DNA of 63,227 nt, the filler included, from Asterionella formosa (lineage: Eukaryota): NCBI GenBank assembly GCA_002256025.1. It is 16 parts of 16 records of this genome, joined end to end, with 100 filler letters (N's around TTAATTAATTAA, not from the genome) between each part and the next. Parts side by side here need not be neighbours in the genome. Positions count along the whole stretch, not along the records: positions 59,388 to 63,227 come from NKIB01013876.1; 15 more parts are not named here. One strand, given 5' to 3'. Under the pieces are notes generated by a model. The model worked only from the letters and a program-made list of their open reading frames with translations, was not told the DNA's origin and searched no databases. Made by a program: the position numbers and the translations under genes. The number at the start of each line of letters is the position of its first letter. The first letter of the stretch is position 1. This document shows, in pieces, positions 1-63,227 of the stretch.

Positions 1-1487
1 AGCGTCCACGAAGGTACCTCTTCGCTGGATACTTTCTATTGCTCATGAGGTACCAGACTGGCTCCCAGAACTTAAATCTGAAAACTGAGATGTCTGGCGT
101 ATCCCCATCAAGCGCCTCCCACGGCGTTCTCCACGTCTGTTGCAGTGTGGTTGAAACAGTCGCAGAGATGCTGATACAGCAGATGCATTAGCTCTGGAGG
201 CACCATGCGTCGTATTGCTATAGTTTCAGCATGCCGCTTCATATCCTTCCATCTTCTTTCCACGAGATTTTGATTCTGGTGATCAGGTTCTGATGCAGCT
301 ACTTGGATTAGCGTGAGCCGCATGAATCGTTTGTAGGCTGCATTCTGGACTAGGTTGGAGGCAAAATCCGAACATATCTTGTCCAGCATTCCAATATCCC
401 TTGTAAACTCCCATAGGTACTGAAGCACTACATCAGATGTGTTGGTCTTTCCCAGTGGGTAGTAGATAGTAGCCTTGGATTTCCCTCCATAGCACACTAG
501 GGCATACTCTTTGTCCTTCGCCTTCGTCCACAGTTCGATGTACCAAGTTTCGCGGAGACGGCGTGATTTGAGCATAGAAAACCTGGCCACGTGGTGGTCT
601 TTAGGATTGTCCTCGTTCTCATGCTTTACGCTTGGGACTAGTTGAGTTGTTGCAAGGAAAGTTTTCTTAACTAATTCTTCACTAACATTGCCTAGGCGTT
701 CCCGCCATTTGGCCAACTGATGTGGCTGCCAATTATGTCCGTCCCCTGGCTCCCACAGATAGCGCCTACGGGTCACCGACAGCTCTGCGAAATCCTCAGA
801 GAAATCGACCGAGTCTTTGTTATGCACTGCATAGATTTCAACACGGTGTGCCCGGTCAGCTCTGGTAAGTTTTGAATCCGTGTCAGGTTTCAACCAGGCT
901 GAAGGGTTATAGTCCACAGCTCCCGTGAGGGTCCAGATCCTCAATGCTTGCAAATGGTCTTTGGTGGTCTTCTTGTGAGTGAAGAACGTTGTTTTTACAT
1001 CCCACCAAAGTGGGAGAGTAAAGTCTCCCAATAAGATCTGCTGTTTACCCCCAAACTTAATTGGTGTAGTGTCGCAGCTCAGTCCATGCCAAGACATCCG
1101 ATCTGGTGGTCAAAGTGATTCACGTGAGTCGCTCCTGAACATCACTTGATTCATGCGAAGGACGGCTAAGTCTTTCCGGGTCGTAGGGTTAACTAGGGTA
1201 GCAAGGACGTCGACTACTGGATAGGTCTTATCCCCCTCTCCGGTAGTCTTCGCCTTTCCATGCCGTTTGATAATCTTCCATCCATTTCCAGCCCATCCCT
1301 GGTCAGTTTCAGTGTCAATGACCGTGTATGGTCCCTCAGGGAATTTGGCAATGCGTAAAGTGTTATTTATAGGGCGTGGGTATGGGTATGGATTGGGTGG
1401 GCCAGATTTCCCAGTTGCGCCGTAATTGGATGCATTGAGCATGTTTTGACGTTTGATACCTGAAATTGAAGCAACAACGGTTAGCAA
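1..1487 (-). pseudogene. copia pol (protease-integrase) with an in-frame TGA at 1112-1110 and a frameshift near 140
   Basis: ORFs 1487-1110 and 1097-108 are in the same frame. The integrase C-terminal motif continues in another frame to the window start. Confidence 0.8.
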
Positions 1488-1631
1488 AACAACTAAGCAC
1501 CTACAAAAACTTTCGTTAATTTGTTGCTATTTTATCGTGCTAAATTGTTCCTAAATTTCTAAGTTGGTGTACCATATGGGTCTCTCTGATGCCTAATGTC
1601 TAAAAATGATACTTCCAGCATGGGTAGGGTT

Positions 1632-3110
1632 TTAGCCTAGCCTATCGGCAACTTGAGCCATCGAGTGATTACTGTCGTCGTCACTGTTGGGTGTCTCGGC
1701 CTTGCGCTTGGGAGACTTAATCTTCTTAACACGGACACGGCATGCATCAGTCTTTTCAACTTTCTTGCGTTTGTTTCCTTTGTAAGAACCATTTCCAGCC
1801 CCCCCCCCTTTCTTTCCTAGGGTGTTCTTGTCCTTCTCAAGACGTTCCCTAAAGATTTTTAAGGACTCTTCGTCTCCCTGGAGTTGGTTAAACATCCGGG
1901 TCTTAAATGCCTTGAGGGTATCTTCAGTTCTTTGCCCCCTTTTTTCTTTCTTGCCTGCATTCCCCATTTCCTTAGTATTCTGGGGCACCTCATGATAAGT
2001 GTCATGCTTGGGCTTGGAAGAAATCTTCCTACCCTTGTAGATCTCATCGTCGGCATCGGGTCCCACCATTCCCAAGAGGAGGTGGTAGATCCCATCAAGG
2101 GATCCATCCTCCTTGTACCTCTCAAGACTCTCTTTGACCTCCTTCGTGTTATACTTGGGGTCGATCAACTTGGCAGTGTACAGCTTCCACCAATTGTAAC
2201 CGTCAGGGATTTCATCTGCCTTGAGTTTCTTCTCCGTAACAATTTTCATGTACTGTGTAAGTTTACAGATACAATCGGTGAACGAGTTATGAAACTCACG
2301 TAGTGATCCTCCTTCAGTAAGGCGGAGTTTGTCCAACACCTTGTTGTACTTTTTGATCCAGTGAATTACCAGTTCTTCCCCTTCGTAATAACCACGGAGT
2401 TTGTGCCAAGCTTCATGTCCATCATGCTCCTCATTGGTGGTGAGTGCCAATCTAGCAACCGCTGCAGTTGTGATGGAAGCAACCAGCATGCCCCAGACAA
2501 GGCCGTTTTCGTCGGGGTTCTTGAGGGCATAGTTTCGGGATTTGATTACCTTGATGAGGTTCGAGGTTGCAAAATGCCCGATACTCTGCTGGCTCCTTTC
2601 CAGCCAATCTCCATGGTCAGCGGAAAATTGTCTGAGCTGCTGGACAGGTGTGGTGAAGACACGTTGGACTGATTTGTTCCCAGGCCCCCAGTGCGTAGAA
2701 GCCACTGGGGTAGGCCAGTTGTGAGCTACATGGCTGTAGCGAGCTGCCACCTCATGTTACATCTCGTCAAAGTCCTCCGGGATCTCCTCAATGTCCAAGA
2801 GCTGCCACTTAGCTAGGACAGTAAGCCATTCAAGAGCAGGTTGGACTGAATTGATAAATGCTGGGCTTTGGATTTGGTGGACGTTAAGGACGTTGCGCAG
2901 GTTTTCCATCCCAGTCACTTTCATGGTGGTGAGGATTTTCTTCATTGCAACAGCATCAGTATGCCCGTCTTCATCGGGGTCATCTGCATGTCTAAGATCA
3001 ACTAGGAGAAGATCGAGGACCATCTGATTGAGCTCGGGATATATGCTTTCGGCATTATCTTCCACTGCTACATTGGCGTGGACCGCACGGTTGCGAAAAG
3101 ATAGAACCAT
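1632..3110 (-). pseudogene. copia gag with one in-frame TAA (2759-2757)
   Basis: The 117-aa and 372-aa ORFs share a frame (TAA CAT GAG GTG) and end in a basic C-terminus. Confidence 0.75.
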
Positions 3111-3128
3111 ATTGGGCTAGTACTCATC

Positions 3129-3573
3129 TGTGTGTTCGAGATAACGTGTTAGTCAGCTTTATAAACACAGGTGAACTTTGGGTCTTTATTCCTTTATGTT
3201 TTGTTATTGCAATCCTCTTTATAAAATTTACGAACAAACGAACGAACGAACAAACGAACGACGCTACTACGTGATGGAAAATACGATAGGGTCCGTGGAT
3301 TTGGACCCCCCTCACCCGAGGGGTTGATTGTCGTGTCATAAACAATGCACACTCCCTTGAATATTGTCCATGCGTGTATGGGTAACTTTGGAGTTAGCTC
3401 TCCAGGTTTTCCCAGTATTGGTCCCCATGCGCTTCCCCTTCCAAGTAACCACTTATCAGGGTTACACTAAGATATCCCTCACCGGGTTCCTCCATTGTCA
3501 CCCCCACCCGTAGAGGGGATACAAGGCAATCCCCTTGGGAACTAGCCGGGTTATAGGTTCGTTCCCTCTCACA
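3129..3573 (-). repeat. Putative 5' LTR (~445 bp) of the copia element
   Basis: The minus strand begins TGTG and ends CACA, and contains TATAAA and AATAAA. The gag ATG is 18 nt downstream. Homology to a different repeat (21820-22060) starts just beyond 3573. No second LTR is available to confirm it. Confidence 0.6.
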
Positions 3574-3583
3574 CTAACTATAA

Positions 3584-3820
3584 TTATTATGTAACTACTA
3601 AGTATGCATTGGATTCTATTAGATCCATTCAAAATCAACATCGTCATCAATGTCCCGTTGATTAATGCGGTCATTACAATCAATATTCCTTTCAGGAACA
3701 TTTGGTTGAAGTGATTCAACATATTGATGTATATCCTCTTCAATTACGTTGGGAAATGAGAAGTATGAGTGTGGGTAGATGATATTTGCGGTGGGAGTAG
3801 CAATTCCACTAGGATTCCTT
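3584..3820. repeat. Dispersed copy of an internal segment of the Plavaka-like element (matches ~21820-22060)
   Basis: Near-identical sequence in both places ('attatgtaactactaag...gagaagtatgagt...ccactaggattccttcca'). Confidence 0.85.
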
Positions 3821-3870
3821 CCATATTCAGATCGATTCTTTTGTGAAAGTCCAGTGTAGATTTCCTTATA

Positions 3871-3970
3871 NNNNNNNNNNNNNNNNNNNNNNNNNNNNNN
3901 NNNNNNNNNNNNNNTTAATTAATTAANNNNNNNNNNNNNNNNNNNNNNNNNNNNNNNNNNNNNNNNNNNN
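3871..3970. other. Artificial contig spacer (N44-TTAATTAATTAA-N44). It recurs at 7841, 11809, 15776, 19755, 23719, 27683, 31646, 35608, 39568, 43516, 47462, 51405, 55347 and 59288
   Basis: Identical 100-nt linker with stops in all six frames. Contig lengths fall almost monotonically from 3870 to 3840. Confidence 0.98.
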
Positions 3971-6039
3971 TATTTACAAGACCATCATCGATTTACCTTA
4001 GCTACATCCTATATTGTGTATTTGTTCATCTTATAGCCATATTATTACCATCGTATCTCTATGAAGTATTTGTCCAAAATATGTGGAAACGGATTGTAAT
4101 TTAACTACTAAATTTAGAATTGTTTCAATCTATCTATATAAAGAGTTATCTCACACCAACTCACTCCTGTTCACTCTCTTGTCTGCTGCTTCCCTGCTAC
4201 CCCGTTTCTGACACAACTGTAACTGCCCACTTTGTCCTTTCGCTTGTACCTGTCTGATTCTGAAGGATAAACCGATGTTGCTGATAGTGGCGGGTTGCCT
4301 ATCCTCATTCCCTTCTTCTCCATATCAGCGCTTTCCTTCATTATAAGTATTCATGTTAATGTTGTAACAACTGCAAAGGAAATACTTGTTAGTCATATTA
4401 TTCTTATGCAACAACATTCAATTCCATTCTATTTTCACTTCTTACCATGAATAGATGTATTCCGTCACACAGGTTTTCTCATCACAATGTGTCAAACGAT
4501 CCATTTCGATTGTTCACTGTATTAACTAATGGGAAGGAATTGTGTGTTAGGGTTGTCTTGTCTAGATTTTAAGAATACAACAGGCAGTTCCAATCATGAT
4601 GGTATGGTCATTTACCGCAACAATGATAGGAATCCATGTTCAGTTTCTATATTCCTCAATAAATCGTGAAGACATTGATGTTCAGAGCTTCCATGTACTC
4701 TTTGTATACAATTAACCTGATAGATATAAAAGGATGTGTTACTTATGTTCTAACTGGTGATTCTTGTGAGCATTGATCCAACAACAGCACTTACCGCAAC
4801 CGTCATTTCTTCACATTGAATTTGTCCCCACAAGTATGCATATACAGGTAAGCAAATAAACACTTGAAGAGAAAGCACGCATTGAGTTACTGTCAACCCA
4901 ACAATTGAATATTCTGAAGTATTCCAATGACCTACCGTGTCTTTCGGCCTTATGTTCAGCACCATTCCTTATTGTGTTTCCAATGAAGTCGCAAGGTATT
5001 GGTAAATTGATCTGTAGCTGTAATAAACTGCTTATCTGAATGTTTTTTATACATTTCATGTAGCGCCGTGCATGAGAATGAAGATGTACACACGAGTCCC
5101 AATAAAATGAGCCAACCATATATATGTATATATATATTCATTTGTATGTTTGAATATTTCAAACACCCGTGTACCAGTACTATCGTACACATAGATCTGA
5201 ATATCATCAATATTACCGATACTTCATTCGATTTTATAAAATGTTGTATGATTTCATTTGTTTTGTAATTATTCTGCAAAAATTTCAGTAAGTGATATTA
5301 GAATATATACAATGCTGTATGAGTTTATTATTTACCACGACCTAATATAGAGTATAAATATAGGTTGTAAGATAATTCGGTACGTAGTAATAGTTAATGA
5401 TAAAATGAAGCCCCATCATAGAGGATACCGGTATGTGATATGCATAAATCCATATCACAAATCATATTATAGTGATGTACATATCAACGCATCCGTATAC
5501 TTAGATCCTATCCACCGTATAATACTATCATATTAACTGTTGGCTTTTACTGTATACATTAAAAAGCGAATTTATATATTAAGTAATATATTTATGATTT
5601 ATTTATTTATTTTCTGTGATGTATTGATAACACTTGCGTACATATTTTATTGTATTTTATTATCATTGTATTATTTTAGCATAATCATATTTTGATTAAA
5701 AATATATCAGAAACATTTTATTAAATCATCATAGTTCTATGATCAATGTATCATAGCTATGTGATATACTTTATTCAATATTACGTATCATATTTTGGTG
5801 ATGTATGCATCGATGTAACCCTATCGTGATATCACATTATCATCTCATCAATCATTCAATGTTTATTGGAAACTGTATTCTGCATTGTACTATGGATTAT
5901 GATATTATGACACGCACTGTAGCAGCTAAGTCACTACTGTAATGTAAACAAGTCGACAGTGCACATACACACACGCTTATCAGGTTTGATGCAATGGACA
6001 GTGGTTCCAACGAGCGAATGACAATACCACGGATTCCAA

Positions 6040-6400
6040 TTTTTCCAGCAGCAAACCGCAATGATGAAGGACACTTGTCCCTCTATTGATGAGGATGACA
6101 CGGACAACCAATTTTTCCAGGAGCAAACAACAATGAAGAGACCCACTTGTCGCTCTATTGATGGTAACAAAGATGCGGACAAGTTCAACAGTGAATACAA
6201 GAACAACATACCAATGAGAACAAGTCGACAATGTGTGTACGCACACGCCAAGCAGGTTTGAGGCAACGGACAGTTCCAACAAGCAAATGACGATACAGAT
6301 ATCAAATTTTTCCTACAAGCAAACAACAATGAAGAGAGCCACTTGCTTTCGCTCTCTTGATGGTATCAAAGATGCGGACAAGTTCAATAGTAAATACAAG
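6040..6400 (+). repeat. Short imperfect local repeats (3 related copies)
   Basis: 'caaacaacaatgaagag..ccacttg..cgctct.ttgatggta.caaagatgcggacaagttcaa' occurs at ~6124 and ~6320, with a partial copy at ~6051. Confidence 0.7.
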
Positions 6401-6789
6401 TACAGCATGTCAAATGCAGAAACGAGCAACATGAAAAAGAAATCGTAATCAGAATCATTCTATAGCTATAGCTATGTGGACAGTAGTCTGTTACATTTTC
6501 GTATCTCCTTCTATGCTGAATCTCAATAGTAGATGTAGTATCATGTGAGAATTGAAAATGTCAACGAGAACAAGTAGAATGTGTTTGTTTATGGGTTGAT
6601 TGGCGAGATTGTAATGCTGGTGGTCGACAAAACGGATTCACAATGTGCGCTGTGTGCGGAACCATTACGAGTTCCAATGATTTCTTCTCTGTAAAATCTT
6701 AATTGAATGATTAGGAACAAAGGTTCACTGCACATGACAATTAGTAAAGATATAATGATCACATGACCAACAATTGAAGACGTCGTTAT

Positions 6790-7097
6790 CGCAAACAATC
6801 ATTCCACTTGTCATCGATAGAATTTTGTTGTTGTTGCAAAAATCAGAGTGATGACGGATGGAAATGACAAGCCAAATAACATTGCTTCAGCTGGTACATT
6901 ATCCTACCAAGAAATTCGAATACAGGAATCTAATAAAAACAATACATATAATAATTAAATATATGTAGTCAAAAGAGATACTATTTAAATTACAATTGCA
7001 TTTATCAAAATTATTAGATGATATAACGAAAAATTATGATCAGATGATCACGATCCTTTGATGCATCATGGAAATATGATAGTTTTTATTTGCAGAC
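6790..7097 (-). repeat. Terminal segment of dispersed repeat family A
   Basis: Reverse-complement match to 18597-18900 and direct match to 31780-32069. It ends 'tttttatttgcagac'. Confidence 0.8.
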
Positions 7098-7139
7098 AAA
7101 ACAGGCTCCACGGGCTTGGTTCTTGATAATTTAAGAAAG

Positions 7140-7840
7140 TCTGGAAGATCCATGTTTCTTTATTCACCCAGATATGGTGTACCTAAACTACGTAGATGAT
7201 GGGATACTAATTGGAAAAAATGGTCCCAAGATTGAATCCATGATTGATGATCTCAGTACAACACTTGAGCTAACAAGAGAAGGAGACCTTTCGGCTTTCT
7301 TAGGAATACAAATTGATAAGATTGAGAATGGCTCTTTAAGGCTGACACAGGAAGGCTTAATCAAGCGAGTGTTAGAAGCTACTAAAATGCAAGAATGCAG
7401 ACCCACAATAACACCAGCTGTGAAGGATACATTGGGTGCAGATGTTGATGGAGAACCGGCAGAAGAACAATGGAACTTTAGGTCCGTGGTGGGAATGCTA
7501 TTATACTTGGCATCAAACTCGCAACCAGACATAGCCTATGCAGTACATCAGTGTGATCGTTTCTCCCATTGTCCTATGGTATCACATGAAGGGGCAATTA
7601 AGAGGATCTGCCGCTATCTGAAAGGAACTATGAAAGAAGGAATTGTTTTCACATCTTCTGAGGAACTTGCAATAGATTGCTATGCAGATTCTGACTTTGC
7701 GGGTTCTTTGTATGGTACTGAGGATTCTCATGATCCGATTTGCGCTAAGTCCAGGACAGGATACGTCATAACGTTAGCAGGATGTCCGCTACTATGGGTA
7801 TCAAAGCTACAGACCACTATAGCCCTATCTACTATGGAAG
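7140..7840 (+). mobile_element. Ty1/copia reverse transcriptase-RNase H fragment
   Basis: Motifs 'EDPCFF', 'YVDDG', 'FRSVVGMLLYL..NSQPDIAYAVHQC', 'CYADSDFAG', 'KSRTGY' and 'SKLQTTIALSTME'. Confidence 0.95.
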
Positions 7841-9263
7841 NNNNNNNNNNNNNNNNNNNNNNNNNNNNNNNNNNNNNNNNNNNNTTAATTAATTAANNNN
7901 NNNNNNNNNNNNNNNNNNNNNNNNNNNNNNNNNNNNNNNNTTCTGTAGCAGCTCTGTAGAGAGGCTGTGAAGGGCAAAGCGCGCCCCCCCCCCCCCCCCC
8001 CTGACAAGCATTGTGCCGCCTTTCTAGGTGGTCGAAGTTTCCCTATTGCTGCGGCTACTAAGACAATCACCTTTCGCAAAAGATTGGGACTCACCTGCAC
8101 TTTACAAAACAAGGGAAGCACAGGTCTTGTCGGCAGACCATTCTTAAATTCCACGTGTAACCACGTGGCCTGAGAAGACACGAAAAAGTGAGTTTCAAAT
8201 TTTTGTATGTTTTGTTGATGCAATTAACAAGTCCGAAAACATTGAGTGAAGCACATCGAAATAATATAACCTCGTTGAGCTGGGCCAACATTTTATCTTC
8301 ATATTTGATATATTTTTAAATGTAAATGCTTTTCTTCAGTTGGATTTTTATTATGGTGCGATTCTGTGCGCAATCCCGATATAAATACACTCCATATGTA
8401 GGGATGAAGTGATGGGGTCGGCAGAACATTTTTCGAACGGGGCAATATGCAGTTTTTGACTGGTACCGCCGGGTAGCAGGGTACTGAATACCGAAACAAA
8501 GAGCACCAGGTACCGAGTGCATGGTACATACCGATGCAACTACATTGTTGATATTGTTTAGGGCTATTGAACTTTTTGCCAGCCTACTTATTTTAAATAT
8601 CTACTGACATTTCTTCAACATACGACCTAGTACCTGGTACCTTAAATGTCTTGCATTGTAATGAGCAATGAGAAGTGTAAAAGTGCGACAGCAAGAACGA
8701 CAAAACCATGTCACTTCAGGAATGAAAATCATTGATGTATTGGAAGCATGCAGTCGTTTGACTCGTTCAATCAACTTGTCGCTCAGAGTTAAATATTAAA
8801 AGCATCATGTCACACAAGACACGATGGAGACGTTTTGAATTCTCTGGAACGTACTGGAACCTTTTGGCTTATCCCAAACAACGACTATCCTCAAGACCGA
8901 CTGAGTATTGTAAATGTTCTTAAAAACATTGGCATGAAAGGGCAATTGCATGTATGGATCTATGCAACATTGTCCAAGCAAGATTCTGCTTACAATTACT
9001 CGAGTACAGAGCAAAAGAAAACTTGGGATATCGTGGACCACCGTAGTGTAATGACAAGAAAACTCAAGAATTAATACGACTACGGTAGTATTTCGGTATT
9101 GCATCTGCCATTGATGATAAGGAAGTTCACCACTTCGATCATTCCTATGATAATACACTAGAAGGAATGATGATAATGCTAAACTATTGGGAACTAGATG
9201 TCTTCTAAAATAGATTGTACCGGTTCCCTTACTTGATAAGAAACGTACATGTAGAAGGAATTT

Positions 9264-9935
9264 TTATGCTACTCGAGGAACAACAGTCACTTGGATTCTT
9301 TCTTCTTGTTCCAACCATTTCTCATACAAAATACTGCTGTTACTCGGCTTTTGGAGGATCCACTTTCGAAACTTTCGTACCAATATCTCTTTGGATTCCG
9401 CCATTTTATCGTGTGAACTGGCGACACGCTCCTTCCGAATCTTCATTGCAGCAGAGGAAGCCTCGCTGAGTTCCCGTCGAGAGTATCCTTCGTTGAGTAA
9501 CCATTCTTCGCGAACATACTTAGGAACAATCATGTTTCCCTTGGATCGACGAGGGGGTCGGCATAGTTCGTAATTGTCAACGGAAAAAAGACCTGCTTGT
9601 GCATAAATCCATTGAAGAGATATTGGAGGCCCAGCGCTCGTCGATGGATTATCACCAAGCAATCGAGGGTACTCTCTGATTTCAACAGTAGAAAACTGGG
9701 GTTTGGTTTGTTTTATGTCGCGGCAACAGGACAGTGTATGCGTTGCAAGCGATTCCTCTATCGACCGTACTTTGATGCACCCCTTCATAGTTAGTCCATT
9801 GTTTTGCAGACGATGTAATGATGTCGACAAGTCAAGCGTGGTCCCGGAAACATCGAGTTCAGTTGAAAAGGGAAACCCTGGTAGAGATTCTTTCTCCCGG
9901 CAATGGCTTCTCGTCGGTGTTGATTGCGTCTTCAT
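9264..9935 (-). CDS. Uncharacterised protein of a diatom-type expanded family (VEIREY..LGDNPS...GPPISL.W motif), copy 1
   Basis: Intact 223-aa ATG-initiated ORF with motif 'VEIREYPRLLGDNPSTSAGPPISLQW...SVDNYE..RPPRRS...REEWL...GYS'. The frame is conserved in the duplicate. Confidence 0.8.
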   Translation of the reverse strand: MKTQSTPTRSHCREKESLPGFPFSTELDVSGTTLDLSTSLHRLQNNGLTMKGCIKVRSIEESLATHTLSCCRDIKQTKPQFSTVEIREYPRLLGDNPSTSAGPPISLQWIYAQAGLFSVDNYELCRPPRRSKGNMIVPKYVREEWLLNEGYSRRELSEASSAAMKIRKERVASSHDKMAESKEILVRKFRKWILQKPSNSSILYEKWLEQEERIQVTVVPRVA

Positions 9936-11057
9936 GTTGGCTTCCTTGATGACTGCAACGGCGACTCAGATAATGGTTTGAGCGTTATTGGTTTGCATTC
10001 AAGTAAAAATGAGAACTTGATGAGGACCGGGCGGTCTTTGCAAATTGGGGGGGGGGGGGGGGGGTCTGCCGCCCTTTTTTTTTTTTTTTTACGGGGGGGG
10101 GTTTTTAAATGTGATGATTGTAGAAATTTCCTGCAATTCCTGGCAGACGAAGCCCTTTCGACCAATCATATTCCGGGATTTTTCCCACCAAATGACCTTC
10201 TATTGTGAACCACGGACATGTGCTGTTACCAGGTACAGTAAAACCTAATTATTCTACGTGTCTTTTCGTATTTCGGAGTTAGTCCCGTCACCCAGCAGTA
10301 TTTCCTGTCTTTTTTACGGATAATTATCGGAGCTTTATTCGCTTTAAGAAAATTCATAACTGCCACATTGGTTGGTTGCTACTAACGGTACCAGGTGCAG
10401 TACCGAAATACTGGAACATAGGGAGTACCGAGTACATTTTACATTATTATATGCAACTACATTGTTCGCATTGTTTAGGGCTATTGAATTATTTGTCAGC
10501 CTTCTGGTACCTACTATACAAATATATCATATATATTGACATTTCTTTAACAGGTTACCAGGAGTACCGGTACCTTTTTCCTACAATGGCTTGCATCGTA
10601 TGTAGTATCAGCAATGAGAAGTGCGACAGCAGGAACGACAAAACCAAGTCGTTTCAGGAATGAAAATCATTGGCGTATTCGAAGGATGCAACCGTTTGAT
10701 TCGTTCAACCAAGTTGTCGCTCAGAGTTAAATATTAAAAGCATCATGTCACACAAGACACGATGGAGACGTTTTGAATTCTCTGGAACGTACTGGAACCT
10801 TTTGGCTTATCCCAAACAACGACTATCCTCAAGACCGACTGTGGGTTTTTCAACTCAAGAAAAAATACGACTACGGTAGTATACCGGTACTGCACCTGTC
10901 AACGACAAGGAAGTTCACTCGTTGATCATTCCAATGATGATACACTAGTATTACTCCAGGAGGAATGCTAATAATGCTAACTATTGGGAACTAGATGTCT
11001 TCAAAAATAGATTGTTCTAGTGCCCTTTTTTGATAAATATATATCTGGAAGGAATGT

Positions 11058-11729
11058 TTATGCTACTCGAGGAACAACAGTCACTTGGATTCTTTCTTCT
11101 TGTTCCAACCATTTCTCATACAAAATACTGCTGTTACTCGGCTTTTGGAGGATCCACTTTCGAAACTTTCGTACCAATATCTCTTTGGATTCCGCCATTT
11201 TGTCTTTTGAACTGGCGACACGCTCCTTGCGAATCTTCATTGCAGCAGAGGAAGCCTCGCTGAGTTCCCGTCGAGAGTATCCTTCGTTGAGTAACCATTC
11301 TTCGCGAACATACTTAGGAACAATCATGTTTCCCTTGGATCGACGAGGGGGTCGGCATAGTTCGTAATTGTCAACGGAAACAAGACCTGCTTGTGCATAA
11401 ATCCATTGAAGAGATATTGGAGGCCCAGCGCTCGTCGATGGATTATCACCAAGCAATCGAGGGTACTCTCTGATTTCAACAGTAGAAAACTGGGGTTTGG
11501 TTTGTTTTATGTCGCGGCAACAGGACAGTGTATGCATTGCAAGCGATTCCTCTAATGATCTTACTTTGATGCACCCCTTCATAGTTAGTCCATTGTTTTG
11601 CAGACGAAGTGACGATGTCGACAAGTCAAGCGTGGTCCCGGAAACATCGAGTTCACTTGAAAAGAAGAGAAACCCTGGTAGAGATTCTTTCTCCCGGAAA
11701 TGGCTTCTCGGTGTTGATTGCGTCTTCAT
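11058..11729 (-). CDS. Same uncharacterised family, tandem copy 2
   Basis: 223-aa ORF nearly identical to 9264-9935 and 1794 bp away. Indels between the copies are 3 nt and frame-preserving. Confidence 0.8.
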   Translation of the reverse strand: MKTQSTPRSHFREKESLPGFLFFSSELDVSGTTLDLSTSSLRLQNNGLTMKGCIKVRSLEESLAMHTLSCCRDIKQTKPQFSTVEIREYPRLLGDNPSTSAGPPISLQWIYAQAGLVSVDNYELCRPPRRSKGNMIVPKYVREEWLLNEGYSRRELSEASSAAMKIRKERVASSKDKMAESKEILVRKFRKWILQKPSNSSILYEKWLEQEERIQVTVVPRVA

Positions 11730-11908
11730 GTTGGCTTCCTTGATGACCGCAATGGCGACTTAGATAATGGTTTGAGCGTTATTGGTTTGCATTCAAGTAA
11801 AAATGAGANNNNNNNNNNNNNNNNNNNNNNNNNNNNNNNNNNNNNNNNNNNNTTAATTAATTAANNNNNNNNNNNNNNNNNNNNNNNNNNNNNNNNNNNN
11901 NNNNNNNN

Positions 11909-12003
11909 ACTGATTGAAAGTATTGAAAGACAAATCTAAATAATTGAGACTTGTCAAGAGTCCAATCTCTGTGGGAAGTGTGCCAGTGAAAGTGTTGTTG
12001 CTC
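11909..12003 (-). pseudogene. Leucine-rich repeat fragment at a contig edge
   Basis: The minus strand translates as SNNTFTGTLPTEIGLLTSLNYLDLSFNTFNQ. Confidence 0.65.
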
Positions 12004-12242
12004 TGCACCGGCTTTTTCTTTGTCTTGTGTTTGGAACTATGTTTGATTGTTGTTGTAGTTCATTTACCTCCATTTTGTTCTTCCTCTTGCTTGTGCTGTT
12101 TGGAATTGGAACAGTGGTCAGTCATGAACTTACTCTGCAAACCTTGTTCTTTTTCTACAGACAATCGATCTGTTTCTGGCAGGGCAGGGTTAAACCTTGG
12201 GAATAATGAAATGCGTCATGCTCCATGTCAGGAAGGCTAGGT

Positions 12243-12263
12243 TTAGGGTTAGGGTTAGGGTTA
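12243..12263 (+). repeat. Interstitial telomere-like (TTAGGG)3+ tract
   Basis: ttagggttagggttagggtta, with a degenerate 'agggcagggtt' at 12181. Confidence 0.7.
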
Positions 12264-13769
12264 ACAGGTTGCCGATCTGTTGATATTCTCTCATTGAAGG
12301 TCAAGGTACAGATTTAGAACCCTTTTATGGCTGTGACAAAATTTGCTGGTAATTGGGTCAGTTTTTCGATCAAAAATATGATCAATGTATCATATAATTA
12401 TGATGATGCAGTAAACTTTTACCAAGCTTGAAGTATGATGATACTATCATAGTTATAATACCATTGCATCATATAATTAGATAAACATGGTCATATGATG
12501 TGTATACTTTTATCATACATCTATCTTAGCATGATCGTAATTCTCATCAATATCAATGTTCAAAATAGGATGAAATTGATCGATATTTAGAACTACATTT
12601 AGCTAAGAATGGTTCTTTGATTCTATCATATCTTAAGTGGCTACAGAATGTTCTACAATGCTCTCATCACAATGATTGTTGGTGCCGCTTTCACTTCCAC
12701 CTCCCCCTCCCCCAATCCAATTCTGAAGGTTGTTGTACTGGTTGCCTTGCCGTTGTTCCCCTGCTTGCTTTGTTCCATTTACTCCTGATGGATCTGAGTT
12801 TGCATTCAAGCATTTTCCTATTACTATTTAATCCGTTTCGTTGTCCCATCCATACTAACAAAGAGGAGCAATTCATTGTTAGCTGTTCATGTTTTGGGTT
12901 ACACAACAACATTCATTTCGCTTCTATCTTGCTTCACTTACCACAAATTGAGGAAGTAACTGATGCATATTTCTGTAGAAGAATGTATCAGTCGAAGATT
13001 GAATGAGAAGCAAAGTATCGATCAATAAATGGGCTCCAACACTGCTGTTTGTAACTTACAATTACTGTTTGTCTACCATTATCCTGAAAGAAGCAACACA
13101 TATGTGTCAGTTTTTCTAACAGTTGTAGATTGATCCAAAGATGGCTGATAGGCAGCACTTACCGATTTCTTTTGTCCACAGCCATTGATGGTTGGCCAGT
13201 CACCAAATCGAAAAGGAGCTATTGAATCACTGAAAGGGGACGAGTCATTCCGTAATTGTAATCTCAACAATTGATAATCCTGGCATATGCTCTTCACATG
13301 CTGTGATACTATACACAGCTTGTTGATTCCGCCCTACTCCGCCCATCATATTCACTCCTTCTTAGCCGCATGGTGTATTGTTACTTCATTTTCGTTGCTT
13401 GAGATCCTTCATTTCAGGAAGTGGATGCAGCATGACAAGGAACATGAAAGTCATTCGCTCTTGACTTACCATCAATTGATTCCGCCCTTCTCTTCTAAGC
13501 CGCAAGTATCGCTCATTGTGCTTTATTATCACTTTCGTTTTCCGCGTCATCATCTGTGTTAATCCTTCGATTCAGGAGCAAAGTGTATGCCTGACAAGGA
13601 ACCACGACATGAAAACATGATTTCAAATGTTTCAGCCATGAATACATATATATAAAGATTTTTAAGAAGTTTAAATGAATATATAGTTGAACATTCTCAT
13701 AGTTTGAAACACCCTCATGATACGGCACATCCTGTGTATACTTTCATCAATTTTGATTATACATAATTC

Positions 13770-15775
13770 AAATATATACAATGCATGATGAGTTCATAGT
13801 TTTCCACAATCTGTTGAGTTTTTTCAATTTTTGTTGTGTCAATTCTTGTACCTACAAGTCAGTGGCTGATTTAATTAAGCCCCTTAATAAACGGGAGTCA
13901 TCACCAATTTTTCAAATGGTCGAAATCATACATTTATGTATATACTGGTTTATACAATGCGGAAATGATGACCACCAGACTACCAATCCTATAGGTCCTG
14001 TAGAATTATCGCAACATAGCTGCATATCTAATGAAAGGGCGGGAGGAGTCATCCATGCACCTGTATAGTATGAAATATGGAAATGATCAAATATAGCTAT
14101 TCTACACAAGGAGCAGTGCATCATATATGCCCTGCTGTTGTTATTTTAATTCCTATGAAATCTTGCTCTTGATCTATTCTGCGCTTTTTCGCCACAATTG
14201 TTTTCATTGGCTGTTTCACTGGACAGCATTCGAATTGATTATGCTTTGAACGAAGCAATGATCAAAGTCCCCCCATTGCAGATTAAAATTGGACTGTCTT
14301 TTGTGCACCCTCGCTCGTTGTGTTTGTACTGGACTTGGCAGCTGTCAGCCAAGAGCAGCCATGGCATGTCACCATTTATTGTCTATACAAGTTTCGAATG
14401 CGTTCATCTTTGATAACTTTTGCTCCCCCCTCCTAAACACTATCTCACCACCCTTGTTGTAGATTTTTCTTTATCCTTTGGCTTCACAGGCCCAGGTTAC
14501 TCAATGCCTTCATCTGCAAGGATTTCAGCCAAGCAGATCCACGTTGGCGTCAAGAAAACCTCAACCCCGATTTTCCTCACATGCTCCACCCATTGAATTC
14601 TTCATTGATGAAGTCGAGGTAGCTATACTGACGACATCAGGTGGCGCAGGCTTGTGTATAGATTGATGATGCTGAAAGCATTGCTTCCTTTTCCCGTAGG
14701 TACCTATTTGTCAACATTGTTTGGGTCAATCTATTCTTGTTCCCGCAAGACCAGCAGAAGCAATTATCCCTTTACTTCTCCTCCCAATAACCTTCATTTC
14801 TCTTTCACAATTGTCCTGATGATGTTTGCAGAGCATTTTTAGTTCCCTTTTGGTTTTTCCACTGGTTTCGATCCCTTTTGCATTCAAGTCAAGAAACAAG
14901 CAACTCATTGAGATTTCTGGAGGTCTTGGTCAGTGGCACCATAAAGCAACAATCAACAGATCATGGCGGCTGTTATACATTTTCTGTAGCAAGTGACATT
15001 CAAGAAGGGACTGGGATCATTGGGAAGAAAAATAAGTAGGATTCTCTGTGTTTGTCCCCGCCCATTTGGCAGCCATTCTACGATTGCTTCCTCTCAATCA
15101 ATACTAGTATAGCAAATGAAAACCGTAATTAGATGAAATGTGACTTCCGGTTTCTAATATTTTACATTGTTGCACTATTGAAACTTGAATCCATAAATGG
15201 GCATTCAACTTGTGCTTCTTGCATTTTTGCAGTATAGACTGGCTGGTGGGCGATAGGCCAAGCAAAGTGTCTCGCTTTTCATGAACATCTACAAGGTACT
15301 AGTGCTTTTGTCGAGGTTTGTGTCTAATACCAACTGCTGCCATCCATTGAAATATTCCAGATACATCAAAGAATAGCTACGCTCCTGTCTTCAAAGGTAA
15401 GGAACTAGTACGATGACAAAGAAAATCTCATGAGACATGAAAATTACGAAACCAGAATCACTCTGTTACTTTAAATAGATGGCACAGTCTCATGCTTCTT
15501 TGTGCATATCGCCTGCTATGCTGCGTTTCAATTCTAGATGTATTACAATCTTGTTAGAGAGACGATGTTACGGAGAAGTAGATTGTGCTGTTCTATAATG
15601 GATGTTGTTTACTAGCTATGATTGAGGTTGTAACACTGACCGATGCTCCAGTGACAGACCGGCCGGAAATATTCGTCTTGTGTGATGAGCCATTTCCTTT
15701 TCATTGGATTGCTTTTCAAGCTCTTAACGGATTGCATAGTACGAACATACTGTGCAATGTAGATGATGATTCATC
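13770..15775. repeat. Dispersed repeat family A (probable non-autonomous DNA transposon), long copy
   Basis: Highly similar to 49110-51404 (direct) and to 18950-19754 (inverted). It has no intact ORF. Confidence 0.85.
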
Positions 15776-15876
15776 NNNNNNNNNNNNNNNNNNNNNNNNN
15801 NNNNNNNNNNNNNNNNNNNTTAATTAATTAANNNNNNNNNNNNNNNNNNNNNNNNNNNNNNNNNNNNNNNNNNNNC

Positions 15877-16698
15877 GACAAGTGTTTCGTTCCCAGTGAT
15901 GTCTTGAACCAGGCAGCCCGTGATCGTAAGGTGAAACCGTCTCAAATTGTTCAGTACGGCTTGCCAATTCGAAAAGGATTTTGGAAGCAATCACATGGTG
16001 ATGCAATCCCTGACACAACAGCCAATGATAGGGAGACAATCCGCCAAGCGCTTGGAATTGATTTAAAATTGCCAACTGTATTAGTGGTTGGTGGTGGTGA
16101 TGGAATGGGTGGTATAGTGGATATTGCTATATCGTTGGGTGAAAAACTAGGAGATGGAAGCGATTCCCCTGCGTATCAAATGATTGTTGTATGTGGAAAT
16201 AACAAGGTCGCCAAGGAAGCGCTTTTAGAAAATGAATGGGGAAACGGAGTGAAGGTCGAAATTCAAGGTTTTGTCGATAATATGGATGAATGGATGCGAG
16301 CATCGGATGCTCTGGTCACCAAGGCTGGCCCTGGGACTATTGCGGAAGCATCCATCTGTGGTTTGCCGTGTATGCTATTTTCATTTCTGTAAGTGCACTA
16401 TGCTACTAGAATACTTCTGCTTTCTCTATGTTTTATACATTCGAAGAAACAACTAACCTTGAAATTCAGCCCCGGTCAAGAAGAGGGCAATGTTCCGTAC
16501 GTGGAGAATTCTGGGTTTGGAAAATTTAGTGGAGACCCCAGTATAATCGCTGAAACAGTCAGTTCATGGCTGGCGTCACCAGAAACGATGGCAGAGATGA
16601 AGCAAGCAGCTTTGGCAGCTGCTAGACCCACAGCAACCCTCGATATAGCGAAGGATCTTGCTGAGATGGTCTTTGCCACAAAGGGGGCGAAACAATAG
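15877..16698 (+). CDS. MGD: Monogalactosyldiacylglycerol (MGDG) synthase, GT28 family, 5'-truncated at the contig edge; intron 16389-16469
   Basis: Motifs 'YGLPIRKGF', 'VLVVGGGDGMG', 'VVCGNN' and 'MDEWMRASDALVTKAGPGTIAEA'. Splicing the GTAAGT...CTAAC...TTCAG intron joins 'LFSFL' to 'PGQEEGNVPYV'. Confidence 0.93.
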
Positions 16699-16795
16699 AA
16701 CGTTTGCTTGATGGAAAGACGAATATTAGAATATGTAGCATAGCTACTAATTTATCAACGTCACCACGTTTCGTATAACCCAATGGCACATCCAG

Positions 16796-17434
16796 CTACG
16801 CAGGGTTTATCATTGAGCCACCCGGCCTCAATCCACCAACTCCTGAAGGAAATGGGCCTCGCATATCTGGATCAATGCCTTGATATTCCATGGTTGCTCG
16901 ATCGCCATTAAAATCCGGAGCACGCTTGTCTCTCGTAAACAAAACCTCGCCTGTAAATTCGTCAATTATCTCTTCAAAGTCCTTGAGCATCTCCATATCA
17001 TTAACGCGTACTACAACGACTTCAGGCATACAGGCATTGAGCCACATGGCTGCTCGTCCTAATACTGTTTCACGGCGGTGCCAGAATGCTCCTGAAAGCG
17101 ACAGTATTACCTCGGGTCCTTCGACATCGACAAACTCGAGTTCCCCGGTAATTCCAAACGACGTAGGCCATGCATGACAGCCGAACATTTGCTTGCCATA
17201 ATCAGATTGAATAAAGACATCCAAGCAAGATCTCACATTGCCTTCATCAAGTGGCATCGTAGGAGCAATTGCATCTGAACGCCAGTCGTCATAGACATTG
17301 AATAGTGAGGTGGATTGACGAATAAAGAATGGAGAACTTGGTTTTCTGAGCCATCCATTGACCACTATTACTGTGAACCCATGAGCGTTCCAGAGAGCCA
17401 AAATGATTTGTATAAGGAGAAGACGAGGAATCAT
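16796..17434 (-). CDS. Plastid-targeted NifU/NFU C-terminal-domain-like protein (212 aa), lacking CxxC
   Basis: The ATG at 17434 gives a signal peptide 'MIPRLLLIQIILALWNAHG-F' with Phe at +1 (ASAFAP-like). The domain reads 'GELEFVDVEGPEVILSLSGAFWHRRETVL...LNACMPEV'. The longer 350-aa ORF extends into repeat DNA. Confidence 0.7.
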   Translation of the reverse strand: MIPRLLLIQIILALWNAHGFTVIVVNGWLRKPSSPFFIRQSTSLFNVYDDWRSDAIAPTMPLDEGNVRSCLDVFIQSDYGKQMFGCHAWPTSFGITGELEFVDVEGPEVILSLSGAFWHRRETVLGRAAMWLNACMPEVVVVRVNDMEMLKDFEEIIDEFTGEVLFTRDKRAPDFNGDRATMEYQGIDPDMRGPFPSGVGGLRPGGSMINPA

Positions 17435-17544
17435 TTTGTACCGGTACCAGGGGTAATGATAATGGGTTCTTGTCGGCAAGAAGTCCTTTATATAACGGCA
17501 ATTCCCGCTCCAGGTAGCGTCTTGCCATTCGGGTACTTCTGCTA

Positions 17545-17640
17545 AGTAATTTTTAGGCTTTAAGTAGTTTCTTAAGTAATTTTTATTTAGGGGCAAAATG
17601 GGGCACATCAAATTTTTCGGCATTAAGACAGCCAGAATAA
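17545..17640. repeat. Dispersed repeat family B terminus (MITE/TIR-like)
   Basis: 'ctaagtaattttt...taagtaatttttatttaggggcaa...gggcaca...atttttcggca' also occurs at 37260-37335, with a more diverged inverted copy at ~32735-32820. Confidence 0.6.
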
Positions 17641-18596
17641 CGGTAAAATACATAAAAAGGGTCCAGCACGAGTAAAACACACAAGAATGATTGTAACAAC
17701 ATTCAACATCAATGAAAATTGAACATGATGTTTGGAGCAACCAAAGCATGAAATGCGATGCAATAAGTAGCATCAAATGAGAAATAGAAAAAATGTTTTG
17801 GGTTAGAAATGAAGTAAAAAATAGGAGTTTCAATGGAGACATATGCATTGTAGCACTTACACAGGCAACAATGATGACTTTCCATCACACCATCAAAGAG
17901 CGAAATGAAACAGATAAGAAGAAAAAAGCTCAACCCAATTGAAATCTGTATCCTGATGTAGTGTAGATGATCTGGTTGCTGCAACCATGAACATCGCTGT
18001 AGTAGCCTGACCCAGCCAAGTTGCCTGGTGCAGTCATTCCGCCCACAGTCGTTCATCCCATCAAACAGCAGCCCTGATCATTTCATTCCAATCCGTTCTG
18101 ATTGATCGAGATTGTCAGGAAGCTCCAGCACTACCAACTCCCTCTAGCTGATCATTAATGTAGCTTGTGATACAAACTCGTAGTAGAAATGTAGCAAAGC
18201 GCGTTAGTACAAGAAATGCATTGCTTGGCAGCAATATTGACATCATGGTCAATGACTATACAAAAAAAATACGATCAAAAACAAAACATCTTCAAAGAGA
18301 AGTCATCGATAAATACATTGGTTCTTATATGGATAGATACAATCGAATCAAAAAGACAGTGCGGAATGACAAACAACGATGGAAGCGATCAAAAAGGACC
18401 ATGGAAGCAATCAAATCGAAAATTCGACAATCGTATCTATAATCACATTCAATGTTTCGCTGTTGTACTAAACATTCCACTTTAAAAAGCATAACACACA
18501 GCAGACGATGGGCTCAAAAGAAAGTCGAAAGTTCCTGTTGCAAGCCCAAATTGAGCAACGGTAGGCAGGATAGAGCAAGTACCACGTAAGTGTGTA

Positions 18597-19754
18597 CGTC
18601 TGCAAATAAAAACCATCATATTCCTATGATGTATCATAGGATTTTGATCATCTGATCATAATTATTCGTTATATCATCTAATAATTTTGATATATGCCCT
18701 CGTAATTCAAATAGTAACCCTTTTGAATATGGAAATAAAATTATAATATGTATTGTTTCTTTTAGGTTCCTTTATTTAAATTTCTTGGTAGGATAACGTA
18801 CCAGATAAAGTAATGTGGTTTGGCTCATCATCCTTGCCAGTCCTTACTCTGATTCTTGCAACAACGACAAAGCAGCGCGCCATGTCGAGAGGAACAAGTG
18901 TTTGTGATAAAATCTTCATTTGTCGTTCAAGTCATCATATGTCTTCGATGAATCATCATCTACAGTGCACAGTATGTTCGTATGCAATCTGTCAAGAGCT
19001 TGAAAAGAAATCCAATGAAAACGAAATGGCTCATCACACAAGACGAAAATTTCCGGCCGGTCTGTCACCAGAGCATCAATCAGTGTTACAACCTCAATCA
19101 TAGCTAAACAACTTCCATTATAGAACAGCACCATCTACTTCTCTGTAACATCGTCTCTCTAACAAGAACGTAATACATCTAGAATTGAAACGCAGCATAG
19201 CATGGTGCGATATGCACAAAGAAGCATGAGACTGTCTATTTATAGTAATAGAGTGATTCTAGTATTGTAGTTTTCATTTCTCATCAGATTTCCTTTGTCA
19301 TTGTACTAGTTCCTTACCTTTGAAGACAGGAGTGTATTCTTTGATGTATCTGGAGTGTTTCAATTGATGGCAGCAGTTGGATTTAGACACAAACCTCGAA
19401 AAAAGCACTACTTTGTAGATGTTCATAAAAAGCCAGACACTTTGGCCTATCAACCACCAGTCAGTCTATACTGCAAAAATGCAAGAAGCACAAGTTGAAT
19501 ACCCATTTCTGGATTCAAGTTTCAGTAGCAGTGCAACAATGTAAAATATTAGAAACCGGAAGTCACATTTCATCTAATTACGGTTTTCATTAGCTATACT
19601 GGCTAGTATTGATTGAGAGGAAGCAATGGTAGAATGGCTGCCAAACGGGCGGGGGCAAACACAGAGAATCCTACTAATTTTTCTCCCCAATGATCCCAGA
19701 CCCTTTTTGAATGTCACTTGCTACAGAAAATGGAGCACAGCTACCCTGATCTGT
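18597..19754 (+). repeat. Dispersed repeat family A, inverted copy including one terminus
   Basis: Starts 'gtctgcaaataaaaa'. 18950-19754 is the reverse complement of ~14955-15775. Confidence 0.85.
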
Positions 19755-19854
19755 NNNNNNNNNNNNNNNNNNNNNNNNNNNNNNNNNNNNNNNNNNNNTT
19801 AATTAATTAANNNNNNNNNNNNNNNNNNNNNNNNNNNNNNNNNNNNNNNNNNNN

Positions 19855-20065
19855 TAAAATTGTGAATTCCCATTGCACAGGATTCAATTTGCGCGAAAAA
19901 TAAGCAAAAGGGTGATTTTCCTGCATAATTACGGCTCCCATCTGAAAATCAGAGGCATCTGTATAAATATGAAAGGGGTTGTTATTATCGGAATAGCGAA
20001 GCAAACATTCTGCTGGCTGCTATAACAGCCTTCATATGATCAAAGACTTTTTGATGTACTATGTC
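19855..20065 (-). mobile_element. Ty3/gypsy RT-connection/RNase H fragment
   Basis: 'HQKVFDHMKAVIA' followed by 'LRYSDNNNPFHIYTDASDFQMGAVIMQENHPFAYFSRKLNPVQ'. Confidence 0.85.
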
Positions 20066-21100
20066 TGCATTTTTGGAGACATAATTCTCAGGTGGGATAC
20101 ATGGTAATTTTCCATCAGGATATGTATTTTTGTCAAGAAATTTGTTTAAAACCTTTTTAACATCTGACACTTTACGACGTTCACATCCAATATCGGGATT
20201 ATCAGCATCTTCAGTTGAAACCAGCAGGCAATCAAGACAAACATATCGTCGATATAATCCATTACCACCCCTGACACCACAAATTTTTTTGTGCTCTTCT
20301 GTATCACCAATGATCATGCCAATCTGGTAATAAACTTTTGTCATACCAAGACCATGAACCCAGATATCGTATGACTTGTTTGGATCTTCGAAAGGCAGGC
20401 GACAATAGAAATCCTGTAACAGAATTGTATAATTTGAGTCTATATAAGGACAAGTCGTCACCAGATAACTTATTATTCATTTGTTTCTCCAGATCACTGA
20501 CTTCAATGTCTGGCCAAAGAGATACCAATTGCCATCCATCCACTTTTTCCCTTCCTCTCTCTCTAACGCTAAGTTTAACATTGTCAACAAAAACGGATGC
20601 TCGGAATGTTTCATTTGTTTATCAATAGGTGAATCATCAATGAAAACTGCTAGGGCAACAAATAAACACCCTGTCTTGCCTTCAACACTCCATTTTCTGA
20701 TGCAGGAGAATTGTTGAATGCATTTTCAAACCAAGTCGCAGAAGTTACGTTGTCATATATGCGTTCTCCACAAGTTGTAAGTTTCACTTGTGGGTGACAT
20801 ACAAAATGTTGCATGATATCGGAATCACGTAGCAATCCTGCCATGAGCTGTACTGGTTCGAAATAATGGAGTGTGCGTGGGATGATCATATTTGAATTGT
20901 TATCAATCTGCAACAGCTAATGTTGGTGGAAATGAAATATCCATGCGTTTTTTCAAAGTCTGGTAGGATGGAGCTTGATACCTTCCATCAAAATATTTCA
21001 TTGCTTTGGCCTTGAACAGCCATTTCATTAGATGATCAAAGTAAACTGGTGGAAGGTAATTCTCGTTAAGGAATAACAGGAGTTCAAATTCGATTGGATG
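20066..21100 (-). mobile_element. Frameshifted Plavaka/CACTA-like transposase
   Basis: Fragments across several frames: 'ERIYDNVTSATWFENA', 'FVALAVFIDDSPIDKQMKHSEHPFLLTMLNL', 'WQLVSLWP' and 'GMIIGDTEEHKKICG...CLDC'. Confidence 0.65.
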
Positions 21101-22706
21101 CGTTTAGAGAAAAATCCATTGCATTTTCAGGGAGGAAGCCGGTGTGATCTTGGAAATCTAAATATTGCATGGTCTCTGAATTCAACCCTTGGAGAGTTTT
21201 TAGTCTCAATTGTTTGTCTTGTTGTGACTGAATATTTTTATAAACTGAATCGTCGCTGTCATCATGAAATGGATGATTGTGTCCACTTGATTCAAGGATA
21301 GGACACATAATCTCTTCTTGTTGTCTACTCTCCCTAAATGCTGCAGCAGTTACACTGCCATTAACTTCTTTCCTTGAATGATTCGATGCACTACCGCAAT
21401 ACATAGTTTCATTATGTATTCCAGGAACTCGATGTTCTTGCATGCAATGTCGACAGTGACCAAATGCATAGAAAACACGGTTGTGAGACTCAGATGGGGA
21501 TTTGTTCGTCCGAAATTTGTAGTTACACAGATAAAACCATTGTAATGTCCGCAAAGACATTAAAAATTTCAAATGATGATAAAGTCAGGATATGAACAGG
21601 ATAGAATGAAAATGAATTATTAATAATAAATTTAGCATCACTCCGATCATGCTGTGCTGGACAATACAGAGTCGTGAAATTATCACTCCACCATAGTAGT
21701 AAAAATGGAGGGATACCGCTACATACAGTACAGGGGCCACTACTAGTAGTATAGAGCAACATCAATGTTTTCCTAATATCTATGATATGGTTTGTGCATT
21801 GTAGAAGTCTCACCCATTTTATTATGTAACTACTAAGCATGCATTGGATTCTATTAGATCCATTCAAAATCAACGTCGTCATCAATGTCTCGTTGATTAA
21901 TGCGGTCCTTGTAATCAATATTCTTCTCAGGAACATTTGATTAGAGTGGTTCAACATATTGATGCATATCCTCTTCACTTACATTGGGAAATGAGAAGTA
22001 TGAGTTTGGGTAGATGATATTTGTCATGGAAGTAGCAATTCCACTAGGATTCCTTCCACCCACCTAATAAAGTCATCAATATCCATAGTCTGGAAGTTAT
22101 ATTCTGTTAGACCAGCTGGTGTGTCATGAATTATGTTAGCATTTTTAAATTCAAACATATTTGAGAAGAATATAATCACCAACTCAAAACATCATGCTTT
22201 CAGAGCATCTCCCACCCTGCAAGAACTTACCTAAGATTCCTTTAAATTGATTATTCAATACATTCTGACATTCTCTCAACTTTTTAATGCACATGCCACC
22301 AAATGTTGATTTGATGTAACCTAAACGTTTTTTGTTGGTAAGTTCAATGGTTTGATTCATCGGAAGTAGTGCATCAGAACCATTCCATATGAAATCGATC
22401 GGTAAGCTCTGGGTCACTCTCCAATTCTTTGCCTAACTCCAGTTTCACTGTGTATAGCCGAGTTAGGCAACATTGGGCAAACCAATCCTGTTTGTGATTG
22501 GAAATGCCTTTTATACTACTTGGACCAGATAGGCAGGGCGGGATGTTTGATTCTCTTTTGGGACCAGAAAAAAGCACATTAGATTGATATTCTGTTTTAC
22601 AGTACCTGCAATTCACGAACTATAACCTCAAACTTACATGTTCACAGCAAAACTTCTTGGTCTTGAAAATAAAACTCACAACCTTTGTGACAATTGATAG
22701 TTTGGT

Positions 22707-23252
22707 TTAATTTTTGCTAAGCGGGAGCGACGTTCTGATAAGGCTGCTGAAATTCAAGATTCTTGATAACCTTGTATGGACAAGCGAGTTTTGAACCGAA
22801 TTACGACCTTTGTAGTGATTGAGTTCATTGACCAATTGATAATATCCTTTGGCAAAAGCAAAATTTTTTCCCCTCAGTTTGTCATGTACTTTTTGGTCCG
22901 TGCGATTAGAAAATTTATAATATGGTACCATGTCTTCCATATGCATCCGGGAGTTATTAATGGTATCATCAACAGGAGCCATTTTTCTTGTATCAACAAC
23001 TGAAAAAGAAATGTCATCATCACTTTCAGTATCAATTACGGGAGCCTTTGTACTAGTAGATGATGGTGTCCCCATCGACAATGGGATAGTACACCCACTA
23101 ACTCCCTGTCGCTGATTGGGTTCCTTTAGATAATCGCCTGTTCGCTTTTTCTTTGTTAACTCATTTTGGTACTTCCTTCTTTGTTCCATACCGGCAGCAT
23201 TTGCCACATGTCGCTTGTTTCCATGAACCTCTTTATGGTTTTTTGAAGACAT
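22707..23252 (-). pseudogene. Probable accessory ORF of the Plavaka-like element (hydrophilic, unknown function)
   Basis: Long ORF lying between the transposase and the subterminal repeats. No recognisable domain. Confidence 0.35.
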
Positions 23253-23474
23253 TGCTTGTACTACTAGATAACTGTTTTCATTCTCTTCCTTAAAGTTTGA
23301 TGATCTTAAAATCAGGTGTTGCAAGCTACAATGAAATGAATCATCAGCCACTACAAATAATAATTTACGCTGTCTAGATATGATACCATAGAACCAACAG
23401 TGCTATTTACATTATCATATACAAAATCAGAACCGAGTTTGAGTAATAGCATATCTTGTTTTCAATTGTACAAT

Positions 23475-24052
23475 TATACAATCCTAAAAATATGATGATT
23501 TACTGTCCCGCTACAGTAGCAGGGGTCATGAACATATTGTGTTCTGTTGCTCGCTTACTACTCCGACTACTCTCTTTCAATTTTACGATCATACAATCCT
23601 AAAACTATGATGCTTTTTGTACCGCTGCAGTGGCAGCAGTCCTGAACAAATGGTGCTCTGTTGCTCGCTTACTACTCCGACTATTATTTTTCAATTTTAT
23701 GATCATACGATCCTAAAANNNNNNNNNNNNNNNNNNNNNNNNNNNNNNNNNNNNNNNNNNNNTTAATTAATTAANNNNNNNNNNNNNNNNNNNNNNNNNN
23801 NNNNNNNNNNNNNNNNNNGTCCTGAACATATGGTGTTCTATTCTTTGTAGTTTTACAATCATACGATCCTAAAACTATGATGATTTACTGTCCCACTGCA
23901 GTAGTAGCAACAGTCCTGAACATATGGTGTTCTATTGGTTTTTAGTTTTACAATCATACGATCCTAAAACTGTGATGATTTACTACTGTCCCACTGCAGT
24001 AGCAACAGTCCTGAATATATGGTGTTCTGTTGCTAGTTTACTACTCCAACTG
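23475..24052 (+). repeat. Tandem ~80-115 bp repeats on both sides of the spacer (probable subterminal repeats)
   Basis: 'atac[ag]atcctaaaa.tatgatgatttactgtccc.ct.cagtagca...tcctgaaca.atggtg' is repeated at least 5 times. Confidence 0.85.
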
Positions 24053-25734
24053 CCCCCAGTATATCACTGACTACCTGCTACTGGTACTCTGTATTTATAT
24101 ATGATATATTGTTATTGTCATATGATGTACCAGTACACATGAAGAGCTCCCAACCAAAAAAGGGGCTTAAACAATTTGCTACTACCAAAACCCTGGCGGT
24201 TATGACTTACACCAATTGAATGGTCTAAATAATTAGTTTCAACAGACGTAGAAAATATCGATGCAAACAAATTTCAGAAATAATACCGGTACACGTAGTT
24301 GTGGAAAACAATGGACATATAGTGCATTGAGTATTTTCGAATTATGTATATGCGAATATGATCATCTCAACCATATCAGATGTTCCATATCGAGAACGCC
24401 TTTGAATTTTATGAATGTATAACACTATATATATATATATATATTTACAAATTTTATTACTATATTCATGGCATATATATTTTGAAATCGTTCTGTCCTG
24501 TTAACAAACAATGCCTGCTGCTTCATGAAAAGATACGTCGTAGTAAAGCACATGACAAGAAAAGAAAGTTTACACAATACATAAGGAAAAACATTGTGAC
24601 TTCGACACATTGCGCCTTCGAAGGATGGAGAATGTTTAAGGTAATGAAGCCATCAATGTGGTACTTGGATGACAATTGTTGGGAGGCAGGCAGGACAACA
24701 ACAAATTGTTAACTAAATGCAGCCACATTTCCTTTTTTCTCAGTTGATTCAACAGCTCGTTTCGCTTGTTGGGGAGCACCAATGTAAAACAAAACCAAAC
24801 CAAATTGCGTAAGTGCTCTTGTTGCTCGTTGGACCTATTCACTTCTGTTGGAACAAAACTAACAAAATGTTTACCTTCTCTCAAAGTTAAGATGACAAAA
24901 ATGAACCGGTAAGTTTTATTCGACAACATTGGATACCCGAAACTTACTTATTCAAGAATTTACTGACAAGTTACTATTACAGACTTATGCATAGTTGCAT
25001 TGATTTGTGGTAAGTGAAGCAAGAGGATACGATGGAATTGCGTGTTCTTGTGTCAATGTAACATGACTAGCTAACAAATCATTCTTTCTCATTGTTACTG
25101 TAACTGCATGCATAGGAAAATAAAAACAATCAAACAACGGAATAGTCGGCAAGCTCAGAATGACACTTACAGCAGGGAAAGAGACGCAGCATCAGTAAGG
25201 CACTGCCTTGCACATGATTCAGAAAAGAGGAAGAAATTGTCGAGACAGGAAAAATATACATTGAGCCAAGTAGAGAGAGAAACGTTGGGTTGCTGGCATG
25301 TAGATTAATAGATAGCATTGCTGAATTTTATAGTTAAATTACGATCCATTTCAATCTATTTTGAACAATGCTTGTGATTAGAATTATGATCATGTTTACG
25401 ATAGATTTACGATGAAACAATTCACATGATAGCATAGAGTTGAGCTGATTTTAGGATACGTTGTAGTTATAATTTACATCGGGCGATCACGAGAAGTGAA
25501 AATAATATGAGAAGGTTTATGATATTGATGGGAAATGTTGTTGATCAGTTTATATACATTGTGTGATGATAATGTTCTTATTATCATTATACTTCAAGGT
25601 CGGTAAAATACTAATAAATCAGCATAGTTACAAGATAGCTTGATCATATTTTTGATCCAAAAATTATCATATATACGAAAATTCTGTGCCACTTAGCGTA
25701 CGATACCCTTGATCCTATATGCATGATACTTTTG

Positions 25735-26778
25735 ATTTGCAGGCGATGGAAGGCTGCTGGGAAGAAGGTCATCTTATCTTTTGGTGGGGCAACCATGGGA
25801 GTATCCTGGTCACAATCACCCAATGGATGCTGGGAACAATGCTTTGGCAAGGAGGATTCGGTTGTCAGCCAACTCAATACAATTGTGAGGAATCAAGGTT
25901 TCGATGGTGTGGACATTGACTATGAATACTATTATAATACAGCAACACAACAGAACTTTCTCAAAAAGGTCACAACTGGCCTTCGTGCTACTCTTCCTGC
26001 CGGAAGTATTGTTTCACATGCGCCAATTGATGCGGACCTTTTGCCAGGCAAAGGCTATTACTATGAAGCTCTCAAGAGTGTTTCATCCTCGCTCAGTTTC
26101 CTAAATGTACAGTATTACAATGGCATCACAAATGCTATCACAAATGGACTTAGTGGAACTGGAAATGGAGCATCACAATCTGCTATTTCACACTTTCGAA
26201 GCCTGGTGGACAACTTGTTTGGTGGCAATCCGACAAAAGTGGTGTTCGGTTTTTGCCTCAATGATTGTGGAAAATATAGTTCAAATGGAAAGCAAGCAGC
26301 AGCAGTAATGACGAGTTTAAAGAGTGCCTATCCTTGCAATGGTGGTGCCATGTTTTGGCAGTCTGATAATGTAAACGAAGTTAACACCGCCTGGTCGACT
26401 CCGGTTAGTGTGGTAACTCGCTCATCTACTGGTTGCTCGATCAATCAACCACCCCCTGTTGCTGCACCTACTGTCCCCAACTGGAGCATCTGCATCAAAG
26501 GAGTGTCAACTTGTGCTAATAATTGGGTTTGCTGTGTTGCACCTCCTGATGTTCCGCCCACTGGCAACTCTAGTAGCCAATACTGTTCTACTTCCACGCC
26601 TACTCCTTTTTGATGTGGCAATGCTCAGAGGGGAAATGGAAGGCGCCCAAATGCCAGTTTGTGTTGCAGCCAATATGGTTGGTGTGGCACTGGTTCTGCC
26701 TATTGCGGCAGGCGACGCTCGCTTCTTGGAGGAAACAACAACTCCACAATTGTGATTTCTAGTTTTGAAGCAAACTAG
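25735..26778 (+). pseudogene. GH18 chitinase with a C-terminal hevein/CBM18 domain; 5'-truncated, in-frame TGA at 26611-26613
   Basis: Motifs 'KKVILSFGG', catalytic 'FDGVDIDYE', 'NVQYYN' and 'GGAMFW'. In frame after the TGA comes 'CGNAQRGNG...CCSQYGWCGTGSAYCG', ending at TAG 26778. Confidence 0.85.
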
Positions 26779-28659
26779 ATTTTCAATTCCTTAACAATAT
26801 CGACAAGAGCTATGATGCTTGCTAGCTAGACTGCAATGCAGCAAGCACAAGCTAGATAAGAATATATGGCCAATAGGTATTATGTTGTGTAATCCTCTTG
26901 GAACCCTTCTATTTTTTGGTATGATGGACATCAGTTCCATCCAATGTGCACAGAATCAACTGAGCCTAATTTACACCCTTGAAGTCCAAGGGAAGTGTAA
27001 TTGTCAAGAATTTGTTGCAGGTGCTCATCCTGTTTCTCTTCCTCATTCAGTGTTTAAATATAAATTCATTCTTATTTTCTGCAAAAAAGTACGGTAAGCG
27101 ATTTTCTGTCAGATGATTTCCTCAATAGTATACCAGTATGTTAAAGTGAGCTCATCTACATAGTTAGGACTCGGAGTCAAACGAGTCAAACGATTCGAAT
27201 GAGTCAACTTTGATGTACCAAGCTCTCATCAACCACACATTATACCTTGTTACTCCGACTATAATGAGCCAGACAATATAAGCTATTTCGGAAGACTGAT
27301 AGTTTGAAATGAATGATCATGGTTAAAAACCTATGATCAGTAAGTGTGAGATAGACATGGGTCTATCTATGATTGTATGTTCCTAGAAATACAAACAGCA
27401 TTTGGAGAATAGTTCGTTTGTTTGTTCAAACAGAACAACCTAAACTAGATTAGTAAACTCACAATAAAAATATAGAAACGGAAAGAGAAACAAATGTCTC
27501 TATCTATAGTCTTCTTTGTCTAACGATATAGATCTATACAAAAAGGTAATACTTCAACACCAGTATACATGTAATACTGACTATGGGTGGGTCTCCTGTT
27601 GGAAGCAAGTTTTTGATCATAAAAATCGCATGTAGAAACTTCACCAATCCGGTACACCATCATTAGGGACAATACCAGGTACNNNNNNNNNNNNNNNNNN
27701 NNNNNNNNNNNNNNNNNNNNNNNNNNTTAATTAATTAANNNNNNNNNNNNNNNNNNNNNNNNNNNNNNNNNNNNNNNNNNNNATTATGCTGCTCCGCTGC
27801 AATATTATGCTGCTTTCACCATATTATAAACTAAAGAGTCGCCAATTCCGATTCACTTATTATTTTTTCTGCTCCGACATATTTCTTTGATCTCAACTGG
27901 CAAATAACAACACATGCAAGAGGAAGATTCACACAGTAGAATTCAGTACACGTAGTAGTAGTTGATGTTGTAGACACATTGTTTAGTCATTGTTGATTGT
28001 AGAGATTACAATACTAGCCTACCAGATTAGAAATGAAGCACCGTTGGTCCTCGTTGAGCATCATTGAGCATTGCATGTCTCCGTAGTGAGTCGAAATTGA
28101 GATGTGCCACAATGGCCTTCTCCGTTTCGGGGCAGCTACAAAAATCTACAGCGATAACTCTAGCAAGTACAATGTAGAAAAAGAAGGAAAGGATGAGTAG
28201 CTGACAACAATTTAATTCGTAAAATTGTTCAGAAACAGCTGTTGCATATTTTAACATTCAATGCATGTCGCCGTCGTGAATAAAAATTGAGATGTGCTGC
28301 AATGGCCGTCTCCTTTCCAATTGGCTAGATTACATATATATTCTTAACTGTAGCAATAAAAAATTGGTCGTAAAGGCAAGGGCCAAGGAGATGAGGACTA
28401 ACTTCATTGAATTCAACCAATCCATAGCTAACCTGTATTTTTCGCAATATTTTGCACTTTTTCTGCACACCACCAGTCAATGCACTCCGAAAATACTTGC
28501 TGATGTCTGATTTGACCAATAAAACTCTTAGCAGTTTAGTAGATTGATGCAATGTGGTAGAAAATAATAGCTTTGAGTTTTGGTGCGCCCCTGCTGATGA
28601 AATAACTATCATCACGGCATACTAGCACATCCTATGGTAGTAAATCAAAAATGAGAAGT

Positions 28660-31012
28660 GCCACAATCGCCATCTGCACATCCTGATGTCTCCTCTGATC
28701 AATATATGTTCATTATGAGTATATCGACATTCGCCTGGAAGGCATTGATCTTTTGTACATCGAATACTATGCTGGATAGAAATCAGCCTTAAATTGGTGG
28801 AGAAAGATGGTTTTGAACACTGGTCATGCAGTAGTCCACAAGAACCGAAATTATACACATCCTGATGACTAATTTGATCAATATATGTTCGTTTTGAGAA
28901 TTTCGATATTCGGAATGACGGCAATGATCTCGTGTACATTGAATACTTTGCTGGATATAAATCGGCCATATATTGGTGGAGAAAGATTGTTTGGAATTTT
29001 TTAACGACAGCACTGATGTTCAGTCCACAGCAAGCACCGAAATTTTACAAACCTTCCTGATGACCAATTTGATCAATATATGTTCATTCTGAAAATATCG
29101 ACATTCACCACGAAGGCATTGATCTCGTGGACATCTAATGCTAAGTTGGATAAAAGTCGGCTTTAAATTGGTGGAGAAAGGTGGTTTGGAATTTTTGTTG
29201 CCACAGCACTGAGCTAGTATGATCAGTGCACGACAGCAAGCACCGAAAATTTACACACCCTCTTGGCTGATGACCAACTCGATTTATATATGTTCGTTCT
29301 GAGAATATCGATATTCTAAATGAAGGCAATGATCTTGTGTACATCGAATACTATGCTGGATAGAAATCGGCCTTAAATTGGTGGAGAAAGATGGTTTGGA
29401 ATTTTTGTTTCAACAGCACTGGCTAATGATGAGTCCACAAGCACAGTAAATTTACACATCCTGATGTCTCCTTTGATCAATATATGTCTGTTCTGAGAGT
29501 ATCGACATTCGAAATGACAGCAGTGATCTCTTGTACATTGAATACTATGTTTGATAAAAATCGGCTTTCAATTGGTGGAAAAAGGAGGTTTGGAATTCTT
29601 GTTGCCACAGCACTTACAATCAGTCCACAAGCACCAAAAATTCACTTCACACCATCCTGATGGCCAATTTAATCAATATGTGTTTGTTCTGAGAATCTCG
29701 ACATTTTCCATGAAGACTCTGATCTCTTGTACATCGATAACTTTGCTTGATAGAAATCTGTCTTAAATTGGTGGAGAAAGATTTGGAATACTGGTCATGC
29801 AGCAGCTCACAAGAACCGAAATTTTACACATCTTGATGAACAATTTGATCAATATATGTTCATTCTGAGAATATCATTATTCGAAATGACGGCGCTGATC
29901 TCGTGTACATCGAATACTATGCTGGATAAAAATTGGTCTTACATTAGTGGAGAAAGATGGTTTGGAATTTTGGCAACCACAGCACTGATGTTCAGTTCAC
30001 AGCAAGCACCGAAATTTTGCACACCATCCTGAGGACCAATTTGATCAATATATGGTCATTCTCAGAATATCGCCATTTGCCATGACGGCATTGATCTCGC
30101 ATACATCGAATACTATGCTAGATAGAAATCAGGCTCAAAATGGTGGAGCATGATGGTTTGGAATTTCCGTTGCAACAGCACTGGTCATGCAGCAGTCCAC
30201 AGCAAGCTCCGAAATTTTACACACCATCCTGATGACCAATTTGATCAATATATGTTCGTTCTGAGAATATCGATATTCGGAATGATGGCACTGATCTCGA
30301 GAACCACGAATACTATGCTGGATAAAAATCGGCCTTAAATTGGTGGAGAAGGACGATGGTTTGGAATTTTTGCAACCACAACACTGATGTTCAGTTCACA
30401 GCAAGCACCGAAAATTTACACACCATCCTGATGACCAATTTGATCAATATATGTTCATTCTGAGAATGTCAACAATCGCCATGACGGCATTGATATCGCG
30501 TATGTCTAATACCATGCTAGATAGAAATCAGCCTTAAATGGTGGAGCAAGATGGTTTGGAATTTCCGTTGCGACAGCACTGGTCATGCAACGGTCCACAG
30601 CAAGCACCGAAAATTTACACACCATCCTGATGACCAATTTGATCAATATATGTTTGTTCTGAGAATAACGACATTCGACATGATGGCATGGATCTCGTGT
30701 ACATCCAATACTATTCTAGATAGAAATCAGCCTTGAAATGTCGGAGCAAGATGGTTTGGAATTTTTGTTGCCACAGCACTTACAATCAGTCCACAAGCAC
30801 CGAAAATTTATTTCACATCCTGATGAATAATTTTGAATATTTGTTCTTAGTATATCGACATTCATTATGATGGCATTGATGTCGTGTACATCGAATACTA
30901 TGATTGATAAAAATTAGAATTACATTGGTGGAGAAAGATGGATTGGAATTTTTGTTGCCACAGCACTGATGATAAGTCCACAAGCATCCGAAAATTTACA
31001 CATCCGGATGCC
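28660..31012 (+). repeat. Tandem satellite, about 12-13 monomers of ~176-210 bp
   Basis: The anchor 'catcctgatg...tttgatcaatatatgttc' (or a close variant) recurs near 28679, 28858, 29053, 29262, 29457, 29653, 29829, 30024, 30225, 30424, 30623, 30816 and 31001. Confidence 0.95.
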
Positions 31013-31779
31013 TCGCCTGCTTGTTGATTGGCGTCAGGAGCAGACGAGGGAATGGGAAAACACTAGAACCAAGTGGAGTCGCCATTGTGCAAGAAGCAAG
31101 GCCCAAGATAAATGGAAAGCAGAGAGCAAACAGGCAATCGGTGTTGCACAGTGGCATGAAAAACAGTGCTGCTTTGCACTGCCAACAAGAACTGCAATGT
31201 TACAGCTGTGGACAAGGGTAGTAGAGAGAACAGATATTGTAGTTCGGTTGAGGGGAACCTTATTGGGAATAAAGGTTAATTACAATATTTTGTACTGTAT
31301 GGACGAATAAAACTGGTACTAATTGTGTCCATTTATTCATTTATTTAGGCACGAGTGCGATTATTGGACAGCTTTAACGTACTATAAGATTTGATTGATA
31401 ATTTTTTTACTATTCTATTGTCGTTTCGAGTACATGGACGTTAGCACTCACGCATGTACCGAATCTGGTGGCTACGCCGGTATGGTTCGTACGGCGCATG
31501 TACGGAGTACCATACTCAGTTATTAACACAGGTACCTGGTACATATCATGTAGGGAGTGTGTTGAGAACGGACACAAGGACAGGTGGCTGATGTGGCTCG
31601 TCAGTTTGTCGGATGGTTGGCTCATCCGTCGCTCGTGTAGAAATANNNNNNNNNNNNNNNNNNNNNNNNNNNNNNNNNNNNNNNNNNNNTTAATTAATTA
31701 ANNNNNNNNNNNNNNNNNNNNNNNNNNNNNNNNNNNNNNNNNNNNACCAACAATTCAAGACTTTTTTGCAAACAATCTT

Positions 31780-32069
31780 TCCAATTGTCATCGGCAGTAT
31801 TTCGTCATTGTTGCAAAAATCGGCGTGAGTACTGATGATGATGAGCCAAAGTATATTACTCTAGCTGGTAAATTATCCTACCAAGAAATTTAAATACAGG
31901 AACCTAATAGAAACAAAAATAAAAATTTAATATATGTAGTCAAAAGGGTTACAATTTAAATTACAAGGGCATTTATCAAAATTATTAAATGATAAAACGA
32001 AAAATTATGATCAGATGATAATAACCCCATGATGCATCATAGGAATATGATTGTTTTTATTTGCAGACG
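31780..32069 (-). repeat. Terminal segment of dispersed repeat family A
   Basis: Matches 6790-7097 and the reverse complement of 18597-18900. Confidence 0.8.
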
Positions 32070-33579
32070 TAGGCGTAGTGCTAGCTGCGTAAGGATAAGG
32101 AATTTATAGGAATTATGAGTGCTAAGATTCACAAAACTACAGGTACAGACACAAGCTAAGCGACTTTTTCTTGTCCTCCTGCTGCTTTGGTTCCCTTCTT
32201 ATTTTCTTCCTGTATATGTATTACCAGATGTATAGAAGCAGTCGTCATCTGATGAGTGTTTAATTTCATTTCTTGTTTCTTCAGATATGTATGTAATACT
32301 ACAAGTGCCCCTCATTTTCTTATTGCTACTACCAGGGGTAGTAGTCACATATAACAAGACTCTAGTACTATTTCTATTCTCTAAAAATTTGGTCGCAAGA
32401 TTTGACTATGTTCGCTAGGATTTGGTTGATGTTGTGGGAAAAAATAAGTAAAGCAAATTCGACTTTTGATAAAGAAATTCTCGACTAAGTAGCATGTTTT
32501 GATACTTTCAACTTCAATTGGCTTTGGTTTTTGGTCACTGCAGTGGCGATGCTCTTATAAAAGTAGCAACGACTGAATCTAAGCATATGCAAAGTGGTGC
32601 TGTTGGTGCAAGCTAAACTTACTTTTAACTATTTTTATTTTGTTCTACACAATATCTGGATATAGATACATCATAAATTATTTTGGAAAATACAGATCTC
32701 GCACTGTGTAACTGTGGGACTGCAACCGCCTTGATTCCGAATTATTCGATTTGCCTCTTATCGCCCTTAAGTAAAAATTACTTAAGAATATATTTATAGC
32801 ATAAATAAAAATTAGAAAGAAGTACCGGTACCCGAGTGGCAACACGATAGCTGGAGCGGGAATTACTTATATATATTTTTTTCAAGTTGTACTTTGACAT
32901 ACGGCATATAGTTTGTACCGGGGACCTTTCTCAGTGAATACAGGTAGAACAATCTTGTACATCATTCAAGTCCTTATTCGACCCCATATGCGTTTTCAAC
33001 CTGTTACAGGTTCCCATTCAGCGTCGCATTCTTCATTCTTTTGCATCTGTTCGCTCAGCTCGATTCATTAAATTATTCAAGATATATCCTTAGCTTTTTG
33101 TGTTCTTCGTTGTGACCTCCGGTTTAGATCAGTGACCTCCCTTTATGCCTCACTGTCATGACCCGACTTTCATGTCATAGTGCCAGCTAGGCACAGATAA
33201 CGCTGATCCCCAAAAGTCAATAATGTGTACACTCACCATTCTATGCGCGGATAGCTGTACTGGTAATGCTATGATTGACAACCAAATTCTGTGCAAGACG
33301 CATAGTACAATCATTGTTTCACGGAAATTCTGAATAAAATCAATTGCTCATCACATGTATCAAAGAACGAAAACGAAAGGTATCGAAAGCAATATTTCTG
33401 GAGATTATTTATCATCTGTCCCACATCAACTCTGTACAAGGATTGTATATCGAAAGTCAAGGTATGTCAATTGGTGCAATGCATGATGGTGATGCACGTG
33501 ATGCTCGTTCCCTTGTCCATGCTAACGTACTGAACTGCCAATCATATTCTTCCCGGCCAGATTGTCGCGGATAATTATC

Positions 33580-34914
33580 ATGTCAGATGACCAGGTCAGT
33601 AACAGCAGTTCCTTTGCTGATGACGTTCAAAGCAGCTCCTTTGCTGGTGGCATACTAGGGAGCAATTATTTTGGTCCTATTTTCTTTGTTGTCGCGCTTT
33701 TCCTGTTATTCTGCCTTTGTTCCTCTCAGAAGTTTATCTATCGTCGATCCGGTGTTGAAATGTTACCAGGCTATTTGGGGCCTCGTTTGGCGCAACAACT
33801 TCGACGCCTAGAAATGCTAGATCGTGAGCGGCTCGCACAAAGTCCTGGGCGTTTGACAGATAATCAGCTGATCCGCGAAATGGAAGAAGATAGAAGAAGA
33901 AAGTATCAAGAATTCTTGAAACCATACACAATGGTTGTGGCAGATAACGATTTGATTCTTGGAGAAGTTGATCTCAACAATGCTTGGGTACAGAAAAAGA
34001 TCGAAATCATGGAGCACGGGGAATCAAGCTGGTGGAGCGAAGGATGTAACAGGGAGCCTTGGACAGGAGAGACAGGTGATCTTCCTCAACTGACCAAACC
34101 GGATCGCAAAAACAACGAAAAGGAAATTTTGAAAGAACAAAAGCGTCAAGAAAATGTTGATATTTGCGCAGGTACGGTGGACTCGCCAAGTAACCCGGAA
34201 AATGTATTCAGTGATACTTGTGAAGGTACTGGCGACAAACAGTTTGAAGTATATTCTGAACTTGAGGTCGCGTCATGCCCATTCAACATGAAGCAATTGA
34301 TCATTTCTGCCGATCATGAAGACATGAATACAAAAACGATGAATGGCAATGAAGGTAGTTGTCTAAATGAATATCCAGTCAACAACCAAAGCAGTTCTTC
34401 GAGGAAGTCGGTATACCCGCCACCAGAGCTAATGTTATGTCTACCAGTCACAGATGAGTATGGGCGCACTCGTAAAGTTATTGCTGAATGCGTCATTTGC
34501 ATCATGGAGTATGAAATAGGAGACCAAGTTGTTTGGTCAACGAGTCGATTATGCCAGCACGCCTTTCATACCGATTGCATTCTTGCCTGGCTCAGCAAAG
34601 CCAAGAAACGATGTCCAATTTGTCGCAACTTTTTTGTCCTTACTCAGAGCTTGGATAATGGAAAGGTCGTCACTCAAGAAGAAAACGATTTAGATGCGCC
34701 AATCGGTTTTGTTAATATTTCTGAGGAAGGAAACCGCGAGCAACGGGATTCGACTGCAGATGGTACTCAAACCCGCGAGGAAACGGGTGTTGAAGTAGCA
34801 GGTGAAATGGTGGTGAGTTCGATTCTTCAGCATGGACGGTCTTCGCTCAATTACGAAACCACATCGAGTTTCTTGGAAGTGGGTGTAGAAGCTCAGCTAG
34901 AGGAACAATGCTGA
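33580..34914 (+). CDS. RING-H2 E3 ubiquitin ligase with an N-terminal transmembrane helix (ATL-like), 444 aa
   Basis: TM segment 'IFFVVALFLLFCLC'. RING-H2 motif 'CVICIMEYEIGDQVVWS...CQHAFHTDCILAWL...CPICR'. First ATG at 33580. Confidence 0.9.
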   Translation: MSDDQVSNSSSFADDVQSSSFAGGILGSNYFGPIFFVVALFLLFCLCSSQKFIYRRSGVEMLPGYLGPRLAQQLRRLEMLDRERLAQSPGRLTDNQLIREMEEDRRRKYQEFLKPYTMVVADNDLILGEVDLNNAWVQKKIEIMEHGESSWWSEGCNREPWTGETGDLPQLTKPDRKNNEKEILKEQKRQENVDICAGTVDSPSNPENVFSDTCEGTGDKQFEVYSELEVASCPFNMKQLIISADHEDMNTKTMNGNEGSCLNEYPVNNQSSSSRKSVYPPPELMLCLPVTDEYGRTRKVIAECVICIMEYEIGDQVVWSTSRLCQHAFHTDCILAWLSKAKKRCPICRNFFVLTQSLDNGKVVTQEENDLDAPIGFVNISEEGNREQRDSTADGTQTREETGVEVAGEMVVSSILQHGRSSLNYETTSSFLEVGVEAQLEEQC

Positions 34915-35707
34915 CAACTGACCAACTCAATCATCCATTTGATTATGTTTGGAAAGGTATTGTTGGATTCTCGAGACTTTTAGGAGGCAGTCAATTTGAA
35001 TTGCTCACATGATGCCTTGGAATGGTGAAACACCACCAGTTTGTTGGAGAAGAACTGCATTTATAAGTGCTTGCTTATACTTAGACAACGAATAGCTTGT
35101 TATGTTGTCATATGTCGAATAATTGATTCGTTCTGAACGTTTCTTGCTAACATAAAAACGTAATACATTATTAGAGTACCAGTAGTGGTCTTTTCCAGTC
35201 TAGTTTTACATATTCTGAAATTCTTGATGAAATGCTACCCAAAATTGTATATTGGCCACATCTGCTAATATATTGAACTGAGTAATAGAATAGTCTATAG
35301 ATATAGTGAAGAGCATTATAGGCACAACATATAGAACATTTATACACAGTGGTGATATCGCTTGTTGCGGTGTTTTGCTTCCTGACCAGAAAATACTGCT
35401 TATGAAACCAGGACAGAAAGTTGGTGCCATGTGAACCTATGAATTTTCAAGCCTTCTGACACCAATATCCAAGGGACAAGGAGGAAAGGGATAAAGCGTG
35501 CTGTACTGCCTACTAAGAAAGGATCTATGATTCGCTTATTTTGATAGTGGTACATCCTTGTGCAAGGAAACTTAACTACAGGAACAAAACAATACATATA
35601 ATATTTTNNNNNNNNNNNNNNNNNNNNNNNNNNNNNNNNNNNNNNNNNNNNTTAATTAATTAANNNNNNNNNNNNNNNNNNNNNNNNNNNNNNNNNNNNN
35701 NNNNNNN

Positions 35708-35929
35708 AGCCATTATAGTGCTGAGCCACTTCCAGCACCGAACGAAACCGGGAAGCGAGTACAGACCTTGAAGCTTACCGACTTGGGTCAAGACCTCCCA
35801 GCTAATATGGACGATCAAGTACATCCCGGTTTACAGAAGCGTTTGGAGAAGTGTCACCAAGAGGGTTTCATTGATTGTGTTCGAGAGCATGTATTGGCCC
35901 TTAAGAAGAACAATTCTCGAAACAGCTAA
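35708..35929 (+). CDS. 3' end of an unidentified gene cut by the contig edge
   Basis: Open frame from the contig start: SHYSAEPLPAP...GFIDCVREHVLALKKNNSRNS*. It converges with the next gene. Confidence 0.4.
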   Translation, partial: SHYSAEPLPAPNETGKRVQTLKLTDLGQDLPANMDDQVHPGLQKRLEKCHQEGFIDCVREHVLALKKNNSRNS

Positions 35930-36156
35930 GACACAAAATCTAGGGATGCTGTGAACACAATTTTGAGTGGATGAAATAATCATGGTGACAAGCGACACCT
36001 AATACTACGACGAGGCCAAGGATGACAGCAGTATCGAGCTGGGAGTACTGTGCATAGAATACGGCGAAAAAGCAAATGCCAGAAGTATCTAGTAGCGCAT
36101 TTTGTTTCACAAAGCATCAAGGCTCCTATGGATGAGTACAGTACCTGTGTATAAGT

Positions 36157-37056
36157 CTACCACCTTTGATTGGGCGCTAGACTCCTAGTATCAATGCTCA
36201 TGATATCAGGACTTGAAGTTGAAAGCTTTGTTCGCCGACAATAGAAATAGGCTTTAGTTCCACCAGACACGCCCAAGGCACCTCCAACTCCTTCCTTCAC
36301 AATCAAATTGAAGACTCGATTGTATCCATCGTCTCCGTTCTCTGGGTGAATGAAGGTTTTCGCTGTTCGGTCAGAGTTGTAAAGCAACATTGGCAGTCTT
36401 TCACCAGTAGGTGCAGAGGCAACTTGAATCTTTACAATCTCCCCACGTTCACTACCACCAGCATCGTTCTCTTCTGCATCGCCACTGTCATTGTTTTCTT
36501 TAAAATTAATCACAGCCTGATGAGGTCTCGACCCACTTCTATCAGCAGGAACATCCAAATAGACGTGAACAAATTCATCGATCGGTCCACACTGTATCGT
36601 CCTGGCATCAAGTCCTCGATTCTCCAGAGCTTTCTTTGCAGCTTCCCGGCTATATTGATTGGCAAGTGTGCTAACAGTTCCATCTCCCACCGTAAAGAGT
36701 TTGATCACATCAGCCCCACTTGCTTCGCTAGCTGTTGACGCTGCAGTGACAGCCTTTTTCCATACTTTCTTGACATCATTTAAGTGAATGTCGCTCAAGC
36801 ACGGCTCTGTTTGCGACAGAACTTGGGTAATCTCTTCATGAACAGCGCGCTGACTCGCATCAGGTTTGGCAAACTTTATGGCTCGGACAAGTTCCATCAA
36901 TTCATCCTTGGTGCAGCCTGCTTAGGAGTCGAGTCAGTCAAGGCGGAGCCAAGAGGCGATTCCTTCAGCATCACTCATTTGACGATATCAAACTACATAC
37001 TTTGGATTCATCGTACCTTCGTGCTTCGCTTTCTCGGTGGTGGTTCCTTCCGACAT
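36157..37056 (-). CDS. Uncharacterised protein (~266 aa), two exons, intron 37016-36918
   Basis: ATG at 37056. The GTACGA...CTGAC...GCAG intron joins MSEGTTTEKAKHEG in frame to the 247-aa ORF. The C-terminus reads 'IVKIQV...MLLYN.DR...FI...GGTKAYFY'. Confidence 0.75.
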
Positions 37057-39667
37057 GAATAAATTGCTAAGCAGTTAAGGAGTCTATGTCATTCAATTGC
37101 TCGCATCCAAATGGTGAAGTGTGTAGCTTTTTCGATGATCTTACTTGATTTTTGGATATCAAGACGTCGTTAGAGTACCGGTAATGATTTAATATACCAG
37201 CAATCCCACCGTACCGGTACATAGCTATCGTCTTGTTTTTCGATGAGAACTGTCGGTGTCTAAGTAATTTTTGGTATAAATAAATAAGTAATTTTTATTT
37301 AGGGGCAATAAAGGGACACAGAGGATTTTTCGGCAGTCAATTTTAGGTTTGAACTGGAAATAGTTAAAAACATGTCAGGAGTACATAGAATTTTCATAGG
37401 AATTTTCGAAAATCGATTCGAAAATCGAATGGAGATGAATATTGAATCAGAATGTTAAGAATCGAAACCACATCGAAAATGCATGGAGCACCAAGGAAGA
37501 AGGAATACTATGCATGAAAAGTCACAAAAGAATACATAACAAATGTCGAAGAATTCGATGTATTGTTTTTCAGCAACCAAAGTATGAACCGGAAAACAAA
37601 AGGTAAGATGTGACAATGCAGAACAGGGAGTAGAATAAATAGTGAAAAAGATAATGAGTCACCAGAAAAATCTTGTGAAAATTTGTCAACGCATTTTCAT
37701 TTACAATTGTCAACTCACACTTTTTTGTTGTTGTTGAATCGAAACTTCAGAAATGTTCAGATTGGGCCTGGAGGAGCAGCAACTGATAAATAAATTGGTT
37801 TGCAAGGAGTGGCTGCTGGAGTGATGATGAATTTTGGTGGTGGAGGTTGTGGAGCAATTGTTGTGCGATAGTAGACATTAGGTGCAGGTGCTGATTGGTG
37901 CTGGTAGTATCCAGCAGGAGGAGGAGGAGGATTGCTTGACATGTATACAGGCTGATGATGGTGGCTTGGTGTTGGGTAGTAAGAGGGTTGGTGATGATAG
38001 TAGGAGGAATAGGTTGGAGGATGAGAATAGGCAGAGAGGGACAAATGATATGATGTTTCTGGTGCTCACGGAGGTGGAGGGGGTGCTGGTTGGAGGCCAA
38101 GAAGTATTGTGGAGCTGGTTGAGCTTGTAGAAGCAACAGAAGGAGGATGTGGAGATACTATAACACAACCAACAGGATTCGACGAAGAGGGTGTGACTCT
38201 AGGTAAAGTTTCTGGAATGGACAAGGATGAAACCGATTGAGGAGTTTCAGGAGGACAAAGGTATGCACTCTTGACCTTTTCAAACACAGCAGCAATGTGA
38301 GCCTGGTGTTGCCTCTCTATTGAAGGGTTTTGGTATCTGGAGTTAATTTTGGTGGAATAGTGCCAAGATTTATCAAGAACAATCTTGGTTGGAAGGGGAA
38401 CAGTTGAGTTTACCAGAGCAGAGATCATGCCCTTTCTCCGGCCATAAGCTTTGCAACGATCTAGCTTCACCATCCCAGAAGCAGTAGCTAGCAAGGTCTA
38501 CGAAAATTCTACTTGCTTGCATACTAACCTTTACCAAAACAGTCACCAATCTTGTGTCCAGCTTCATAAAGAATACCTAGTTTACACGGAGATATTGATA
38601 AATTTGATAAATCAAGCCACATAGGAGATTGTTCTGTTGTTAAGTAAACCAACGGAATGATACCGACAAGAGCAATTTGATTTTAACAAGAAGGGTTTTA
38701 AGGCGCAAAATATTATGCCATGCCCCTACAGAGTCTACCTCGTGGCCCCAGAAATTGCACCCAGCCATACCACTGAGGCTGCCGCGTACCAGCCCGTTGG
38801 CCCAACCACGACCACTGCTTCCAGCCAGCATGATACAGTGCGTATGTATGATTACATATGTACAAAATACACATCTTCTGAACGATTACATGCAGCATAA
38901 TATTTGTACGGATCGTGCTTAACACCTATACAGCTGCATGTACTGACCCATCAAGGTCGTACCTGCGTATTTGTCATCCATTAAAACGTATACCGGTATA
39001 CGTTTTGTAGGCTTACGTGGGCCACCGAGCTGTTAAGGGGCAATTGAAAACGATTCGTGCAATTACATCGCGGAGTTGAAGGCAACGATCAATGAGGAAC
39101 AAAACGTCCGGGCACTTAACACAAAGTAGCACGTACCTGGTACTAGGTACCAGGGTACCGGTCGGTATGCATCAATGGACGATGACATGTACGTACTCAG
39201 CATGACCACCAGGTACCGTAGCGCAAACGATGAAATGTTTCATCAGTGTTACAAACCTATCGTATGAGGAGCTTGTTTCATAAAATGGTCGCAATATGTA
39301 TGTATCTTGAAAAATATCTGAATAAATCTGTAAAAAATTAAATGATGTAAAGGGAATGTAGCTGAAGGCGTCCACACCTCAGGAGTCCGAATTACCAGGA
39401 TATTCTGCAAGTTTGAAGTGAGGGAAGAAATCTAAGTAAAAGATTCTATTTTTTGTATTTTGCAGGAATCCTGGCTCACTGAGAGCTTTAAGGAGCACTG
39501 ACGGCTTTGAGATAGGCATCGCGCAATAGCGACTTGTAGACGATGAGCCTTTCCCTTTCTTCCCAATNNNNNNNNNNNNNNNNNNNNNNNNNNNNNNNNN
39601 NNNNNNNNNNNTTAATTAATTAANNNNNNNNNNNNNNNNNNNNNNNNNNNNNNNNNNNNNNNNNNNN

Positions 39668-40394
39668 TATTTGACAAATCTCATTGATTTTAAAGCAAAT
39701 TCCAACAGTCTCTTTGGTACACTTCCTACAGAGATTGGATACCTGAGAGGTCTAACATCATTGTATGTACAGGAAAACCAGTTGACTGGTCCGCTTCCTT
39801 CAGAAATTGGCTTTTTGAAAAATATCATTGATTTTAGAGCAAATTCCAACCGTCTCTTTGGCACAGTTCCTACAGAGATTGGATTCTTGACAGGTCTAAC
39901 AGTATTAGTTCTTTGGGAAAACCAGTTGACTGGTGCACTTCCGACAGAAATTGGCAATTTGAAAAATATGGCATTATTTGCTGCAAGCACAAACCATTTC
40001 AATGGAACACTTCCTTCAGAAATTGGATTCTTGACAAGTCTTACATTATTGCATCTATTTAATAATCAGTTGACTGGTGCACTTCCAACGGAAATTGGCA
40101 ATTTGACAAGTCTCAATAATTTTCAGATTCATTCCAATATGTTTACTGGTGCAATTCCCACAGAAATTGGTCTCATGTCATCATTGAGTAAGTTTAGTTT
40201 ATCTGAAACTGACATTTCTTGACCATTTGTTCTAAAATTTCACTTTCTTGACAGCCACATTAAATTTTGGAAAGAACAATTTTACAGGGCCAGTTCCAAC
40301 AGAAGCATGTAATATTGCAACAATAATTTTTTGCCCACCGCTGATTTGCAACTGTGGTAGCTACTGTTCCGCAATTAAGCTCGATTGTGATTAA
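39668..40394 (+). CDS. Plant-type LRR protein, 3' part; intron 40188-40254
   Basis: About seven 24-aa repeats 'N.L.G.LP[ST]EIG.L..L'. Splicing the GTAAGT...ACAG intron gives a final LRR and a Cys-rich cap ending TAA at 40394. Confidence 0.9.
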
Positions 40395-41293
40395 TCATTT
40401 TTGCTCTGATGATTTGTGAACATGCATAATAATAATTTTCTTTCTTAAAGCTGCCAGTAGTTAAATACCAAGTATCTGCTGGTGTTGATTCGAGTCATTT
40501 ATATTTCATTTTAAATATTAGCAAATTGTTTGTCTATTTTCTGTCCTGGAATCTTGGCATGGCATTGTCTGGTGTTGGCGTGGGCAATTCATCAAAATAA
40601 ATCCACTAGCTTGCCTGTTGAGCAGTCCATCGTTTAGTGGGATCCCACTTCATTATATTGGAGAATAACGTGAGACTGACTGGTGATATTCCTAGAAAGC
40701 GATCCCACAGTTTTGCAGGTATAATGTATGGTAGGAAGTTCAATGGTCTCATTTGCAATCAAGGGTAGTTCTAAAATACCTGGCCATATGGCCTCATGTG
40801 GTGTGCCTACTGTGAGAATTATGCTGCATTTCTCATGTGCCCTTGCTCCCTGGTGCCAGGGGTGCAGTGCCATTGGGTATTCAAATGTTTGACGTACGTG
40901 TGATGGTGAGGCTGTGGTATTAAAGTATCTGATGGGTTTCCGGGTCCCCCCTTCATTTTTGTATTGACGATTCGATTTGTAACTTGCTGCCGGATTGGGT
41001 CCGAGCGGATGTGGTTGGGTCTCTTTTGGCAGTTGGTTGATGGCGAGTCATGCTGCGGTGTAGCGATTCTTCTATTGGCATAATAAGGGTTTTTGGGCGA
41101 TGTGTTCATTCCACAGTCAGATATATCTGAATGATGAGGGTCTTCTCGTCTTGCTGCTGTTTGGTGCATGTTAGACAGGCTAGCGCGCTTTTGCAGACAA
41201 TGCCCAATGATTATGAGACATATAATTGAAACTAGACTAATCTGTTATTGATTTGCGTCTTACTTTGGTTATTGTCAAACTGCATTTATTCGT

Positions 41294-43515
41294 TTGAATA
41301 TTTGCTGGTTTCCCTCACGCTTCCCCTGCGCAACACGACAACCGTCGTATTGTAGACTATCGTCTATCATTCTTCGTCGATCCTCTCGACTTCGTGGTCT
41401 AGAACCTAACATGGCTCAAGCTCCCAACGCCCATGCGGCTTTCGTCTTTGCTCTAACCCCAGCTCTCGCAAATCCTGATCCCGTTGATTACAACTCAAAT
41501 GAAGGGATGAAATTGTACAAGTCTGCAACCGAAAAACTCAATCATCCCTTCGATGGTGAAACTGGAGGCCTCCGCCTTTTCCTTCAAGCCTTGCAGCAAC
41601 GAGCCGACGCATTTGGATGTGCCTCCATCCTCACGGTCCCTGATGACCACAACGTTGGGCGAAACCTAATCACCGAATATGTAAGGGTCATCATGGCAAA
41701 TGTGGTTGCTCACGCAGCCACACATGTTCATTCCCAGACGTGTGACGCACAGAACTGTGCGCAGTTGTTTACGTGCATTTACGATTCACTTTCAATGGAG
41801 GCCTTGCTCAAGGTTTCTACAGACTCATCTGCCTATCGTCTTACGTCACCTACAGCCCCTACACACATAGTGGCAAGTGGTGCTGCATTCTTGAAACTTC
41901 TCATTACGAGATGCACGGTCGATACACGATCCACGGTGGCTACCATTCGCCGTACCCTCAGCGTGTTGGATGAAAACATGTTATCGGTGGACTGCAACAT
42001 TGAGAAGTTTAACCTCCATGTCCGTGTGCAACGTGACGCACTTATGTCTCGTGGGGAAACTTCTTCTGACCTACTGACAAATCTGTTTACAGCATACGAG
42101 GCTGTGGAGGATAAAGTGTTCCATGATTACATGATTGGTCAGCAGGATCAGTATCACGATGGACGGGTGGATTTTGATGTGGATTCGCTGATGGACCTGG
42201 CCCTAAATAAATATAAATGGTGTGGGCGGTCCCATCCCAGTGCTTCTCAAAGGCACGGTGAAGTGGCGCATAGAGGACAACCTGGGGTGTATTCACATTT
42301 TTCGTATTCCAGGAACTTATTTTGCCCCGGCGGCCCCCTTTAGAATGTTTTCTCCTCAACATTGGAGTCAGGAGACTAATAAGTGCCTTAAGCAAGGCCT
42401 TAAGGGAGCATGGTGCGCCACCTACGAGGACAGGGTAACTCTCCACTGGGGTAATGATAAATATGTGCGATCTATCTGGCTGGATCCAAGCACAAATGTG
42501 GCAACTGTACAGACTGCACCAGGGTGCACCAGATATCAGATCTACGAGGCCATTATAGGATCAACGAAGGAACACAATAGATCTAAAATGTTTTAATGTT
42601 AACACTGTCACCGATGATGAATGCTCAGACCGTGAGGAGGATGTTAAGGTGCGATCTAAGCTTCCCTACAGTTTGAATGAAGATGAACCATCAATAATTG
42701 GGGGGCCAGAGAAGGGAGATGCCAGTGGAACACATGATCCGTCCGTTAAGGGAGATGCCAGTGGAACACACATTCTTGAGTCTCACCTTGAAACAGTCTT
42801 TCATGACGCATCCGCCAAGCCAACTGAGACTGAAGATCAGGATGCCCTGACGCCTACCACGGAATTGCTTCGTCTCCACTACCGGCTTGGCCATCTGCCC
42901 TTCAGCCAATTGCGGAGCATGGCTGCTACCGGATTTCTTCCCAAGAGACTCTTGCAGGCCCGCATTCCCAAATGCGCTGCCTGCATGTATGGAAAGGCGA
43001 CTCGAAGGGCTTGGAGGTCAAAAGCACCACCAAGCAAGGTGGGGGGCGGAATGGCGACTTTCCCTGGACAGTGCGTCTCCGTGGACCAGATGCAGTCCCC
43101 TACACCAGGGCTGATTGGGCAACTCAAAGGAGTTCCCACCACTCAGCGATATATGGCCGCAACGATCTTTGTTGACCATTTCAGCCGCCTTTCATTTGTC
43201 CACTTGCAGCGATCGCTGACCTCGGATGACACCGTGAAGGCAAAAAGGGCCTTCGAGCGATACTGCGAGTCACACGGCGTGAAGGTGATGCACTACCATG
43301 CTGACAACGGTCGATTTGCGGACACGCTGTTCTTGCAGGACATTGCCGAGCAGCGCCAGAGAATTTCGTATTGTGGTGTCAACGCACATTTTCAAAATGG
43401 TGTGGCAGAGAAACGAATTAGGGACTTACAGGACTTGGCGCGTACTGCGTTATTGCACGCCACTGCCCGATGGCCACGAGTCATGTCAAATTGCCTGTGG
43501 CCATATGCACTGCGT
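41294..43515 (+). mobile_element. Ty1/copia (CoDi-like) retrotransposon with an internal deletion: gag, protease, integrase
   Basis: gag 'FALTPALANPDPVDY...GMKLYKSATEKL' (ATG 41411). The sequence jumps at ~42218 into protease 'KGTVKWRIED'. HHCC region 'LHYRLGHLPF...CAACMYGK'. Integrase core 'VSVDQ...HYHADNGRF...HFQNGVAEKRIR'. Confidence 0.92.
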
Positions 43516-43615
43516 NNNNNNNNNNNNNNNNNNNNNNNNNNNNNNNNNNNNNNNNNNNNTTAATTAATTAANNNNNNNNNNNNNNNNNNNNNNNNNNNNN
43601 NNNNNNNNNNNNNNN

Positions 43616-46600
43616 GACAATTGAGAGTCCGGAGACAAGATCTGAGGGTACCAGACCATCCAGAGTCTGAAGAAGTCGCACAGGGCGCATCATGAGTGGC
43701 AAAGGAAAGTTTACCAAGAAGGCTCAAGCCAAGGGCAAGTTTTAAGCCAAGGGAGGGAGAAATATTGCTTCTCAATCAATCAATCAAGAAGTCAGTCAAT
43801 GACTATAACTACTACCTCGGATCATCGAAGCAGGCATCTGACTATGAGACTACTACTGAGTACCTCATCAATCATATCAAGAAAGTGTTCGACTATGGCA
43901 ATGACATAGGAACCGCGCTCGAGTTATTAGAACCAATCAACACATCGGTATGGAAGCCAAGAATGCAAGTGAGCATGGCAACAACAGAAGAAGATCGCGC
44001 CGCAGAGAATCGGCAATTTGAGATCGAGTTTAAGGCTGACTATGACACCTACAGTAAAAGGGTACAGGCCTACGAAAATAATAATACCAAGGCATATGCG
44101 TTGCTCTGGGAAAGATGCAACAAAGCCATGAAGAACAAGATTGAAGCAAGATCCGATTACAATAGGATCAAAAATAACCCAATAACATTGCTTATGGCAA
44201 TTAAAGAACACGCATTAAATTTTCAAGAGAATCGATATTCAATGTCGATCATTTTAGATGCGATAAGAACGCTTTTATTCACAAACCAAAAAGAAGGAGA
44301 AAGTCTACAAGACTACACCAAGAGATTCTGTGTGGCACGAGATGTGCTCAAGTCACACATGGGAGGACCCATTATCCTCACCAAGTTCGTTGAAGCCATG
44401 GATGGATACAATGAGAACGACATCAAGCAATGAGATAAATTTCGCGAACAAGCTTTCAGTCAATTTATGGCATATTTATATCTCAATAATGCCGATAAAG
44501 GTAAATACGGTTCAATTATGACCGGGCTGAACACTCAGCAATCACTCGGCAACGATCAATACCCGAAGACCATCACCAAATCAAATAATGTTCTCAGCAA
44601 CCATCGGTTTGACGTAACAAATAAATCTGTCTACAAGAAACCAGGAGATAATGATAAGAGAGGAAACAAAAGGATGCAGGCAAGGAAGACGAAGATGTGA
44701 ACTTATCGTTTGCATAGTTAGAAGGAAAATGTTACTGCTGCGGAAAAGCAGGTCACAAATCTCCTTCGTGTCGAGACAAGAATAAACCCAAAGAGGAATG
44801 GGCAATTAACAAGGCCCAAAGCCATGCACAGGCACAGGCTAATACATCTGACACGAGTACAGTTACCTCTGTTAATTCCAACAACCCGCCATCATCACAA
44901 GCTTCTCAACAAGCAAATGCCAATCAATTTGGATGGATGGGAGCTCATATGAAACTACAATTTTACCAAGCATCTGAGATGCGGAGAAGTATGGTTTTAA
45001 TGAGAAGGCAATCACCAACATCTTCAGTTATGCCGAAATGGCAGATAGGAAAAGAATTACCTATGACTCCGAGAAAGAAGATGCATTCATTGTTCATTTG
45101 CCTGACAAAACAGTTCAATTCAAAAGAATTGGGATGAACTTATATGTTTTCAAGCCAACTACAAGAATTAGAGCGGAGAATGCTCAAATGTTAAATACAC
45201 TTGAAGAAAACAAAACATTTTACACTGAACGTCAATTTCAGAGAGCTAAGCGAGCTCGCGATCTATTTCATGCCTTGAGTACACCATCAATTAACGATTT
45301 CAAGGCAATAATTCGTATGAATACGATCAACAATAATCCAGTGACTACCGATGATATCAAAATTGCAGAGAAAATTTTTGGACCTGACATCGGAACACTA
45401 AAAGGCAAGACAACTCGTCGCAAGCCGCTGCCAGTTGTGAACGACTACATCGAGATTCCTAAGGAGCTTATCCAAGCTCAACAAGAAGTGACTCTTTGCA
45501 TGGACAGAATGAAAGTCAATGGACAATCATTTCTCACAACAATTTCTCGAAACATAATGTATAGGACAGCGCAATGGGTCAAGAATCAGACAGCTGAAGT
45601 CTATCGAGATGCTTTGATTCAAGTATTCCGTGTTTATAATACCGGAGGATTTAAAATTACAACAATCCACTGTGACAATGAGTTTCGACCTTTGATGGAA
45701 AAAATTTCCAATGAATTTCAAGTCACTATGAACTACGCAAACCCACAAGAACATGTTCCTGAAGCGGAGCGAAATAATCGAGTGATTAATGAACGCGTGC
45801 GCACAGCTGATCATCGATTACCTTTCAAACATTTGCCACGACTGATGATTAAGATTCTAGTGACAGAATCTGCAAAGAAACTGAATTTCTTTCCGGCAAA
45901 GAACGGGATATCCCTGTATTACAGTCCTCGTATGATTCTACATCAACGAAACCTGGACTATGCTCGACATTGCCAGTACACATTTGGCACTTATGTCCAA
46001 GCACATGAAGAACCTGTGTTTTCAAACACTAATGCACCTCGCAGCCTAGATTGCATTTTTCTACGCTACAATCACAATGTGCAAGGAGGTCATGAATTGT
46101 TACACCTACCTACAAATTCATTGATCACTAGACAAACAATTACCCCTCTACCACTTACCCCAGCAATCATGAATCAAGTACACGCCCTTGCTGTGCAGGA
46201 GAATATGCCAGATGGTCTCAAGATATCAAATCGAACGGGACAACTATTTTATGATAGTGCTTGGATTGCAGGAGTGGATTATGATAATGAAGCATTTGAA
46301 GATGCACAAGATGAAGATTATGAAGATCAAGATGCTGGTGACAACGAAAGCAATGATGAAATTTTCGGAGAAGAAGACTATGATGAAATGACTCCGGATG
46401 AGATATATGAAGCAGAACAGCTTGAATTAAACAACAATACTCAAGAGGATGACCCTGAACCTGACGAGGGCAACAATGAGAATAATATCGAAATGAATGC
46501 AGATGATATCCAAGATGAGGATGAAGAGCCAGCAAATGAAACTGAAAACGAAGAGGCATTGTTAGAAGTCAATCCAAGCACTCAGGATGACTCAGACCCA

Positions 46601-47461
46601 AATGTTAGAACTACAAGGTCTGGAAGAGTCTCAAGACCACCGTCAAAACTAACCATGGTCCAAAATCATTTGCATACCCAAGCACACTGTCGAGAAGAAT
46701 ACACGACTGATAATGCGAGAGTGATCGCAAAGACAATGTGTTATATGAATGAGATGGTATCGATAAAGAAGCATTTCACTTTGTTCAGTCATACAGCTTG
46801 AGGAAAGGCCTCAAGAAATTTGGCCAGAAAGGAAGAGACGCTGCTTATAAGGAAATGAAACAACTACATGATAGAGTTGTGTTTGAACCGATTAGGATTG
46901 AAGACCTAACCGATATCGAAAAGCGACGTGCAATGGAAAGTCTAATTTTTTTGGTTGAAAAGAGAGACAAGAGCATTAAAGGCAGAGCATGTGCCAATGG
47001 CAGTTCGCAACGTGAATACATGGAAAGAGATGAAGCAGCTAGTCCAACTACCATGACTGAATCTGTTATGATAACAGCAATAATTGATGCGAAGCAAAAT
47101 CGTGATGTTATGACTGCGGATATACCTAATGCATTTGTGCAAGTGGATATCGATGAGAAAGAAAAAGGGGAGCAAATCATTATGAAGATTAGAGGTTGAC
47201 TTGTCAATATGTTGACAGAACTCAGCCCCGAGACTTATGAAAATTATGTTGTTTATGAAGGTAACAACAAGGTCCTATATGTTAGGATGATCAAGGCATT
47301 ATATGGCATGTTACAGTCATCATTATTATATTACAAGAAATTTCGGAAGGATATTGAGTCAATTGGATTCAAGGTAAACCCATATGATCCATGTGTTGCA
47401 AATCGCATTGTTAATGGCAAACAGCACACAGTTACTTGGCACGTAGACGATTTGAAATCAA
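43616..47461 (+). mobile_element. Degenerate Ty1/copia retrotransposon: gag with zinc knuckle, integrase, reverse transcriptase
   Basis: Zinc knuckle 'CYCCGKAGHKSPSC' near 44730. Integrase 'IHCDNEF...EHVPEAERNNR'. RT 'IKGRACANG', 'ADIPNAF', 'KALYG' and 'WHVDDLK'. Several stops and frameshifts. Confidence 0.95.
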
Positions 47462-47561
47462 NNNNNNNNNNNNNNNNNNNNNNNNNNNNNNNNNNNNNNN
47501 NNNNNTTAATTAATTAANNNNNNNNNNNNNNNNNNNNNNNNNNNNNNNNNNNNNNNNNNNN

Positions 47562-48209
47562 CTTGAAAGTTCTTGTAGCACGCGTATGCGAGAAACTTCG
47601 CTTTCCACATGTGCCATTTAGCATCTTGCCCATCGAATGTCGGCAACCTCACTGACGTGTCTTTGTCACTTCCCATCGTTCCTGAGTAGCCTGTGGCCTT
47701 AAAGTGAACGCTTTAAAGCGTGTTGAAAGGTCTCGTACTCCTTCCCGTCTGACGGGTTCCTCTTACGTAGAACTTACCTGTTATACCACTAGTATTGTTA
47801 TCTTCTTTCTGCTGCTAGCCTTCGTGCTAGTTTTCGCTATTGACCTTTCTCTGTCAATTCTCACTGTTTCTTAATTATAAGATTAAACTAAAACTAAGTT
47901 TCAATCCCATTCATCACACTTCGAGAACCTGTTCTTCGTGTTCCCTTTTCGTTGATGTAAACCTTCTTCTGATTGATCTAAGACATCAATCTCGTTAGCA
48001 AGCTTCTTGACATGGGAACGCACCATTTGACTCATTGGACTATAGTCGAGTCCACAGTCCTTGTGACTCATTATAGCCATTGATGCTATATTCTTGACAG
48101 GGTGTATCACTGATACAGTTTTTGGACCCCTGACCAATTCTGTACCAGTGATACAGCCGTTGATCGCTGTGTATCACGTCCATTGCCACTGATAAAATAA
48201 CTGTAGACA
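47562..48209 (-). mobile_element. 5' end of another copia element (putative LTR ~48209-47779, gag start at 47676)
   Basis: MGSDKDTSVRLPTFDGQDAKWHMWKAKFLAYA is a typical gag N-terminus. An upstream segment is bounded by TGT...ACA. Confidence 0.6.
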
Positions 48210-48939
48210 TGCCAGCACCAATTATATAATTTATTTTGTTAATGGAAAATCAACATTTGCAACACAGCGCAACATGAAAGCACCACTGGTGCAATCGATT
48301 GATATAATGGCTTCTATAATTCAAATTCTACCCTCACACCACTTTTTTTAAGCCCTTTTGTCATATGATAGTATTGTTGTAGTCGTATTAGCAGTCATAG
48401 CTTTAGTCATTGCTGTAACAAATCAATAGTTTATTTGCAATCCTATAAATTGATGAATGTTCTTCTACATTGTAGATTTGTAATTTATGTAATTTTAAAG
48501 ATATATTTATATTTCCTTTTCTATTTTTCTTATGTAATTTTAAAGATATATCTATATTTTCTTTTCTATTGCATCATTCATACAATGATATCTTAGACCT
48601 CAAAGGCGCAGTGACTCCTTTGCCATTTTGATGGAGAAAGAGCGGATTATCAACATGGTCAATGTGTTGACGACAACATGTTGACGAGTCTCTCAATACC
48701 TGGTACCAGCCAGGGTACTAGGCTAGTAGCATGTACACAAAGGCTCCGTAAGATGATATGATATTTGTTATTATATTCCGGTTGTTTCTATTTAGGCTAC
48801 GCATATACATTCTACTGCTCATACATGTTTTTACATGTTTGTCGCTGGCCTGTTGCTGCTAACGATTCATGTTACTCCATGATACATTGTGATACAAATT
48901 AGTGATACAGTGTCACGTTTGGAATAAATGAAATTCAGT

Positions 48940-49089
48940 TCAAATCGAGTTACTTTTGCTGATACATTTTCAAAAAGTTTCAAATTCCGTGATATACAAA
49001 AATTGATAAGAACTGCTGTTCTTTCATTTTTCATCATGCACCAGTATCACTAAATTTGAAAATGTATTAGCAATGGTAACTCGATTTGA
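48940..49089. repeat. Imperfect inverted repeat (~35-bp arms)
   Basis: tcaaatcgagttacttttgctgatacattttcaaa ... tttgaaaatgtattagcaatggtaactcgatttga. Confidence 0.75.
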
Positions 49090-49109
49090 GTAGTATACAT
49101 AATTAAAGT

Positions 49110-51404
49110 TTATACAATGCATGATGAGTTCATAGTTTTCCACAACCTGTAGAATTTTTTCAATTTGTTTTGTTTCAATTCTTGTACCTACAAGTCAGTG
49201 GCTGATTTGATTAAGCCCCTTAATAAACAGGAGTCATCACCAATTTTTCAAATGGTCGAAATCATACATTAATGTAAATAGACATATTGACCAAAATTCA
49301 TATGGCCTACCGGTAGTACTGTATACTTGCTGGGAATTATGGGAATTATTTCTATCATGGAAATGCCACAATAGTGCAGCGGAAAACTGAATATGCTCAT
49401 GTGTTCAGGATCAATTGATTTAACCCATTTTTTTAAGATTAATTTATCCTGATTTCTGAAAATAAATTTTGATCTTTCATTTTCTCATCAACGACACCGT
49501 TTATCATATGATAAATATGTTATGATCGAAGGTATAGGATAAACGAATCAAAATTTATTAATTAAAGATCATAGTTTATACCGGAGAAGTTGCTCATGCA
49601 TGCAACCCCTTCCCCCCTGTATACAGTACGGAACAAGTGATAACCCCCAAGCTACCAAATTTTTATGTCTTGTAAGAATTATTGCAGCATGCATGCCTAC
49701 TACATGACTCCTACTGGTATATACAATGCGGAAATGATGACCACCAGACTACCAATCCCATAGGTTGTGTAGAATTATCGCAACATGGTTGCATATCTAA
49801 TGAAAGGGCGGGAGGAGTCATCCATGATGCTGCACCTGTATAGTATGAAATATGGAAATGATCAAATATAGCTAGTCTACACAAGGAGCAGTGCATCATA
49901 TATGCCCTGCTGTTGTTGTATTAATTCCTATGAAATCTCTTGATCTGTTCTGCCCTTTTTCGCCACCACAATAGTTTTCATTGGCTGTTTCACTGGACAG
50001 CATTCGAATTGAATGTGATTCGAACGAAGCAATGATCAAAGTCCACCCCATTGCAGAATGGTGAGTTTCACAACTAAGTATCAGCCAGTCGATTAAAATT
50101 TGACTGTCTTTTGTGCACCATCGTTGTGTTTGTACTTGACTTGGCAACTGTCAGCCAAGAGCAGCCATGGTAGCTATGCCGCCATTATTTGTCTGAACGA
50201 ATTTTCGAATGAGTTCAGCTATGATAACTTTTGCTCCTAGACACTATCACACCACCCTTGTCATAGATTTTTCTTTATCCTTTAGCTGCACAGGCCCAGG
50301 TTACTCAATGCCTTCATCTGCAAGTTCAGCCAAGCAGGCCCAAGTTGGCGTCGAGAAAACCTCAACCCCGATTTTCCTCACATGCTCCACCCATTGACTT
50401 GGCCGTCTTCATTGATGAAGTCGAGGTAGCTATATTGACGACATCAGGTGGCGCAGGCTTGTGTATAGATTGATGATGCTGAAAGCAATGCTTCCTTTTC
50501 CCGTAGGTACCTATTTGTCAACATTTTTTGGGTCAATCTATTCTTGTTCCCGCAAGACCAGAAGCAATTATCCCTTTACTACTTCTCCTCCCAAGAACCT
50601 TCATTTCTCTTTCACAATTGTCCTGATGTTTGCAGAGCATTTTTAGTTCCCTTTTGAATTTTTCCACTGGTTTCGAGGATCCCTTTTGCATTCAAGTCAA
50701 GAAACAAGCAACTCATTGAGATTTCTGGAGGTTTTGGTCAGTGGCACCATACAGCAAGCAACAATCAACAGATCATGGCGGCTGTTCTCCATTTTCTGTA
50801 GCAAGTGACATTCAAGAAGGGTCTGGGATCATTGGGGAGAAAAATTAGTAGGCTTCTCTGTGTTTGCCCCCGCCCGTTTGGTAGCCAGTCTACCATTGCA
50901 TCCTCTCAATCAATACTAGTATAGCTAATGAAAACCGTAATTAGATGAAATGTGACTTCCGGTTTCTAATATTTTACATTGTTGCACTAATGAAACTTGA
51001 ATCCATAAATGGGCACTCAACTTATTGTGCTTCTTGCATTTTTGCAGTATTGACTGACTGGTGGTCGATAGGCCAAAGTGTCTCGCTTTTTATGAACATC
51101 TACAAAGTGCTAGTGCTTTTGTCGAGGTTTGTGTCTAAATCCAAGTACTGCCATCCATTGAAACATTCCAGATACATCAAAGAATACGCTCTTGTCTTCA
51201 AAGGTAAGGAACTATTACGATGACAAAGGAAATCTGATGAGACATGAAAATTACGAAACCAGAATCAGCCACTGGGCCTCTGTCACTTTAAATAGACAGT
51301 CTCGTGCTTCTTTGTGAATATCTCCTGCTATGCTGCGTTTCAATTCTAGATGTATTACGTTCTTGTTAGAGAGACGATGTTACAGAGAAGTAGATTGTGC
51401 TGTT
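49110..51404. repeat. Dispersed repeat family A, long copy
   Basis: Colinear with 13770-15590, plus an extra ~430-bp segment (~49280-49710). Confidence 0.85.
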
Positions 51405-51534
51405 NNNNNNNNNNNNNNNNNNNNNNNNNNNNNNNNNNNNNNNNNNNNTTAATTAATTAANNNNNNNNNNNNNNNNNNNNNNNNNNNNNNNNNNNNNNNN
51501 NNNNCAACAAAACCAACCTAAGCAACAAGGAAAC

Positions 51535-52533
51535 ATGACCATTAACCTCTTCCCTGACATTGTCATTCAACAAGATCTTTCTCCCGATGCTTTCGGACAA
51601 GACACTGACGAGCGCTGCGATGAAATCGTTGCCGCTACGAAAGGGCTAGGTGCTAACGCCGGCAAGGTGATCGAGAATCTCGGTGGCACCACGGCCGTTC
51701 AGCGCTACGGAATCGCCAAGCGCTTTGCGGAACGCAATGAGGGTAAATCGTTGGAGAAGCTGATCGGCTCTGAGTTTCGTGGTAATCTAGGTACGGCGCT
51801 TCGATTTTTGTCAGTATCACCAGAAGAGGCAGAGTGTCTCATGATTAAGAAAGCGACAGACGGAATCGGAGCTTCTGCCAATGTTCTCTGGAGTATCTTG
51901 TGTGGGCGTACCAATGTTGAAATGGAGCTCTTGAAAAAGACTTATTTCAGACTTTACACCAGGGATCTCGGCAAGTTGTTGGCGAGTGAGTTGCACGGTG
52001 ACATGGAACGGCTCATTTTCAACTGCTTGCAGGCTGGCGAAGAAGTGTTCGATCCACAGTTCCATACCATGGACAAGGCCGTCGAGGATGCTGCAATCAT
52101 TCATGCCAAGGGCCAGGGTCGCTGGGGCACAGAGGAGCGCGGCATTTTCAAAGTTTTGTGCGCTGCTCCACCCCAGCATGTGGAACAGATGAATAAAGTC
52201 TATGCTGATAAGTATGGATATACTCTTATCAAAGCCATGGAGAAGGAGCTTGGCGGAAATGTCGGCGAGGCTTGTGGTTTCATGTTGGGCATGAAATTGA
52301 GGCCCTATCAAACGGTTGCAGAACTGATCAAGAGTGCATGTGCTGGATTTGGAACAGATGAACTGTTGTTGTCTGTGACTATTATTCGGTACCAGCACAT
52401 CATGCAGAGTGTAATGTCGGCCCACATTGAGTTGTACAACAAGACAATTCATGATCGTGTGAGAAGTGAATGCAGTGGTAACTTCAAGAAATTGCTTCTA
52501 GCAGTTTTGACGGCGGCATGGCCCGAAGAGTAA
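51535..52533 (+). CDS. Annexin, copy 1 (332 aa, intronless)
   Basis: Four annexin repeats with loops 'KGLGAN', 'GIGAS', 'GRWGTEE' and 'GFGTDE...IR', ending 'SECSGNFKKLLLA'. Confidence 0.95.
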   Translation: MTINLFPDIVIQQDLSPDAFGQDTDERCDEIVAATKGLGANAGKVIENLGGTTAVQRYGIAKRFAERNEGKSLEKLIGSEFRGNLGTALRFLSVSPEEAECLMIKKATDGIGASANVLWSILCGRTNVEMELLKKTYFRLYTRDLGKLLASELHGDMERLIFNCLQAGEEVFDPQFHTMDKAVEDAAIIHAKGQGRWGTEERGIFKVLCAAPPQHVEQMNKVYADKYGYTLIKAMEKELGGNVGEACGFMLGMKLRPYQTVAELIKSACAGFGTDELLLSVTIIRYQHIMQSVMSAHIELYNKTIHDRVRSECSGNFKKLLLAVLTAAWPEE

Positions 52534-54612
52534 GCATGATGATAGTTTGAGGAACACGACGAAATTGCTCTCAAATATTATGTAACAGTTAGAAAATGCA
52601 TATATACCCTATTATTGGTCCAGGATGAATCCTATATCAATGGTTCATATGTGATACTTAAAGATATGCATTACTGATAATGATGGCACTTTTCAGCAAC
52701 CAGAATGTGATTCTCGACAGAGTGTGATGTTTGCTCAAAATTGTCAAAAGTGTTTGAAATGCGAGGTAGATCCATGATTTGGCGAAATCCTGGGGTTTTG
52801 CCTGTGAACACCAAGGTGCTTTTTTGATCGATGCCAAGGTTTGCATACAAATCAAAATGTTTCCACAAGGCTATGTTGATTGAAATTTTGTTTTATTACA
52901 ATTAATACGATGAATTATGAAAAACCTCTTCTATAATTCAGATGAATTTCACATACTGCAGCTAAGAATAATTATCTGTTTCCATTTCAATTTATCATTT
53001 GACCGAGGAAATCAGAGTTGTATTTCTACAATTAAAATTTATCCAAGTTACTAGCCGTAGATAAGCCAGAAGTTGCAATTTGCTCCTTGTTGACTTGTGC
53101 TTGATGCTAGCTAGGAAGGGCAAATAACGTGCACAAAATACAGCAAGGAATGGCAGCCAATGGATACACGCTGAAAAGGACAAAGAAGTATAATAAATAC
53201 GCAACTACTGCTACCAGTATTATGTTGTGGTGTTACCAAGCAAAAAACGATGACAAAACTAATGAGTTAATGAATCCCAGTAACTTCTTTACACTATCAG
53301 AAGTTTCTTGATTTGATTCAGCTGTAGTGACATGTTGGAAGAAGATAGTATAGCAGGTGATTTTCTAAACCAGCTAGAAATACATATCATGCATGTACAA
53401 AATTGGGGCATGATGCATGGAATCTAATGTTACTATCTGCCTCCTAGCTAGTACTAGAAGCCACTGACATGAATACAATGCAGGAATCCTAATTACTTTC
53501 TAAAGATGCATTAGTATTCAAAGTACTTTTTAATTATTTTTCTTGCTCTTGGACCGGTGATCCTTTCATTTAGTTTCCTTCACAAAAATTCTTTATAACA
53601 AAACAAAGAAATTTTGATACCCTCAATGTCACCTTGGATTCAGATTTTCTAATAGCTAGTGCTCCTCATGCTGCCTGCATCAGCCAGTTGAACCATTGTT
53701 TCTTATAGCTAGGACTTTAAGTTATGAGCAAAGGTGCATTGCTCATTTCATGACCACTACCTGCTATACAGATGTTATTGCTCTAGATTCATCCATTCCC
53801 CTTATCATTGGTAGCCAGTCAATTGCAGTTAAGCACTGCTGTGCATGATAATGGCAATTTATCAAATACTTCCAAACTCATGATCCCATTTGGTTGTCTA
53901 GATGCCTCAAAGCAGTCGAGGTCTGTGTATAGATAGTTCGCTGGCATCTTATTCTGTCTTCTGACCATTAAAGTAAGAATTTTATGTGACTCAAATCATA
54001 AACAGTGGGTCCAACAGGAGTTTTGTTAAGCAAGTATAAGTACTGAGGTACATACCACCACATATAGGTGCTATTTACATTTTTTGAATGATCTTGATAC
54101 ACCATGATTTGCAAGGCGAAGGGACAAAATAATGCACAAGCTAAAAGAGGTGCTAAGTACAACGATCATGTCCAGTCTTGTCCAGTATATAGATCAACGG
54201 GATCGAACATGAGTCAATATATTGTAATCAACAAAAATAATTACTTCTCCACGATCCAGAACGTACAAGAGATCTCTAAGCATACCGCGCAGTTGCGAGA
54301 TTGAATCTTAACGAATACTTTATTTGCTGAGAGGCAAACGTATATACGGTACATCATACAGAGTAACCTGTTACCCCAGGTACCTGGTACCTGATACCTG
54401 GTACCTGGTACCTGGTACCGTATATCAAGTCATGGCTGAGCGTAGCGAAGGAATCTATACACAATCATGCCTTGGGAGAATGTGATTCGCGGTAACTACG
54501 TAAAACTGGACATTTATCTGTCGCTGAATATTTCCTGTTCCAAGATTTAATCATAAAACATAGCGAGTCCACCAGAGAAACCCAACAAAACCAACCAAAG
54601 CAACAAGGTAAC

Positions 54613-55346
54613 ATGACCATTAACCTCTTCCCTGACATTGTCATTCAACAAGATCTTTCTCCCGATGCTTTCGGACAAGACACTGACGAGCGCTGCGATG
54701 AAATCGTTGCCGCTACGAAAGGGCTAGGTGCTAACGCTGGCAAGGTGATCGAGAATCTCGGTGGCACCACGGCCGTTCAGCGCTACGGAATCGCCAAGCG
54801 CTTTGCGGAACGCAATGAGGGTAAATCTTTGGAGAAGCTGATCGGCTCTGAGTTTCGTGGTAATCTAGGTACGGCGCTTCGATTTTTGTCAGTATCACCA
54901 GAGGAGGCAGAGTGTCTCATGATTAAGAAAGCGACAGACGGAATCGGAGCTTCTGCCAATGTTATCTGGAGTATCTTGTGTGGGCGTACCAATGTTGAAA
55001 TGGAGCTCTTGAAAAAGACTTATTTCAGACTTTACACCAGGGATCTCGGCAAGTTGTTGGCGAGTGAGTTGCACGGTGACATGGAACGGCTCATTTTCAA
55101 CTGCTTGCAGGCCGGCGAAGAAGTGTTCGATCCACAGTTCCATACCATGGACAAGGCCGTCGAGGATGCTGCAATCATTCATGCCAAGGGCCAGGGTCGC
55201 TGGGGCACAGAGGAGCGCGGCATTTTCAAAGTCTTGTGCGCTGCTCCACCCCAGCATGTGGAACAGATGAATAAAGTCTATGCTGATAAGTATGGATATA
55301 CTCTTATCAAAGCCATGGAGAAGGAGCTTGGCGGAAATGTCGGCGA
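54613..55346 (+). CDS. Annexin, tandem copy 2, cut by the contig end
   Basis: Nearly identical to copy 1 (one L to I change visible) and 3078 bp downstream. Confidence 0.92.
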
Positions 55347-55661
55347 NNNNNNNNNNNNNNNNNNNNNNNNNNNNNNNNNNNNNNNNNNNNTTAATTAATT
55401 AANNNNNNNNNNNNNNNNNNNNNNNNNNNNNNNNNNNNNNNNNNNNTTGGGACATGATACTTATCCATCCGTACAATCTTGTCGAGTCAAGTGTGAATCT
55501 TGTCCTGCACTTTAACTCGCTACTTCCACCTCCTTGCGATTAAATTAACAATCGAAATTTCTGAATTGTATATGCAACACAAGACTATCTTTTTAAAAAT
55601 TGCTTTCTTGTTAGTTCCCCATAACAGACATTCTCCGATTCGATGCTAGGCCATGCCAATT

Positions 55662-56185
55662 TCATTCCAATCGTCCACCCTTCTCCGGCTTGTCGCCCCG
55701 AACAGCTTCACGGTACTTCGATAGATATAGTTTCAAAGGCTCCACGTACTTGTCAAAGCCCAAGGTTGACATGGCCCAAAGTAGATCATCTCCATTGATG
55801 GTCTTGCGTTTTTCTTGCAGGCACTTATCACTCGCCTCGGATGTGATAAAGGAAATGAATTCCGAGACACACTCTTGGACTGTTTCTTTTGAGTCTTTGG
55901 CAATTTTGGCATTTTCTGGCAAAGTATTCTTCATGATTCGAGCAATATTGGCAATTGGGAGATAGCGGTCCTGATGGGTACAATTGTGGGGGCAAGGTGA
56001 GAAAAGGACTTGCAAGGAATGACTTCTAGTTGGTCGTAGCAATGGTTGTTCAACACTCCGTTACCAAAACCATAAATGGCACATTAATTCCTTACCTGCT
56101 CGCGAATTTCTTCATATTCTTCGCCAGGAGGGAGCTTCGAGTCCGCAACAGCGGCAGCAGCTGTCATTTCCGTAGGCATCGACAT
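55662..56185 (-). CDS. NFYB: Nuclear transcription factor Y subunit B (CCAAT-binding, histone fold), 132 aa; intron 56095-55971
   Basis: The spliced sequence reads '[19 protein letters not shown]...[46 protein letters not shown]', with a GTAAG...CAG intron. Confidence 0.95.
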
Positions 56186-57546
56186 TATTTGCGAATCGTT
56201 CCGGTTGATTAGTTCGTGATCGATCCAATTATCAACAGACTGTGCGTGTGATGGCGATTCCTGTATTTGTGATCTGTTGCTGTTGTAATATGCCACTTGC
56301 GGTGATAGAGTCTACCGGTAGTTCGCTTGACTTAGTGTCTCGATGTCACTTTGTCACTATGTCGGGTCGAAGGGGATGGAATAGAAAGTGTATTCGATGA
56401 CGAGTCAACCCAGTGAAAATTGTTGGAATAGGTAGACTTGCTTTACCTCGTTCCTGGAATTACCTGGTAGTCTATAAACCCCCCCCCCCTTGTATTACTA
56501 CCTGTACCAGGGTACCACCGGTGCAAGTTGCCTTAATTGTGCTGAAACCAAAAGATTAGCTATCTTTATCCCATATTAAAATGTTTATTTAAGCAAAATG
56601 ACCGCAACTTGCTCTGGTACTCCTACCAGGTTGCCTGGTACCAGGGTACCTAACATCGTAGCACTGGTTACTTCAAACTACCGGTAACAGACAATCATTT
56701 TATGGATGTACCTGGTACCAGGGCACCGGTATACCACGACCAATGGTGCGCTATACAGAGAACCTGGTACCAGGTACCAGGTACCAGGGGTACCGTACCT
56801 AGTCGAAACACAAGCATGTTTTACTCTGCACAGTCCACTACATACATGCTGCAGTACCGGTACATGTGCATGTATTTGCTATTCTTATTCGCTCAATTAG
56901 GAATACCGGTATGTTGGATTTGTCTGATAAATACACATATAAAACATGATGGATCGAGCAGATTTGACACAATACAGTAACTGCACAACAGACAAAACAA
57001 CGACTAATAAAAAAATGATTAATTGAAGTAAAAGATGTGATATAAGCAAGTTATTTATTGACTTATAATTTTGATTGATTGTTTTGGCAATTTGTGTACA
57101 GTAGTCTTAGATGCATGTATCCGTGCTGACAGATGTGAAGCATGTCAAAGCTAATGCCATAATGTGTGGCAGCCCCTTTAAGGAGAAGTTCCTACTCATC
57201 AAGACAATAACAATGCTATAACAGGACCTTGAAGGGGCTCAGCGCAATGATAACAAGAGAAAAGCAACAAAATGTGAGTGCCATGGTGATAAGAATTTTG
57301 CTAGCAACAACAATAGTGAAAGAAACAATATTTAGGCTTACAGTTTATTGAAATACCAGGCCTACGCAAGGCTACTCAGTATTTCTAGAATTTGCATCCA
57401 GTCATACATAGGACCTGTATATCTCAACGTATGAGAGATACTACATACCAGTACTCAAAGTTCATGCTTTGCAGCTCTTGTGAGTAATTGGCAATCTCAC
57501 TTCATTTTGCTGGCTGAGACATAACCAATGGATTAATACTGGTTGT

Positions 57547-57685
57547 TTTGATCACTTTGGCAGATATAGCAAAATGTTTTTGATTCGGCAGATAAAGTAA
57601 ACTTTGGTTGAATTGAGCAATGACTCAATTACCCCTTTATCTGCCAATTCCAAAAAAATGTGCTATGTCTGCCAAAATGATCAAA
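57547..57685. repeat. Foldback/MITE-like element with ~50-bp imperfect arms and an inner hairpin
   Basis: tttgatcactttggcagatatagca...ggcagataaag pairs with ctttatctgcc...tgctatgtctgccaaaatgatcaaa. The inner aattgag/ctcaatt also pairs. Confidence 0.8.
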
Positions 57686-58699
57686 TCTAGAGCTTTAACC
57701 CTTTTTCAAAATCATGTCGTGAATGAAGATTAACGGCATTATGCGCTGGCCAGCATATTGCACCAAGTATTGGGGGGGTCAAAGGTGTAAATACATTTTA
57801 TATTGATGAGATCATGATGTCAGTAAAATTATCGCAACTTTCAGGGTACCGGTACCAGATACCAGCACGTTGCGGTAATTTTGCTTTTTTGTGTCATTCC
57901 CCAACCTGACAGGCAGATAGATCCCAACTCGGCAGCCGTTGAGAAATCAAAGTTCGAAACTTATAATGGCTAAATAAACAAAGACTATGCAAAATTCGAT
58001 ATTTTCAGATAATTCAGAAAAAACAGATTTGACGAATCATCATTTCGGGTTAAAGTAATGAAGGACTATTTTAGTTTAAGCAAATGGGCTCTACTTTAAG
58101 CAGTTTAAGCAAAACTACCAGTACTTTAAGCAATATTTTGCTTAAACTACCAGTAGAAGTCCTTAATTCATATTCTGACTGCTAAAATTATATACCGGTA
58201 GACAAACATACCTACCAGTATACCGGTGGACCTTATTTCATATGTACATACCGGCATACGGTAGCTGCCTGCATCACTAATAAAGAAGGAAAGTAATTTA
58301 CCGGATATGGTACCAGTATTGCAATTCAAAACTTTGGCTTATGGCTTCAATTCTTTTTGTTGGAGAAATTATTTTAGGAAAGAAAAATCCCGGTATGAAT
58401 TACCTACTACCTATAAAATCGAATGAATCAAAAAAGAATATGGTACCAGAGAAAACTCAGAATACGAAAACAAGCTACTGGTATATCGCCAGCAAAAGCC
58501 ATAATTCTATTAAAACTCTTAGGAACGATTACAATCGATTACTGCAACATTGTTGTTCATATCTACAGCCTATTTGGTCGCTGATGTGTCCTTACAGGAT
58601 ACAAGAAAGCAATAGAGGGCTTCGGGACGCAATTTCAACAGTTTTAATTGAATTAGCCGGCCCGGAAGAGCCGTAATATCACAATCAACAACAGGCGGA

Positions 58700-58930
58700 C
58701 CGTGGAGAGTCCGGAGACAAGATTTGAGGGTACCAGACCATCCAGAGTCTGAAGAAGTCGCACAAGGCGCATTATGAGTGGCAAAGGAAAGTTTTCCAAG
58801 AAGGCTCAGACCAAGGGCAAGTTTCAAGCCAAGGGAGGAAGCAATAATGCTTCTCACACCATCAAGAAGTCAGTTAATGACTATAACTACTACCTTGGAT
58901 TGACAAAGCAGTCATCTGACTATGAGACAC
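58700..58930 (+). mobile_element. Fragment of the same copia gag 5' region as 43620-43850
   Basis: Near-identical 'gagagtccggagacaaga...gtcagt.aatgactataactactacct'. Confidence 0.85.
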
Positions 58931-59230
58931 CTTTTCCGCCTTAAGCGCTTTTATTGCAAGTGCATACTCCCAAATACGCTTATGTATGGTCTTCTCCATC
59001 ATGTTGTAGTAGCATCCGGCCAATTCTTCTTCAGTCTTATAAGTACTCAACCAATCCATTGTGATCAAGAAGAAAAGAGGGTCGGGCTTTTTAACTCGAT
59101 CTGCACCAATATGATCCATTGACTCCAATGCGGAAAAAATCTTCATGCAACTCTGTGGACTGAGACCAAAGAATGAACGAAATCGTCAAAGTTTCGTTGC
59201 ATCGCAAGTTCTTTCATTCCTTTTTTCATC
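58930..59230 (-). mobile_element. PIF/Harbinger-like transposase N-terminal fragment
   Basis: 'RFRSFFGLSPQSCMKIF...PLFFLITMDWLSTYKTEEELAG...EKTIHKRIWEY' resembles the HTH that precedes DDE_Tnp_4 domains (recognised by eye). Confidence 0.5.
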
Positions 59231-60542
59231 AAATCCTGCATGAAGAAGGCCCAGATCAAGAAAATCGAAACCAGAGAGAGGAAGCATNNNNNNNNNNNNN
59301 NNNNNNNNNNNNNNNNNNNNNNNNNNNNNNNTTAATTAATTAANNNNNNNNNNNNNNNNNNNNNNNNNNNNNNNNNNNNNNNNNNNNACAATCTTGTCTT
59401 TGAAAGTTGGGAATAAGTTGGCGGGCTTGCTGCCAATTGCTCTTGCCTTTGCTGAAATTGATTTTTAATTTCATCGAAAACTTGATTGATTTCACCTCCA
59501 TTGCAATGAGGATTGATAAGAACTTGTCGTTGAAAAGTGGGAACAGGTTGGGCTCAGTCCATAGCATGGGCAAACAAACAATGCAAGTCCCTCTGACTGT
59601 CTTAATTTTGGAGTGAAAAGTCATTCTTGGAGAGCAATACCTCGTTATGAAAGTTCTGTTGGCCTGATTTGACAATCAAAGGCTTGTTTCTTGAGAAAAG
59701 CTGAAACTTCTCTGTCTCTGTCTCATGTTTTAAGTTCACTCATTGCATCATCCTTGTCATCAGGAGATGAGAGGTAAGCCGACATTGCTGGTCAGTGACT
59801 GACATTGGTGAAATTATGGAACTCATGTGGACAATGAACAAGAGGCCGCATAACACGCAAGAGTATGCATTGCTATGAAACTATGTTATAATATATCAAA
59901 TCGCCAAAAGAACTTGTGTTATAATACACACATGATATAAAATTTTTTTATTATCAGAGCGCGCCCACTATCTAACGGTGTGCATTAGGTAAGCAACACC
60001 CTTTTTACTTGTTTGTTGGGTATCTGGTACCCTGGTACCGGTACAATGCATGAATCATTATTATAATCATCTTTACATACAGTACCGGTACCGGTAGTAT
60101 ATTCTAGCAAAATAAATATCGGGCGGCTGATTCAACAATATAACGATACATGCCGGTATACCAGGTACTATGGCTGACACCATATCTACAACCAAGATTG
60201 GTACCTGGTCCCTGGTACCAGGGGAATCTAGTACCGTTAGACGATGGTACCTGGTACCCGTACCTTGTACCGTGCCAGTATCCCACCATCTACGGCCCTA
60301 CGCAATTTTTTTTATGTTGTCCACATGAGATGTGATAAGGATAAATGAAAATTTCGATTATTTGAACATTGGGCTTTATATATGCTCTGTATACTTTTAT
60401 CATCAAAATCCCTAACGTGACATTTCCATTCGGATCTTATTTTTCACGTGGCCACCGGCAGGCCCGAGTCAACGCACGCCTGAGCATGTTCAAAAATTCA
60501 TAAAAATAGACCAATCCCTTTTATTCAAACGATCAATTCAAC

Positions 60543-61034
60543 ATGGTAAGAGTGACACGTTCCTCCGCTAATAAAACGGCTGAACCGCCAGCAAAGAAGC
60601 CAGTGGAGGCAAAGAAGAAAGTAGAGAAGACCGCGAAGCCTGCCAAAGAACCTCCCGCGAAGAAGGAGACGAAGAAAAAAGCTCCTCCCGCGAAGAAAGG
60701 AGCTGCCGTTGCGGAAGAGAAGAAGGCGGAAGAGAAGCCCGAAGAAGTTCCTGAGAAGGAACCTGAAGCGCCTGCTGAAAAGAAGGTGGTTGCTGTCGAA
60801 GCTAGCAAGCAATGAGCAGCTTTCAACACACGAGCTATGACGATCGTAAAAGCTGTTGGGGATTTGGCCGTTGTCAAGATAGACAAGGTGGCCAAGGGGA
60901 ATTTTGTTGTTAGAGTCGAAGGAATCGACGAACCAATTGTTTTCTTGGAAGGGATGGCGCGCCCATTCCCTGCTTTGAAAGCACTTGACATGGAAGAAGT
61001 TGCGAAAAAGGTGCTGGAGGCCTTAAACGCATAG
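60543..61034 (+). CDS. SELENOH: Selenoprotein H-like protein (Rdx/SelWTH family), 163 aa with Sec at UGA 60813-60815 (motif SxxU)
   Basis: ORFs 60543-60815 and 60837-61034 share a frame. Readthrough gives VAVEASKQ-U-AAFNTRA...KGNFVVRVEG...FLEGMARPFPALKALDMEEV, matching the plant/algal SelH pattern (IEHCKQ[C/U]..FKTRA...RG.F...M.RPF..MK.L.MEEV). Confidence 0.88.
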
Positions 61035-61040
61035 GGGACA

Positions 61041-61092
61041 TGTTTGTGAATGTAGCAGTAAATTACTTTCTAATACTGTTCGAAAAGAAACA
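61041..61092 (+). promoter_or_regulatory. Candidate SECIS element (type 2-like)
   Basis: Helix I UGUUU/AAACA, core G-UGAA/CGAA, helix II AGCAGUA/UACUGUU with a 3-nt bulge, unpaired AA, and a UUA/UAA mini-stem. Folded by hand. Helix II is shorter than the canonical one. Confidence 0.5.
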
Positions 61093-61414
61093 CTGCAGCG
61101 AATAGGTTGCTGCCGATTGAAATATAGAGGGAATGACGATGCCAGATTTTGTGATGATTGCACCTGACACTTCAAGTAGATCGTTGGTTGCAGCTCCTTC
61201 AACAATGTTTATTTTTAAATTATAGTTTCAGAATTTCACCTTGAGCTGTACGGAATAGCAGCTTTTCACATAGATTTATTAAGAATTATTTGTTTCTCAG
61301 CATGTGGATTATACAGATATGATGTCCTCGATTCTTCTTTTATATTCCCTTTCTTCTCCCCGTTCTCCTGCTCACTTTATAGGATATGAAGTACCACTAT
61401 TGCTATTTCCGTTG

Positions 61415-62936
61415 CTAGTCGTCAGATTTATGAGGCCCACTGTCGAAACAAATTCCATCCTCGGAATCGACCATTCCCAACAACTTTGCAGATTGGATCC
61501 AGTATGTTTGAGGAGAGCCAACACCACGTGGGCGAGTTGTCTTCAAATTCTTGTAGATCTGGCGAATCTGGTCAGGAATTTCACGGCATTGCTCAAAGTG
61601 GAATCGCTGCATATCGGCAACAGTCTGGTAGATGCGGGAAATAGACGATGGGTAACACACGGCTCGTTCTGCACGATCCTTTGGACGCAAGTGAGAGCAG
61701 TGAATACAGCGAATACCCACTTGACCACGAACAAGTTTTTGTGCCCCCTTCGAATGGCGAGAGGAAACATCCTTTTCGGTTGCAGCAAACACCTCCACAA
61801 AATCAGACCTTACGAAACACTGACGATCACTGAGTGACTCAACATCGTTAGGCCCTGCCAGGAGGATTCTACGGGGGTTGTGGTAGTGCCTAGCATGCTC
61901 CTGTTCGCGTCCATGCTGGCTGTATTGCTGAAAGCGAGGAGTAATCTGACGATAACCTGAGTGGTCGTTGATGGGCAAAGGCGGGACTCGGTGTTGTACT
62001 TCTTGAGTTGCCTGGTAGAGTGCACCAAGGCCAGAGTTCACGATACCCTGGGGATTTTCTTCTCCTTGATATTGAGGTTGAGAAGGGTACGGATGATGAG
62101 GATGAGCGTGGTTATGACGTCCCATGGAATGAGCATTTCGTGAACAACTTTCTTCGTGCGCACAGGCGTCCTCGTAAGTTGGGAAAGTAGCAACACAGCA
62201 ATAGTCACACGCCCAGCGCTTTGGACGAAGCTGGACTTGCTCGTGGGAGCCCTGATGCTGGTTATATGGTCCATCAAAAGGCATCTGCTGAGCTGCATGG
62301 TATGGGTGTCCGTAAGCATCACTAGGGTAATAGTGTCCCTGCTGACGACCAGGGTACATGTAGCGACCTTCGTACCCACCATGAATTCCAACATGCCTAT
62401 CTGCAAGGATTGGTGTTACCACTTTCTCGTGAGGCATGTTCGCAATAGGGCTCTCGCCGACGTAGTAGTTCCTAGGATAAGTTGGAAATGGTGGACGAGA
62501 GTGCGTATCCGCTTTACGATCATTTGAATCTGGTGGAGATGGAACAATCACATGTTTTGGATATGAAGATGGAGAATCCGTCTCCATTGCATGTGGATAC
62601 TGTCTAAAGGCGATATCTCGACTGGATGGAGAATTGATATCCATGGCCTCGAGAAATCGATGCCTTTTTGTGAAGTCATGTTCTTGGCTGCCTGTAGAGT
62701 TTCTATCCGATTCTCGGCACGACCTGCTCCGAGGAGGGGAACGAGAACCGTCCCTGGAGGACTCCCAGTCCTCGTGATCATCGCGATCCAAGTTTCTCTT
62801 CTTTGTAAGAGCTGTAAAGATGACATCAAAAATAATAAGAGGCTGTCACTTGGAACTTTGATAGCGGTACAGCACTTAAACACTTACATCCTTGCTCAGC
62901 GGTGTTGTCGAGACGCTGTGTCCCCATGGTGGTCAT
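61415..62936 (-). CDS. Uncharacterised Cys/His-domain protein of a diatom-type family (~481 aa, putative transcription factor); intron 62887-62812
   Basis: ATG at 62936. A GTAAGT...TTTACAG intron joins in frame to the 458-aa ORF. Zinc-finger-like 'WACDYCCVATFPTYEDACAHEESC'. C-terminal 'LSDRQCFVR...GQVGIRCIHC...YPSSISRIYQ...HFEQC'. Confidence 0.8.
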
Positions 62937-63227
62937 CGTCGCTTGATAGTGAGTACCGCCTGTTTCTATGTGTGTCAACAGTGGCTTTCTAGTCAGGATT
63001 GCGTACAAGCGTACCGAGAGGTGCGCAAATATCAGACAAAATTGTGATCATTATATTGTCGATGTTCACCTGATCCCTTACATGAATCAATTACATTTTT
63101 CCTTTTCAACGAAAATGTGAGCTCAACTGACGACGGAACGAATCAATTTTCAAAGCATGTTTGTTGTACTCGTGCAAGAAGTTTGTATGGAGTATTGTAG
63201 TATAAATTATTAATATGATTATTATTT

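Follow-up and report, generated by a model that had tools for sequence, protein, structure and literature searches.

Gene layout and transcription

The SelH-like gene is located on the plus strand of the window, i.e. the whole stretch of 63,227 nucleotides of Asterionella formosa DNA that was analysed. Its features are compiled in Table 1. The reading frame starts with the ATG at 60543 and ends with the TAG at 61032-61034, and the TGA at 60813-60815 is its sole break. An ORF call with translation table 11 returned a 90-aa and a 65-aa ORF sharing this frame, in agreement with the original prediction, which had also placed a single TGA at codon 91 followed by 7 sense codons; the 65-aa ORF opens with the ATG at 60837. 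Reading through the TGA reproduced the predicted product of 163 residues together with the local sequence quoted for it (P0001). Relatives share the N-terminal sequence MVRVTRSS, and the 72 codons 3' of the TGA are free of frameshifts or stops.

Table 1. Coordinates of the SelH-like gene, its domains and its untranslated elements
Feature	Position	Strand	Remarks
SelH-like coding sequence	60543..61034	+	163 codons, codon 91 is TGA, TAG stop included, intronless
In-frame TGA, codon 91, selenocysteine codon of the family	60813..60815	+	Aligned TGA in 45/46 loci
AGC, Ser88, where 43/46 related loci encode the Cys of CxxU	60804..60806	+	
N-terminal Lys/Pro/Ala/Glu-rich tail, residues 1-80, predicted disordered	60543..60782	+	pLDDT ~50
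Rdx (SelW-like) thioredoxin-fold domain, residues 81-163	60783..61031	+	AlphaFold pLDDT 80-92
5'UTR, approximate transcript start	60484..60542	+	RNA contig starts 60484, 60511, 60516 (three runs)
3'UTR, approximate end	61035..61243	+	X10 RNA contig end 61243; second contig from 61258
SECIS-like element A	61040..61125	+	Both helices and GA kept, AUGU for AUGA
SECIS-like element B, decayed	61127..61200	+	AUGA 61133-36, 5/7 helix II pairs

The sequence occurs in freshwater and lake runs, 8 of which are RNA. RNA contigs from 4 runs of 3 studies are colinear with the window from 60484, 60511, 60516 or 60624 through 61243 or beyond. They cross the TGA unspliced, as the original claim that no intron is needed had implied, and are free of joints, indels and variants over the coding sequence including the TGA; the variants found lie at 61208, 61226, 61384 and 61670. 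The evidence for transcription consists of contigs, for which DNA carry-over is possible, though no RNA contig lies over 60200-60427. In one run a contig covers 60516-61243, and another begins at 61258. These ends fit an mRNA end near 61243 that faces a convergent gene.

On the minus strand a convergent ORF of 458 codons (61418-62791), rich in His, Pro and Tyr and free of Pfam matches, is entered by the RNA contigs. Its 3' end seems to face that of the SelH-like gene at about 61258. Upstream of the gene and outside the RNA contigs, a GGTACC-rich low-complexity stretch occupies 60100-60290. Throughout the window, runs of 44 N come in pairs at regular intervals of ~3.95 kb, for instance at 59288-59331 and 59344-59387; they look like masking rather than biology. 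ARAGORN found no tRNA of any kind in the 63-kb window.

Conservation of the TGA in relatives

A search with residues 78-163 yielded 9 database proteins that are 57-72% identical to the query. They read E-A-C-K-Q/S-W-G-A-F, with the W facing the TGA of the SelH-like gene. Relatives are encoded at 46 metagenome loci, among which there are several near-identical copies. Whether relatives carry TGA or a Cys codon at this site had been proposed as a check: the aligned codon is TGA in 45 of the 46, which shows what the W of the database proteins represents. The TGA belongs to a CxxU motif at 43 loci and to an SxxU motif at two (L003 and L004), while at the 46th locus (L044) the TGA exon is not resolvable owing to an intron. 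Since the residues after the TGA are this similar to the 9 proteins and the TGA itself recurs across the loci, the split-ORF pattern is not due to chance.

Strong AUGA...GA hairpins are present in the 3'UTRs of most relatives, among the matches listed at 54-164 nt past the stop. The hairpins of L011 and L014 carry GUGA...GA in place of AUGA...GA. A loose SECIS core pattern was found in 43 of the 46 loci. The TGA at the aligned codon together with the SECIS hairpins in the 3'UTRs identifies a genuine eukaryotic selenoprotein family.

For the locus L012, which has a CKQ-TGA motif, the scanner returned no SECIS in the 3'UTR of 331 nt (684-1014), where a putative AUGA...GA hairpin of very compact shape is seen near 732-772. 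A complete ORF from another gene caller, P0086, has Ser at the Sec position (C-K-S-S) and, judged by this sequence, may be a true non-Sec (Sec-to-Ser) relative.

Fold, family and N-terminal tail

In the predicted model a strand at residues 81-88 is followed by residue 91, encoded by the TGA, a helix at 92-105, three strands and a helix at 150-162. This beta-alpha-beta-beta-beta-alpha topology corresponds to the thioredoxin-like Rdx fold and is formed by the C-terminal 82 residues. A model of the domain only, computed with 31 relatives, reached a pLDDT of 88.9 and a pTM of 0.76. The TGA sits between strand 1 and helix 1 of the predicted structure. The aligned loci and the model thus confirm that the TGA takes the Sec position of the family directly after strand beta1.

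The leading rows of a Foldseek search were SelW-related/Rdx structures with probabilities up to 1.00 but E values of only 1e-3 to 1e-2. With VIA-align the best six chains were all of this kind, namely the bacterial SelW-related/Rdx structures 3dex, 2ojl, 2obk, 2fa8, 2oka and 2p0g (Z 7.5-8.1, rmsd 2.6-3.0, 70-73 of 82 residues aligned). Mouse SelW (2npb) and MIEN1 (2ljk) gave Z scores of 6.1-6.3, and generic thioredoxins reached at most 6.5. Sequence identity of the domain to the SelW/Rdx/MIEN1 structures is 7-20%. A sequence search of the PDB with the read-through protein gave no significant match, and neither did a profile search with 31 relatives. The read-through protein likewise had no relevant match in Pfam, and none to Rdx (PF10262). 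Rdx was matched below threshold by 14 of the 31 relatives (best E 0.0021) and is the Pfam family matched by most relatives.

Another profile search found 472 proteins. Two of these carry the UniRef name 'Selenoprotein H': P0092 from Seminavis robusta (profile E 2e-26, 63% identity to the domain) and P0115 from Fistulifera solaris (7e-24, 49%). The structure matches and the names of the relatives bear out the claim of one SelH-like gene with an Rdx fold. To call it a hidden selenoprotein was an overstatement, given that SELENOH had already been reported as widespread in algae, being among their most widely distributed Sec proteins in the account of PMC7539508. The same source gives 20-44 selenoprotein genes for diatoms, and SelH is absent from Table 2 of PMC2375036, which concerns Thalassiosira pseudonana. 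The SelH-like gene is a member of a family already known in algae.

The N-terminal tail (residues 1-80) contains 21 K, 2 R, 15 E, 15 A and 12 P, which gives it a net charge of +8. The core motif of AT-hooks, GRP or RGR, is absent from the 80-residue tail. Human SELENOH is described in PMC10646972 as having a charged N-terminal region for DNA binding and nuclear localisation, with which the composition and charge of the tail agree. By analogy with animal SELENOH, the lysine-rich disordered tail would probably serve nuclear targeting or DNA binding.

The ORF structure might also be taken to indicate that the 90-aa tail is made as a small protein of its own, with reinitiation at ATG 60837 yielding a second one of 65 aa. 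This start codon, 7 codons past the TGA, is unique to the lineage, relatives having N, G, A, L, S, D or K in its place. Nevertheless, we regard reinitiation as extremely improbable: strand beta1 and the first part of helix 1 would be missing from the 65-aa piece, and conservation continues straight across the TGA.

Annotation of the gene in public data

Identical protein pieces were found on 10 and 2 public contigs. The 65-aa piece (P0011) was called on the 10 contigs, and P0025 was called with a W at the TGA. In models of diatom relatives, P0092 (Seminavis robusta), P0115 (Fistulifera solaris) and P0125 (a Bacillariaceae MAG), the CxxU segment is skipped, apparently because the gene caller removed it as intron sequence. 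Whereas the models P0092 and P0115 thus go without the CxxU segment, the SelH-like gene is complete when read through. The expectation that gene callers split or mis-model such a gene was therefore correct. The proper annotation is one 163-codon gene of the selenoprotein H family and not two small ORFs.

Peptides from MMETSP presented a different picture at the Sec site, with an apparent Glu in P0006, P0045, P0062, P0070 and P0076 and unrelated residues in P0075 and P0135. The local residues of these seven rows (ARAE, ASSE, ASPE, ASNE, VNPE, ANND.HSKL) equal a +1-frame reading of TGC/TGT-AAR-NNN-TGA-G. Real loci (L001, L008, L011, L023, L031) give ASNEA, ASPE, AKAEA, VNNE and ANNDP in the +1 frame. 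According to PMC4648414 the MMETSP protocol employed ESTScan, which reconstructs frames. Given this match and the use of ESTScan, the seven rows are no evidence for non-Sec orthologues, and we rejected them as such because their residues would be those of a hop into the +1 frame across the Sec codon and back. Such a hop turns C-K-x-U into a false A-[S/R]-x-E or ANND.HSKL. Other selenoproteins of the MMETSP sets may be subject to the same artefact.

SECIS-like elements in the 3'UTR

No canonical SECIS was found in the 3'UTR of the SelH-like gene; it contains the two SECIS-like elements A and B. In element A, helix I consists of 6 bp (61040-45 with 61120-25). It is followed by GUGA at 61046-49 and AUGU at 61050-53; GA is found at 61115-16 and an unpaired AAA at 61060-62. 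Helix II forms between 61052-59 or 61055-61 and 61106/07-61113. In the register of the family it has 7 bp, and the 3' arm keeps C-GA. To function, element A would need the GUGA as its core, 4 nt upstream of the AUGU that stands where AUGA is expected. In this GUGA register the pairs U47/U17, G48/A16 and A49/G15 can form, U51 is bulged, helix II has 8 pairs including three G-U, and the AAA stays unpaired 11 nt downstream of the core. The element is atypical in that a single nucleotide bulges out directly behind the core and that helix I joins the core with no internal loop in between. SECISearch3, as described in PMC3753652, downgrades features of this sort and requires GA-AG within the core, the core rule being UGAN/KGAW with obligatory GA-AG. 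When constrained to element A the fold has -13.8 kcal/mol, 4 kcal/mol above the minimum free energy (MFE) structure, which forms other hairpins.

The GUGA core has counterparts among the relatives. The SECIS hairpins of L011 and L014 share with element A the GUGA for AUGA in the 5' core, but their helix II follows the core directly without a bulge, whereas element A has a bulged U and the GUGA lies beside a mutated AUGA. L005 shows the same GUGA-AUGA tandem as element A.

In favour of element A, it matches a strict SECIS-like pattern that only 60 of 3000 dinucleotide-shuffled UTRs match; the thresholds were chosen after the element had been seen. Over both strands of the window (126 kb) the pattern has 6 matches, and only 12 of the 46 relatives' loci pass. 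Further matches lie at 3779-3834 (+), 25374-25455 (+), 46251-46298 (+) and 13624-13718 (-; 13718/13700), the one at 46251 being inside a long retrotransposon-like ORF (44876-46909). At the three matches inspected no selenoprotein-like ORF was found upstream, and we treated the other matches in the window as background. A covariance model (R1) built on the SECIS of 8 relatives finds 12 elements among the loci and gives element A 6.8 bits, which is background (17 matches of at least 7.0 bits across the window), but the model is too family-specific to judge this 3'UTR. Permissive Rfam scans of 59500-62500 and 61025-61250 returned no SECIS. This result is uninformative, because Rfam found none either in 20 relatives' loci with TGA and hairpins or in L005 690-820.

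Element B begins 98 nt past the stop, like the element of L008, and aligns on both arms to the family SECIS. Where GA is expected it has, by alignment, CC (61196-97) or CA (61200-01). GA is present in all 21 aligned comparison elements by construction, since these were picked as AUGA...GA hairpins, and in the MAFFT alignment of all 21 the 3' arms are out of register. Within 61137-61230 GA dinucleotides occur only at 61166 and 61179, neither of which yields a helix. The GGTTGCTGC/GGTTGCAGC repeat in the 3'UTR is spaced by 81 nt and GAATG recurs at 83 nt. These spacings indicate that A and B are tandem duplicates, about 82 nt apart. Element B is far more decayed than A, which suggests that A has been kept by selection. 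RNA contig variants of the 3'UTR lie outside the two elements (0 of 166 positions inside vs 2 of 43 outside, Fisher p = 0.04).

Other candidate cores were rejected. The AUGA at 61133 with the GA at 61231 encloses a branched interior of 94 nt and has its 3' arm past the apparent mRNA end, the AUGA at 61154 and the GUGA at 61151 have no GA following a helix, and the AUGA at 60837 in the coding sequence pairs poorly. Inside element B the stretch 61129-61169 (+) shows a box C/D-like order of motifs (AUGACGA, CAGA, GUGAUGA, CUGA) with an Rfam sR7 score of 13.1 bits (E 0.83); this order is probably due to chance.

That the frame after the TGA is intact although no clean SECIS is present would also fit, indirectly, inefficient decoding of UGA91 by near-cognate Trp, Cys or Arg tRNA. 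Such decoding would require no SECIS and would give a full-length protein free of selenium. We consider this very unlikely. Relatives all keep the arrangement of TGA and SECIS, no tool result indicates read-through signals, and one substitution could have fixed a non-Sec residue instead.

Replacement of the motif cysteine and divergence of the protein

The redox motif of the protein is S-K-Q-U, with an AGC codon for Ser88, and the protein is without any Cys. The two other SxxU loci, L003 and L004, use the Ser codon TCC, show canonical SECIS hairpins and group apart from the SelH-like gene in a clade with good support. Owing to the different codons and the separate clade, the change from Cys to Ser with Sec retained arose twice. 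The canonical SECIS of L003 and L004 further show that loss of the Cys is not decay in itself. Two independent changes of this kind imply that the chemistry of the family can rest on Sec alone. As the protein lacks Cys, the internal selenenylsulfide of CxxU proteins cannot form. A literature search on SxxU selenoproteins gave no paper about SelH, judged by titles and abstract openings.

The gene is divergent in other respects as well. In the tree its terminal branch measures 0.48 vs a median of 0.1. It keeps 30 of 36 highly conserved columns, the fourth lowest value among 37 rows. The changed conserved positions are C6S, K18T, a 2-residue deletion, E-to-D, P-to-V and G-to-A, of which the deletion and the last three fall into the KPGKGNF loop. 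K18T is common to L001, a weakly supported sister.

Possible continuation or failure of selenocysteine insertion

We favour, with some reserve, the explanation that the locus is an intronless, transcribed gene of the SelH family in which UGA91 encodes Sec, inserted through element A. Recoding would most likely proceed via element A as one of two tandem copies of the family SECIS in the 3'UTR. The ancestral AUGA of element A would have become AUGU, such that a sheared GA/AG core could form only via the GUGA 4 nt upstream. In the 82-residue Rdx thioredoxin-like domain Sec 91 would be the only redox residue, within the S-K-Q-U motif. We infer that the Cys-free protein would have to work with one selenol alone, in the manner of a peroxidase, and depend on an external thiol for its recycling. 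Our preference for continued Sec insertion derives from the retention of the frame after the TGA and of the helices of element A, both of which a long-dead gene is expected to lose; neither has been lost.

The same locus can be read as a recently disabled selenoprotein gene, in which both SECIS copies are defective and UGA91 terminates translation, so that the mRNA yields no more than the 90-residue basic tail, if any useful product at all. The frame after the TGA would then be intact as that of a young relic, left behind as the selenoproteome shrank after a move to fresh water. This possibility, which we hold to be real but doubtful, draws on the missing GA of element B, the AUGU of element A in the ancestral register and its background score under the covariance model. 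It is also consistent with the lost Cys, the long terminal branch and the 6 of 36 altered conserved columns. Moreover, the runs with the sequence are freshwater or lake samples, and it is proposed in PMC7539508 that leaving seawater reduced the selenoproteomes of algae. A disabled gene is, however, at odds with 72 codons after the TGA that have acquired neither frameshift nor stop, with 30 of 36 conserved columns retained, and with an identical sequence on 12 contigs that shows no coding variant in 4 RNA runs. Likewise, element A did not share the decay of B but still has its GA, 6 bp of helix I and 7-8 bp of helix II, and L003 and L004 combine SxxU with canonical SECIS.

Tentatively, the gene may be described as being in transition: the Cys has been lost and the duplicated SECIS damaged, with either a rescue by register shift or insertion that is already failing. 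For the rescue, the kink-turn core of copy A would have slid by 4 nt onto the pre-existing upstream GUGA. If insertion were already failing, the locus would offer a snapshot of selenoprotein loss following a move from the sea to fresh water. The SelH-like gene bears on the question whether selenoproteins are being lost in freshwater diatoms, a loss proposed in PMC7539508 for algae that left seawater. The damaged SECIS pair is in addition a test case for the deviation that a diatom SECIS tolerates.

Comparison with animal SELENOH

SELENOH is described in PMC10646972 as a small protein with a thioredoxin-like domain, in which a beta strand and an alpha helix flank the xxU motif with the UGA-encoded Sec, and its mRNA carries a SECIS in the 3'UTR. 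The SelH-like protein under our preferred reading of UGA91 as Sec resembles SELENOH as described there (animal SelH, BthD in Drosophila) in its fold, the position of the motif and the basic tail. In contrast to animal SELENOH it has SxxU for CxxU, is without any Cys and carries a K/P/A/E-rich tail of 80 residues.
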